64,000 nt of DNA. Origin: an uncultured delta proteobacterium. Its GTDB lineage: Bacteria > Myxococcota > Myxococcia > Myxococcales > Anaeromyxobacteraceae. The stretch lies in assembly GCA_963828255.1 (NCBI GenBank), contig CAWHDZ010000010.1:1-64000 (forward strand), read 5' to 3'. Both the position numbers and the translations under genes were made by a program. Positions 1 to 64,000 of the stretch are shown one piece after another (the stretch's first letter is position 1; each line of letters begins with the position of its first letter). The notes under the pieces are model-generated. The model ran no database searches, was not told the DNA's origin, and saw only the letters and a list, made by a program, of their open reading frames with translations.

Positions 1-275
1 GGGGCCCGTCGGAGCACGTCGACACGGAGTGCGCCACCTCCACCATGCAGGACGAGCTCGACCGGCACCTCGCCATCGCCTGCAGCTTTCCCGACGTCGT
101 GGCCAACCGGGCGGAGGCGGAGCAGCACCTCGATGCCATGGACCGGTGGGCGGACCTCGCGATCGCCCGGGCAGAGGAGGCCGCGGCCGCCCTGGCCCCG
201 GGCTCCGCGGTGCTCGTCGAGGGTGGGCCGCGCTGCGTCCGGTTCAGCGACGGGAACGAGATGTACCTGCCCTGA
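1..275 (+). CDS. hypothetical protein, 5'-truncated by the window edge
   Basis: Frame open from position 3 to TGA at 273-275 with GC3-biased codons; converges on the next gene. Confidence 0.55.
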   Translation, partial: GPSEHVDTECATSTMQDELDRHLAIACSFPDVVANRAEAEQHLDAMDRWADLAIARAEEAAAALAPGSAVLVEGGPRCVRFSDGNEMYLP

Positions 276-296
276 TCGCGCCGCGCCCCAGACCCC

Positions 297-1025
297 TCAC
301 GGCCTGGGCACCGCGGTGAGCACGGCGCGGCCGTCCCGCACCGCCACCTTGAACTCGACCCGCCTGGCCTTGAACTTCGCGGCGATCTCGGGGATCTGCT
401 TGTTCACGGTCCGTGCAAGGGACTCGAAGCTCACCCTGGAGACGTCCTCGTTGCAGCTCCGCTTCGCCGCCACGAACGACTCGTAGAGCACGCGCATCTC
501 GGCGTCGCTCATGGCCTCGGCCACGGGGGCCTTCTGCGCGGGGAGAGGCGGCGGACGGACCGGGGCCGCCACCGGCGTCACGGCCTGCTCCCCCACCTCC
601 TGGACCTCCGCGGCCTCCGGCGCCGCCTTGCGCTCGGCCGCCTTCTTCCGGGCCTTGAGCACGTCGCGCCGGTAGGTGCCCGCCTCCTTCTCCCGCGCCG
701 AGCGCAGCCAGAGGCGCTCGTAGGAGAGATACCGCGCGTGGAGGGCCTGGATGCGGAAGCGGATGCCGGAGTTGCGGGTGAAGGCGTTCTTCAGGCGCGC
801 GATGTTCCGCTTCAGGTCGTCGCGCCGCCGGGAGGGTTCCATCCGCTCGGCGCCGATGAAGTACATCTCGTACTTCACCTTGACCTCCTCGAGCTCCTCC
901 TCGAGGGAGCCGGCCAGGTCGGAGAGCTGCTCGTTGGCGAGCCGTTCCTTGCCGGTCTCGAACTCCGGAAGGACCGTCGGCCCGCCGATGCGGGGAGCTC
1001 CGGGCTTCTTGGGGGGCAAGGCCAC
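297..1025 (-). CDS. MXAN_5187 C-terminal-domain-like protein (myxobacterial hypothetical)
   Basis: YEMYFIGAERMEP N-terminal region and LYESFVAAKRSCNE...VEFKVAVRDGRAVL C-terminus resemble this family. Confidence 0.65.
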   Translation of the reverse strand: MALPPKKPGAPRIGGPTVLPEFETGKERLANEQLSDLAGSLEEELEEVKVKYEMYFIGAERMEPSRRRDDLKRNIARLKNAFTRNSGIRFRIQALHARYLSYERLWLRSAREKEAGTYRRDVLKARKKAAERKAAPEAAEVQEVGEQAVTPVAAPVRPPPLPAQKAPVAEAMSDAEMRVLYESFVAAKRSCNEDVSRVSFESLARTVNKQIPEIAAKFKARRVEFKVAVRDGRAVLTAVPRP

Positions 1026-1081
1026 GCCCGGAGTCTATCCCCCGCCGGGAGCGGCCGCCAAAATCGATGGCGGCCGGGGCA

Positions 1082-2170
1082 CTAGCTCGGAAGCGCCGCC
1101 ACGGCCTTCCTCGTGGCCCGGCTCCCCACCGCCCAGATGGCGAGGCCGGTCGCGAAGATCCCGATGGAGGTCCACTGGCCGGTACCGAGTCCCATGTAGA
1201 CGCCGCGCTCGACGTCGCCGCGGAAGGTCTCGGTGACGGTTCGCAGGACCGCGTAGAGCATGAGCCAGGCCGCCATCACCTGCCCGGCGAAGCGCTTGCG
1301 GGGGCGCAGCCAGATGGCCAGGAAGGCGAAGAGGAGGAGCTCCCCCAGCGACTCGTAGAGCTGCACCGGGTGGATGGGGAGCGTGTGCAGGTGGTCGGCA
1401 TCGATGAACCGTGCCGGGTTGGCCCGCGCGGCCATCGACTGGAAGGCCAGCGACTCCGGGGGAAAGTGGGCCGCCCAGGGGAGCGCCGGGTCGCAGCTCC
1501 GGCCCCAGCAGCAGCCGGCCGAGAAGCAACCGATGCGGCCCATGAACTGGCCGAAGGCCACCGAGGGGATGAGCGTGTCGGCCCAGGGGAGGAAGGGCAT
1601 CTTCTTCACGCGCAGGTACACGGCCGCGGCCAGGGCGGCCGCGATGAACCCGCCGTAGAAGACCATCCCGCCCTCCCAGAGGGCGAAGAAGCGCGGGATG
1701 CGGCCGAAGCGGGTGGTCACCATGGCGTTGGCGCCGAAGTAGTCGCCCAGGTTCACCAGGATGAACATGACCCGCGCCCCCACCAGCGAGGAGACCAGGA
1801 TCCAGAAGGAGAGGTCGCCCACCAGCTGGGGATCCTGCCCCTGCCGATCCGCCTCCTTCTGGGCCAGCCAGATGGCGGCCACGAAGGCCAGCGCCAGCAT
1901 GACCCCGTAGGTGTGGAGGGGGAGACGGATGGTCTCGTCGAGGACGCCGGACCGCCAGGCTGCCAGGAAGGCGACGAGGAGCGCGCCCACCGTCGCCTTG
2001 TCGGCCCAGAGCGCCTCGCCCCAGGAGGGCTTCCGGGCTTCCTTGCCTTCCTTTCCGGCGTGCCGCCGGAAGGAGGCGGCGCGGCCCAGCACGACGGCCA
2101 GCGCGATGCCCACCGCCACCGCCCAGGTCCATCCGGGCGAGACCACGATCTGGAAGAGAACCGGGAGCAT
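1082..2170 (-). CDS. lgt: prolipoprotein diacylglyceryl transferase
   Basis: Motifs TYG, GAR, WEGGMVFYGG, GRIGCF, HPVQLYE, TETFRGD; multiple TM segments. Confidence 0.95.
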   Translation of the reverse strand: MLPVLFQIVVSPGWTWAVAVGIALAVVLGRAASFRRHAGKEGKEARKPSWGEALWADKATVGALLVAFLAAWRSGVLDETIRLPLHTYGVMLALAFVAAIWLAQKEADRQGQDPQLVGDLSFWILVSSLVGARVMFILVNLGDYFGANAMVTTRFGRIPRFFALWEGGMVFYGGFIAAALAAAVYLRVKKMPFLPWADTLIPSVAFGQFMGRIGCFSAGCCWGRSCDPALPWAAHFPPESLAFQSMAARANPARFIDADHLHTLPIHPVQLYESLGELLLFAFLAIWLRPRKRFAGQVMAAWLMLYAVLRTVTETFRGDVERGVYMGLGTGQWTSIGIFATGLAIWAVGSRATRKAVAALPS

Positions 2171-2752
2171 CTATGCCTTCGCCTTCCTCTCCTGGGGGTG
2201 AAGCAGGATCATGGCCACGCCGACCACGATGAGCGAGTCGGCCAGGTTGAAGATGGGCCAGTAGAGGTCCGGCCGCCTCCACCAGTGCCACTGCACGAAG
2301 TCGATCACGTAGCCGCGCGCCAGCCGGTCGAGGAGGTTCCCGACGGCCCCGGAGAAGACGAAGGCGAGCGCCACCCGCAGGAAGCGCTGGTCCTCCCGGA
2401 GCTTGCGGTAGTACCAGAGGATGAAGCCGAGCGCCGTGAACGTCACGACCACGAAGAAGCCGTGGCGAAAGCCGGCCGGAAGGTTGCGGAGCATGCCCCA
2501 GGCGGCGCCCGGGTTCTCGGCGTAGGTCATCCGCCACATGGGATCCCAGACCACGTGGGGCGGCCGGGCCAGGCCCTCGAGGTGCGTGAGCCCGTAGAAG
2601 GCCTTCACCCTGGCGGCGGTGCTGGTGGCCCCCGCCCGCTGGAAGGCCCAGGTGAGGCGGTCGACCGCCAGGAACTTGGACCACTGGTCGGAGACCACCA
2701 TCCCCGCGACGATGGCGGCGAGGAGCACCCATTTCGCGGAACCGGCCTTCAT
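2171..2752 (-). CDS. lspA: lipoprotein signal peptidase II
   Basis: [30 protein letters not shown] motifs; ATG overlaps the ileS stop (ATGA). Confidence 0.95.
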
Positions 2753-5520
2753 GCCAGCGCCGCCGTGCACTTGCCGCAGAGGGTGGGGTGGGCCGGATCG
2801 TGCCCGCGGTCCCCTGCGAAGACCCAGCAGCGCTCGCACTTCTCGCCCGGGGCCCGTTCCACCTTCACGTTCAGTGGACCAGGCGCGAGGAGCACCCGGG
2901 AGACGATGAGGAGGAAGGGCAGCTCTGCCGCGGCGTCGCGGAGCAGCGCGAGCGTGTCTCCCTCGGCGGTGATGGTCACCTGGGCCTCGAGGCCCGAGCC
3001 GATGAGCTTGTCCCTGCGCGCCAGCTCGAGCGCCTTCATGGCCTCGGCGCGCACCGCGAGCAGCTTGCCGTAGCGGTCGGTGAGCGCGGCCGCATCGGCG
3101 GGAGCCGGACGGGCCGGGAAGCCGGCCTCGAAGACCGTGCCGGAGGGGCGACCCGGCAGGTACTTCCAGGCCTCGTGGGCGGTGAAGGAGAGCACCGGCG
3201 CCAGCATGCGGAGCAGGTCCTGCGCCACCATGTGGAGCAGCGTCTGGGCGCTGCGGCGGGGCTTGCCGTCCTTGCGCGCGGTGTAGAGCCGGTCCTTCAC
3301 CACGTCGAAGTAGACCGAGGAGAGGGTCACGGACACGAACTCCATGGTGGCGTGGTAGGCGACGTGGAACTCGTAGTCCGCGTAGGCCTTCGCGACCGTG
3401 TCCTGCCACTCGATCATCCGGGCGTAGGCCCAGCGGTCGAAGGGCTCCATCTCCGCCACCGGAACGGCGTCCCGCTCCGGATCGAAGCCGGCCAGGTTCC
3501 CGAGCGCCCAGCGGACGGTGTTGCGGATCTTCCGGTAGCCCTCGGCCAGCCCGTCGAGGATCTGGCCGGAGACCCGCACGTCGTCCCGGTAGTCGGAGGC
3601 GGCCACCCAGAGGCGAAGCACGTCGGCGCCGTACTTCTTGATGATCTCCTCCGGGGCCACCACGTTGCCCACGCTCTTCGACATGGCCCGCCCCTGCCCG
3701 TCGAGGACGAAGCCGTGGGTGAGCACCGCCCGGTACGGGGCGATGCCGCGGATGGCCATGGACGTGAGGAGCGACGAGTGGAACCAGCCGCGGTGCTGGT
3801 CGGAGCCCTCCAGGTAGAGGCTGACCGGGAACTCGCTGTTCCGGCCGTGCTCGGCCACCGCCGCCCAGGAGACTCCCGAGTCCCACCAGACGTCGAGGAT
3901 GTCCTGCTCGCGCCGGAACGCGACCCCGCCGCAGGCGCCGCACTTCTCACCTTTCGTGAAGTGGGAGGGCTCGTGCCGGTACCAGGCCTCGATCCCCTCC
4001 TTCTCGAACTCGTCGGCCACCCGCCGCATGAGCGCCGGGGAGACGAGCGGCTCGCCGCACTTCTCGCAGTAGAAGACCGTGATGGGGACGCCCCAGGTGC
4101 GCTGACGCGAGAGGCACCAGTCGGGGCGGTGCTCGATCATGTTGTAGATGCGGTCCCGGCCCCAGCGCGGGATCCACTGGACCCGGTCGATCTCGGCGAG
4201 GGTCCGGCCGCGCAGGCCGTCGTGCTCGAGGGAGAGGAACCACTGGTCCGTGGCCCGGAAGACCACCGGCCGGTGGCATCGCCAGCAGTGCGGGTAGCTG
4301 TGCTCGAGCGAGGCCTTCGGGTCGGAGAGCAGGTGCCCGGAGGCGTGCAGGTCGGCCACGATCGCGGCGTTGGCCGCGAAGATCTCCTGGCCGGCGTACT
4401 TCCCCGCCTCGTCGGTGAAGCGCCCCGCGCCGTCGACCGGGTTCAGGATCTCGAGGCCGTACTTCACGCCGATCTCGTAGTCCTCCTGGCCGTGGCCGGG
4501 TGCGGTGTGCACGAGCCCGGTACCGGCCTCGAGGGTCACGTGATCGCCCAGCACCACCGGCGACGTGCGCCCCATGAACGGGTGGAGGTACCTCACGCCC
4601 TCGAGGGTCCGGCCCTCCATCGTGGCCAGCACCCGGGCCGGGTCTCGCAGCGCGCCGTCCACCAGCTCGCCGGGCGCCACCGCCGCCAGGAACGCGAGGA
4701 GCAGGTCCTGCGCGACCACGACCGGCGTCCCGGAGAGGTCGTAGGCCACGTAGAGGAGCTCGGGGTGGGCCGCCACCGCCAGGTTGGCGGGGAGCGTCCA
4801 GGGCGTGGTGGTCCAGATGACGAGGCGTGCCTTGCGCCCCAGGAGCCCCGGTGCCGGGAGGTCGCCCACCACGTCGAAGGCCACGTGGATGGACGGGGAG
4901 ACGTGGTTCTCGTACTCCACCTCGGCCTCGGCGAGCGCCGTGCGGTCGGTGGTGCACCAGTAGACCGGCTTCTTCCCTCGGACGAGGTAACCCTTCTCCG
5001 CCACCCGGGCCAGCGCGCGCACCGTGTCGGCCTCGTAGGCGCGGTTCATGGTGGCGTACGGGTCCTCCCAGCGTCCGAAGACGCCGAGCCGCTTGAACTC
5101 CTCGCGCTGCCGGTCGATCCACTTGCCGGCGTACGCGCGTGCCGCCGTGATCACGGCCGGGCGGTCCATGTCCCGCTTCCTCGAGCCCAGCTCCTCGTCC
5201 ACCTTCCGCTCGATGGGCAGGCCGTGGCAGTCCCAGCCGGGCTGGTAGTCGGCCACGTCGCCGGCCATGTTGCGGTACTTGACGATCACGTCCTTCAGGA
5301 TCTTGTTGAGCGCGTGGCCGATGTGGATGTGGCCGTTCGCGTAGGGCGGCCCGTCGTGGAGGACGAAGCGCTTGCCGCCCTTCGCCAGGTTTCCCGCCAC
5401 CAGGTTCTCGAAGGTCTTCCCGGACTCCCACTCCTTCAGGATCTCCGGCTCCCGCTGCGGCAGGTTTGCCTTCATCGGGAAGTCGGTCTTCGGGAGGTTT
5501 ACGGTGTCCTTGTAGTCCAC
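2749..5520 (-). CDS. ileS: isoleucyl-tRNA synthetase (type 1)
   Basis: [39 protein letters not shown]-terminal CERCW/CGKC zinc finger. Confidence 0.98.
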
Positions 5521-5642
5521 GTCCGGTCTCTTCTCTTTTCGCGAGGGGATCGTGGGTTCTACCAGCGCGGACCCCCCCGATCAACGAGCCGATCGACGCC
5601 GGCTTGCGACGTCCGGGAGCGCGTCGTAGGCTCGCCGCGACC

Positions 5643-6638
5643 ATGGCCAGGAACGGAACCGGGCGCGCCTCGTCGGCGCCACGGCGCGTCCGCGCGCCGG
5701 CGCCTGCGGGCGGCCGGATCACGGTGGCCATCCTCTCCCGCAACGCCAGGCTCCACTCGACCCGGCGGCTCGTCGAGACGACCCGCGCCCTCGGGCACCG
5801 CGCCGTGGTGCTCGACACGCTCCACTGCACCATGGTGCTGGCCCGCGACCGGCCGAAGATGTTCTACCGTGGCGAGGAGGTCGTCTCCCTCGACGTGGTC
5901 GTCCCGCGCATCGGCGCCTCCATCACCTCCTACGGTCTCGCGGTGGTGAACCAGTTCGACATGATGGGCGTGCCGGTCCTCAACGAGGCCATCCCCATCG
6001 CCCGCTCGCGCGACAAGCTGCGCGCGCTGCAGCTCCTCTCCCGCTTCGGCCTCGACATCCCGCGAACCGCGATGTGCCGCTACCGCGACGAGGTGGCCCA
6101 GGTGGTGGAGCACGTGGGCGGTCTGCCCTGCATCATCAAGCTCATCCAGGGCACCCAGGGCGTGGGCGTCATGATCGCGTCCACCATGGAGGAGGTGCAG
6201 GGGATGCTCGACACCTTCTGGAACCTGGGGCAGGAGATCCTCCTGCAGGAGTTCGTGGCCGAGTCGAAGGGGCGGGACCTGCGTGCGCTGGTCATCGGCG
6301 ACCGGGTGGTGGCGGCGATGCGGCGGCAGGCGCGAACCGGCGAGTTCCGCTCCAACATCCACCGGGGGGGCAAGGCCCGCGCGGTGGTGCTCCCGCGCGA
6401 GTACGCCGAGGCGGCGGTGAAGGCGGCGCGGGTCATCGGGCTCGAGGTTGCGGGCGTGGACATGCTCGAGTCGCGCGGCGGCCCGAAGATCATGGAGGTG
6501 AACAGCTCCCCGGGGTTCGAGGGGCTGGAGCGGGCGACGAAGAAGGACATCGCCCGGATGTTCGTGGAGCACGCGATCGAGCTGGCCCGTTCCCGGCAGG
6601 CCGGGCGCGACTCGCCGCGCGCACGCGTCTCGAGCTGA
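5643..6638 (+). CDS. rimK: RimK-family alpha-L-glutamate ligase (ATP-grasp)
   Basis: ILSRN..LHSTRRL, PRIGAS, RSRDKLR, GTQGVGV, FRSNIHRGG, EVNSSPG. Confidence 0.9.
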   Translation: MARNGTGRASSAPRRVRAPAPAGGRITVAILSRNARLHSTRRLVETTRALGHRAVVLDTLHCTMVLARDRPKMFYRGEEVVSLDVVVPRIGASITSYGLAVVNQFDMMGVPVLNEAIPIARSRDKLRALQLLSRFGLDIPRTAMCRYRDEVAQVVEHVGGLPCIIKLIQGTQGVGVMIASTMEEVQGMLDTFWNLGQEILLQEFVAESKGRDLRALVIGDRVVAAMRRQARTGEFRSNIHRGGKARAVVLPREYAEAAVKAARVIGLEVAGVDMLESRGGPKIMEVNSSPGFEGLERATKKDIARMFVEHAIELARSRQAGRDSPRARVSS

Positions 6639-6689
6639 ATTCCCGGGCGGCCCAGGCCGTCCAAGGACAAGAAGTCCGGAGGCCCGACC

Positions 6690-7586
6690 ATGCGACGAAC
6701 CGCGCTGCCGCTGCTCCTCTTCTCGCTCCTGCTGCCCGGCTGCGTGGTCACCGCCGGGACGGTGGTGCCCGACGGCCCCCCGGGTCCGCCTCCCCCTGCA
6801 CCGGTGGTCGAGGTCTGGTACGGCGGCCAGCACGCGGTTCCGCCCGCCGTGGGCGGCGGGTGGTGCTGGTACGACGGACCCCACGCCCACGATTACTTCC
6901 CCGACCGCGCCGACTGGTACGTCGTGGCCGACGGCTTCCTCTTCTGGCGGGGACCGGTCGTCTTCACCTACTTCGGCGGCCATCCCCTCCCGGGCGGCGG
7001 CTGGTGCTTCGTGGACGTGCCGCACCGGCACGACTTCTACCCACCCTACGGCGCCGGCTTCGCCTGGCGTGGAGGGGGCTGGTATTATGGAGGCTCGTGG
7101 GGGCCGTCCCGGCCGCCGCCGCGGGGCTGGTGGAATTACGCCCCGCCCCGCCCGCCGCCGCCGTCCGCCGTGAAGCCGCCCGCCTGGGGCCAGTACCGGC
7201 CGCCCCCGCCGCCCATGCGCAAGGCCGTCCCGCCGCCGCGCCCCCATGACGACGATCACGGACAGGGTCAAGGCCGCGGAAACGGGGGCGGGGGTCCGAA
7301 GCAGCCATCGGCTCCTCCCCCGGCCCCGCCTCCCGGTCAGCCGCCCGCGCAGCGACCACCGCCCCCCCCGGCGGCGAGGCAACCTGCCGGAACCTCGCAG
7401 CAGGCCCAGCCTCCCGGTCCTGCCCCCAAACCCCCGGCGACGCGTCCGCCGCCGCCTGCCCAGTCCGGGAAGGCCTCCGAGCCGAAGAAGGAAGGGAAGA
7501 AGGACGACAAGAAGGACAAGGACGCTCCTCCTCCCAGGTCCCGCGAGAAGCGCCCGAACGACCCGCCGCCGAAGCAGGTGGACTGA
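6690..7586 (+). CDS. proline-rich lipoprotein with duplicated aromatic His/Cys motif
   Basis: GGAGG SD; signal peptide with lipobox LPGC; Pro-rich tail. Confidence 0.75.
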   Translation: MRRTALPLLLFSLLLPGCVVTAGTVVPDGPPGPPPPAPVVEVWYGGQHAVPPAVGGGWCWYDGPHAHDYFPDRADWYVVADGFLFWRGPVVFTYFGGHPLPGGGWCFVDVPHRHDFYPPYGAGFAWRGGGWYYGGSWGPSRPPPRGWWNYAPPRPPPPSAVKPPAWGQYRPPPPPMRKAVPPPRPHDDDHGQGQGRGNGGGGPKQPSAPPPAPPPGQPPAQRPPPPPAARQPAGTSQQAQPPGPAPKPPATRPPPPAQSGKASEPKKEGKKDDKKDKDAPPPRSREKRPNDPPPKQVD

Positions 7587-7617
7587 TTCCAGAATCAAGG
7601 GCTACACTGCTGGTCCC

Positions 7618-9639
7618 ATGAACCCCTGGATCACCGCGCTGCTGCTCCTGTCGGCCGGCGGATTCTTCGCCTTCACCATGCTCCGCCGGCTGGCCCCTCT
7701 GTGGGCCTTCCGGAAGGACGACCGGCTCGACCGGCCCGGAGAACGGGTCCGTGCGCTGCTCCGCTTCGGCATCGGCCAGTCGCGGTTGCCCTCCCGCGGG
7801 GAGGTGTGGCCCGGGTTCCTGCACGTCCTCATCTTCGCCGCCTTCCTCATCCTGGGTGCGCGGACCATCACGCTCTTCGGGGTGGGCTTCTCGCCCGACT
7901 TCCACCTGCCGCTGCTCGGCCCGGGGACGGTCCCCGGAGACGCCTACGCCTTCGTGAAGGACGTGGCGGTCCTCCTCGCCCTCTTCGCGGCGCTGGCCTT
8001 CATCTGGCGGCGCGTGGTCACGAAGCCCGACCGGGTGACCCGAAGCTGGGAAGGGGTGCTCATCCTCGGGTTCATCGCCGGCCTGATGGTCACCGACGTG
8101 CTCTACGAGGGGGCGGAGCGGCTCACCGCCGGCATGGACTCCTCCCTCGCCTGGAGCGCTCCTGCCGGTTCGCTCGGCGCGGCGCTCCTCTCCGGGCTCG
8201 ACCCGGGCGTCGCCTCGGCCATCGGCGTCGCGTCGTTCTGGATCCACCTCGTCATCGTGCTGGTGTTCCTGAACTTCCTGCCCTTCGGGAAGCACTTCCA
8301 CGTGATCACGGCGCTCCCCGACGTGTACCTGCAGCGCCTCCCTCCGCCCGGGGCGCTCCGCAAGCTCGACCTCGAGAGCGAGACCCCCGACTACGGTGCA
8401 CGCACGGTGAACGACCTCTCCTGGAAGGAGGCGCTCGACACCTACTCCTGCACCGAGTGCGGCCGCTGCCAGACCCACTGCCCCACGTACGTGACCGGAA
8501 AGCCGCTCAGCCACAAGGAGGTGAACCGGACGCTGCGCCACCACCTCCAGGACCGGGCTCCAGAGCTCGTCGCCCTGGCGCGCGCGCCCGACGCCGCGGC
8601 CCGCGAGGCGGCCGTGGCCGTGCTCCCGGCGGTGGTGGGGAACGTGCTCCCCGAGGCCACCGTCTGGGCCTGCACCACCTGCGGCTGGTGCGAGACCGCC
8701 TGCCCGGTGCTCATCGAGCAGGTGCCCCGCATCGTGGACCTCCGGCGCCACCAGGTGCTCGTCGAGTCGGCCTTCCCGGAGGAGGCGGCCCGCGTCTTCA
8801 AGAACATCGAGACCCAGGGGAATCCCTGGGGCATCGGCTCCAACCGGCGCGCCGAGTGGTGCGACGACCTGGCCGTTCCCCGCGCAAGCGAGGGCGACTT
8901 CGAGTGGCTCTTCTTCGTGGGTTGTGCCGGCGCCTTCGACGACCGGCAGAAGAAGGTGTCCCGCGCCATCGTGAAGATCCTGCGTGCGGCCGGGGTGAAG
9001 TTCGCCATCCTGGGCGAGGAGGAGACCTGCAACGGCGAGTCCGCGCGGCGGCTCGGCAACGAGTACCTGTTCCAGATGCAGGCCACGGCCAACGTCGAGC
9101 TCATGAAGGGTTACGGGGTGAAGAAGGTCGTCGCCCAGTGCCCGCACTGCCTGAACACCATCAAGAACGAGTTCCCCCAGTTCGGGGGGAACTTCGAGGT
9201 GGTGCACCACTCCGAGCTCATCGCGCGCCTCGTCTCCGAGGGGAAGCTCTCCCCGTCGGCGGGCCAGGCCTACCAGGGGCAACTCGTCACCTTCCACGAC
9301 CCGTGCTACCTGGCCCGCTGGAACGGGGTCACCGACGCGCCCCGGGCGGCGCTCGGATCGGTTCCCGGGCTGCGCGTCCTCGAGATGGAGCGCAACCGCG
9401 AGCAGGGCTTCTGCTGCGGCGCCGGCGGCGGGCGCATGTGGCTCGAGGAGAAGCTCGGAACCCGCATCAACCAGAACCGGGTCGAGGAGGCGTCCCGCAC
9501 GCTCGGCGAGAAGGGCGGCGTGGTGGCGGTGGGCTGCCCCTTCTGCCTCACCATGCTGAAGGACGGCGTGGCCGAGCTGGGCAAGGAGGAGACGCTGAAG
9601 GTGGTCGACCTGGCCGAGATCGTGGCCGCGGGCCTCTAG
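7618..9639 (+). CDS. membrane-anchored heterodisulfide-reductase-like (FadF/YwjF-type) Fe-S oxidoreductase
   Basis: N-terminal TM domain, CTECGRCQTHCP and CTTCGWCETACP 4Fe-4S motifs, CCG-type domains (HDPC, CCGAGGG, CPFC). Confidence 0.9.
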   Translation: MNPWITALLLLSAGGFFAFTMLRRLAPLWAFRKDDRLDRPGERVRALLRFGIGQSRLPSRGEVWPGFLHVLIFAAFLILGARTITLFGVGFSPDFHLPLLGPGTVPGDAYAFVKDVAVLLALFAALAFIWRRVVTKPDRVTRSWEGVLILGFIAGLMVTDVLYEGAERLTAGMDSSLAWSAPAGSLGAALLSGLDPGVASAIGVASFWIHLVIVLVFLNFLPFGKHFHVITALPDVYLQRLPPPGALRKLDLESETPDYGARTVNDLSWKEALDTYSCTECGRCQTHCPTYVTGKPLSHKEVNRTLRHHLQDRAPELVALARAPDAAAREAAVAVLPAVVGNVLPEATVWACTTCGWCETACPVLIEQVPRIVDLRRHQVLVESAFPEEAARVFKNIETQGNPWGIGSNRRAEWCDDLAVPRASEGDFEWLFFVGCAGAFDDRQKKVSRAIVKILRAAGVKFAILGEEETCNGESARRLGNEYLFQMQATANVELMKGYGVKKVVAQCPHCLNTIKNEFPQFGGNFEVVHHSELIARLVSEGKLSPSAGQAYQGQLVTFHDPCYLARWNGVTDAPRAALGSVPGLRVLEMERNREQGFCCGAGGGRMWLEEKLGTRINQNRVEEASRTLGEKGGVVAVGCPFCLTMLKDGVAELGKEETLKVVDLAEIVAAGL

Positions 9640-9690
9640 CAGCGGCAGCTTCAGCTGCCGCAGGAGCGGGACCACGAAGACGATCGTTCC

Positions 9691-10482
9691 TCAGTTCCCC
9701 GGGCCCAGCGCCCGCGCACAGTCCTCGAGCCGCTCCCGCACCTCCCCCTCCAGCCGGTCGAGGTCGTTTCCCGATCTCGGGTCGGCCCCGACGCAGAGCA
9801 GGATGGCGTCCCAGGGGGAGGCCTCGCGCTCGATCCCTTCGTAGTCGATCCTGCGTGGCACCGGCTCCCCGTCCTGGCCCGGACGAAAGGCCCCGAAGAG
9901 CCCCTCCGATCCCGGCTCGAGCTCCTCCTTGAGCGCGAGGAGCCGCCGGAGGGCCTCCCGGACCGCGGGCCGCTCGAGTTGCCGACGTTCCAGGCGCGCC
10001 CCGGTGAGCCGTCCAACCGCCTCGAGCACCGCCCGCACGAAGGGAACGTCGGTCACCACCAGTCCGTAGAGGTGGGCGTCGGCGCAGGTGGCGTCGACCA
10101 TCTCCGCCTCCTCCTCGGTGAACCAGGAGTGGCTGGGGCAGAGGAAGGTCTCGCAGATGGAGGCGTCGTAGACGCCCTGGTCGCGCAGGTCGGGACCACC
10201 GGTGGCAGCCGGGTGGGCCAGGCACCCCACCCGCGTCCGGCCTGGGTCGAGCCAGCCGAGCAGCGGGCAGACCCGCACCGAGGGGAAGAGCGGTGCCGGC
10301 TCGGACGCGGCGATGCGCCGGGCGGCGTCCCGGAAGGCCCCGGGGGTTCGGGGCACGCCGGAGAGCGCCGTGGTCCGGGCATCGAGCCGATCCCGGATCG
10401 CCTCCTCGCCGTGCCCGTCGCGGTTGTACATCCCGCAGCAGGCGCCGCAGCTCGACGCGGGCCGCTGGCAGAGGGGATTCAC
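9691..10482 (-). CDS. Cys-rich hypothetical protein (CxxCC, YkgJ/Fe-S- or Zn-binding-like)
   Basis: CGACCG, CPLL, GCLAHP, ICETFLCP; GTG start overlaps the upstream stop (GTGA). Confidence 0.7.
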   Translation of the reverse strand: MNPLCQRPASSCGACCGMYNRDGHGEEAIRDRLDARTTALSGVPRTPGAFRDAARRIAASEPAPLFPSVRVCPLLGWLDPGRTRVGCLAHPAATGGPDLRDQGVYDASICETFLCPSHSWFTEEEAEMVDATCADAHLYGLVVTDVPFVRAVLEAVGRLTGARLERRQLERPAVREALRRLLALKEELEPGSEGLFGAFRPGQDGEPVPRRIDYEGIEREASPWDAILLCVGADPRSGNDLDRLEGEVRERLEDCARALGPGN

Positions 10483-11012
10483 CGGCCGATGGCGGAGCGG
10501 CAGCTGCTGCACAGTCCGTCGCCCTTGCGGTCGGAGTCGGCCGGCGTGTGCGACAGGTACATGGCGCAGCGAAAGTCGTTGCAGTGGGAGAGCCCGAGCA
10601 GGTGCCCCACCGCGTGGGCCGCCTCGACCCGGGCACGGTGCGCCAGACGCTCCGGAGAGACCGGGTGCACCTCGTTCCCCTTGAGCCGGTAGACGCTGAC
10701 CAGCGCGCTGCGGGCCTCCCGGTCGGCCTCGCCGAAGACGAAGGGCTGGTCGGGCACGAAGAGGTCCACGTCCGCCACCCCCAGCACCGGCGCGTCCCGC
10801 CCGCGGGGGCGCAGGACCTCGAGCCGCCGCAGCACGGCGGTGGAGTGGTACTGCTGCCGGTCCTTGTTGAAGGCGAACTCGGGCTTCGCCAGGGGTGGGG
10901 CGAGCTCGGTGGCCGGGCCGAAGACCTCTCGCAGCGCAGCCGAGACCTCCGCCAGGACTCCGCGGGGCAGCTGCCCGACGGGCGCGAGCAGGAGGCGCTC
11001 CGGGAGGGGCAG
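10479..11012 (-). CDS. archaemetzincin-like protein lacking the catalytic Glu (start uncertain: CTG 11012 or ATG 11159)
   Basis: AFNKDRQQY, DVDLF, FVFGEA, HAVGHLLGLSHC-CAM-CxxC. Confidence 0.85.
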   Translation of the reverse strand: MPLPERLLLAPVGQLPRGVLAEVSAALREVFGPATELAPPLAKPEFAFNKDRQQYHSTAVLRRLEVLRPRGRDAPVLGVADVDLFVPDQPFVFGEADREARSALVSVYRLKGNEVHPVSPERLAHRARVEAAHAVGHLLGLSHCNDFRCAMYLSHTPADSDRKGDGLCSSCRSAIGR

Positions 11013-11071
11013 CGTCTTGACCTCGGCGCGCTGGTTGGGCGCCCGCGCCGCAGGCCGGGCCGCGTCGGATG

Positions 11072-11142
11072 CTGAGGCGGAAGGATTCGAACCTTCATAC
11101 GCGGATCCAAAGTCCGCAGTCCTGCCGTTGGACGACGCCTCA
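11072..11142 (-). tRNA. tRNA-Gln(UUG), CCA not encoded
   Basis: Cloverleaf: acceptor TGAGGCG/CGCCTCA, D stem GTCC/GGAC, anticodon stem GCGGA/TCCGC with loop CTTTGGA, T arm GAAGG-TTCGAAT-CCTTC, discriminator G. Confidence 0.95.
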
Positions 11143-11158
11143 ATGGCCTTTCGCGACA

Positions 11159-12154
11159 TCACCACCTCGCGAGCGCTGCACCCCAGGTGAAACCCGCGCC
11201 GAAGGCGGCCAGGGCCACCAGGTCGCCGCGCTTCACGCCCCGCGCCGGGATTGCCTCGGAGAGGCAGAGCGGGATGCTCGCCGCGGTGGTGTTGCCGTAC
11301 TTCTGGATGTTGTTGAAGACCTGGTCGTCGCGCAGGCCGAGCGACTTCTGCACCGTCTCGGCGATGCGCAGGTTGGCCTGGTGGGGCACGAAGACCTTGA
11401 TGTCGCCCGTCGTGAGACCGGCCTTCCCGAGCACGTTGCGGACCGTCTCGGGCATCTTGACGATGGCGTGCTTGAAGACCTTCTGCCCCTCCATCTTCGG
11501 GAACCCGCTCCCGTCGTCGACCATGGCATGGTTGTTTCGCGGGCTGTAGATCGAGCCGGGCGCGTCGGTCCAGAGGTCGGTGGCGAAGCGCCCGTCGGCG
11601 TGCAGCTCGATGCCGAGCACCCCCCGCCCCGGATCGTCCGTGGCCTCGATGAGGACGGCCCCTGCGCCGTCGCCGAAGATCACGCTCACGTCGCGCCCCC
11701 GGGTGGAGACGTCGAGGCCGGTGGAGTGCGTCTCCGACCCGACGAGCAGGATCCGCTTGTAGGTCCCGGTGCGGATCCAGGCGTCGGCCACCGAGAGCCC
11801 GTAGAGGAACCCGGAGCACTGGTTGCGGACGTCGAGCGCGGGGACGCCGGGGATTCCCAGCTTGGCGTTCAGGAAGCAGCCGTCCCCGGGGAACATGTGA
11901 TCGGGCGAGAGGCTCGCGAAGATGATGGCCTCGATGTCCTCGGGCTTCCAGCCGGCCTGGTCGAGGGCCCTGCGCGTGGCCCGGTGGGCCATCTCGGCGC
12001 TGCCGAGCCCGGGCTCCACCCAGCGACGCTCCTGGATCCCGGTGCGCTGGACGATCCACTCGTCGGTGGTGTCCATGTGCTTCGTCAGCTCCGCGTTGGT
12101 GACGACGCGGTCCGGGACGTAGGTGCCGATGGTGACGAATGCGGCGCGGGGCAT
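11159..12154 (-). CDS. fabH: 3-oxoacyl-ACP synthase III
   Basis: DTTDEWIVQRTGI, NQCSGF, FGDGAGA, PHQANLRI, YGNTTAASIP, FGAGFTWG. Confidence 0.93.
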   Translation of the reverse strand: MPRAAFVTIGTYVPDRVVTNAELTKHMDTTDEWIVQRTGIQERRWVEPGLGSAEMAHRATRRALDQAGWKPEDIEAIIFASLSPDHMFPGDGCFLNAKLGIPGVPALDVRNQCSGFLYGLSVADAWIRTGTYKRILLVGSETHSTGLDVSTRGRDVSVIFGDGAGAVLIEATDDPGRGVLGIELHADGRFATDLWTDAPGSIYSPRNNHAMVDDGSGFPKMEGQKVFKHAIVKMPETVRNVLGKAGLTTGDIKVFVPHQANLRIAETVQKSLGLRDDQVFNNIQKYGNTTAASIPLCLSEAIPARGVKRGDLVALAAFGAGFTWGAALARW

Positions 12155-12157
12155 CGG

Positions 12158-12745
12158 TCAGTCTCCTCGGGTTTGGGACAGCCCGCCGAAGGGGCGATCG
12201 GCGATGAGGCGGAAGCCTTCCTCGGACGGGGTCACGGCCCCCTGGAACGGGTGATCCAGGGCGACGGTGACGAATACCACGAGCCCCACGAAGGCAGCCA
12301 TGCAGCCCACCAGGACGAGGTGCAGGGCGGTGTCGTCCACGGTGACGAACAGGGTGGCCCCGGTGAGGGCGATGGCCGCCCCCGCGAGCAGCACGATCCA
12401 GACAACGCCGGGCAGCGAGTTCCCGGTGGCGTGGAGCATCTGGTCGGGGAGGTTCTTCGGCTCGAAGTCCCCGAGGAGCCGCACGATGCCGGCGAACTTG
12501 TTCTTGGCCGCGGAGGGGTGCACGCCCACCCGCTGCTCGGCCCACTCCCGGTCGGCGACCGTCCGGGCGTAGTCGCGCACCGGCTCCGGATAGAGGAGCG
12601 CGCCGCGCTGGAGCACCTCCAGCGACGCCACCTCCCGGGAGACCTTCTCGCTCGCCGACTGGTACTCCGACCAGGCGCCGACGATCTCGACGAAGAGCAA
12701 CGGGATCGGCTGCCGGAAGAACCAGTCCATCCCCACGTCCTCCAC
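12158..12745 (-). CDS. DUF4239/bestrophin-like membrane protein, apparently shortened
   Basis: LRDYARTV..EW, LP..VW, LDHPFQG motifs and TM helices. Confidence 0.55.
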   Translation of the reverse strand: MEDVGMDWFFRQPIPLLFVEIVGAWSEYQSASEKVSREVASLEVLQRGALLYPEPVRDYARTVADREWAEQRVGVHPSAAKNKFAGIVRLLGDFEPKNLPDQMLHATGNSLPGVVWIVLLAGAAIALTGATLFVTVDDTALHLVLVGCMAAFVGLVVFVTVALDHPFQGAVTPSEEGFRLIADRPFGGLSQTRGD

Positions 12746-12764
12746 TCCCGCGTCGGGGCCCCGG

Positions 12765-16464
<3,700 letters not shown>

Positions 16465-16499
16465 GTCGTCGGGTCGGCCGCCCGGAGGCGGCCCCCGCC

Positions 16500-17630
16500 T
16501 CAGATCCGCATGGGCATGATGACGGCCGTGAAGTGCTCCGCCGCCTCGCCGGTCGGGCGGACCACGCCCGGGGAGAGATCGTCCGCCAGCTCGAGCCGCA
16601 CGTCGGCGTCGTGGAGGACGGTGAGGACGTCGATGAGGTACTTGGCGTTGAAGCCGATCTTGAGCGGTTCGCCCGTGTAGTCGACCGGGACGTCCTCGCG
16701 GGCCTCTCCCAGGTCGGGGTTCTGTGCGCCGATGCGCAGGTTCCCCTTCTCGAGCTCGAGCTTCACCGCGTTCGACTTCTCGGACGAGAGGAGCGAGACG
16801 CGGCGAAGGGTCTGGAGCAGCCGCTCGCGCCCGAGGGAGGCGACCTTCTCTCCGGCCTTGGGGATGACCTGGCGGTAGTCCGGGAAGGAGCCCTCGATGA
16901 GCCTCATCACGAGAACCACGCCGGGCCGGCGGAAGACCGCCGAGTTGTCCGCGAACCCCAGCTCTCCCTTGGGCTTCTCCTCCGACCCCTCCACGGCCTC
17001 GGAGAGCAGCTTCCGGAGCTCGGAGATGCCCTTGCGGGGGAGGATGACCCCCTTCTTCAGCTTGAAGTCCCCCTCGACCGCGGCGTCCGCCATGGAGAGC
17101 CGGTGACCGTCGGTGGCCACGAACCGCATCGCTCCGGCGACCGGCTCGAAGTAGACGCCGTTCAGGTTGTAGCGGGTCTCGTCGGTGGAGGCGGCGAATG
17201 CGGTGCGCTCGACGAGCCCCAGCACGGTGTCGGGGTCGACGGACACGAAGGGAACCTTCTCGAACTTCGGCAACGCCGGGAAGTCCTCGGCGGGAAGGCC
17301 CACGAGCCGGAACTCCGCCTGGCCGGCCTTCACCTCCAGATGGTTGTTGGCGGTCCTCTTCAGCGAGACGGTCTTCTCCCCGGAGAGCGACTTCACGATG
17401 TCGAAGAGGTGTCGCGCCGAGACGGCGAGGCCGCCCTCCTTCGTCACCTCGGCCAGGTGCGTTCCCGTGACGGAGACGTCGAGGTCGGTGGCGGAGACGG
17501 AGAGTTCCCCGTCCTTCCGTGCCTCGAGGAGCACGTGGGAGAGGATGGGCATCGTGCTCTTCTTCTCGACGATGCCCTGGGACCGGGCCAGTGCGCGGGT
17601 CAACTCCGGGACGCCTATCTTCAGTTCCAT
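16500..17630 (-). CDS. dnaN: DNA polymerase III beta clamp
   Basis: PILS, ATDL, TRYNLNG, VATDGHRL, FPDY, IGFNAKY, MPMRI. Confidence 0.98.
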   Translation of the reverse strand: MELKIGVPELTRALARSQGIVEKKSTMPILSHVLLEARKDGELSVSATDLDVSVTGTHLAEVTKEGGLAVSARHLFDIVKSLSGEKTVSLKRTANNHLEVKAGQAEFRLVGLPAEDFPALPKFEKVPFVSVDPDTVLGLVERTAFAASTDETRYNLNGVYFEPVAGAMRFVATDGHRLSMADAAVEGDFKLKKGVILPRKGISELRKLLSEAVEGSEEKPKGELGFADNSAVFRRPGVVLVMRLIEGSFPDYRQVIPKAGEKVASLGRERLLQTLRRVSLLSSEKSNAVKLELEKGNLRIGAQNPDLGEAREDVPVDYTGEPLKIGFNAKYLIDVLTVLHDADVRLELADDLSPGVVRPTGEAAEHFTAVIMPMRI

Positions 17631-17861
17631 GGGATGGGAATCCTATCTTTCTTTCAGATCCGTCGCGATCGTAGAGAGGCGATCGATGTGGAGAAGCGAC
17701 TCGCGCCGGCGGAAGGACTCGGAAAACCGATCTGGAGAACCCCCTGGATCAACGGGCCGCCCGGATGTGGAGGAGGCGGGCCGATCGGGAGGGTCGTTCC
17801 ATCCACGCCAGGAACCCGGCCGATCCAGGGGTGATCCACGGCAGATCCACGCGCCCTCTCC
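17631..17861. other. putative oriC in the dnaA-dnaN intergenic region
   Basis: Degenerate DnaA boxes (TGTGGAGAA 17687, TCTGGAGAA 17731, TGTGGAGGA 17766, TGATCCACG 17832, AGATCCACG 17843); AT-rich patch at 17639-17658. Confidence 0.65.
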
Positions 17862-19244
17862 CTAGGAGACGACGCTCGCCCGGAGGGTGTCCACCGCCTG
17901 GCGGACCTCCAGGTCGGAGAGGGAGAGATCGTTCACCCGCTCGATGGCCGAGATGACCGTGGTGTGATCCTTCTTGTTGAACTTCTCGGCGATGGTCTGG
18001 AGCGTCTCCTTGGCCAGCTCGCGGCAGAGGAACATGGCCACCTGGCGAGGCAGGGCGATCTTCTGCTCGCGCGAGGAGCTGGTCAGGCGGGCCACGGTGA
18101 TGCCGTAGTGGGCCGCCACGGCCTCCTGGATGCGCTCGATCGAGGGGCGGTAGCCGGGAGGGGGGATGACGTCGGAGAGGACGTCGCGGGCGAGCGCGAT
18201 CGAGATGGGCTCCCCCTTCAGCGAGGCGAAGGCGGCGAGGCGCATCAGCGCCCCCTCCAGCTCGCGCACGTTCGACTTGATGTGGGTGGCGAGCAGGGAG
18301 GTGACGTCGTCCGCGAGGTCGATGCGCTCGGCCAGCGCCTTCTTCTTCAGGATCGCGGCGCGGGTCTCGAACTCGGGGGTGTCGATGTGCACCCTCATCC
18401 CCCACTCGAAGCGGGAGCAGAGGCGCTCCTCGAGCCCCTTCAGCTCCTTCGGGCTGCGGTCGCTGGAGAGGACGATCTGCACGTTCTGCTCGTACAGGGT
18501 GTTGAAGGTGTGGAAGAACTCCTCGGCGGTCTTGTCGCGACCCGCGAAGAACTGCACGTCGTCCACGAGCAGCGCGCCGCATTCCCGGTACTTGCGCCGG
18601 AAGTCGGCCATGGTGTTGCGGGACAGGGCGTCGACGAAATCGTTGGTGTAGCGCTCCGAGGTGACGATGGCGACCCGCGCGCCCGGCGTGTTCTGGTGGA
18701 TGGCGTTGGCGATGGCGTGCAGCAGGTGGGTCTTTCCGAGGCCGGAGTCGCCGTGCAGGAAGAGGGGGTTCCAGGACCTGCCCGGCGTCTTGGCGACGGC
18801 CTCCGCAGCGGCCACCGCGAACCGGTTCGACTCGCCGACCACGAAGGTGTCGAAGAGGTAGCGGGGGTTGGGCCGGGTCTCTCCGGGGCCGGGGGCCGCT
18901 GCCAGGACGGTGGCCGGTTCCGCCGCCGGGGCCTTGCCAACCGGGCGCGGAGCGGTGTCCACGACGAACTGGGTGCGCAGCGGGACCCCCACCAGGCCGG
19001 GCACGAACTCATCGAACCAGTCCCGGTAGTTGTCGTCCACGAAGTCGCGGTGGAAGGGGTCGGGTGCGCCGACCTGGAGCCGGTCGCCGTCGAGCCCGAT
19101 CACCCGCAGGGGCGAGAACCAGCGACGGTACAGGTCCTCGCGCAGCCTGCCCCGCAGGTACTCGTCGATGCGGCGCCAGTGCTCGGGCGCGGGACCGTCG
19201 ATCGGGGAACCCACCGGCAAAACAGCATGCCCCACGGTTGCCAT
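17862..19244 (-). CDS. dnaA: chromosomal replication initiator DnaA
   Basis: NPRYLFDTFVVG, NPLFLHGDSGLGKTHL, DDVQF, EEFFHTFN, NVRELEG, KDHTTV. Confidence 0.98.
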   Translation of the reverse strand: MATVGHAVLPVGSPIDGPAPEHWRRIDEYLRGRLREDLYRRWFSPLRVIGLDGDRLQVGAPDPFHRDFVDDNYRDWFDEFVPGLVGVPLRTQFVVDTAPRPVGKAPAAEPATVLAAAPGPGETRPNPRYLFDTFVVGESNRFAVAAAEAVAKTPGRSWNPLFLHGDSGLGKTHLLHAIANAIHQNTPGARVAIVTSERYTNDFVDALSRNTMADFRRKYRECGALLVDDVQFFAGRDKTAEEFFHTFNTLYEQNVQIVLSSDRSPKELKGLEERLCSRFEWGMRVHIDTPEFETRAAILKKKALAERIDLADDVTSLLATHIKSNVRELEGALMRLAAFASLKGEPISIALARDVLSDVIPPPGYRPSIERIQEAVAAHYGITVARLTSSSREQKIALPRQVAMFLCRELAKETLQTIAEKFNKKDHTTVISAIERVNDLSLSDLEVRQAVDTLRASVVS

Positions 19245-19511
19245 CCCCTCGGCCCTCCCGGCGAGAAAAAGGTCGCACGGCCTCCGCCGGGTGGCGGAGG
19301 CGATGTTCACTGTCTGTATGGAATGCTCGAACGACGTGGACTGCGTGACGACCGTGCGACGACACACTCTCTAGCGAAGGTCGTGGCCGCGGATCAAGTG
19401 CTCGTTCGCGGGATGACACAGGGCCCGGAATTTCCTCGGGGATGGGGGAGCGGCCCGTTGGGGGTCAGGCAACCTTGACACGGCGCGTCCGATCGGGGAG
19501 GTTCCCGCGCC

Positions 19512-19661
19512 ATGAAGAGGACCTACCAACCCAAGAAGGTGAAGCGGAACCGAACCCATGGATTCCGGAAGCGCATGAGCTCCGTGGGCGGGCAGAACGT
19601 GATCAAGCGCCGCCGGGCCAAGGGGCGCAAGAGGCTGGCGGCGAAGGCCCCGTCCAAGTAG
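19512..19661 (+). CDS. rpmH: 50S ribosomal protein L34
   Basis: Translated by hand: [49 protein letters not shown] (too short for the ORF track). Confidence 0.97.
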
Positions 19662-19680
19662 GACGCCGAGGCGGGATCCC

Positions 19681-20024
19681 GTGCGCTTCGGCAAGGCGGC
19701 GCGCATCCTGCGCCGCCGCGAGTTCCTGGCGGTGCAGCAGCGCGGAGAGCGCCTGTTCGCCGGAAAGCTCGTGATCCTCGCCCTCCCCGCGGGGGAAAGG
19801 GACCCCGCATCGGCATAACGGTGTCGGGCAAGGTGGCAAACGCGGTGATCCGGAACCGAATCAAGCGCTGGGTGCGCGAGGCCTTCCGGGCCGTGGCAGC
19901 CGACCTCCCTCCGGTCGACCTGGTGGTGATCGCGCGGTCGGGTGCGGCGGAGATCGGGCAGGACGGCGCACGCGCGGCCCTGACGGCCGCTCGTGATCGG
20001 CTGGCACGGAGGGATGCGCGATGA
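19681..20024 (+). CDS. rnpA: RNase P protein component (frameshift near 19790-19802, probably a sequencing error)
   Basis: RILRRREF, then in another frame [24 protein letters not shown] (RNR motif). Confidence 0.9.
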
Positions 20025-20248
20025 GCGGAACGAGCCCGGCTGCGCTGCCGCTCGTGGGCATCGTGCGCGCCTACCAGTGGATCGTCTCGCCGCTGGTTCC
20101 GCCGTCGTGCCGGTTCTACCCGTCCTGCTCGTCGTACGCGGTGACGGCGCTCCAGCGTCATGGGGCCGTGAAGGGAAGCTGGCTTGCGGCGCGGCGGGTG
20201 GCACGGTGCCATCCGTTCCACCCGGGCGGCATCGACCCGGTTCCGTAG
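20021..20248 (+). CDS. yidD: membrane protein insertion efficiency factor
   Basis: [30 protein letters not shown]. Confidence 0.95.
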
Positions 20249-20279
20249 CGACCATCTCGAAGAAGAAGGCAGGTACGTC

Positions 20280-21920
20280 TTGAACGAAAGCAAGCGCATC
20301 ATGGTCGCGGCCCTCGGCGCGGTGCTGATCCTCTTCGCGTGGAACGAGTTCTTCATGCCGAAGCCGGAGAAGCCAGCGCCGGACGCGGCGAAGGTCGCGC
20401 CGGGCCCCCCGGCGCCCTCCGGCCCGCAAGCCGTGGCCGGCCAGGCCGCTCCGCCCCCCGCGGTCGTGGCCGTCGCGCCGTCGACCCCCGAGGAGACGGT
20501 GGTCCTCGAGACTCCCGAGTTCAGCGCCACCTTCACGAGCTGGGGCGGGGCGCTGAAGAGCCTCGTCCTCAAGGAGGAGACCTACCGCAAGCGGGGCAAG
20601 GCCGGGTCGCCCGACCTGCCCATCGACCTCGTGCGCGTCCGCGAGGGCGAGCCCTGGCCGCTCTCCTTGCTCCCCTCGGCCGAGCTGGGCGGCAGCTCGA
20701 GCCCGGGCACGGACCCGCTCGTGCGGGCCCCCATGCGCATCGTGGCCCGGGACGAGAAGAGCGTCACCTTCGAGGGGAGGCAGGGAGCGGTCGACGTCCG
20801 CAAGACCTTCAAGGTGGGCGAACGCCCCTACCAGATCGACCTCGAGCTCGGCGTGGGCGGAGGCGAGAAGGCCGGGACCGTGGCCCTCCTCTACCCGGCG
20901 TTCCAGGCCCCGGACGCGCCCCAGGCCGGGTTCTTCTCCGGTGGAGAGGTTTTCGAGTCGGTGGTCCCGTTCTGCCGGGCCGGGGACAAGACCCAGCGCT
21001 TCGACGGGAAGGAGTCCCTCCAGACCCTGCCCGGTCCGCCGCGCTTCCTGGGACTCGACCAGGCCTACTTCGTCTCCGCGCTCATGCCGCAGACGGCGGA
21101 CGGGAGCTGCTACTTCGAGAAGCTGCCCACGGCCGGCGAGAGCCTGGCGGGGCTGCGCATCCCGGTGGACCGGGCCGCCCGCTCCACCTTCCAGCTCTAC
21201 GTGGGGCCGAAGCAGATCGACCTGCTCCGCGCCTACGGACGCGACCTCGAGACCGCCATCGACTACGGCCCGGTCTCCAACTACCTGTCCTTCTTCGCCC
21301 GCATCCTCCTGTGGGTGATGCAGAAGTTCCACTCCGTGACCCACAACTGGGGCGCGGCCATCATCCTTCTTACACTCGTAGTGAAGGCCCTCCTCTACCC
21401 GCTCACCGCCAAGTCGATGCAGTCCATGCAGGAGATGAAGAAGCTCCAGCCCAAGGTGGACGCGCTCAAGGCCAAGTACGGCGGCGAGAAGGAGAAGATG
21501 AACCAGGAGGTCATGAAGCTCTACCAGGAGCACAAGGTGAACCCGCTGGGCGGGTGCCTGCCCCTGCTCCTCCAGATGCCGGTGTGGCTGGCCCTCTACG
21601 CCACCCTGCAGACCTCCGTCGAGCTCTACCGCCAGCCTTTCCTGTGGGTGAAGGACCTGACGGCCTTCGACCCCCTCTACATCCTGCCGCTCGCCATGGG
21701 CGCCTCCAGCTTCATCATGCAGAAGATCTCGCCCCAGCCGGCCGACAACGCCCAGGCGAAGATGCTGCTCTACTTCATGCCGGTCTTCTTCACCTTCATC
21801 ATGCTGAAGCTGCCGGCCGGGCTCACCCTCTACATCTTCGTGAACAACCTTCTCTCCATCGCGCAGCAGCAGTGGATCATGCGCAAGGACCGCAAGGCCA
21901 CCGCCACCGCGGCATCCTGA
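20280..21920 (+). CDS. yidC: membrane protein insertase
   Basis: YVGPK, IDYG, NWGAAII, NPLGGCLPLLLQMP, PAGLTLY. Confidence 0.96.
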   Translation: MNESKRIMVAALGAVLILFAWNEFFMPKPEKPAPDAAKVAPGPPAPSGPQAVAGQAAPPPAVVAVAPSTPEETVVLETPEFSATFTSWGGALKSLVLKEETYRKRGKAGSPDLPIDLVRVREGEPWPLSLLPSAELGGSSSPGTDPLVRAPMRIVARDEKSVTFEGRQGAVDVRKTFKVGERPYQIDLELGVGGGEKAGTVALLYPAFQAPDAPQAGFFSGGEVFESVVPFCRAGDKTQRFDGKESLQTLPGPPRFLGLDQAYFVSALMPQTADGSCYFEKLPTAGESLAGLRIPVDRAARSTFQLYVGPKQIDLLRAYGRDLETAIDYGPVSNYLSFFARILLWVMQKFHSVTHNWGAAIILLTLVVKALLYPLTAKSMQSMQEMKKLQPKVDALKAKYGGEKEKMNQEVMKLYQEHKVNPLGGCLPLLLQMPVWLALYATLQTSVELYRQPFLWVKDLTAFDPLYILPLAMGASSFIMQKISPQPADNAQAKMLLYFMPVFFTFIMLKLPAGLTLYIFVNNLLSIAQQQWIMRKDRKATATAAS

Positions 21921-21936
21921 GCCGGAGGGGACGCCC

Positions 21937-22455
21937 ATGCACGATCGGGAGCGGGAGAGCGCGCCGCCGCCGCGCGAGGCCCCGGAGAAGGTGGAGCGGG
22001 CCCGGGCCTTCTGCACCGAGCTGCTCTCGCGGGTCGGCGCCGCGGTGGACGTGACCGTCCGGGAGACCCCGGAGGCCATCGGCGTCTCGCTCTCCCCACG
22101 CGAGGGCAACGGGGTCGAGCTCTCCGGCACGCTCGTGGAGGCGGTTCAGTACCTGGCGAACCGCGTCGTGAACCCGAGGGCCGAGGGGCGAAAGTGGGTG
22201 AACCTGGAGGTGGGCGGGTTCCCCGAGGGGGGCGACCCGGCCGTGCGCGCCATGGCGCTGCGGCTCGCCGAGGCGGCCCGGAGGACCAGGAAGGTGCTCG
22301 CCGTCTCGCCCATGAGCCCGCGCGACCGGCGCGCGGTGCACCTCGCGCTGGTCGAGGAGGACGGGGTCGCCACCCGCAGCGAGGGCGAGGGGATCTTCCG
22401 CCAGCTGCTCGTCATCCCCGGGCCGAAGCCGAAGTCGCCCGGTCCGGAGCGCTAG
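21937..22455 (+). CDS. jag: Jag/EloR (KhpB)-like R3H RNA-binding protein, lacking the Jag_N domain
   Basis: QYLAN, PMSPRDRRAVH (R3H), SEGEG; position after yidC. Confidence 0.8.
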   Translation: MHDRERESAPPPREAPEKVERARAFCTELLSRVGAAVDVTVRETPEAIGVSLSPREGNGVELSGTLVEAVQYLANRVVNPRAEGRKWVNLEVGGFPEGGDPAVRAMALRLAEAARRTRKVLAVSPMSPRDRRAVHLALVEEDGVATRSEGEGIFRQLLVIPGPKPKSPGPER

Positions 22456-22461
22456 GCCGCC

Positions 22462-22674
22462 ATGGCGCGCGAGAAGACACAGGACGAGAAGCTCTTCGCG
22501 GCGGCCGTGCTGCGCCGATCGTTCGAGCTCTCCGGGGACGAGCAGCGGCAGGGATTCCAGTTCGTCTACGACGGCGTGCTGCGCGACCTCGGCCTCGCCG
22601 ACGAGGACGTGGTCGCCTTCCTGAAGGGGCACATGCTCGAGGTCGACGCCGCCATCGGGCGCCGGCACGGGTAG
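22462..22674 (+). CDS. small hypothetical protein
   Basis: 70-aa ORF with strong GC3 bias filling the gap between jag and rsmG. Confidence 0.65.
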
Positions 22675-22690
22675 CGGGGTCGAGGTTCCC

Positions 22691-23338
22691 CTGGACGCAC
22701 CGTTCGCCGAGACCCTCGCGGAGGGGGCAGCAGCACTCGGGATCGTCCTCGACGGAGCGGCGCTCTCGAAGCTCGAACGGTACGCCGAACGGCTGCTGGC
22801 CTGGAACCGCAAGGTGAACCTCACCGCCATCACCGACCCCGGGGAGCTGGCCGAGAAGCACCTGGTCGACAGCCTGGCGCTCGTCCCGGAGGTGCGCGGG
22901 GCGGCGACGCTCCTCGATATCGGGAGCGGCGCCGGGCTCCCCGGCATCCCCCTCGCGGTGGCCCTCCCCTCCCTCACCGTCACCTGCTGCGACACCGTGG
23001 CGAAGAAGGTGGCCTTCCTGAAGGCGGTCGCGGCCGAGCTCGACCTCGACGTGCGGGGCGTGGCGGCCCGGGCGGCCGGCGAGCCGGCGCGGGAGGGGCT
23101 CCCTCTTGCCGAGGTGGTGGTGAGCCGCGCCCTCGCCGAGCCCGGGAAGTGGTTGCCGCTCGCGGTCCGGTACCTCGCGCCGGGGGGGCGGGTGCTTGCG
23201 ACGCTGGGGCGCGACGTGGACGAGGAGGCGCTGAGGCGGTCCGGGGAGGTTGCGGGGCTCGCGCTCGCAACGCTGCGCCGCTTCGAGCTGCCCAGGTCCC
23301 GCTCCCAGCGCGCAGTCGCGACGTTCCGGGCAGGCTGA
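22691..23338 (+). CDS. rsmG: 16S rRNA m7G527 methyltransferase (probable CTG start)
   Basis: [34 protein letters not shown]. Confidence 0.93.
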
Positions 23339-23368
23339 GCCGGCCGCCGTTCCCCCCGGCGGGGGCGG

Positions 23369-23384
23369 TGTTCCACGTGGAACA
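23369..23384. promoter_or_regulatory. parS site 1
   Basis: Perfect palindrome TGTTCCACGTGGAACA upstream of parA. Confidence 0.92.
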
Positions 23385-23405
23385 CCGCTCCCCTCCCCTC
23401 CCCGA

Positions 23406-23421
23406 CGTTCCACGTGGAACA
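23406..23421. promoter_or_regulatory. parS site 2
   Basis: CGTTCCACGTGGAACA. Confidence 0.9.
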
Positions 23422-23525
23422 TCCAGGTCCTCCGCCTTCCGGGCCCCCTGCCCTGTCAGATCCCGGGAGCATGCTCGCCCCGGGTCGAGGTAGAACCCGT
23501 CCCGCACCCCGCACCCCGAGGAGAC

Positions 23526-24308
23526 ATGGGAAGGACCGTCACCATCGCCAATCAGAAGGGCGGCGTCGGCAAGACCACGACCGCCGTGAACCTCGCGGCG
23601 TCGCTCGCCGCGGGCGAGCACCGCACGCTTCTCGTGGATCTCGACCCGCAGGGAAACGCGGGGTCGGCGCTCGGGGTGGCCCGCGACGAGGTGGAGGGCT
23701 CCGTCTACGAGGTCTTGCTCGACGGTCGCGCCGTGCAGGAGGTGGCCCGCAAGACCGAGCTGCGCTTCCTGGACCTCCTGCCGTCCAGCCGCCACCTGGT
23801 GGGCGCGGAGCTCGAGCTGGCCGGGACGGAGCGGCGCGAGGCGCGGCTGCGCGACGCGCTCGCGACCGTGGCCGGAGTCTACGAGCACGTCATCATCGAC
23901 TGCCCTCCCTCCCTCGGGCTCCTCACGTTGAACGGGCTGGTGGCCGCCGACGGGGTCATCGTCCCGCTGCAGTGCGAGTACTTCGCGCTCGAGGGGCTTG
24001 CCGACATCCTGCGCACCGTCGAGCTCGTGAAGGGCGGGATGAACCCCACGCTCGAGGTGGACGGGATCCTCCTCACGATGTTCGGGCAGAACAACCTGGC
24101 GTCGCAGGTGGCCGAGGACATCCGCCAGCACTTCACCGGGCGGGTATTCGACACCGTCATCCCCCGCAACGTCCGGCTCTCCGAGAGCCAGTCCCACGGA
24201 AAGCCCATCTTGCTCTACGACGTCGCGAGCAAGGGCTGCCAGAGCTACCTGGCCTTCGCCCGGGAAGTGGCCCGGCGCGAGGCCGGCCGCGACAGGAAGG
24301 GTCCATGA
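23526..24308 (+). CDS. parA: chromosome partitioning ATPase ParA/Soj
   Basis: NQKGGVGKTTT, DLDPQGN, DCPPSLG, QCEYFALEG, IPRNVRLSE. Confidence 0.97.
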   Translation: MGRTVTIANQKGGVGKTTTAVNLAASLAAGEHRTLLVDLDPQGNAGSALGVARDEVEGSVYEVLLDGRAVQEVARKTELRFLDLLPSSRHLVGAELELAGTERREARLRDALATVAGVYEHVIIDCPPSLGLLTLNGLVAADGVIVPLQCEYFALEGLADILRTVELVKGGMNPTLEVDGILLTMFGQNNLASQVAEDIRQHFTGRVFDTVIPRNVRLSESQSHGKPILLYDVASKGCQSYLAFAREVARREAGRDRKGP

Positions 24309-25171
24309 GCACCTCCGGAAACCGACGCCCGGCCCTGGGCCGCGGCATGGCGGCCCTGCTCCAGAACGCCGCCCCCCCCGCGCCCTCGGGGCGCAGCGTC
24401 CTGCAGCTCCCCATCGAGTCGGTGCAGCGGAGCGCCGGCCAGCCTCGCAAGAGCTTCGACGATCGCCGCCTGGAGGAGCTGGCCGCCTCCATCCGCGAGC
24501 ACGGCGTCCTCGAGCCCATCCTGGTGCGCCGCGCCGGCGCGGGCTACGCCATCGTGGCCGGCGAGCGGCGCTGGCGTGCGGCCCAGCGGGCCGGCCTGCG
24601 CGAGATCCCGGCGCTCCTGCGGGAGGCCAACGACCGCGAGTCCTTCGAGCTTGCGCTTGTCGAGAACCTCCAGCGCGCCGACCTGAACGCCATGGAGGAG
24701 GCCGAGGCCTTCGACGCGCTCACCCGCGAGCACGGCCTCACGCAGGAGCAGGTGGCCGAGCGGGTCGGCAAGGAACGCTCCACCGTCGCGAACGCCCTGC
24801 GGCTCCTCAAGCTCCCGGCCGACGTCCGCGACCAGGTCCGAGCCGGCGCCATGGAGATGGGGCACGCCCGGGCGCTGCTCGCGCTCGAGAAGGCCGAGGC
24901 CATCCGGCAGGCCGCCCACCAGGTGATCCGGGAACAGCTCTCGGTCCGGGCCACCGAGGCGCTGGTGCGCCGGATGTTGAGCCCCGCGAAGGTTAACCCA
25001 AAAGAGTCAAAGAGTGACTCGGCCAACGTGAAGGCTCTCGTGACCCGGCTCGAGCGGCGGCTCGGCACACGTTGCCGGGTGGTGCAGAGGAACGCCAGGT
25101 CGGGACGGCTGGAGATCGACTACGGATCGCTGGCCGAGCTGGATGGGGTCCTCGAGAAGATCGGGGCGTGA
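24305..25171 (+). CDS. parB: chromosome partitioning protein ParB
   Basis: LGRG, QPRK.F, AGERRWRAA, LVENLQR, HTH with RSTVANALRLL. Confidence 0.97.
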   Translation: MSTSGNRRPALGRGMAALLQNAAPPAPSGRSVLQLPIESVQRSAGQPRKSFDDRRLEELAASIREHGVLEPILVRRAGAGYAIVAGERRWRAAQRAGLREIPALLREANDRESFELALVENLQRADLNAMEEAEAFDALTREHGLTQEQVAERVGKERSTVANALRLLKLPADVRDQVRAGAMEMGHARALLALEKAEAIRQAAHQVIREQLSVRATEALVRRMLSPAKVNPKESKSDSANVKALVTRLERRLGTRCRVVQRNARSGRLEIDYGSLAELDGVLEKIGA

Positions 25172-25272
25172 CAGCGCGCCCAATCGGGTTACCCCCTAAG
25201 GGCCATATTCTTGTCCCGAAAAGGACGGCGCATGGTTGCCCGCCCGCCCGCCCCGGTGTAACCCTCCCCTCC

Positions 25273-25671
25273 ATGGCCATGCTCAAGCGCGAAGAGACCC
25301 CGGTCGCCGTCGTGGGCAGCGACCTCAACGCCCTCCTGGGGCGCGGCTCGGAGTTCGACGGGAAGCTCACCTTCGAGGGCACCGTCCGGATCGACGGCCG
25401 GTTCACTGGCAGCATCGTCACGAGTGACACGCTGGTGGTCGGCGAGGGAGCGCAGGTCAGCGCCGAGATCACCTGCGGAACCCTCATCGTCCACGGCGCG
25501 GTGACCGGGAACGTGAAGGCGTCGGTGTCGGTGGAGCTCCACCCCCCGGCGCGCATGACCGGCAACATCGAGACCACGGCCCTCATGGTGGCGAAGGGCG
25601 TGGCCTTCAACGGGCAGTGCAAGATGGAGCCGCCCGCCAGGGCCGCGACGGGGCCCGTCCCCGTGAAGTGA
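25273..25671 (+). CDS. bactofilin (polymer-forming cytoskeletal protein)
   Basis: LGRGSEFDGKLTFEGTVRIDG...G.V.GNV...FNGQCKM beta-helix pattern. Confidence 0.9.
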   Translation: MAMLKREETPVAVVGSDLNALLGRGSEFDGKLTFEGTVRIDGRFTGSIVTSDTLVVGEGAQVSAEITCGTLIVHGAVTGNVKASVSVELHPPARMTGNIETTALMVAKGVAFNGQCKMEPPARAATGPVPVK

Positions 25672-25704
25672 CGGACCCCGCCGGGTGCCGCGGGAGGCGA
25701 TCGG

Positions 25705-26142
25705 CTACTGCACCTTCACCTGGATGGCGCGCGGCTTGGCCTCGGACCGCTTGGGCAGGTGCACGGCCAGGACCCCGTGCTTTGACTCGGCGTGAACTTT
25801 CTCGGGGTCCACCGAGGTGGGGAGCGCGAAGGTGCGGGTGAAGTAGCCGTAGGCCATCTCCACGCGGTGGTAGTTCTCCTTCTGCTCCTCCTTCTCGACC
25901 TTTCGCTCGCCCTTCAGGGTGAGCACGCCGTTCTCGACCCGGATCTCGACGTCCTTCGGGTCGACGCCGGCCAGCGCCGCCCGGATGACGACCTCGTCGG
26001 TGTCCTCGAAGATGTCGCAGGCCGGGGTCCAGCCGATCGACTCGGCGGGCTGCTGGGCGGTGCGCTCGTCGAGCATGCGCCCCATCTCCTCCTGGATGCG
26101 GGCGAGGTCCCTGAATGGATCGAATCGCGTGATAATTGCCAT
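25705..26142 (-). CDS. Hsp20/alpha-crystallin small heat-shock protein
   Basis: WTPACDIFE, LTLKGERK, YGYFTRTFALP, GVLAVHLPK; AGGAGG SD. Confidence 0.93.
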   Translation of the reverse strand: MAIITRFDPFRDLARIQEEMGRMLDERTAQQPAESIGWTPACDIFEDTDEVVIRAALAGVDPKDVEIRVENGVLTLKGERKVEKEEQKENYHRVEMAYGYFTRTFALPTSVDPEKVHAESKHGVLAVHLPKRSEAKPRAIQVKVQ

Positions 26143-26298
26143 GGTTGGCCTCCTGGAAGGGGTTTCCTTCAACAGGCGGAAAGTAAGCACGTCCCCTGCC
26201 CTGTCAAATGGCCCCCGCGGGGGTCGCCCGGACAGGGGCGGCGTCGAACCCAGTCCCTTGACCGGCGACCTCCCGGAATGCTAGTTAGCGGCCCCCTT

Positions 26299-26838
26299 AT
26301 GATCGTCGGTTCCATCGCCCGCCGCTACGCCAAGGCACTGTTCTCCTTGGCAGACGAGCAGGGCCAAGTCGAGCAGTGGTCGACCGCCCTCGACGCGCTC
26401 GGGAGGGCGCTCGCCTCCTCCCCCGAGCTCCGCGAGACCCTCGAGAGCCCCCTCTTCGAGAAGGAGCAGCGCCGCAACGTGGTCGCCGCCCTCGGAAAGA
26501 GCATCGGACTCGCCGAGACGCCGTCGTCCTTCCTGCTCCTCCTCGCCGACCGGACCCGGCTCGCCTACCTGCCGGCGATCATCCAGGACTTCCGCGACCT
26601 CGCCGATGCCCGCCTCGGGCGGGTGCGCGCCAAGGTCACGAGCGCCGTGCCGCTATCGCCCGACGAGGCGAGGCGCATCGCCGAGAGGCTCGCCCAGGGC
26701 CAGAAGACCCAGGTCATCGTGGAGCAGACAGTGGACGCAGCCCTGCTGGGAGGCGTGGTCGCCCAGGTGGGAAGCCTCGTCTACGACGGCTCCGTCCGGT
26801 CGCAGCTCGAGGAGCTGCGCCGCGCAATGAAGCAATAG
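26299..26838 (+). CDS. atpH: ATP synthase F1 delta
   Basis: [26 protein letters not shown]. Confidence 0.95.
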
Positions 26839-26860
26839 CCACAGGCTGGAGACGAAGAAC

Positions 26861-28399
<1,539 letters not shown>

Positions 28400-28420
28400 G
28401 GAAGGCCCCCGAGGCGAACC

Positions 28421-29290
28421 GTGCCCTCTCTTCGCGACATCCGGCGCCGCATCGGCTCCGTCAAGAGCACCCAGCAGATCACCAAGGCCATGAAGATGGT
28501 GGCCGCGGCGAAGCTGCGGCGCGCCCAGGAGGCCATCACCAAGGCCCGGCCCTACGCGCTGCTGCTCGAGCAGTCCCTCAACCGCATCGCCTCGCGCGCC
28601 GGGACCGACGAGACCGCCGCGCACCCGCTGCTCGCTTCACGGCCGGTGAAGCGGGTGGAGCTGGTGGTGATCACCTCCGACCGCGGCCTGGCCGGTGGGT
28701 TCAACTCCAACGTGGTGCGGCGCGCCCAGCGCTTCCTGGTGGAGAACGCCGACAAGTACGAGGAGATCTTCGTCTCCACCATCGGCAAGAAGGGGCGCGA
28801 CAGCCTCCGGGCCCGCAAGGTGGCGCTCCGCAAGGACTTCACCGGCGTCCACGCCAAGCTCTCCTTCGAGAAGGCCCACGAGATCGCGGGTGAGCTCTCC
28901 GAGCGCTTCCTCTCCGGCGAGGTCGACGCGGTCTTCCTCCTCTTCAACGAGTTCAAGAGCGCCATCGCCCAGATCGTGCGCATCAAGCAGTTCCTGCCCG
29001 TGGAGACCGGCCCGGCCGAGGCGACGGCGTCGGTGGACTTCCTCTACGAGCCCAGCCGGCCGGTGCTGCTCGCCGACATCGTCCCGCGCCACCTCGACGT
29101 GCAGGTGTGGCGGGCGCTGCTCGATTCGGCCGCCAGCGAGCACGGGGCGCGCATGACCGCCATGGAGGCCGCCACCAAGAACGCGGCCGAGATGATCGGC
29201 GCGCTCTCCCTCCAGTACAACCGGGCGCGGCAGGCCTACATCACGAAGGAGCTGAGTGAGATCGTGAGCGGCGCCGAGTCGCTCAAGTAG
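28421..29290 (+). CDS. atpG: ATP synthase F1 gamma
   Basis: [29 protein letters not shown]. Confidence 0.98.
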
Positions 29291-30754
<1,464 letters not shown>

Positions 30755-30772
30755 CGGCGCACGGGAACCGAC

Positions 30773-31174
30773 ATGGCTGCACTGACCCTCGAGATCGTCA
30801 CCCCGGAGCGGCGCGTCGCCACGCTGCAGGCCGACGAGGTGCGCGCACCCGGCGTCCTGGGCGGCTTCGGCATCCGCAAGGACCACACGCCCTTCATGTC
30901 GCAGCTCGCGTCCGGGCGGCTCACGGTCGTCGACGGCGGGAGCGAGGTGCATTACGCCATCGGCGGGGGCTTCCTGCAGGTGGCAGACAACAAGGTCCTC
31001 GTGCTGGCGGACAGCGCCGAGGAGCGCGAGGAGATCGACGTGGAGCGCGCCCGGCGCGCCTTCGCCGAGTCCTCCGAGCGGCTCCGAAGCCTGACCGAGC
31101 AGGACGAGAACTACCCCACCGAGGCGGCGCGCGTGCGCCGGGCCACGGCCCGGCTCGAGGTCGCCGGCCGCTAG
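30773..31174 (+). CDS. atpC: ATP synthase F1 epsilon
   Basis: LEIVTPE, GI..DH, GGFLQV, VLADSA. Confidence 0.95.
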   Translation: MAALTLEIVTPERRVATLQADEVRAPGVLGGFGIRKDHTPFMSQLASGRLTVVDGGSEVHYAIGGGFLQVADNKVLVLADSAEEREEIDVERARRAFAESSERLRSLTEQDENYPTEAARVRRATARLEVAGR

Positions 31175-31197
31175 AGCGGAACCCCCCAGGAATCGCG

Positions 31198-31229
31198 GCC
31201 CCGCTGGCGTCCGGCCGGCGGGGCTTTCT
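31198..31229 (+). terminator. putative intrinsic terminator after atpC
   Basis: GCCCCGCTGGC-gtccg-GCCGGCGGGGC followed by TTTCT. Confidence 0.55.
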
Positions 31230-31231
31230 CG

Positions 31232-31260
31232 TTGAAATTCCAGCGAGATTCGGCTATGAA
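31232..31260 (+). promoter_or_regulatory. putative sigma70 promoter for gyrA
   Basis: TTGAAA-17 nt-TATGAA. Confidence 0.45.
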
Positions 31261-31318
31261 AGAGGGTCCCGAACGAAGGCTGGTCCGCACCCGCGGAGCA
31301 CCCCCCGGCGACCCCCCA

Positions 31319-34017
31319 ATGGCCGAAGACATCCTCCCGCCCGAACCGCCCGAGGCACCGCCTCAGGCACCGCCCCCCGAGGCCCCGCGCCAGCCGCAGA
31401 TCGCCATCGAGGACGACATGCGGCGGTCGTATCTCGCCTACTCGATGTCGGTCATCGTCGGGCGCGCGCTGCCCGACGTGCGTGACGGCCTGAAGCCCGT
31501 GCACCGGCGCGTCCTCTACGCCATGCACTCGGAGGGACTGCACCACAACAAGCGCTACTCCAAGTGCGCCGGCGTGGTCGGCGAGGTGCTGAAGAAGTAC
31601 CACCCTCACGGCGACTCCTCGGTCTACGACGCGCTGGTGCGGCTCGCGCAACCCTGGAACCTCCGCTACCCGCTCATCGACGGACAGGGCAACTTCGGCT
31701 CCGTCGACGGCGACCCGGCCGCGGCCTACCGCTACACCGAGTCGCGCCTCGAGAAGATCGCCGACTACCTGCTCGCCGACATCGACAAGGAGACCGTCGA
31801 GTGGGCGCCCAACTTCGACGACTCCACGGTGGAGCCGGTGGTCCTGCCGGCCAGGTTCCCCAACCTGCTCGTCAACGGCTCGGCCGGCATCGCGGTGGGC
31901 ATGGCCACCAACATCCCGCCCCACAACATGGGCGAGGTCGTCGCGGCGGCGGTGCACCTGCTCCGGAACCCCAAGGCCACCGTGGCCGAGCTGATGCGCT
32001 TCATCCCCGGCCCCGACTTCCCCACCGCCGGGATGATCCTGGGGCGCGACGGCATCCGCCAGGCCTACGAGACCGGCCGCGGCAGCATCCCCGTGCGCGC
32101 TCGGGTCTCGGTGGAGGTGCACCCGAAGACCGAGCGGGAGAGCATCGTCGTCACCGAGATCCCCTACCAGGTGAACAAGGCCAAGCTGGTCGAGAGCATC
32201 GCCGACCTGGTTCGGGAGAAGCGCATCGAGGGCATCTCCGACCTGCGCGACGAGTCCTCCCGCGAGGGCATGCGCGTCGTCATCGAGCTCAAGCGCGACG
32301 CGATGGCGCAGGTGGTGCTGAACAACCTCTACCAGCACACCACGCTGCAGACCGGCTTCGGGGTGATCCTGCTCGCCATCGACGGCGGGCAGCCTCGCGT
32401 CCTCACGCTGAAGCAGATGCTGGAGCGCTTCCTCGCCCACCGGCGCGACGTGGTGACCCGGCGCACCCGCTTCGAGCTCAAGCAGGCCCGGGCCCGCGAG
32501 CACATCCTGCTCGGGCTGCAGATCGCCCTCGACCACATCGACGAGATCATCGAGCTCATCCGCAAGGCGCCCGACCGCGACACCGCCCGGGACGGGCTCA
32601 TCGCCCGGTTCGGCCTCTCCGAGCTGCAGGCCAGGGCCATCCTCGAGATGCAGCTGCAGCGCCTCACCGGCCTCGAGCGCCAGAAGATCCTCGACGAGCT
32701 CTCCGAGGTGCAGAAGACCATCGCCCGGCTCCGGGAGATCCTGGCCTCGGAGAAGGTGCTGCTCGACGTCATCGTGTCCGAGCTGGAGGAGGTGAAGCAG
32801 CTCTTCGCCGACGAGCGGCGCACCGAGATCCTGGGAGCGGCCGCCGACCTCGACGTGGAGGACCTCATCAAGGAAGAGGAGATGGTGGTCACCGTCTCCC
32901 ACGCCGGGTACGTGAAGCGGAATCCCATCTCGCTCTACCGGGCACAGCGCCGGGGAGGGAAGGGGAGGACCGGGGCGGGCACCCGCGACGAGGACTTCCT
33001 GGAAAGCCTCTTCGTCGCCTCCACCCACAGCTACCTCCTCGTCTTCTCCGACAAGGGCAAGGTCTACTGGCTCAAGGTCCACGAGATCCCCCAGGCCGGG
33101 CCGGCCGCGCGGGGGAAGCCCATCGTGAACCTGGTCCAGCTGGCGCAGGGCGAGAAGGTCGCCGCCATCCTCCCCGTGCGCGAGCTTCCGGCGCCGCCGG
33201 GCGCGAGCGGCGCCGACGAGGCGGAGGGGGAGGGGGAGGACGCTGCCCCGACCGGGAGTGGAACCTTCGTGTTCGCCGCCACCCGGCGCGGCCTCGTGAA
33301 GAAGACGCCGCTCGAGGCCTACGCCCGGCCGCGCGCCTCCGGGATCATCGCGCTCTCGATCGAGGAGGGGGACAGCCTCATCGCCGCCCGCATCACCGAC
33401 GGCCAGAGCCACATCCTGCTCTCCACCGCGCAGGGGATGGCCATCCGCTTCGAGGAGTCGGAGGTCCGCTCCATGGGGCGCGCCGCCTACGGCGTGAAGG
33501 GCATCGCCCTCGACGAGGGCGACGAGGTGGTGAGCGCCGAGGCGCTCCCCGCGGCGGCGGAGGGCGAGGCCGCCCCCACCATCCTCTCGGTCACCGCCAA
33601 CGGATACGGCAAGCGCTCCGACCTCTCCGAGTACCGGATCCAGAGTCGAGGCGGCAAGGGCATCATCACCATCAAGGCCACCGAGCGGAACGGGCCGGTG
33701 GTTGCCGCCATGCCGGTGGTCGACGCCGACGAGGTCATGCTCATCACCAACCGCGGCATGCTCATCCGCATGCCGGCCGCCCAGATCTCGGTCATCGGGC
33801 GCAACACGCAGGGCGTCCGGCTCATCTCCGTGGAGTCGCGCGAGGAGCAGGTGGCCGGCGTGGCCCGCGTGGCCGAGAACGTGGCCGTGAACGGGGAGGG
33901 CGGGGAGGCCACGCCGGGCGACGCCGCTGCCGGCGACGCCGGAGTCGAGGATGCGGGCGACGGGGCGGGAGAGGCGCCGGAGGGCGGCGAGGGCAGCCCG
34001 GGGGCGAGCCGGCTTGA
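31319..34017 (+). CDS. gyrA: DNA gyrase subunit A (stop reached after a probable 1-nt indel near 34000)
   Basis: [25 protein letters not shown], GyrA box QRRGGKG, acidic tail; one extra G in the G5 run gives ...PGGEPA-TGA overlapping the next TTG. Confidence 0.95.
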
Positions 34018-34883
34018 ACGGATCGGCGCTCGCCGTGACGGCGGCAGCGATCGGGCTCCTCGCGATGGGGTGCACTTCCCCCGACGCCAAGCTCGAGGCG
34101 GCCAACGCGCTCCGGCACCAGGGCCGGGCCGCCGAGGCGCTCGCCGCCTACCGGGAGATCCTGGGTGGGCTCGGCGACGGCACCATCCCCAGGTGGGAGA
34201 CCGGGGTGCGCTTGAAGGCGCTGCGCTACGCCGCCGACGTCTCCTACCTCGACCTCGGCGACTACGCCGGGGCCATCGGCTACTACCGACGCATCGTCTC
34301 GCTCCACCCCGGTACCGAGGACGCCTGGCAGGCGCGGGCGGCGATCGGCGACATCTACGCGCAGCGGCTGGGCGACCGGCAGGCGGCCATCGCGCAGTAC
34401 GCCGCGGTGGCGGGAGGGGACGCGAAGGAGGCGCCTCGTTTCCAGCTGCTGGTGGCCCGCCAGTACCTCGAGCTCAAGAACCACGAGCAGGCGCGCACCG
34501 AGGCTCGCCTGCTCCAGGAGAGGTGGCCGCAGTGCCCCGAGGCCGACGAGGCCCAGCTGCTCACCGCCCAGGCGTGGGCGCTCGAGGACCGGAACGAGGA
34601 GGCACTGGGCGCCTTCCGGGCCGCGGTCGACCGCCGCCCCCGCCCCGAGATCGCCGCGCTGGCGCTGGAGGGCGCGGCCCAGATCCACGCCCGCCAGGGC
34701 CGGCTCGACCGGGCCATCGAGCTCTACACCCAGGCCATGAGCGGCCACCCCAACCCGGACGCACTCCGGACCAGCATCGAGATGGTCCGGGAGCGGCGCG
34801 AGGCCGCGAAGACCGTCACCCCCGGAGACCGGGAGGCCGCGTTCGATCACGACGCCGCCAACCGCACCAAGGAGAAGCCGTGA
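34014..34883 (+). CDS. TPR lipoprotein
   Basis: TTG start, lipobox AMGC, helical TPR-like repeats; stop overlaps the hemL GTG. Confidence 0.8.
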   Translation: MNGSALAVTAAAIGLLAMGCTSPDAKLEAANALRHQGRAAEALAAYREILGGLGDGTIPRWETGVRLKALRYAADVSYLDLGDYAGAIGYYRRIVSLHPGTEDAWQARAAIGDIYAQRLGDRQAAIAQYAAVAGGDAKEAPRFQLLVARQYLELKNHEQARTEARLLQERWPQCPEADEAQLLTAQAWALEDRNEEALGAFRAAVDRRPRPEIAALALEGAAQIHARQGRLDRAIELYTQAMSGHPNPDALRTSIEMVRERREAAKTVTPGDREAAFDHDAANRTKEKP

Positions 34884-36169
34884 AGACCGACCTCTCGCAG
34901 AAGCTCTTCCAGAAGGCGCTCACCCTCTTCCCGGGCGGGGTCAACAGCCCGGTGCGCGCCTTCCGCAGCGTGGGCATGACGCCGCTCTTCATCTCCCGGG
35001 CCAAGGGGGCGAAGATCTTCGACGTCGACGGCAACGTCTTCGTCGACTTCGTGGGCAGCTGGGGACCGGCCATCCTGGGGCACGCCAACGCGGAGGTGAT
35101 CCGGGAGGTGGACGAGCAGCTCCGGAACGGCTCCAGCTTCGGTGCCCCGTCCCCCCGGGAGATCCAGCTTGCCGAGCTGGTGCGGGAGCGGGCCCCCTGG
35201 ATCGAGAAGATGCGCTTCGTCTCCTCCGGCACGGAGGCCACCACCGCCGCCATCCGGCTGGCCCGCGGCTTCACCGGCCGCGACGACATCCTCAAGTTCG
35301 ACGGCTGCTACCACGGCGCCGGCGACCCGCTGCTCGTGAAGGCGGGCTCGGGCGTGGAGACCCTCGGCCTCCCCGACTCGCCCGGCGTTCCGGCCGACGT
35401 GGCGCGCCACACCCTGACGCTGCCCTACAACGACCTGCCCGCGGTCGAGAAGCTGCTCGCCGAGCGCGGCCCTTCCCTGGCGGCGGTCATCGTCGAGCCG
35501 GTGGTGGGGAACATGGGCGTGCTCATCCCGAAGCCCGGGTATCTCGCGGGACTGCTCGCGGCCTGCCGCAAGCACGGCACGCTGCTCATCATCGACGAGG
35601 TGATGACCGGCTTCCGGCTCGCGCCGGGCGGGGCCTGCGAGGTCTACGGAATCCGCCCCGACCTGGTCACCTTCGGCAAGGTGATCGGCGGCGGTCTTCC
35701 GGTGGGCGCCTTCGGCGGGCGACCCGACGTGATGGACCGCATCGCCCCGGCCGGCCCGGTCTACCAGGCCGGCACGCTCTCCGGAAACCCGCTCGCCATG
35801 GCGGCGGGGCTCGCCACCCTCCGGCAGCTCGGCAAGGCGCAATACGACCGGCTCGAGCAGCTCGGGAGCAGGCTCGAGACCGGGCTCGTCGAGGCGGCCC
35901 GGTCTGCAGGCGCGAAGGTCCAGGTGAACCGGGTGGGCTCCATGATCACGGTCTTCTTCACGCCCGACCCGGTCTTCGACGCGGCCAGCGCACGAAAGGC
36001 CGACACGAAGAAATTCGCCAAGTATTTCAAGGTCATGCTCGAGAACGGGATCTACCTGCCGCCTTCGCAGTTCGAGGCCGCCTTCCTCTCCGCTGCCCAC
36101 ACCGACGAGGACGTCGAGGCCACCATCGCCGCTGCCCGGAAGGCCTTCGCCGAGGCTGTCCTGGCCTAG
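34880..36169 (+). CDS. hemL: glutamate-1-semialdehyde 2,1-aminomutase
   Basis: PGGVNSPVRAF, SGTEA, DEVMTGFR, GKVIGGGLP, YQAGTLSGNP, PSQFE. Confidence 0.97.
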   Translation: MKTDLSQKLFQKALTLFPGGVNSPVRAFRSVGMTPLFISRAKGAKIFDVDGNVFVDFVGSWGPAILGHANAEVIREVDEQLRNGSSFGAPSPREIQLAELVRERAPWIEKMRFVSSGTEATTAAIRLARGFTGRDDILKFDGCYHGAGDPLLVKAGSGVETLGLPDSPGVPADVARHTLTLPYNDLPAVEKLLAERGPSLAAVIVEPVVGNMGVLIPKPGYLAGLLAACRKHGTLLIIDEVMTGFRLAPGGACEVYGIRPDLVTFGKVIGGGLPVGAFGGRPDVMDRIAPAGPVYQAGTLSGNPLAMAAGLATLRQLGKAQYDRLEQLGSRLETGLVEAARSAGAKVQVNRVGSMITVFFTPDPVFDAASARKADTKKFAKYFKVMLENGIYLPPSQFEAAFLSAAHTDEDVEATIAAARKAFAEAVLA

Positions 36170-36191
36170 TCCACGGGATGGTCCCCGAGCA

Positions 36192-36220
36192 TTGACTGGA
36201 CCGGCCGGGGCTGCTATACG
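36192..36220 (+). promoter_or_regulatory. putative sigma70 promoter for the F0 operon
   Basis: TTGACT-17 nt-TATACG with extended -10 TG. Confidence 0.55.
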
Positions 36221-36282
36221 GTTCCGCCCTTCCTTCCGGTATTCACAGGAGAATCCGGCGGGAAGGGCGAAGAGGAATCTCC

Positions 36283-36546
36283 ATGACCCCGGACGATCGA
36301 GAGCGTCGCGGGAAGGACGAGGAAGGGCTCTCGAACCTTGCCTCGGCGTATCAGCAGGCAGGTCCGTACCTGGCAGCATCGACGACGCTGGTGGCCTCGG
36401 TGGGACTCTTCGCGGCGGCCGGCTGGTGGATCGACGGGAAGGTGGGCACCGAGAAGCCCTGGTTCCTCCTCGGAGGTGCGGCTCTCGGGATGGTGGGCGG
36501 TTTCATCGGCTTCTTTCGGCAGGTCCTGGGGAAAAAGAAGAAGTGA
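36283..36546 (+). CDS. AtpZ/AtpI-family protein
   Basis: [12 protein letters not shown]...G..LG...GF; first gene of the F0 cluster. Confidence 0.85.
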
Positions 36547-36914
36547 AGAGCCACCTCCTCGCCGCCGCTTTCGTCGCCGCCCTGTCGCTCGGCCTCGCGC
36601 TCCTCTCCGGCGAGGCGCGCCACCCGGCGCTCATCGGCGCGGGCATCGCCAGCGGGACCGCCCTCGTCTCCCTCGTGGCCTTCGGCCACTTCGCGGGGAG
36701 CGCCGTGAAGCCCGTCCAGCGCGCCCTCATCGTCTTCACCGCCATGTTCTTCGCGCGGCTCCTCCTCGTGGGGGCCGGCGTCGCCGCCGTTTCCCGTACC
36801 GGCGGGAGCGTGGTGGCCTTCGTGATCGCCTTCTTCGTACCGTACTTCGCTTTCACCGCGATCGAGGGGAGCCTGGTCGCCGCCCTCGGCCGCCGCATGG
36901 GGAAGCCCGCATGA
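36543..36914 (+). CDS. ATP synthase subunit I-like membrane protein
   Basis: Four TM segments; overlaps both neighbours by GTGA/ATGA. Confidence 0.7.
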
Positions 36915-37983
36915 CGCTCGTCTCCGCCGCCCTCGTCCTCGGCCTGGCCCTCGGCCAGCACGCCCCCGCCGCCGACCCGCACGCCGCCCCGGCCGGGCAC
37001 GGGGAGCCTGCCGCCCACGGCGAGGCCGCCACGGGCGGCCACGGGGGAGGACACTCCGCGACCCTCCCCGAGACCATGATGCACCACGTTGCCAACGGCA
37101 GCGTGATGGAGCTCCCCGGCTTCTGCGACGGCGGGTTCAAGTGGAACTGCGAGGTCGACCTCGTGAAGGCCACCGGCGGTGGCTGGAAGATCCACGCAGG
37201 AAACACCACCATCGACATGACCCCGTCGAAGCACGTGGTCATGATGCTCCTCTCGGCGCTCATCCTGACGGTGCTGCTCGTGGCGGCGGCCCGCAAGCGG
37301 AGCATCGTCCCGCACGGCCTGTACAACTTCGTCGAGCTCCTGGTGGAGTTCGTCCGCGGAATCGCCATCTCCAACATCGGCAAGAGGGACGCCGACCGGT
37401 TCGTCCCCTACCTGTGCACGGCCTTCTTCTTCGTCCTGACCATGAACCTGCTCGGGCTCGTGCCCTTCATGGCCACCGCCACCGCCAACATCTCGGTCAC
37501 CGCCGCGCTGGCGATCTTCACCTTCTTCGTCACCCAGTACGCCGCCATCAAGTCGATGGGGGTGAAGGGGTATCTCGGCCACATGACCGGCGGCGTGCCG
37601 CCCTCGCTGTGGTGGCTGTGGCCCATCATGATCCCGGTCGAGTTCCTGGGGCTCTTCACCAAGCCCTTCGCGCTCACCATCCGTCTCTTCGCGAACATGG
37701 TGGCGGGCCACTTCGTCATCCTGGCCCTCCTCGGCCTCATCTTCGCGGTCTCGTTCTGGGTGTTCCCGGTCTCGGTGGCCCTGGCGCTCGGGATCTTCCT
37801 GCTCGAGCTCTTCGTGGCCTTCGTGCAGGCCTACATCTTCACCATGCTCTCGGCGCTCTTCATCGGGGCCGGACTGGTGCACCACGGACACGAAGAGCAC
37901 GACGACGATCACGGCCACGCCGGACAGCCGGCGAGGTCGCCCACGCTTCTCACGCGGCCGGGAAGTCTCCCGGCCACGGGTAG
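36911..37983 (+). CDS. atpB: ATP synthase F0 subunit a (probable 1-nt indel near 37930)
   Basis: [40 protein letters not shown]; alternative frame ends GEVAHASH...GHG-TAG. Confidence 0.93.
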
Positions 37984-38059
37984 TCGAGCGCAGCACGCGC
38001 CACGGGGCCACGGGCGGCCCGTAGAACCCGCCCCAAGACGAACGGAACGGAACCAGACC

Positions 38060-38287
38060 ATGAACCAGTTCTCCCTCGGATACCTCGCAGCCGGCCTGGG
38101 CGCCGGGATGGCCGTCATCGGCGCCGGAATCGGCATCGGCAAGCTCGCAGCCGCCGCCATGGACGGCACGGCGCGCCAGCCCACCGCCACCGGCGACATC
38201 CGCACCTCGATGATCATCGCCGCCGCCCTCATCGAAGGCGCCACGCTGTTCGCCGTCGTGGTCTGCCTGCTCCTCGCCATCAAGTAG
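38060..38287 (+). CDS. atpE: ATP synthase F0 subunit c
   Basis: GAGIGIG, ARQP loop, ALIEG carboxylate. Confidence 0.95.
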
Positions 38288-38318
38288 CCTTGGTGCCTCG
38301 CGCCCCGGGAGAAGTCCG

Positions 38319-38846
38319 ATGAACGCCCTCGCATCCCCCGTGATCGCTGCCGGGATCATGGATCTGAACCCCGGCCTGTCGCTGTGGACGGCGATCACCT
38401 TCCTCGTCCTCATCTTCGTGCTCTGGAAGTTCGCCTTCGGGCCCATCACGAGGATGCTGGCGGAGCGGGAGACCACCATCCGCGACGCCATCGATTCGGC
38501 CCGCACCGAGCGGGAGGAGGCCGAGAAGCTGCTGGCGCAGCAGAAGGAGGCGCTCGTCAAGGCCCAGCGCGACGCGGCCGAGCTCGCCAAGCGGAACCAG
38601 CAGGAGATGGAGGCCTTCCGCGTCCAGCTCACCGCCCAGGCCCGCAAGGAGGCGGACGACATGGTGGCCTCCGCCCGGAAGGCCATCCAGGAGGAGCGGA
38701 AGATCGCCGTCGCCCAGCTGCGTTCCGAGGTGGCCGACCTGGCCGTGGCCGCCGCCAGCCGCATCGTGAAGTCGAGCCTGGACGAGAAGACCCAGCGCCA
38801 GCTCGTCGACGAGTACATCAAGGACCTTCCGGCCGGACGGGCCTAG
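38319..38846 (+). CDS. atpF: ATP synthase F0 subunit b
   Basis: WTAITFLVL..VLWKFAFGPI..ML.ER followed by coiled coil. Confidence 0.93.
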   Translation: MNALASPVIAAGIMDLNPGLSLWTAITFLVLIFVLWKFAFGPITRMLAERETTIRDAIDSARTEREEAEKLLAQQKEALVKAQRDAAELAKRNQQEMEAFRVQLTAQARKEADDMVASARKAIQEERKIAVAQLRSEVADLAVAAASRIVKSSLDEKTQRQLVDEYIKDLPAGRA

Positions 38847-38927
38847 ACCCGGTCGGCAGTCCTCGCGCGGCTCCGGCGGACCAGCGTCCGCCGGAGCTTC
38901 GCATTTTCCAGGAGCGAATCGAACGTC

Positions 38928-40037
38928 ATGGGTCTCGCCATCGGAATCGTCGGGCTGCCGAACGTCGGCAAGTCGACCCTCTTCAACGCGCTGCTGGGCC
39001 AGGCACAGGCCCAGGCCGCCAACTACCCGTTCTGCACCATCGACCCCAACGTCGGCGTCGTGCCGGTACCGGACGAGCGGCTGTTCCGGCTCTCCGCCCT
39101 CTTCCACCCGATGAAGACCGTCCCGACCACCCTCGAGTTCGTCGACATCGCCGGCCTCGTGGCCGGCGCGTCGAAGGGGGAGGGTCTCGGAAACCAGTTT
39201 CTCTCCCACATCCGCCAGGTGGACGCCATCGCCCACGTCCTGCGCTGCTTCGCCGATCCGGACGTGGTCCACGTGGGGGGGAAGGTGGACCCACGCGGAG
39301 ACCGGGACGTGGTCGAGACCGAGCTCATGCTGAAGGACCTCGAACAGATCGAGCGGCGGCGCGAGCGGAAGGCCAAGGAGGCCAAGGCGCCGGGCAAGCC
39401 GGGCGAGCTGGCCAAGGCCGAGATCGCCGTGCTCGACCAGGTGAAGGAAGGTCTCGAGAGGGGGACCCCGGTGCGGATGCAGAAGCTCGCGCCGGAGCCG
39501 CTCGCCCTCCTCTCCGACCTCTTCCTGCTCACCGGGAAGCCCGTGCTCTACATCGCCAACGTGGACGAGGACCAGCTCACGCGCGCCGGCGACCCGACGG
39601 TCGCCCAGGTGAAGGCGCTCGCCGACGAGGAGGGGGCACGCTGCGTCGTCATCAGCGGCAAGGTCGAGGCCGAGCTCTCCGAGTTGCCCGCGGCGGAGCG
39701 GCTCGACTTCCTCCACAGCCTGGGGCTCGACCAGCCCGGCCTGAACCGGCTCGTCCGCGCCGGCTACGAGCTGCTCGGCCTCTCCACCTTCTTCACGGTG
39801 GGCGTGGACGAGTGCCGGGCCTGGACCATCCACGACGGCATGACCGCGCCCCAGGCGGCCGGCACCATCCACACCGACTTCGAGCGCGGCTTCATCAAGG
39901 CCGACGTGCAGCGGTGGGAGGACCTCGTCCAGCTGCGGACCGAGGCGGCCGTGAAGGAGAAGGGGCTGCTCCGCATCGAGGGCAAGGAGTACCGGGTGAA
40001 GGACGGCGACGTGATGCATTTCCGCTTCAACGTCTGA
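38928..40037 (+). CDS. ychF: redox-regulated ATPase YchF
   Basis: GLPNVGKSTLFN, ANYPFCTI, DIAGLV.GAS.GEGLGN, IHTDFERGFI, DGDVMHFRFNV. Confidence 0.98.
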   Translation: MGLAIGIVGLPNVGKSTLFNALLGQAQAQAANYPFCTIDPNVGVVPVPDERLFRLSALFHPMKTVPTTLEFVDIAGLVAGASKGEGLGNQFLSHIRQVDAIAHVLRCFADPDVVHVGGKVDPRGDRDVVETELMLKDLEQIERRRERKAKEAKAPGKPGELAKAEIAVLDQVKEGLERGTPVRMQKLAPEPLALLSDLFLLTGKPVLYIANVDEDQLTRAGDPTVAQVKALADEEGARCVVISGKVEAELSELPAAERLDFLHSLGLDQPGLNRLVRAGYELLGLSTFFTVGVDECRAWTIHDGMTAPQAAGTIHTDFERGFIKADVQRWEDLVQLRTEAAVKEKGLLRIEGKEYRVKDGDVMHFRFNV

Positions 40038-40513
40038 GGGGCCTTCGGGCCAGCGGATCGCGCTTCGGGTGCCGCCGGCGGGTGGCCGCCGACGCTGGGC
40101 GCCGCTCCGCGCAGCAGTCCTCGCGGCGCTGGTGTTCGGACGAATGGCGTCGGGGCTCCCCGGGCCGCACGGCCCGGGTCTCGACGCCCGCTGCGGGCAG
40201 CTCGTCGCGGCGCACCGCCGCCGGCTGGCGACAGGCGGGCCCGAAGGCGACGCGGGCGCACTCGCCGCGAGGCGTCGGCGCTCCGCGTCGGGCGCACGGG
40301 TCGAGGCCGCTCGGACGTCCGCCGGGGTGACCGACAGCGACGCTCGCGAATCCCGCCGTCGCGGCGCCGACGCGCCGATCGCAGGCGCCCGGGGTGGCCT
40401 CGGCCGGGGCGCCTCCGCAGCGGACGACGGCGCGCCGCACGCGGATCCCCGCCGCGAGGACCAGCGCCTCCAGCGACGAGGACCACCACGGGCGCCGGCA
40501 CCACGGAAGGGCC
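40038..40513 (+). repeat. copy A of an unannotated ~460-bp structured non-coding repeat (candidate ncRNA or ssDNA element)
   Basis: Shares identical 16-27-nt blocks with 43898-44351; blocks pair at long range. Confidence 0.85.
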
Positions 40514-40661
40514 TCGCCCGCCCGGCCCGCGTCACTCGCCCCGATCGAGGCTGCGACAACGTGACGCGCCGTCACGCTCCGGATGCCGGGTAGCGTGGTC
40601 GGCGCGATCCTCCGCGAGGCGGGGAGGGACACGCCGCGGGATCGCGACAGGGGAGGGGAGC

Positions 40662-42078
40662 ATGCACGCCCGGAGCAGGCAGGGATTGGTTTGTCTCGCG
40701 CTCGGACTCGCGCCGCCGGCTGCCAGCAGAAGGCCAGCCCAACGCCGCCGTCCACGGTGGCGAGCCAGCAGGGGACCGCGGGCGCCGTCGTCGACTACGA
40801 CGGGGACGGGGTGGGCGATCTCCTCGTGGGAGCGCCGTTCGCCGTCGGCGGCGACGGCCTGGGCGCGGTGCTCGTCTACCGCGGCACCGCCACCGGATTC
40901 GAGCCGGAGCCGGCCTGGACCCTGATCGGGGACGACAACTTCGGGTCGCAGGTCACCGCGGTGGGGGACGTCGACGGCGACGGCGCGATCGACTTCGCGG
41001 TGGCGGCCCTCAACGGAAACGGCCCCGAGGCCTCGCTCTCCGGGAGCGTCACCGTCTACCGGGGCGGGTCGACCGGACAGGTGCTCGCCCGGCTGGGCGG
41101 GGAGCAGGCGCTCGACAAGTTCGGCGCCTCGGTCACGGGAGGCTGCGACCTCGACGGCGACGGGCGGCCCGACCTGGTCGTGGGCGCGACCGGGCACTCG
41201 CCGGGGCCGGACCGCTACCTGGGAGGCGCGTACTACGTCTACTTCGGGCCGGACCTGTCCGAGGCACGCCGGGTCAAGATCCCGGCGACGGTCTCCACCG
41301 GGATCCTCGGCTTCGCGTCGGCCTGCGGCGACGTGAACGGCGACGCGGTCGACGACCTCGTGGTGTCCGCCATCTGGACCCACGGCGTGATCTGGCATGC
41401 GTCCAAGGTTCTGGTCTTCTACGGAAAGTCCGGTTTCACGGCCAACCCCGACGCCGCCGACGTCACCGTGAACTCGACGGCGTCCCACTTCGGCGACGCG
41501 CTCGGCGTCCTCGGCGACCTGGACGGCGACGGATTCCGCGAGATCGCGATCGGGGTGCCGTCCTTCTACGCCATCCCGGCTCCCGACGACCACGAACCCC
41601 ATGACCAGCCTCAAGGGTCGCGTCTTTCTCGTGAAGGGCGGCGCGGGGACGCGCACCGTCAACCTGTCGGCTCCCCCGGGAACCCCGATCCCCGCGCTCC
41701 TGACCACCCTGACCGGGACCGACTACCTGGAGCGGTTCGGCATCGACGTTCGCCTCGCTCGGGGACCTCGACGGGGACGGCAAGCCGGACTTCGCGGTGG
41801 GAGCGCCGCACGGTCACGCCGCGGGCGCCACCAGCCTCGACACCGGGTGGGTGAGCGGGCGGGTGTACCTCTTCCTCGGGAAGGACGTGGCCACGACCGG
41901 AGCGGCCACGCCCGCGACCCGGGCCACCCTGCTGAGCCGCCCCGGGAAGACCCTCCACTACGGGTCATTCCTGACGCCGTTCGCGAGATCCGGAGCGCGC
42001 CTCCTCGTGGGAGCACCCACCGCCAACCGGCAGGACGGGACGGTCTTCGTCGAGGAACTCGCGGCGGTGCTGCCGTGA
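40662..42078 (+). CDS. FG-GAP/integrin-alpha-like beta-propeller lipoprotein (about 3 frameshifts)
   Basis: SD GGGAGGGGAG; signal ending AAGC; repeated GD(V/L)DGDG..D..VGA and FG motifs spread over several frames. Confidence 0.8.
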
Positions 42079-42092
42079 GCGGGGGAGGGAAC

Positions 42093-43068
42093 ATGATCGC
42101 AAGGATCGCCGCGACGGCGTTGCTCGTCGGAGGAGTGGCGGCAGCCGCCGGGGCCGTCTGGGACTCGTCCAACTTCACGATGGAAGGGCGGAAGTGGCAG
42201 CCGGCCCCGACGGGGCACGTTCCGGGAAAGGACAACCCGGTCACCGCGATGGACGGCAGCCACCACCCCGGGGACGACTGCGGGATCTGCCACGCTCCGG
42301 CGGCCTCCGAGACCGCGATCTACAAGCCCATCGCGCGCGCCCGGGTCTTCAGCCTGACGGGCACGATCTACGACAGCCGCGCGGCGCGGGCGCCGGTTCC
42401 GGGCGCCGAGCTGGTCGTGCAGGACTACGGCGGCAACGTCATCAGCGTCGCTCGCCAACGACCTCGGGAACTTCTGGACCGAGCAGGCCATGACCGGGGA
42501 TCCGGCCGCGGCGGATCCGGCCACCTCCGACTCCTGGCGGTACAAGGCCTGGGTGAAGGCCGAGGGCGGGGTCCGGCCGATGATGACGATGCCGTCCGTC
42601 GGCGGGATGACCGTGCCGCGCATGAGCTGCAACATGCACCACGTCACCACCGGTACGCTGGGGGGAGCCTGGGCTGCTCCCCGCGGAACCCTGCGCAGCT
42701 ATCCGGCCGCGGGCCTCTCCTACCGCAAGCACGTCTTCCCCATCCTCCGGAGCAAGTGCGCCCCGTGCCACATCCCCGGACCGACCGAGGCGGCGCAGGC
42801 AGGGGAGACCTTCGACTACGGAGCCGGGCTCGACCTTCTCACCTACGGTGGATCGACGGTGGAGGTGCACGACTCCACCGGAGGGGTGACGACCTACGCG
42901 AAGAGGGGAATCGCCACCGTCGTCAACACGGCGCGTCCCTCGGAGAGCCTGCTCTTCGCGAAGACCATCGCCGGAGGAACGCACGGCGGCGGCGCCTTCT
43001 GGGACGAGAGCTCCGCCGACTACCGCGCCCTTCGCCAGTGGATCGGCGAGGGCGCGCTGGACAACTGA
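42093..43068 (+). CDS. exported c-type cytochrome (one frameshift near 42450)
   Basis: Signal peptide; CGICH and CAPCH heme motifs plus CNMHH; planctomycete-cytochrome-like VFPIL..KCAPCH...LDL...WI.EGA. Confidence 0.75.
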
Positions 43069-43886
43069 TGGCGCGTCGTGCGGCCGCACTGGTCCTCGCA
43101 CTGGCCCTGTCCGGCTGCGGGGCCGGCACGACGACCGATCCGGCCGGCACCGGGGGGCCGACCGGGCCATCCGGTCCGACCGGCCACGGCCCGCTCCCTC
43201 GTCGTCGTCGCGGAGGGGAGGGCCGGGCCCTGGACCGTCCGGGTCCAGTCGGACCGCTCCCTGGGAACCGGCCTCGTCGCGCTCGCCATCCGCGTGACCG
43301 GGCCGGAAGGGATCCCGATCACCGACGCGGTGATCTCCTTCGAGGCGCGCCGGCCGACGAGCGGCCTCGTCGCGCCGGTGTCGAACGGGCCCCGGGTCGG
43401 ACGCCGACGGCAGCTACCACATGGACGTCTCCTTCGCCGAGGCCGCCTCCGCCGCCGAAGGATGGGTCTTCCGCATCGAGGTCACGCGGTCCGGCGAGAC
43501 CGCCTCCGTCACGCTCTCCGGCGTCCCCGTCGTCGAACGGAACCTCGCCGGCACGTTCGCCAGCGGCGGACGGCACCATCGTCCTCGCGGTCCGCTTCGA
43601 GTCCGGCCTGCGGATGGGCGGGAACCCGATCACGGTGGCGCTGCACGAGTTCGGGTCGGGTACCGGGGACGCCCAGCCGCTGGGAGACGCGACCCTGCAT
43701 GCGGTGCCGTACATGCCATCGATGGGGCACGGCTCGACCGGGACCGTCGACCCGGTACCCACCGGAACCCCCGGCGTCTATTCCGGATCGCTCTTCTTCT
43801 CGATGGCCGGGGACTGGGAAACCACGTTCGCCGTGGCGCGAGGCGGTGCGGAGATCGGCCGGGTCGCGGTGACGGTCTTCTTCTGA
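43068..43886 (+). CDS. YtkA/FixH-like lipoprotein (about 3 frameshifts)
   Basis: Lipobox LSGC; C-terminal PYMPSMGHG...GVY.G...FSMAGDW. Confidence 0.75.
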   Translation: MARRAAALVLALALSGCGAGTTTDPAGTGGPTGPSGPTGHGPLPRRRRGGEGRALDRPGPVGPLPGNRPRRARHPRDRAGRDPDHRRGDLLRGAPADERPRRAGVERAPGRTPTAATTWTSPSPRPPPPPKDGSSASRSRGPARPPPSRSPASPSSNGTSPARSPAADGTIVLAVRFESGLRMGGNPITVALHEFGSGTGDAQPLGDATLHAVPYMPSMGHGSTGTVDPVPTGTPGVYSGSLFFSMAGDWETTFAVARGGAEIGRVAVTVFF

Positions 43887-43897
43887 GCGGCGTCCGG

Positions 43898-44351
43898 GGG
43901 GCCTTCGACGGCGGGTGAGTGCCGCCGGCGGGTGGGACGCGCTCGCTCCGCGCCGCAGTCCTCGCGGCGCGGTGGACTGCCGGGATGGCGTCGGAGCTCC
44001 CCGGGCCTGACGGCCCGGGTCCGACGCCCGCTGCGGGCAGCTCGTCGCAACGCGCCCCCCGCCGGCTGAATCGCCGGGGCCGAAGGGCTCTCGGACGTTC
44101 TCGCCTGGGGAACCGGCGAGTGCTCGCCGTCCATCCCTCAACGAGCCGACGGCGCGCGAGACGGATGAGCCCGAGCGCCGTGCGCGGGCCGACCGGACGA
44201 CGCCCTCCCTGTCCAGGCGCCCGGGGTGGCCTCGGCGCGGCGGCGCCTCCGCAGCGGCCTCGACGACGTTCACCCAGCGCGAATCCCTCCTGCCGCGAGG
44301 ACCAGCGCCCGGCGACGAGGACCACCCGGGGCGCCGGCATCACGGAAGGGC
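43898..44351 (+). repeat. copy B of the structured non-coding repeat
   Basis: Same conserved blocks in the same order as 40038-40513, with different variable linkers. Confidence 0.85.
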
Positions 44352-44376
44352 ATCGCGCCCGAGGTCCCCGCTCGTC

Positions 44377-45184
44377 CTACTCGATCCACCCAATCTCGCG
44401 GGCCGTCGCCTCGCCGACCCGGAGTTCCTCGAGCGACTCCGGCAGCCGCCCGCGCCCCGGGGCGAGCGGCACCTCTCCCACCATCCACTCGGCATGAAGC
44501 TGGGGGTAAGGGGTACCCGGGCCGGATCGGCAAGGCCGTCCGGCACGCGAGCGTGGCCCCCGGAGTCGTACCGGTCGGTGGCGCCCACGGTATGGAACAG
44601 CTCGTGCCCGATGGTCTGCAGGGAGAGGGAGAGATCCCCGTCGCAGGAGCCGCGCACGAAGGCCACCTCGCCGTTCACGGCGCCGGAGCCCTCGGCGAAT
44701 CCCAGCTGGCCGTCGGACAGGGGCGCGCACAGGAAGAACACCCGCAGGTCGAAGCCGCCCACCGCGCCCCCGGCGGCCCGGTCGATGTCGCGGATGGTCC
44801 TCCAGACCTTCACCGCGTGCCTGGCACGCTCGAGCGGGGAGGCCGCGGGAGGCGAGAAGGGGAGGGCCCCGCTCCAGCCGACCGGCCCGACCACCGAGAT
44901 CCGGAAGCGCCGCCGCCCGGGCCTCGCCAGCGGACCATCTCCGCGTCGATGCGCGCGGCCAGGCCGTCGGCGCCCCGTCGCCAGGTCTCGTCGTCGATCT
45001 CGCCCCCGGGGGAGAGGAGCACGAGCCCCACCTCGAGCGGACGCTGCCAGCTTCCTCGTGACCATCGATGCCAGGATCGGGTCGCTCCCCAGGCGACGGT
45101 GAAGAGCAGGACGCCGAGCAGGAGGCCGATCCGGATGCGCCGGAATGTCCGGCCACGACCCGGAGGCGAAGGGGCGCGCGTCAT
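44377..45184 (-). CDS. membrane-anchored putative zinc metallopeptidase (2 frameshifts)
   Basis: N-terminal [15 protein letters not shown] zincin motif; C-terminus AEWM..E...TAREIGW. Confidence 0.65.
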
Positions 45185-46178
45185 CGGGGCGCTTCGCCCT
45201 CCCGGCGGCGCGCGATCGCGGCGGCGAGACGCAGCGCCGCCCGCATGCTCCGGTCGCTGGCCCGGCCGGTGCCGGCCAGGTCCCAGGCCACGCCATGGTC
45301 GGGGCTGGTGCGCACGAAGGGCAGGCCCAGCGTGACGTTCACCGCGGAGTCGCCGAGCACCGCGTCGAGCAGCTTCACCGGGATGAGCCCCTGGTCGTGG
45401 TAGAGCGCCACCACGGCGTCGAACTCCCCGGCCGCGGCACGGAAGAAGACGCTGTCGGGAGGGAAGGGGCCGTGGGCATCCACGCCGGCCTGCGGGCGCC
45501 TGCCACCGCCGGGACCACGATGCGACCCTCCTCGTCGCCGAAGGCCCCGCCCTCCCCGGAGTGGGGATTGAGGCCGGCGATGGCGATGCGCGGCCGGGCG
45601 ATGCCCAGGTCGCGGCGCAGCCCCTCGGCGGTGATGGTGGCCACCGAGACGATGCGGGCCGGGGTGAGGCGCCGGATCGCCTCCCGCAGCGAGACGTGGT
45701 TCGTCACCAGCGTCACGCGAAGACGGCGCCCGGCCAGCATCATCACGGATCGTGAACCTCCGCCGCGGGCCTCCAGCCACTCGGTGTGCCCGACGAAGCC
45801 CGGGAGCGAGAGCGCCACCTGGGCCTTGGCGAGCGGAGCGGTGCAGAGGGCGCCGGCCAGCCCCTCCGAGAGCGCGGCGAAGGCGGCCTCGAGGTAGGCG
45901 AGCGACGCCGCACCGCCCGCCGGGGAGGGCCCCCGGTCGGCGGTCGGCCGCCGCGAGCCGGGTCACCCGCACCAGCACCCCACCGCGGGGGAGGGGCTCG
46001 CCGGGCTCCAGACCGGCAGCGCCAGCCCGGCCTTGCCGGCCACCCGGGCGAAGGAGGCGTCGCCGAAGAGGATCGGCGCTCCGCGCCGCGCAGCCGGCGA
46101 GCACGGCCGCCGTCACCTCCGGCCCGATGCCGGACGGGTCGCCCAGGCTGACCGCGATGCGAACCGGCTCGCTCGCAC
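45181..46178 (-). CDS. pdxA: 4-hydroxythreonine-4-phosphate dehydrogenase (several frameshifts, start approximate)
   Basis: [48 protein letters not shown]. Confidence 0.9.
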
Positions 46179-46179
46179 G

Positions 46180-47191
46180 TCACTCGGGGCGGGCACAGCC
46201 CGCCGGCGGGGCCTCGAGCTCCGGGATCTTGAGCTCGATGATGGCCTCTCTCTTCAGCTCCTCGATGTACTGCTTGCGGTAGATCTCGCCCTGCTGGCTG
46301 CCGATCCTCTCGCGGATGCGGTCCCGCACCTCCTCGAGCGGAGGGGCACTCGCGGTGCGGCGGTCGTCCGACTTGAGGATGATCCAGCCGGTCTTGGCCC
46401 GGACGAGCCCCGAGTTCTGGCCAGGCGCGAGCGCGAAGGCCACCCGTTCCAGGTCGACGGGCATGGTCCCCTTCTTCACCCAGCCCAGGTCGCCGCCGGA
46501 GGCCGCACCCGGACCCTGCGAAACCTGCCGGGCGAGATCGGCGAAGTCCTCGCCGGCGGCCAGGCGCGCGAGGAGCGCCTCGCCCGCCGCCTTGACCCGG
46601 GCGTCGTCTGGCCGGGGGCGCGCCGGCGGGAACCTGGAGGAGGATGAGGCGCAGCTTGGACTGCGCCTCGCCGGTGAACTCGGAGAGGTGGCTCTGGTAG
46701 TAGCCCTTGACGTCGTCGTCGGTGACCTTCACCCGGTTCTGCACCTTGGCGGCGATGAGCAGGTGGTTCTCGAAGTCCTTGCGAAGCCGGGCCCGGTAGG
46801 CGGTGATGGTCATTCCCTCCGCGGCCAGCGCCTGCTTGAGCACCTCGTCGGAGAGGTTGTTGCGCTTCTTCACGTCCTCGATGGCGCCGTCGATCTGGGC
46901 CTCCGTCACCTCGATGCCGAGCGTCTTGACCTCGTTCTCCACGAGCCGCTCGGCCAGCACCGACTCGTAGGCGCTGCGCAGGGCCCTGGATCGCGCCTGG
47001 TCGTGGGCCGGACCCGGAGGCATGTCCATGGCACGCCGGTACTCGGCGCCGGCGCGCTGGGTCAGCTCGGAGAGGGTGATCACGTCGCCGTTGACGACGG
47101 CGGCGACCCGGTCGACCGGACGCCGGTCGTCGGCGCGGGCCGCCGGCGCGGCGAGGAGCGCGGCGAGGAGGAGGAGGTTCAGGGTCTTCAA
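46180..47191 (-). CDS. surA: SurA-like chaperone/PPIase (frameshift near 46620)
   Basis: VDRVAAVVNGDVITLSEL; F.DLARQVS.GP....GGDLGW; position upstream of pdxA. Confidence 0.8.
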
Positions 47192-48132
47192 GGCTTCACC
47201 GAGGCGACGGCCGTGGGGTCGACGTGGATCTTCGCCTGGGACCGGAGGGCGGCCACGTACTCCTCCTGGGCCCTGGCCCGCCGGTCCCGGAGCAGACGGG
47301 CGATGATGGACGGACGCGCCTGTTCGAGCGTTCGGCGGTCCGGGGGCTTCTTCTCGATCACCTGGAAGACGTGAAAGCCGTACGGAGACGGGACGACATC
47401 GGAGATGGCGTTCGGTTGCATGCGGAAGCAGACGTCGAAGACCTCGGGCATCCCCTGTCCCCGGCCGAACCAGCCCAGGTCGCCGCCCCTCTTGCCCTCG
47501 GGGGCGATGGAGGCGCGGCTGGCCACGGCGGCGAAGGCGGCCGGCTTTCGACGGAGCTCGTCCCGCACGCGGACGGCCTCCTCGCGGGTGTGCAGCACGA
47601 CCTGGCGGGCGTGGACCCGCTCCGGCTCGTCGAACTCGGCCGGGTGGGCGGCGTACCAGGCCAGGACGTCGGCGTCCGCCACCTGGACGCGGGAGAAGAC
47701 CTCGTCCTGGAACAGCTTCTCGATGGCGAGCTGATCGCCGAGACGGGACCGAAGCTCGGCGACCGAGAGCCGTTCCTGGGCCAGCATGTCGTCGAAGGCG
47801 GTTCCCGGATACTCCGACCGGAGCGCCAGGAAGGCGCGGTCGACCTGCTCCGGGGCGATCGCGATGCCCCGCGCCCGGGCCTGCTGGAGGAGGAGTGCGC
47901 GGGCCACGAGGCCGTCGACGACGCTCGTGCGCAGCACGTCGACCTGTCCACCCCCCTCGCCGCCGACCCGGAGCTGCTGCAGCTCCCGATCGAAGGCGGC
48001 CCGGGAGATGGGCTCGCCGTTCACGACCGCCACCGGGGCGGGCCCGGTGCTCTCCCCGCCGCCGGAGCCCGGACGGCAGCCGGCGACGAGGAGGGCGGCG
48101 AGACCCGCGGCGATGGCAGCGGTCGTCCGCAA
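47188..48132 (-). CDS. parvulin-type PPIase lipoprotein
   Basis: TTG start, lipobox VAGC, VAVVNGEPI, GGDLGWF, SPYGFH. Confidence 0.85.
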   Translation of the reverse strand: MRTTAAIAAGLAALLVAGCRPGSGGGESTGPAPVAVVNGEPISRAAFDRELQQLRVGGEGGGQVDVLRTSVVDGLVARALLLQQARARGIAIAPEQVDRAFLALRSEYPGTAFDDMLAQERLSVAELRSRLGDQLAIEKLFQDEVFSRVQVADADVLAWYAAHPAEFDEPERVHARQVVLHTREEAVRVRDELRRKPAAFAAVASRASIAPEGKRGGDLGWFGRGQGMPEVFDVCFRMQPNAISDVVPSPYGFHVFQVIEKKPPDRRTLEQARPSIIARLLRDRRARAQEEYVAALRSQAKIHVDPTAVASVKP

Positions 48133-48133
48133 T

Positions 48134-49167
48134 CTACTTCTGTGCCGGCGCCGGAGCGGGCGCGGCTGCGGGCGGGGGCATCGGAAGGGCCGGGCGGGGC
48201 ATCGCGCCCGGGGGCATTCCCCGCCGGGAGGCATCCCGCCCTGGCCGGGAGGAGGAGGCGCCGCCGAGACCACGATCTTCTCGAGCTCGGCGTCGTTCAC
48301 GGTGACCTTGGCCTCCTCGCGGAGCTTCTTCACGTACTCGTCGAACTCCTTGGTGCGCTTCTCGCGCTGGAGACGCGAGGCGATCTGCGGCCTCACCTGC
48401 TCGACGGTGCGGGAGACCCCCTCCTGCCGGCCGGTGACCCGCACGATCCAGAAGCCCTGCTGCGTCTCGACCAGCACGTCCTCGCCGTCCTTGTTGCCGA
48501 AGGCGACGGCCGCGAAGGGAGCGCCGAACTGCTTCGAGTACTCCTCCTGCGAGCGGAAGCCGAGGTCGCCCCCGTTGCCCTTGGTGGCCGCGTCGTCGGA
48601 CGAGGCGCGGGCCAGGTTCGCGAGGGCCTGCGGATCCTTCTTGCTGGCCGCATTCAGCTGGGCGAGCAGCTTCTTCGCCTGGGCGCTCTTCTGGGCCCGG
48701 TCCTTGTCGGTGGCGGCCACGAGCACCGCCGTCGTGCGCACGCGGGCCGGCTTCACGAAGTCGTCCTTGTGCTCGTCGAAGAACTTCTGGACGTCGGCGT
48801 CGGAGATGTCCTTGGGGTCGCCGTCGCCGAACCGCTTCTGGACCAGCTTCTGGACCATGGCCTTCTTCAGGGTCAGCTGGACGTCGGGGTCGTTGGCGTA
48901 CCCCTCCTTCTGGGCGGCGTTGGCCAGGATCTCGAACTTGACGAGGCTGTCGAGGAACTCCTTCTTGCGCTCCAGGTTCTGGTACCGCTGGCGGAGGAAC
49001 GGGGACTGCTCGTTCAGGCGGGCCTCGAACTCGGCGACGGTGACGACGACGCCCTCGCCCTGGGCGACGGCGGGACCGCTCTTCTGCTGGCCGGCGGGAG
49101 GGGTGGGCTTGCAGCCGGAAATGGCGAGGGCAACCGCGAATCCGGTCGCGACGAGTACACGCGTCAT
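48134..49167 (-). CDS. parvulin-type PPIase lipoprotein (frameshift near 48215)
   Basis: Lipobox ISGC, SDD.ATK..GGDLGF, ETQQGFWIV; Pro/Met-rich tail ends PAQK-TAG in the alternative frame. Confidence 0.85.
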
Positions 49168-49293
49168 CGAGGGAAGCTCCTGTTTGCGTTGGGATAGAAC
49201 TGCCGCTTCCGGTGAACGCCCGATGAGGCGCGGACCTTCCCGGACAGCCGCGGGAAAAAACCACGAAACCGGCCGGGGATCAAGAGGTTGCGG

Positions 49294-52200
49294 TCATCCC
49301 GGCTGCGCGCAGGCGGAAAGTCCGGCGAGGACGCGGCGGGCCTCGGCGAGGAGTTCGCGCCCGCGGGTCGCCTCCGCCGCGGGGGAGGCCGGGGGGGGCG
49401 GGGCAGGAGGGGACGAAGATGGCGTTTTCACGCGCGATTTCGACGGGGACCGGACCGGCGTCGCCGACGCGGGCCTGGGGCCGACGGTGGCGACGAGCTT
49501 CATGTCCGGCGTCAGGCGGAGCATGCCCCCGCTCTTCTGGACGTGCTTCGCGAGCGCGAAGGGATCGAGCAACGCGTCGGGCCCGAGCGCGAAGACCAGC
49601 CGCCCCGGCCCGGCGTCGAGGCCGCGGATCCGCAGGGCGCGGAGCCGTACCTTCACCGCCATGAGCTCGAAGAGGGCGTCGAGCTCGTCGGGGGTGTCGC
49701 CGTAGCGGTCGACGATCTCGGCGCGCGCCTCCTCGAGCTCCTCGTCGGAGGAGGCCTGGGCGAGCCGCTTGTAGAAGTAGAGCCGCTGGTGCACGTCGGG
49801 CATGTAGCCGTCGGGGATGAAGGCCGGCACCGGGAGCTGGACGTCGGGGTCCATGTCCGGGCGCGGCGCCTCGCCGCGAAGCTCCCGCACCGCCTCGGCC
49901 ATGAGCTCGGAGTAGAGGTCGAACCCGACCGCCTCGATCTGCCCGGACTGGTCCTTGCCGAGCAGGTTCCCGGCGCCGCGGATCTCGAGGTCGTGGCTGG
50001 CGATGGCGAACCCGCTGCCGAGGTCGGTGAAGCGCTGGAGCGCCTCGAGCCGGAGGCGCGCGTCCTTCGTCACCGGGCGGCGCGCCGGCACGAAGAGGTA
50101 GGCGTAGGCCCGCTCCCGGCTGCGGCCGACGCGGCCCCGGATCTGGTAGAGCTGCGCCAGGCCGAAGTGATCGGCGCGGTTCACGATGATGGTGTTCGCG
50201 GTGGGGATGTCGAGGCCGCTCTCGATGATCGAGGTGGCGAGCAGCACGTCGAACTCCCGGGACACGAAGCGGCTCATCACCTCCTCGAGCTTCCCCTCGC
50301 CCATCTGGCCGTGGGCGACGCGCGATGCGGGCCCCGGGCACGAGCTCGCGCAGGAACTTCTCCATCGAGTGGATGGAGCGCACGCGGTTGTGGACGAAGT
50401 AGACCTGCCCGCCGCGCTTCAGCTCCTGCTCGATGGCTTCCTTGATCTGGACCGGATCGAACTTGGCGACGAAGGTGCGGATGGAGCGCCGGTCCTCCGG
50501 CGGGGTGGCGATGATCGACATGTCCCGCACGCCGGCCAGGCTCATGTGCAGGGTGCGCGGGATGGGCGTGGCGGTCAGCGTGAGGACGTCCACCAGCTTG
50601 CGGAGCTTCTTGAGCCGCTCCTTGTGGGCCACGCCGAAGCGCTGCTCCTCGTCGACCACCACGAGCCCCAGGTCGCGGAAGGAGACGTCGGTGGCGAGCA
50701 GCCGGTGGGTTCCCACGAGCACGTCGACCTTCCCCGCCGCGGTCTCGGCGAGGACCTTGCGCACCTCCTCCGCCGTCCGCATCCGCGAGATGGCCTCGAC
50801 GCGGACCGGATAGCCGGAGAAGCGCTCGCGGAAGGTGCGCTCGTGCTGGGAGGCGAGCACGGTGGTGGGCACGAGCACCGCCACCTGCTTGCGGGAGAGC
50901 ACGGCCAGCATGGCCGCCCGCAGCGCCACCTCGGTCTTGCCGTAGCCCACGTCCCCGCAGACCAGGCGATCCATGGGCGCCCGCGGCTCCGGCGTGCCGC
51001 CCTGCCCCTCGGCGCGCCCCTTCGTCATGTCGGCGATGACGTCGGTGATGGCCTTCGCCTGGTCGGGCGTCTCCTCGTAGGGGAACTCGGCCTCGAACTC
51101 CCGGAAGATCTCGTCGGGGGCGGCGAAGGCGAAGCCGTGGTGGGCGGCGCGCGCGGCGTAGATGTCGAGCAGCTCGGCGGCCATCTTGAGCAGCTGCTCC
51201 TTCACCCGCGCCTTGCGCAGCGCGAAGGAGCTGCCGCCCAGCCGGTCGAGCCGGATGGCGTCGGGGGAGGCCCCGGTGAACTTCTGCACCTGGCGGAGCT
51301 TCGCGACCGGGAGGTAGAGCCGGTCGGCCCCCTCGTAGTGGAGCACGAGGAAGTCGCCCTCGACCCCGCGGATCTGCATCTTGGTGAGCCCGCCGTAGCG
51401 GGCGATGCCGTGCTCCACGTGGACCACGAGGTCGCCCTCGTTCAGGTCCCGGAAGCCGGCCACCATGGCGTTCTCGATCCGGGCGGTGCGCGCGCGCTTG
51501 CGCACGCGCCTTCCCAGGATCTCCTCGTCGGCGACCAGCGCCACCCCGCCCTCGAGGTCCACGAAGCCGCGGGAGAGGTCGCCGGGCACGAGATGGACGT
51601 GGATGGCCGGGTCCCACAGTCCGCGCAGGTCGCCCGGAGGGGCGGCGTGGATCCGCACCGACAGCCGGCGATCCTCGAGCAGGCGCCGCAGCCGGTCCGC
51701 CGAGGAGGGGGAGTGGGTGGCGACCACCGCGGCCACCCCGCGGGCGCGCCATTCCTGGAGCCGGCGCACCAGCGGCGCGAGCGCGCCCTCGTCGCCGTGC
51801 GCGGCCTCGATCTCCCCGCGGATGGCGGCGGTGTCCCCGAGCGCGAAGCGGATGGGCTGGGCCATCCCCAGGAAGACCCGGTGGCTGCGCAGGGCCGGCA
51901 GCGGACGCAGGAGGTCCGCCACCTCGCCGGCGCGGAGGAAGTGGGCCGCCGGCGGCAGCGCCAGCTCGTCCCGGCGCAGCGCGGCGGCGTGCTCCCGTTC
52001 CAGCTCGGCGTCGAGGTCGGAAAGGGCCCGGTCCACGCCGTCCGGATCGTCGACGAGGAGCGCGACCTTTCCGGGCAGGTAGGGGAGCAGGGAGGTGAGC
52101 CCCCCGTCGTGGAAGCCGGGGAGGAGCGCCTCCATGCCGAAGAAGGGGGTGCCCGACTCGATGGCGTCGATGACCTCGCGCACCTTGGAGGTGGGGCGGG

Positions 52201-52957
52201 CCACCTGCTCGGCCAGCGCGCGCACCGCCCGCACGGCGGCCGCCTTTCCACTTACAGTGAACGGAGCCTCCCGGGCCGGCACCACCACCAGCTCCTCGAC
52301 GTCGCCGAGCGATCGCTGGGTCCCGGGCTCGAAGGCCCGCGCGCTCTCCACCTCGTCGCCGAAGAGCTCGAGCCGGACCGGCCGGTCGTGGAACGGGCTC
52401 CAGACGTCGACCACCGCGCCCCGCACCGCGAACGTCCCGGGATCCTCGACCAGCGGCACCCGCGCGTACCCGAGCTCGACGAGGCGCCGGGCGAGCAGGT
52501 CCCGGTCCACCGTGAGCCCCTTGCCGAGGAGCTCCAGGCTCCCCCCCAGCTCGGCGCGGGGGACGTGGCGTCGCGCCAGCGCGCGCGCCGACACCACCAC
52601 CGCCCGGACGTCCGGGCCGGAGAGGTGGAGCCGGGAGAGCGCCGCCAGCCGGTCCATCTCCAGGCCGCGATCGGGGGAGAGGTCGTCGTAGGGGAGCACG
52701 GGATCGGCCGGGACCCGCACCACCGCCGGGGCGCCCGCTCCCTCCCCGCCGAGGAAGAAGGCGAGATCCCGGGCGAGCAGATCGGCCTCCTCCTCGTCGA
52801 CGGCGACGGCGAGGAGCACGCGCTGCCCCCCACCGGGTCCGAGGAGCCGCAGCGCCGCGAGGCCACGGGCCGCGCCGGAGAGGCCGACCACGTCGGCGCC
52901 GCCGGCGGCCACGGCGTCGGCGACGGCGCGCCAGGGAGCGGGTGCGTTCTCGGACAC
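49294..52957 (-). CDS. mfd: transcription-repair coupling factor (frameshift near 50325)
   Basis: [64 protein letters not shown]. Confidence 0.96.
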
Positions 52958-53070
52958 GGCGGTCCGGTCCTTAACACGGGATCGCCGCGGGAGTGCCCCT
53001 CCGACTCCGTCGGTTGATCCCTGGAGGGGGGGTGGCTACACTCCCCCCGTCCCCCGAGGTGTCGAGGTCC

Positions 53071-53766
53071 ATGCACAGCTCCCGTTCCGTCCGGTTCCTC
53101 CTGCTTCCGGCGCTGGCCCTCGTCGCGGCCTGCGGCGGCCAGGACGCGTCCGTGCGGACCGGTGGGGTCCCGGTGGTCGGCCTGCTCGTCCTCTCCTCCG
53201 GCCCGGGCACCGCCGAGATCCGCGCGGGCCAGCTCGTCGCGGCGCGGGGCGGGTTCGAGTCGGTGGTGCGCGGCAACCCGGAACGGATGGACGCGCTGAA
53301 CGACCTCGCGGTCGCCTACCACCTGGAGGGGCACTCCGAGGCGGCGCGGCAGCTGCTCGACGAGGTGGTGGCGCGCGGCACGCCGCGGGAGCAGCAGGCG
53401 GCGCTCGTGAACCTGGCCGACATCTACTCCGGCGAGGGGTTCCTGCAGGCGGCGCAGGCCCACCTCGACGCCGCCCACGAGATCGACACGGGGCGCGCCG
53501 AGCCGGCCTGGGCGCTGGCGCTTCTCGCCGACGCGCGCGGCGACGTGGACGCGCCGCGGCTGGCGGCCGAGGCCCTGCGGCTCGACGCCGACGGGAGCGC
53601 GCGCCGCTTCCTGGTCTTCGACTCCCCCGAGGGGCGAGCCCATTTCGAGGCGCTCGCCGCCGAGGCGAACGGCGATCGCGCGGTCGCCCAGGGACGATGG
53701 CGCGAGCTCCGGGCCGGACGCGTCCCGTCCCTCGTCCAGCTGGCCCAGCGCCACCTCGGGGAATAG
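53071..53766 (+). CDS. TPR lipoprotein
   Basis: Lipobox [13 protein letters not shown] and [12 protein letters not shown]-like helices. Confidence 0.75.
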
Positions 53767-54819
53767 TGGCCGCCCCCGAGCACGAGCTGTCCCGGCGGGA
53801 GCGGGAGATCCTCCGCGCCATCATCCAGGAGCACATCCACACCGGCGAGCCGGTGGCGAGCCAGACGCTGCTGCGCACCCGCCACGACCTCGAGGTCTCG
53901 CCCGCCACCGTCCGCAGCGTGATGGCCGACCTCGAGGAGCTCGGCCTGCTCGAGAAGCCGCACACCTCGGCCGGCCGGGTCCCCACCTCGGCCGGGTACC
54001 GGCTCTTCGTCGACCTGCTCGTCAAGGTTCGCCCGCCCTCGCCCGCCGACCGGGAGCGGATCGAGCAGGTGACGCTGGGGACGCCCGCGGTGGAGAGCCT
54101 GCTCGGGCCGCACCGCCGAGCTGCTTCACTCGTTGTCACAGCACGTGGGGGTGGTCTCGACCCCGCCGCCGCGGTCCGACCCCACCCGCCACGTCGAGTT
54201 CGTGCGCCTGCGCGAGAACCGGGTGCTGGTGGTGTTCGTCTCGCAGGCCGGGCTCGTCACCAACAAGCTGGTGCAGCTCGACGCCCCGTACACCTCCTCC
54301 GAGCTGGAGCGGGCCGCCGCCTACCTGTCCGGAAAGCTCCAGACCACCGGCATCGAGGGGCTGCGCGAGGCCATCGTGGAGGAGATGCGGGCCGACGAGA
54401 CCGCGCTCCGCGACCTGATGGAGATGGCGCTCCGCCTGGCGGAGCAGGCCCTCCCGGTCCCCGGCAGCGAGCGGGTGCTCGTCGACGGCGAGGCCACCTT
54501 CCTCGACGCCCCCGAGTTCGCCGACATGGGGAAGGCCCGGGCGCTCCTGCGCACCTTCGCCGAGAAGGACCGCATCCTGAAGGTGCTCGATCGGGTGCTC
54601 CAGGCCCGCGAGATGCAGATCTTCATCGGTGCGGAGAGCGACCTCGCCGCCACCTCCGACGTCTCGGTGGTCGCGGCGCCCTACGTCCGCGACGGGCGGG
54701 TCCTGGGCGCCCTCGCGGTCATCGGCCCGACCCGCATGGACTACGGCCGGGTCATCCCGCTCGTCGATCTCACCGCCCGGGAGATCTCGCGGGCGCTGTC
54801 CGACTCCGACCGGCACTGA
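53766..54819 (+). CDS. hrcA: heat-inducible transcription repressor (frameshift near 54110)
   Basis: [48 protein letters not shown]. Confidence 0.95.
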
Positions 54820-54940
54820 TCCCAGGTACTACCTTTCCCCAGGCGTCCCGAGGACTTGGGAGGGGTCTTTCTTGCCGCGGGCCGGATCCGTGTGCCATAT
54901 TCGGACGCTCGGTCCCCTGCCAGGGGCCGCGAACCCGACC

Positions 54941-55568
54941 ATGCCCGGAACCGGAGAAAAAGGGAGCTTTGCCGCGGATATCCCCGCCTCGGTGCTCGAG
55001 GAGGCGCTGAAGAGCGTCGCCCGTCACGAGGGGGATCCCCCGGCTGCACCCGGCGAAGATCCCGGCCGTGGTGGTCGACGCCCCCGGCCCCGACGCGGCC
55101 GCCGAGGTGACGCGGCTCGAGGGCGAACTCGCCGCCGAGCACGACCGGCTGCTCCGCACCGCGGCCGACCTCGAGAACTTCCGGAAGCGCGTGGCGCGGG
55201 AGCGCGAGGAGGCGGCCCGTTACGCGGCCGGCCCCGTCGTGAAGGACCTGCTTCCGGCCGTCGACAACCTGGAGCGGGCGCTTGCCGCCGCTCCTCCGGG
55301 AGATCCGCTCGCCGATGGCGTGCGGATGGTGCTGCGGCAGGTGGAGGAGGCGCTCGCCCGGCACGGTGTCGAGCCGCGGAGCGCGCTCGGCGAGGTCTTC
55401 GATCCGGCGATGCACGAGGCCCTCGCCACGGTGCCGTCGCCCGGGTCGATCGCGGGAACGGTGGTGGCCCAGCACGGTCGCGCCTGGATGCACGCCGGCC
55501 GGCTGCTGCGCCCGGCCATGGTGGCGGTGGCGGCTCCCGAGCCGCCGGCCGAGGGATCGGGAGGGTAG
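54941..55568 (+). CDS. grpE: nucleotide exchange factor GrpE (frameshift near 55060)
   Basis: [37 protein letters not shown]. Confidence 0.93.
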
Positions 55569-55572
55569 GGGA

Positions 55573-57405
<1,833 letters not shown>

Positions 57406-57476
57406 GGACGGAGAGGACGGATCCCGCGCCCTTCCCTTGCCCCCGCGTTTCGCGGCATTAGGTTCGCCCCGCACCG

Positions 57477-58589
57477 ATGAGTTCCGAGAAGAGAGACTTC
57501 TACGAGGTCCTGGGCGTGTCCCGGACCGCCTCCGGGGAGGAGATCCGGACCGCGTTCAAGCGGCTCGCGATGGAGTTCCACCCCGACCGCAACCCCGGGA
57601 ACCACGCGGCCGAGGAGCGGTTCAAGGAGGTCGCCGAGGCCTACGACGTCCTCTGCGACCCCGAGAAGCGGACCCGCTACGACCACTTCGGTCACGGGCA
57701 GCAGGGCTTCGACCCGTTCACCGGCTTCGGCGGCGCGGCCACCATCAACGACATCTTCGGGGAGATCTTCGGCGAGGTCTTCGGCGCCCACCGCCGCGGC
57801 CAGCGCCGCGCCCGCGGGGCCGACCTCCGCTACAACCTGGAGCTCGACCTCGAGCAGGCGGCCTTCGGCGCCACCTCGCGCATCGAGATCCAGCGCCCCA
57901 AGCGCTGCGAGACCTGCCACGGCAGCGGGGCCAAGCCCGGGACCCATCCGCGCCAGTGCGCCACCTGCGGCGGAACGGGCGAGATCCGGCTCCAGCAGGG
58001 GTTCTTCGCCATCTCCCGCACCTGCGGCCAGTGCCGCGGCGAGGGCAAGGTCATCACCGACCGCTGCGTCACCTGCGGCGGCGCCGGGGGCGTGGCCGAG
58101 AAGTCGGCCGTCGACGTGCGGGTCCCGCCCGGCGTGGACACCGGCACGCGCCTCAAGCTCCGGGGCGAGGGAGAGCCCGCTCCGTCTCCCTCGGGGGAGC
58201 CGGGCGACCTCTACGTCGTGATCCAGGTGCGCGACCACCCCATCTTCCAGCGCCAGGACACCGAGGTGGTCTGCGAGCTCCCCGTCTCGATCGCCCAGGC
58301 CGCGCTCGGGACGTCGGTCGACGTGCCCACGCTCGACGGCCCCCACAAGCTCAAGATCCCGGCCGGAACCCAGCCCGGCAAGACGTTCCGGCTGAAGGGG
58401 CGGGGCATTGCACCCCTCGGGGGCGGCTCGCGCGGGGACCAGCACGTGCGCGTCCAGGTGGAGATCCCCACCAAGCTCACGAAGGAGCAGCGGGAACTGC
58501 TCGAGAGGTTCGCCGCCCTGTCCGGGGAGGAGACCAACCCGGCCCAGAGCCGCTTCTGGAGCAAGGTGTCCGAGATCCTCGGCAAGTAG
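57477..58589 (+). CDS. dnaJ: molecular chaperone DnaJ
   Basis: J domain HPD; four CxxCxGxG repeats. Confidence 0.97.
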   Translation: MSSEKRDFYEVLGVSRTASGEEIRTAFKRLAMEFHPDRNPGNHAAEERFKEVAEAYDVLCDPEKRTRYDHFGHGQQGFDPFTGFGGAATINDIFGEIFGEVFGAHRRGQRRARGADLRYNLELDLEQAAFGATSRIEIQRPKRCETCHGSGAKPGTHPRQCATCGGTGEIRLQQGFFAISRTCGQCRGEGKVITDRCVTCGGAGGVAEKSAVDVRVPPGVDTGTRLKLRGEGEPAPSPSGEPGDLYVVIQVRDHPIFQRQDTEVVCELPVSIAQAALGTSVDVPTLDGPHKLKIPAGTQPGKTFRLKGRGIAPLGGGSRGDQHVRVQVEIPTKLTKEQRELLERFAALSGEETNPAQSRFWSKVSEILGK

Positions 58590-58605
58590 TAGAACACCGG
58601 TATCC

Positions 58606-60546
58606 ATGCGCCTTTCCCTTCCGTCCGCACTCGCCGTGCTCCTCGCGACGGCCTGCGCGACGTCGCGTCCCCCGCCGCCCCCGCCGCTGCCCGGTGGGCT
58701 GGCCCCGGCCCCGGTCGCCACCATGCCGTCGGCGGCCGCCGCCTCGGAGCTCTCGCGGCTGCGCGCCGCGCCGCCTTCCACTCCCCCGGCGAAGAGCGCC
58801 GAGGCCTTCGAGAAGCTGGCAAGGACCTGGCCCACCGCCGCCGAGGCCCCCGAGGCGCTCGACGAGGCGGCCCGCGCCTGGCTGCGCGCGAAGCAGCCGT
58901 CCCGCGCCGCCGCCACCTGGGCCGAGTTGCTCTCCCGCTACCCGCTCTCGCCGCGCGCCGGCGAGGCGCGCATCCGCTACGGGCTCGCCGAGGTCGAGGC
59001 GGGCCGCCCCGGCCAGGGGATCCCCACCCTGCGCTCGCTCTGGCAGCAGGCCCCGCCGGACAAGCGGGGCAACCTGGCGCTCCGGGTCGCCGACGCCGCC
59101 GAGGCCGCCGGGAACTGGCCGCTCGCGGCCCGCTGGCGGACCGACGCCATCCCCGACCTCCCCCGGGCCGAGCAGCCGCGGGAGACGGCCCGGGTCCTGG
59201 AGATCGTCAACACCCGGCTCTCCCCCCAGGAGGTCGAGGTGCTCGCCGCCGAGCTTCCCAGGGACGGCGTCATCGGCGCGGCGCTCGCCGCCCGGTCCGC
59301 GAGCCGGACGAAGGCGGTGGCGGGCAAGGTGGGCGTGGCGGTCCCGCTGACCGGCAAGTTCAAGGCCTGGGGGGAGGCCATCCTCCAGGGCGTGGCGCTC
59401 GCCATCCCGGAGGGCGGCCCGATCCAGGTGGTCGCCAAGGACACCCGCGGGGAGCCCGACGGCGCCGCCGAGGCGGTGTCCCAGCTCGCCGCGGAGGGCG
59501 CGGTGGCCATCGTGGGCGGAGTCACGAACGCCGAGGCGCAGCGCGCCGCCGCCGCCGCCCAGCAGGAAGGGGTCCCGCTCCTCTCCCTCTCCAAGGTCGA
59601 GGGGATCACCGAGGGGCGCCCCTACGTGTTCCGGCTCATGCTCACCGCCCGGGCGCAGGCCCAGGCGCTGGCCGACCTGGCGGTGCAACGGCGCGGGCTC
59701 CGGCAGGCGGTGATCCTCTTCCCCGAGATCCCCTACGGCACCGAGCTCAAGGCGGCCTTCGGAGCCGAGGTCGAGAGCCGCGGGGGGGCGGTGACGCGCA
59801 CCGTCGGCTACGAGGCCGACCGGACCAACTTTGCACCCTTGGTGAAGGAGCTGGTCGGGCGCGCGCAGGTGGAGCGCCGGGCCGACTGGCGGGAGATCCA
59901 GCGGAACGTCGCGAAGGAGATCCAGGATCCCTACCGGCGCGCCAAGGCGCTCGAGAAGGCGCGCAAGGAGCTCGCCCCCATCGTCGAGTTCGACCTGATC
60001 TTCGTCCCCGACTTCGCCCGCTCGGTCACGCTGCTCGCGCCGGCGCTGGCGGCCGAGGACGTGGTCACCGCCTGCGACCCGGCCGAGGTGGCCCGGATCC
60101 AGAAGGTCAGCCCCTGGGTGGTGAGGCCGGTGCTGCTGCTCGGCGGGAACGGCTGGGACGATCCGGCCATCGTCGAGAAGGCCGGCCGCTACGTCGAGTG
60201 CGCCATCTTCGTGGACGGCTTCTTCCCCGCCTCGGAGCGCCCGGCCACGAAGCGGTTCGTGGAGGCCTTCCAGACGGTCCACGCACGGGCCCCCTCCATC
60301 CTGGAGGCCTCGGCGCACGACGCCGCCGCCATGATCGGCGCGGCCATGGCGCAGGGCGCGTCGGGCCGCAAGGAGATGCGCGACGCCCTCGCCTCGCAGA
60401 AGCCCTTCCCCGGGGCCACCGGCGAGGTGTCGTTCGACGCCCGCGGCGAGCCGGTCCGGGAGCTCTTCTTCCTCACCGTGGACAAGGGCGCCATCCGGGA
60501 GATGCGGCCCGAGGAGCTCTCCGGCGCTCCCCGCACGGCGCCTTGA
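58606..60546 (+). CDS. LpoA-like penicillin-binding-protein activator / periplasmic binding lipoprotein
   Basis: Lipobox ATAC, TPR N-terminus, VGVAVPLTG periplasmic-binding fold, FPGATG.VSFD..G. Confidence 0.75.
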   Translation: MRLSLPSALAVLLATACATSRPPPPPPLPGGLAPAPVATMPSAAAASELSRLRAAPPSTPPAKSAEAFEKLARTWPTAAEAPEALDEAARAWLRAKQPSRAAATWAELLSRYPLSPRAGEARIRYGLAEVEAGRPGQGIPTLRSLWQQAPPDKRGNLALRVADAAEAAGNWPLAARWRTDAIPDLPRAEQPRETARVLEIVNTRLSPQEVEVLAAELPRDGVIGAALAARSASRTKAVAGKVGVAVPLTGKFKAWGEAILQGVALAIPEGGPIQVVAKDTRGEPDGAAEAVSQLAAEGAVAIVGGVTNAEAQRAAAAAQQEGVPLLSLSKVEGITEGRPYVFRLMLTARAQAQALADLAVQRRGLRQAVILFPEIPYGTELKAAFGAEVESRGGAVTRTVGYEADRTNFAPLVKELVGRAQVERRADWREIQRNVAKEIQDPYRRAKALEKARKELAPIVEFDLIFVPDFARSVTLLAPALAAEDVVTACDPAEVARIQKVSPWVVRPVLLLGGNGWDDPAIVEKAGRYVECAIFVDGFFPASERPATKRFVEAFQTVHARAPSILEASAHDAAAMIGAAMAQGASGRKEMRDALASQKPFPGATGEVSFDARGEPVRELFFLTVDKGAIREMRPEELSGAPRTAP

Positions 60547-60555
60547 ACCAGAAAC

Positions 60556-61503
60556 GTGGAAGCCGACACCGACATCGCGCCGGCCCGGCGCCGCCTGCCC
60601 TGGTGGAACGTCTCCCTGTTCCTGGCGACGGTGGCGACCACCGTGCTCTCCGGGGCGGCCTTCGCCGGCTGGTCGGGCGGAGGGATGGGCAGCCTGGTGC
60701 TGGCCGGGCTCTCCTACGCCACGGCCATCCTGGCCATCCTCTTCGCCCACGAGATGGGGCACTACCTGCTCGCCCGGGCCTGGCGGGTCGACACGACCCT
60801 GCCGTACTTCCTCCCCATCTACATCCCGGGATCGATGAACTTCGGGACCCTGGGCGCCCTCATCCGGCTGCGCTCCCCCATCCCGTCGCGCGACGCCGTG
60901 CTCGACATCGGCGCCGCCGGTCCGCTGGCCGGGGCGCTGGTGGCCGTGCCGCTCTACGCCTGGGGACTCGCCCATTCGAAGGTCCAGGCGGTGGGGGCGC
61001 TCGCCTCCTCGGGCACCGACTCGCTCTGGGGAATCCTCCAGGCCTGGATCCAGGGGGAGCCGCTCGCCGGCGGCGGGAGCGCCGTGGTCTTCGGCGACAG
61101 CCTGGTCACCGCGGGGGTGCAGTGGCTGGTCCTCGGGACGCTCCCGCCCGGACACGACGTGATCGTGCACCCGGTGGCGCTGGCGGCCTGGCTCGGCCTC
61201 TTCGTCACCACCCTGAACCTCATCCCGCTCGGGCAGCTCGACGGCGGGCACGTGACCTACGCCTGGCTGGGGGAGCGGCGCGCCCTGTGGCTCTCCCGCG
61301 GCGTGTCGGCGGCGCTGTTCCTGGCCGGGGTCTTCGTCTCCCTCAACTGGCTCGTCTGGTGGATCCTCACCCGGGTGGTCATCGGGCTTCGCCATCCACC
61401 GGCCGTGTACGATGCGCCCATCGGCCCCGGCCGTCGGGCCGTCGCCGTGCTGTCGCTCCTGCTCTTCGTCGCCACCTTCGTCCCCGTGCCCTTCCGCCTG
61501 TGA
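60556..61503 (+). CDS. site-2 protease (M50) family
   Basis: HEMGH, AGPLAG, NLIPLGQLDGGH. Confidence 0.92.
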   Translation: MEADTDIAPARRRLPWWNVSLFLATVATTVLSGAAFAGWSGGGMGSLVLAGLSYATAILAILFAHEMGHYLLARAWRVDTTLPYFLPIYIPGSMNFGTLGALIRLRSPIPSRDAVLDIGAAGPLAGALVAVPLYAWGLAHSKVQAVGALASSGTDSLWGILQAWIQGEPLAGGGSAVVFGDSLVTAGVQWLVLGTLPPGHDVIVHPVALAAWLGLFVTTLNLIPLGQLDGGHVTYAWLGERRALWLSRGVSAALFLAGVFVSLNWLVWWILTRVVIGLRHPPAVYDAPIGPGRRAVAVLSLLLFVATFVPVPFRL

Positions 61504-61887
61504 CCGCCGATCCCGCCCATCGACGCCCGCCCGGCCGATCCCGGAGAGGAGGAGGCCTGGACCGCGCTGCGCGGGCGCTGGGACGATCCCCGGGCCCACC
61601 GGGAGTTCCTCCTCCGCTTCGGCGACCTCGAGGCCCTGGCGCGGGCGGGCGCCCGCTACCGGGCGGTGCTCCAGGCCAGGCCCGACGACGCCATGGCCGC
61701 CGCCGGCCGCGACGAGGTGCTGCGCAAGGCCACCGTCCTGGGGCTCGCCGCCGTGCCGCGCACCGTCCCGCCCGCGCCCGTGTCACCCTGGGTGAAGCGT
61801 GCCCTGGTCGCGACCCTGGTCGTGCTGGGGATGGGGATCGCCGCCTGGGCGGTGCTCGCGCTCCTCCGCTCCGGCGCGGTGCGTTGA
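61500..61887 (+). CDS. small C-terminally anchored hypothetical protein (start uncertain)
   Basis: Protein-like frame EEEAW..L..RWDD..AHREF continues to a C-terminal TM and stop at 61887; no in-frame start upstream. Confidence 0.55.
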
Positions 61888-63872
61888 TGCCGGTCTCCGC
61901 CCCGAGCGCCCTGGAGGCCGTGCTCGCCCCCGGGGGGCGCCTGGAGGTGGCCCTGCCCGGCTACGAGCCCCGGCCCGACCAGCTGCGCATGGCCGCCGCG
62001 GTGGCCGACGCACTGGCCCGCCGCCGCTACCTCGTGGCCGAGGCCGGCACCGGGACCGGGAAGACCCTCGCCTACCTGCTCCCGGCCGTGCAGTCGGGGC
62101 GGAGGGTGGTCATCTCCACCGCCACCCGCACCCTCCAGGAGCAGATCTGGTTCCGCGACATCCCGCTGCTGCGGGATCGCTGCGGGGTCGAGATCTCCGC
62201 GGCCTACCTCAAGGGGCGGGCCAACTACTACTGCCTGGCGCGGGGCGAGGAGTTCGAGCGCCATCCCACCTTCCCCACCCGGGAGGAGGCGGCGCTCTGG
62301 CCGCGCATCCGGGAGTGGGCGCGCACCACCGAGACCGGCGACCGCGCCGAGATCGACCTGCCCGACTCCTACCTGGCCTGGAGGGACCTGTCCGCCACCG
62401 GCGAGACCTGCGTCGGGAAGGAGTGCGCTGCCTGGGAGGATTGCTTCGTGCAGCAGGCGCGTGCGCGGGCCGCCCAGTCCGACGTCGTGCTCGTGAACCA
62501 CCACCTGTTCTTCGCGGACCTCGCCATGCGCACCTCGCGGGCCGGGGTCGAGGTGCTCCCGCCCTACGAGGCGGTGATCTTCGACGAGGCCCACGCCATC
62601 GAGGACGTGGCCACCGAGTACTTCGGGCTTCAAGTTTCCTCGTACCGGGTGGAGGAGCTGGCCCGGGACGCGCAGCGCGCCGTGGGCGATCGACCGGACC
62701 TCGCCTCCATGCTGAAGCGGACCACCGGCGAGCTCGCGAAGTCCGGGGAACGCTTCTTCGCCTCGGTGGCCCGCGCGATGGCGGCCGGCGCCGGCCGTTC
62801 CGAGCCGCCCCGGGGCGGCCGGCGATCCGAGGAGGAGACGCTGCGCGGCACGCTCCTCCCGGCCATGCTCGCGCCGCTGGCCGGCGAGCAGGACCGGCTC
62901 GATCACGCGCTCGAGGAGCTGCGGGGCGAGCTCGCCGACGCAGACGCGCCGGCGCTGGTACAGATCGCCCGGCGGGCCGCCGAGCTGCGGGTGGAGCTGG
63001 CCGCGGTCACCGCGATGAAGGAGCCGTCGCGGGTCTTCTTCGCCGAGGTCCGCGGCCGCGGGGTCTTCCTGCGCGCCGCGCCGATCGACGTCGCCGAGGA
63101 GCTCGCGACCCGCCTCTACCGGAACGTCGACACCGCGATCTTCACCAGCGCCACCCTGGCGACCCAGGGGCGCTTCGACTACTTCCGGCGGCAGGTCGGC
63201 CTGTACCCCGACCTGGACGTGGACGAGCGGGTCTTTCCCGGCCCGTTCGACTACGCCACCCAGGCCGCCCTGGTGGCGCCGGCGGGGCTTCCCGACCCGA
63301 ACCAGCCCGGGTTCGTGGCCGCGGCGGCACGTACGGTGCGCGAGCTCGCCGAGATCACCGGCGGGCGCGCCTTCGTGCTCTGCACCTCGGTGCGCAACAT
63401 GCTGGCCTTCCGGGAGGCCCTCTCCGACCTGCCCTGGCAGCTGCTCGTCCAGGGGGAGCGCCCCAAGCACCGGCTGCTGGAGTCGTTCCGGGAGCGCCCC
63501 TCGGTGCTCTTCGCGACCCAGAGCTTCTGGGAGGGCGTCGACGTCCCGGGCGCGGCCCTGTCGCTCGTGGTGATCGACCGGCTGCCCTTCGCCCCCCCCG
63601 GCGACCCGGTGGTGGCGGCCCGCGTGAAGGCGCTCGCCGAGGGCGGCCACGACGCCTTCTCGGAACTTCAGGTTCCGGCCGCGGCGCTGCAGCTCCGGCA
63701 GGGGTTCGGGCGCCTGGTCCGGTCCCGCGCCGACCGCGGGCTCGTCGCCGTCCTCGACCCGCGTCTCACCACCCGGGGCTACGGCCGCGCCTTCCTGGCC
63801 TCGCTTCCGCCCAGCCCCCTCCTGCGCTCGATCGACGAGGCGCGGCGCTGGTGGAACGGCCGCGAAGCGTGA
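61887..63872 (+). CDS. DinG/YoaA-family ATP-dependent helicase with Fe-S cluster
   Basis: EAGTGTGKT, KGRANYYC, Cys cluster, DEAH, SATL, FWEGVDVPG, QGFGRL. Confidence 0.95.
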   Translation: MPVSAPSALEAVLAPGGRLEVALPGYEPRPDQLRMAAAVADALARRRYLVAEAGTGTGKTLAYLLPAVQSGRRVVISTATRTLQEQIWFRDIPLLRDRCGVEISAAYLKGRANYYCLARGEEFERHPTFPTREEAALWPRIREWARTTETGDRAEIDLPDSYLAWRDLSATGETCVGKECAAWEDCFVQQARARAAQSDVVLVNHHLFFADLAMRTSRAGVEVLPPYEAVIFDEAHAIEDVATEYFGLQVSSYRVEELARDAQRAVGDRPDLASMLKRTTGELAKSGERFFASVARAMAAGAGRSEPPRGGRRSEEETLRGTLLPAMLAPLAGEQDRLDHALEELRGELADADAPALVQIARRAAELRVELAAVTAMKEPSRVFFAEVRGRGVFLRAAPIDVAEELATRLYRNVDTAIFTSATLATQGRFDYFRRQVGLYPDLDVDERVFPGPFDYATQAALVAPAGLPDPNQPGFVAAAARTVRELAEITGGRAFVLCTSVRNMLAFREALSDLPWQLLVQGERPKHRLLESFRERPSVLFATQSFWEGVDVPGAALSLVVIDRLPFAPPGDPVVAARVKALAEGGHDAFSELQVPAAALQLRQGFGRLVRSRADRGLVAVLDPRLTTRGYGRAFLASLPPSPLLRSIDEARRWWNGREA

Positions 63873-63966
63873 CGAACGCCCCGGAAAGGTCTCCGGTTGG
63901 TGGAACGGGCGGCGGGATTGCGCTAGCTTCGACCTGCGGGGGAGGGTGCGAGGTACCGAAAGGCCG

Positions 63967-64000
63967 ATGGCCCAATTCAACGAGCAGAGCCGCGAACTCG
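63967..64000 (+). CDS. 5' end of a CDS, possibly an MglA/SofG-like small GTPase
   Basis: MAQFNEQSREL resembles the N-terminus of myxobacterial MglA-family proteins; only 11 codons visible. Confidence 0.3.
   Translation, partial: MAQFNEQSREL

Follow-up and report, generated by a model that had tools for sequence, protein, structure and literature searches.

An apparently undescribed family of large BIME-like mosaic repeats at gene ends in one uncultured myxobacterial genus

The REP sequences described in three papers (PMC3733652, PMC3333891, PMC3184786) come in inversely oriented pairs, are found behind genes and in the gaps where convergent genes meet, differ in number at a given locus and can enclose genes. 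The TnpA-REP protein requires a mismatch in the stem and recombines BIMEs in vitro (PMC3333891). The pneumococcal BOX, RUP and SPRITE repeats have a size of 67-637 bp, and the same source (PMC3049150) indicates that parasitic repeats, too, should favour convergent gaps.

Here we analyse a window of 64,000 nt from an uncultured myxobacterium, in which an earlier note had described two diverged copies, A and B, of a possible pseudoknotted RNA of ~460 nt. Our results suggest, with moderate confidence, that these copies belong to a genus-restricted family of intergenic mosaic repeats that are likely to form structured mRNA 3' ends and that appear to be kept alike by copying between fixed loci. No published description of this family was found in the open-access literature; it is a mosaic repeat of BIME-like type but unusual size, and apparently undescribed.

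The two copies in the window

Each copy begins with a ~205-nt rod (unit R), followed after a variable linker by unit T, a paralogue of R that is inverted and degenerate and that faces the gene on the far side. Copy A follows the ychF gene (38928-40037, + strand; Pfam and NCBIfam YchF matches), whose stop codon is 3 nt ahead of the head of the copy. Its unit R (40041-40248, + strand) is an inverted repeat forming an irregular rod, with a model match at 40055-40256 (E 1e-18); the rod is closed by GCCTTCG/CGAAGGC, carries a side hairpin at 40146-40188 and has an invariant bulged T at both 40192 and 40226. The 3' extension of R and the variable linker (40249-40369, + strand), which in other copies holds passenger genes, are followed by unit T (40370-40515, - strand; profile hit 40378-40515), a shorter rod that folds independently (z -2.48). 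Between the copies are ~3.2 kb of cargo (40662-43886, + strand) with three protein genes, frameshifted in this assembly, for an FG-GAP repeat protein, a CxxCH-motif protein without a Pfam family and a YtkA-like protein.

The head of unit R of copy B (43901-44087, + strand; fold z -3.40, model match E 2.5e-20) lies 14 nt 3' of the stop of the YtkA-like gene (43886), so that the two R heads stand 3-14 nt past a stop codon; its invariant bulged T residues are at 44032 and 44067. Sequence comparison and profile search place its 3' extension and linker at 44088-44202 (+ strand), and profile search places its unit T at 44203-44354 (- strand; fold z -2.67). The outer end of this T is ~25 nt from the stop of a convergent gene (44377-45156, - strand), which matches no Pfam family, is frameshifted here and adjoins ychF throughout the genus. 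With R set against its inverted paralogue T, or in other elements against a second, inverted R, a gene ending on either flank meets a rod of the same polarity no more than a few dozen bases past its stop. Copies A and B align over 462 columns with 74% identity (E ~2e-62, far above chance), and the five shared blocks and all of the complementary pairs named in the earlier note are exactly where it had placed them. Scans of 39800-44700 for sigma-70 promoters and U-tail terminators found none, a result of low information in a genome of 72% G+C.

Range of the family and conservation of the rod

The supposed two-copy element has 23 matches in the window's assembly, with profile hits on 14 contigs of its own genome and none in the reversed genome used as a control. 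A genome carries about 20 of these gene-free repeats, and 13 of the 14 genus genomes have them. Positive genomes in a family-level search (13/81) and in a wider search (6/121) all fell within this genus; the repeat was not found in the 67 other family genomes and 115 other order genomes searched. Plasmids gave no match, five pattern matches from other phyla gave no profile hit, and viral contigs gave 61 and at least 120 pattern matches, with no R or T profile hit among the matches listed. Hence, the range found so far is one uncultured myxobacterial genus. The search model, R1, was built on the structure given by default RNAalifold for alignment A2, which has 19 pairs only; because this structure is sparse the searches are mostly sequence-driven and may have missed remote relatives. 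These searches scored the best 19-29 candidates per genome, and relatives were sampled in part (e.g., 8 clusters out of at least 27 matches in G010).

The modules are arranged as R-T, R-inverted R, R, R-R-T, R-T-T-T or R-gene-T, with R units of ~205-250 nt, T units of ~150-190 nt and whole elements of ~240 to >1000 nt. Reverse-complemented T units match the R profile with a best E of 5e-10, and 8/13 do so at E<0.002. A decayed protein gene was considered and rejected: of the 56 distinct indels seen in 67 R units, 50 have lengths not divisible by three, although some single-base indels may be long-read errors, and conservation has no three-base phase (0.77/0.78/0.79). The non-coding status proposed before therefore stands.

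The R rod is conserved by strong compensatory change, as the earlier note had anticipated for the structure as a whole. Across 46 rod pairs 93.5% of 3,061 cells are paired, in comparison to 39-53% for slid controls, and 23 pairs show two-sided change, a level reached by 0/500 shuffles. Same-branch Watson-Crick swaps number 46 against a null mean of 1.6 and a maximum of 15 in 5,000, although these event counts are inflated because the 46 pairs were chosen and counted on one alignment and because conversion tracts move both apex arms together. Paired columns have an r2 of 0.89-1.0 in 9/11 cases, versus 0.1-0.2 for other column pairs, and they stay linked even though apex alleles are reshuffled across subfamilies. 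The R rod folds on both strands (mean z -3.3 on the plus and -4.6 on the minus strand; 67 units, 12 shuffles each). The plus strand is more stable as RNA in 46/67 units, yet the z score is stronger on the minus strand; folding therefore favours neither strand clearly, and a role at the DNA level fits the covariation equally well.

Fixed sites at gene ends and competing explanations

Using a rough gene caller, we found a co-oriented gene ahead of 72 of 85 outward R heads, with the stop codon no more than 40 nt away in 64 of the 72, and likewise for 22 of 25 outward T ends. Sites in the window's own genome lie between convergent genes in 14 of 21 cases, as against 533 of 3,511 gaps overall. The flanking genes are chromosomal core genes (ychF, ftsZ, alaS, tgt), not integron cassettes. 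Local GC skew, used to judge orientation relative to replication, was weak and mixed (10 negative, 7 positive) and gave no information on it. The sites are shared between species: of 45 sites in relatives that have an orthologous interval, 37 are also filled in G000, and 109 of 118 clusters from 13 genomes belong to 19 shared site groups. In contrast, the nearest neighbour of an R unit is in the same genome in 61/96 cases (11.6 expected) and at the same site in 7/96 (5.2 expected). Copies thus share sites across species yet resemble those of their own genome, which points to copying between fixed loci. At five loci R contains one and the same 183-nt insert, with identical junctions, which close relatives lack at the orthologous loci. 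In G004 no element occupies the ychF site, and some sites in G000 hold stubs, so the element is dispensable. The window cargo is missing from the same site in G003, G004, G009 and G012 and on contig C6, and its middle (CxxCH) protein is present in 7/81 family genomes; other elements enclose genes for a beta-helix protein, SodC and a 100-aa protein. Four DNA runs examined as contigs held related genotypes only, with no informative joint.

A discrete ~460-nt pseudoknotted + strand ncRNA or ribozyme now seems very unlikely. Complementary blocks do exist, no Rfam family matches (at gathering score only a tRNA in the window; by E-value, one chance match, E 0.32, over nine loci of the same genome), and copy B as a whole strand (470 nt) folds modestly better than shuffles (z -2.79), although copy A (490 nt) does not (z -0.83). 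However, helix counts over 45 distinct R-T copies largely refute this interpretation: the two long-range helices are intact in 15 and 22 copies and the pseudoknot helix, with at most one mismatch, in 13, while the long-range helices gave 3 and 2 compensatory cells as against 39 for four local R apex pairs. The long-range helices break where R varies, and they and the pseudoknot are a by-product of T being related to R in inverted orientation. Neither the single unit nor the single strand survives, since the halves are independent and opposite in polarity, occurring alone, doubled, inverted or split by a gene, and whole elements vary widely in length; the 3 nt between stop codon and head in copy A also leave no room for a promoter. 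A mobile element, which the earlier note had allowed for, was closer to the mark in that this is a repeat family, but no linked transposase, target duplication or reverse transcriptase was found. It is scarcely plausible that the rods arose by retrotransposition of a hairpin like a retron msd. Such an origin would fit a long imperfect hairpin in a myxobacterial host and has reportedly been proposed for repeats of another myxobacterium, Nannocystis exedens; against it, G000 contains no reverse transcriptase, the three of 14 genus genomes that have one carry no R beside it, and the rods keep to fixed sites, where their orientation follows the stop codons.

We see a modest chance that an HUH (Y1) enzyme or recombinase recognises the rod as a hairpin of single-stranded DNA, copies R into existing elements and captures passengers, gene ends being places where single-stranded DNA is exposed and insertion tolerated. 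The stem imperfections, T at columns 93, 173 and 212 and C at 175, are invariant in 67/67 units, which recalls the stem mismatch needed by TnpA-REP and its recombination of BIMEs in vitro (PMC3333891); the swaps are mostly from one Watson-Crick pair to another, the passenger genes are varied, and a syntenic single-copy RAYT-like gene is present in 13/14 genus genomes. However, no R, T or insert hit lies near this gene in 10 loci or near IS91-type or reverse-transcriptase loci (best E 0.02, 17 loci); the IS91-type fragment present is without R, and G000 has no IS110-type transposase. The RAYT-like gene is accompanied by a 10-base motif of its own, with 4-6 occurrences within 1.5 kb in 12/12 loci; its protein scores 48 against an NCBIfam cut-off of 80, and the gene has relatives in genera without R (46/67 genomes at E<=1e-5). 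None of 31 flanking or passenger proteins scanned was a transposase or recombinase. It is also possible, but improbable, that the family is what remains, without function, of an old MITE-like burst, with long inverted ends surviving where harmless and homogenised by ordinary recombination. R-inverted R elements resemble long terminal inverted repeats; in R-T copies such ends are degenerate, and many copies are R alone. Stubs and internal deletions are common, and parasitic repeats are typically enriched where convergent genes meet (PMC3049150). Against this reading, no autonomous element with R ends was found among neighbouring genes, and no target duplication was evident (longest direct match across the ends 5.03 in 76 clusters, 5.03 in shuffled pairings), a test weakened by the age and raggedness of the ends. 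Moreover, there are few new sites (9 singletons among the 118 clusters), and the core helix arms remain concordant in 67/67 R units while other columns recombine freely. A bolder proposal, to which we give little credence, is a self-targeting hairpin system in which a dedicated putative protein would read the ~200-nt rod and its invariant bulges, copy it among ~20 fixed gene-end addresses and use rods as entry points for foreign genes; this would form an integron-like capture network over core operons, and sister genera would have unrelated giant hairpins at the same addresses.

For the mosaic of structured gene ends that we favour, the family may have spread once, early in the genus, by means of some enzyme. 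Later ectopic recombination (gene conversion, slippage and inversion) would have swapped, duplicated and deleted modules and may also have admitted foreign genes between them, while selection or a hairpin-reading protein would purge copies in which the rod or its bulges are disrupted. By analogy with REP/BIME, a transcribed rod may block 3' exonucleases; alternatively, by the same analogy, it may pause or end transcription at the meeting point of convergent genes, or both units may be read through and provide a site for a double-strand nuclease.

Comparison with known repeat systems

The Geobacter multicopy nucleotide sequence families (PMC2996986) are likewise lineage-specific, palindromic, intergenic, non-randomly clustered and delta-proteobacterial, which is a likeness in description. 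Bacterial MITEs, including a 288-bp integron mobilisation unit (PMC3184786), are also without genes, form long stem-loops and may bracket passengers; unlike these, the R family lacks a target duplication and does not look to have reached new sites recently, and no IS whose ends match was found. BOX, RUP and SPRITE share with it modularity, stem-loops, enrichment between convergent genes, nested insertion and rare transposition at present, but terminal inverted repeats and target duplications, which characterise BOX and RUP (PMC3049150), are not detectable in the R family, and the U-rich tail of SPRITE is absent from it.

The closest likeness is to REP/BIME/REPIN with RAYT (TnpA-REP): the R family resembles an E. 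coli REP/BIME repeat on a far larger scale. The literature on these systems (PMC3333891, PMC3733652, PMC3184786, PMC12306157) describes intergenic imperfect palindromes with conserved mismatches, inverse pairs around a linker, tandem amplification, per-locus variation, positions close behind stop codons and in convergent gaps, insertion of other sequences and enclosure of genes, all as observed here. In contrast to these systems, the R unit measures ~205-250 nt and has a side hairpin, whereas a REP, at 20-40 nt, is shorter by a factor of five to ten; there are ~20 loci rather than hundreds; the REP foot GTAG/CGTC is absent, the six bases before the stem being GGATCG in 27, GGGGCG in 12 and GAGGCG in 8 of 85 heads; and a RAYT flanked by the repeat was not found. 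With its longer unit, no such foot and no adjoining cognate transposase, the R family is not a member of the REP-RAYT systems. It also differs in that the same loci are kept genus-wide while the sequence turns over.

In summary, a supposed new ribozyme becomes a test case for REP-type repeat evolution, and it carries the caution that a comparison of two copies of inverted paralogous modules can mimic long-range helices and pseudoknots. It has long been argued whether REPs are selfish or functional and whether gene conversion or transposition homogenises them, questions for which the R family is a clear case: ~20 loci are static across the genus, sequences turn over within genomes, a marked variant occurs at several loci, and a 200-nt bulged fold survives the shuffling. 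The family is therefore well suited to measurements of conversion and structural selection, and to the question of what reads the bulges.

Copies A and B and the family around them

Copies A (40041..40515) and B (43901..44354) were described in an earlier note as the two copies of a pseudoknotted non-coding element of about 460 nt, possibly a plus-strand RNA. A sequence check found the five identical blocks and the named complementary pairs at the coordinates claimed for them, and the copies align at 74% identity over 462 columns. Copy A starts 3 nt after the ychF stop codon and copy B 14 nt after that of a gene for a YtkA-like protein, while some 25 nt separate the far end of B from the stop codon of the gene converging on it. 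The claim that these elements are non-coding is borne out, as 50 of 56 distinct indels among the R units, the rods that head each element, break the frame and there is no codon phase. A search of Rfam found no family matching A or B; its sole match in the window is a tRNA-Gln (UUG anticodon; 11072-11142, minus strand).

Rather than two copies, there is a family. A ten-copy profile has matches on 14 contigs of the assembly (G000) and none in the reversed genome. A covariance model built from 67 units gives at least 23 matches in G000; of the genus's 13 other genomes, 12 have at least 3-28 each. No match was found among the candidates scored in 67 other genomes of the family and 115 of the order. 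Because the number of candidates scored per genome was limited, each count is a minimum, and a genome without matches is one in which none was found. The window's contig and contig C6 are ~88% identical along 49 kb, and window 1-64000 duplicates contigs C6, C4, C8 and C37 at 85-89% identity: the G000 bin mixes two related species. This mixing may be why no other G000 copy was seen to belong to the A and B subfamily, which is common in genomes G006 and G013. Many frameshifts in the window resemble long-read errors.

The element is assembled from modules. R is an irregular rod of ~205 nt that carries a side hairpin and is briefly extended at its 3' end; the T rod is shorter, folds alone and matches the R profile when reverse-complemented. 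They occur as R-T (A and B), R-inverted R, R alone, R-R-T, R-T-T-T and longer stacks, and also as stubs left by internal deletion. Genes can lie between modules. The alaS site of G010 holds a 652-aa beta-helix protein between R and T (L025:3008-4966) where G000 has no such gene, a 100-aa protein lies inside the element at the ftsZ site (L040:4396-4692), and a SodC Cu/Zn superoxide dismutase lies inside another (L056:4284-4736); judged by eye, all three look like exported proteins. In the window, as in G001 and G013, two whole elements are separated by a 3.2-kb cargo (40662-43886) of three genes, encoding an FG-GAP protein, a CxxCH-motif protein without a Pfam family and the YtkA-like protein. 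This cargo is patchy (4 of 14 genomes of the genus, 3 of 67 others in the family), and at five other cargo loci checked neither R nor T adjoins it. The ychF site carries a single R-T in G003 and on contig C6, R-inverted R in G009 and no element in G004. A 667-aa protein fusing a TGT domain to a Methyltransf_30 (MnmC-type) domain adjoins one element (L026:530-2530, minus strand; G000 C38:79478-81478).

Conservation of the rod

Ranked by covariation, the top four column pairs of the 67-unit alignment are complementary throughout and form a nested set. The 46-pair rod has 93.5% of its cells paired, shows two-sided change in 23 pairs and scores above 500 of 500 shuffles and every slid control. On the tree, 46 same-branch Watson-Crick swaps involve rod pairs, where permuted partners average 1.6. 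All these figures overstate independent events because the pairs were chosen from the same data and conversion can shift both arms together. Apex alleles are found in every combination with both core subfamilies, which indicates recombination, and the helix arms remain matched (core arms, 67 of 67; 9 of 11 paired columns reach an r2 of 0.89-1.0, and other columns average 0.1-0.2). That the arms stay matched despite recombination is a cleaner sign of rod conservation than these counts. One T-C mismatch and two bulged T residues show no variation. R folds well on both strands, so sequence alone does not decide between RNA and single-stranded DNA.

The long-range helices proposed earlier fare poorly. 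Across 45 distinct R-T copies their compensatory cells number 3 and 2, where four local apex pairs have 39, and the helices fail wherever R varies. The pseudoknot helix is intact in 13 of the 45, and the T segment named as its partner pairs within T instead (90% of cells). The long-range complementarities follow from T being an inverted paralogue of R.

Sites, proposed copying and proposed role

Of 85 outward R heads, 72 lie behind a co-oriented gene, 64 of them no more than 40 nt from its stop; 22 of 25 outward T ends likewise lie behind such a gene. Gaps between convergent genes make up 14 of 21 own-genome sites and 15% of all gaps; the neighbours are ordinary chromosomal genes. For 45 of 55 sites in relatives, several being the same site, G000 has an orthologous interval, and 37 of the 45 are filled; three of the eight scored empty retain a visible stub. 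The 118 clusters fetched from 13 genomes comprise nine singletons and 109 members of 19 shared groups; some groups lump adjacent sites or paralogous flanks together. Polarity is mostly kept: by classified ends, the 37 flanks seen in at least three genomes divide into 17 that always meet an R head, 10 that always meet a T end and 10 that are mixed. Orthologous copies are no closer than random pairs (likeness 0.682 and 0.676); for 61 of 96 R units the nearest relative is in the same genome. One 183-nt insert, with identical junctions, interrupts R at five loci; orthologous loci in close relatives lack it. This fits a single insertion copied between loci or site-specific insertion. The insert (~181 nt at L077:614-794, G000 C27), which lies in R immediately to the 5' side of the invariant bulged T, is a separate, wider-ranging repeat, with free copies at G000 C17:188891-189070 and C34:112266-112445, ~18 near-full copies in G020 and matches in G021 and G017.

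The arrangement of the modules, their polarity relative to stop codons, the conserved rod, the fixed sites and the similarity within genomes are demonstrated here. We infer that the family spread early and was then shaped by gene conversion and selection on the fold. By analogy with REP/BIME sequences, the elements probably serve as structured 3' ends of flanking mRNAs, in protection, pausing or processing; three papers report REP/BIME roles in mRNA stability, termination and supercoiling, and in translation when within 15 nt of the stop (PMC3733652, PMC3184786, PMC12306157). The chief alternative is a hairpin of single-stranded DNA recognised by an HUH enzyme, since TnpA-REP, according to PMC3333891, requires a stem mismatch, can recombine BIMEs and can take in genes. 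No mobiliser of R was found; a Pfam search of G000 gave no reverse transcriptase and no IS110-type transposase, and the assembly holds one IS91-type fragment. A RAYT-like (Y1) gene (L011:1117-1782; G000 C3:19985-20650, minus strand) is single-copy and syntenic in 13 of 14 genomes of the genus, in a stretch low in G+C (3rd percentile); no R adjoins its loci, and its relatives occur in genera without R. A 10-base motif with 4-6 copies within 1.5 kb of it in 12 of 12 loci, and about twice its expected number genome-wide (72 against 34), is probably this gene's own REP.

Comparison with known repeats

No published description of the R/T family was found in the literature searched, and we consider it a real, undescribed family. 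In a sister genus (g10) the ychF gap contains a multi-copy giant palindrome that looks unrelated: in G022 a near-perfect palindrome of ~330 nt fills the ychF 3' gap (L183:2611-3030), with 22 matches each in G022 and G066, both strands counted. It does not match the R profile, though by eye a short CTCTC...GCTGCGAG arrangement is common to the two. We detected no target duplication at the R/T elements and found no partner element for them, two respects in which they differ from MITEs. From REPs they differ in unit size, foot motif and linked RAYT. In its likely mode of action the family resembles a BIME or BOX mosaic.
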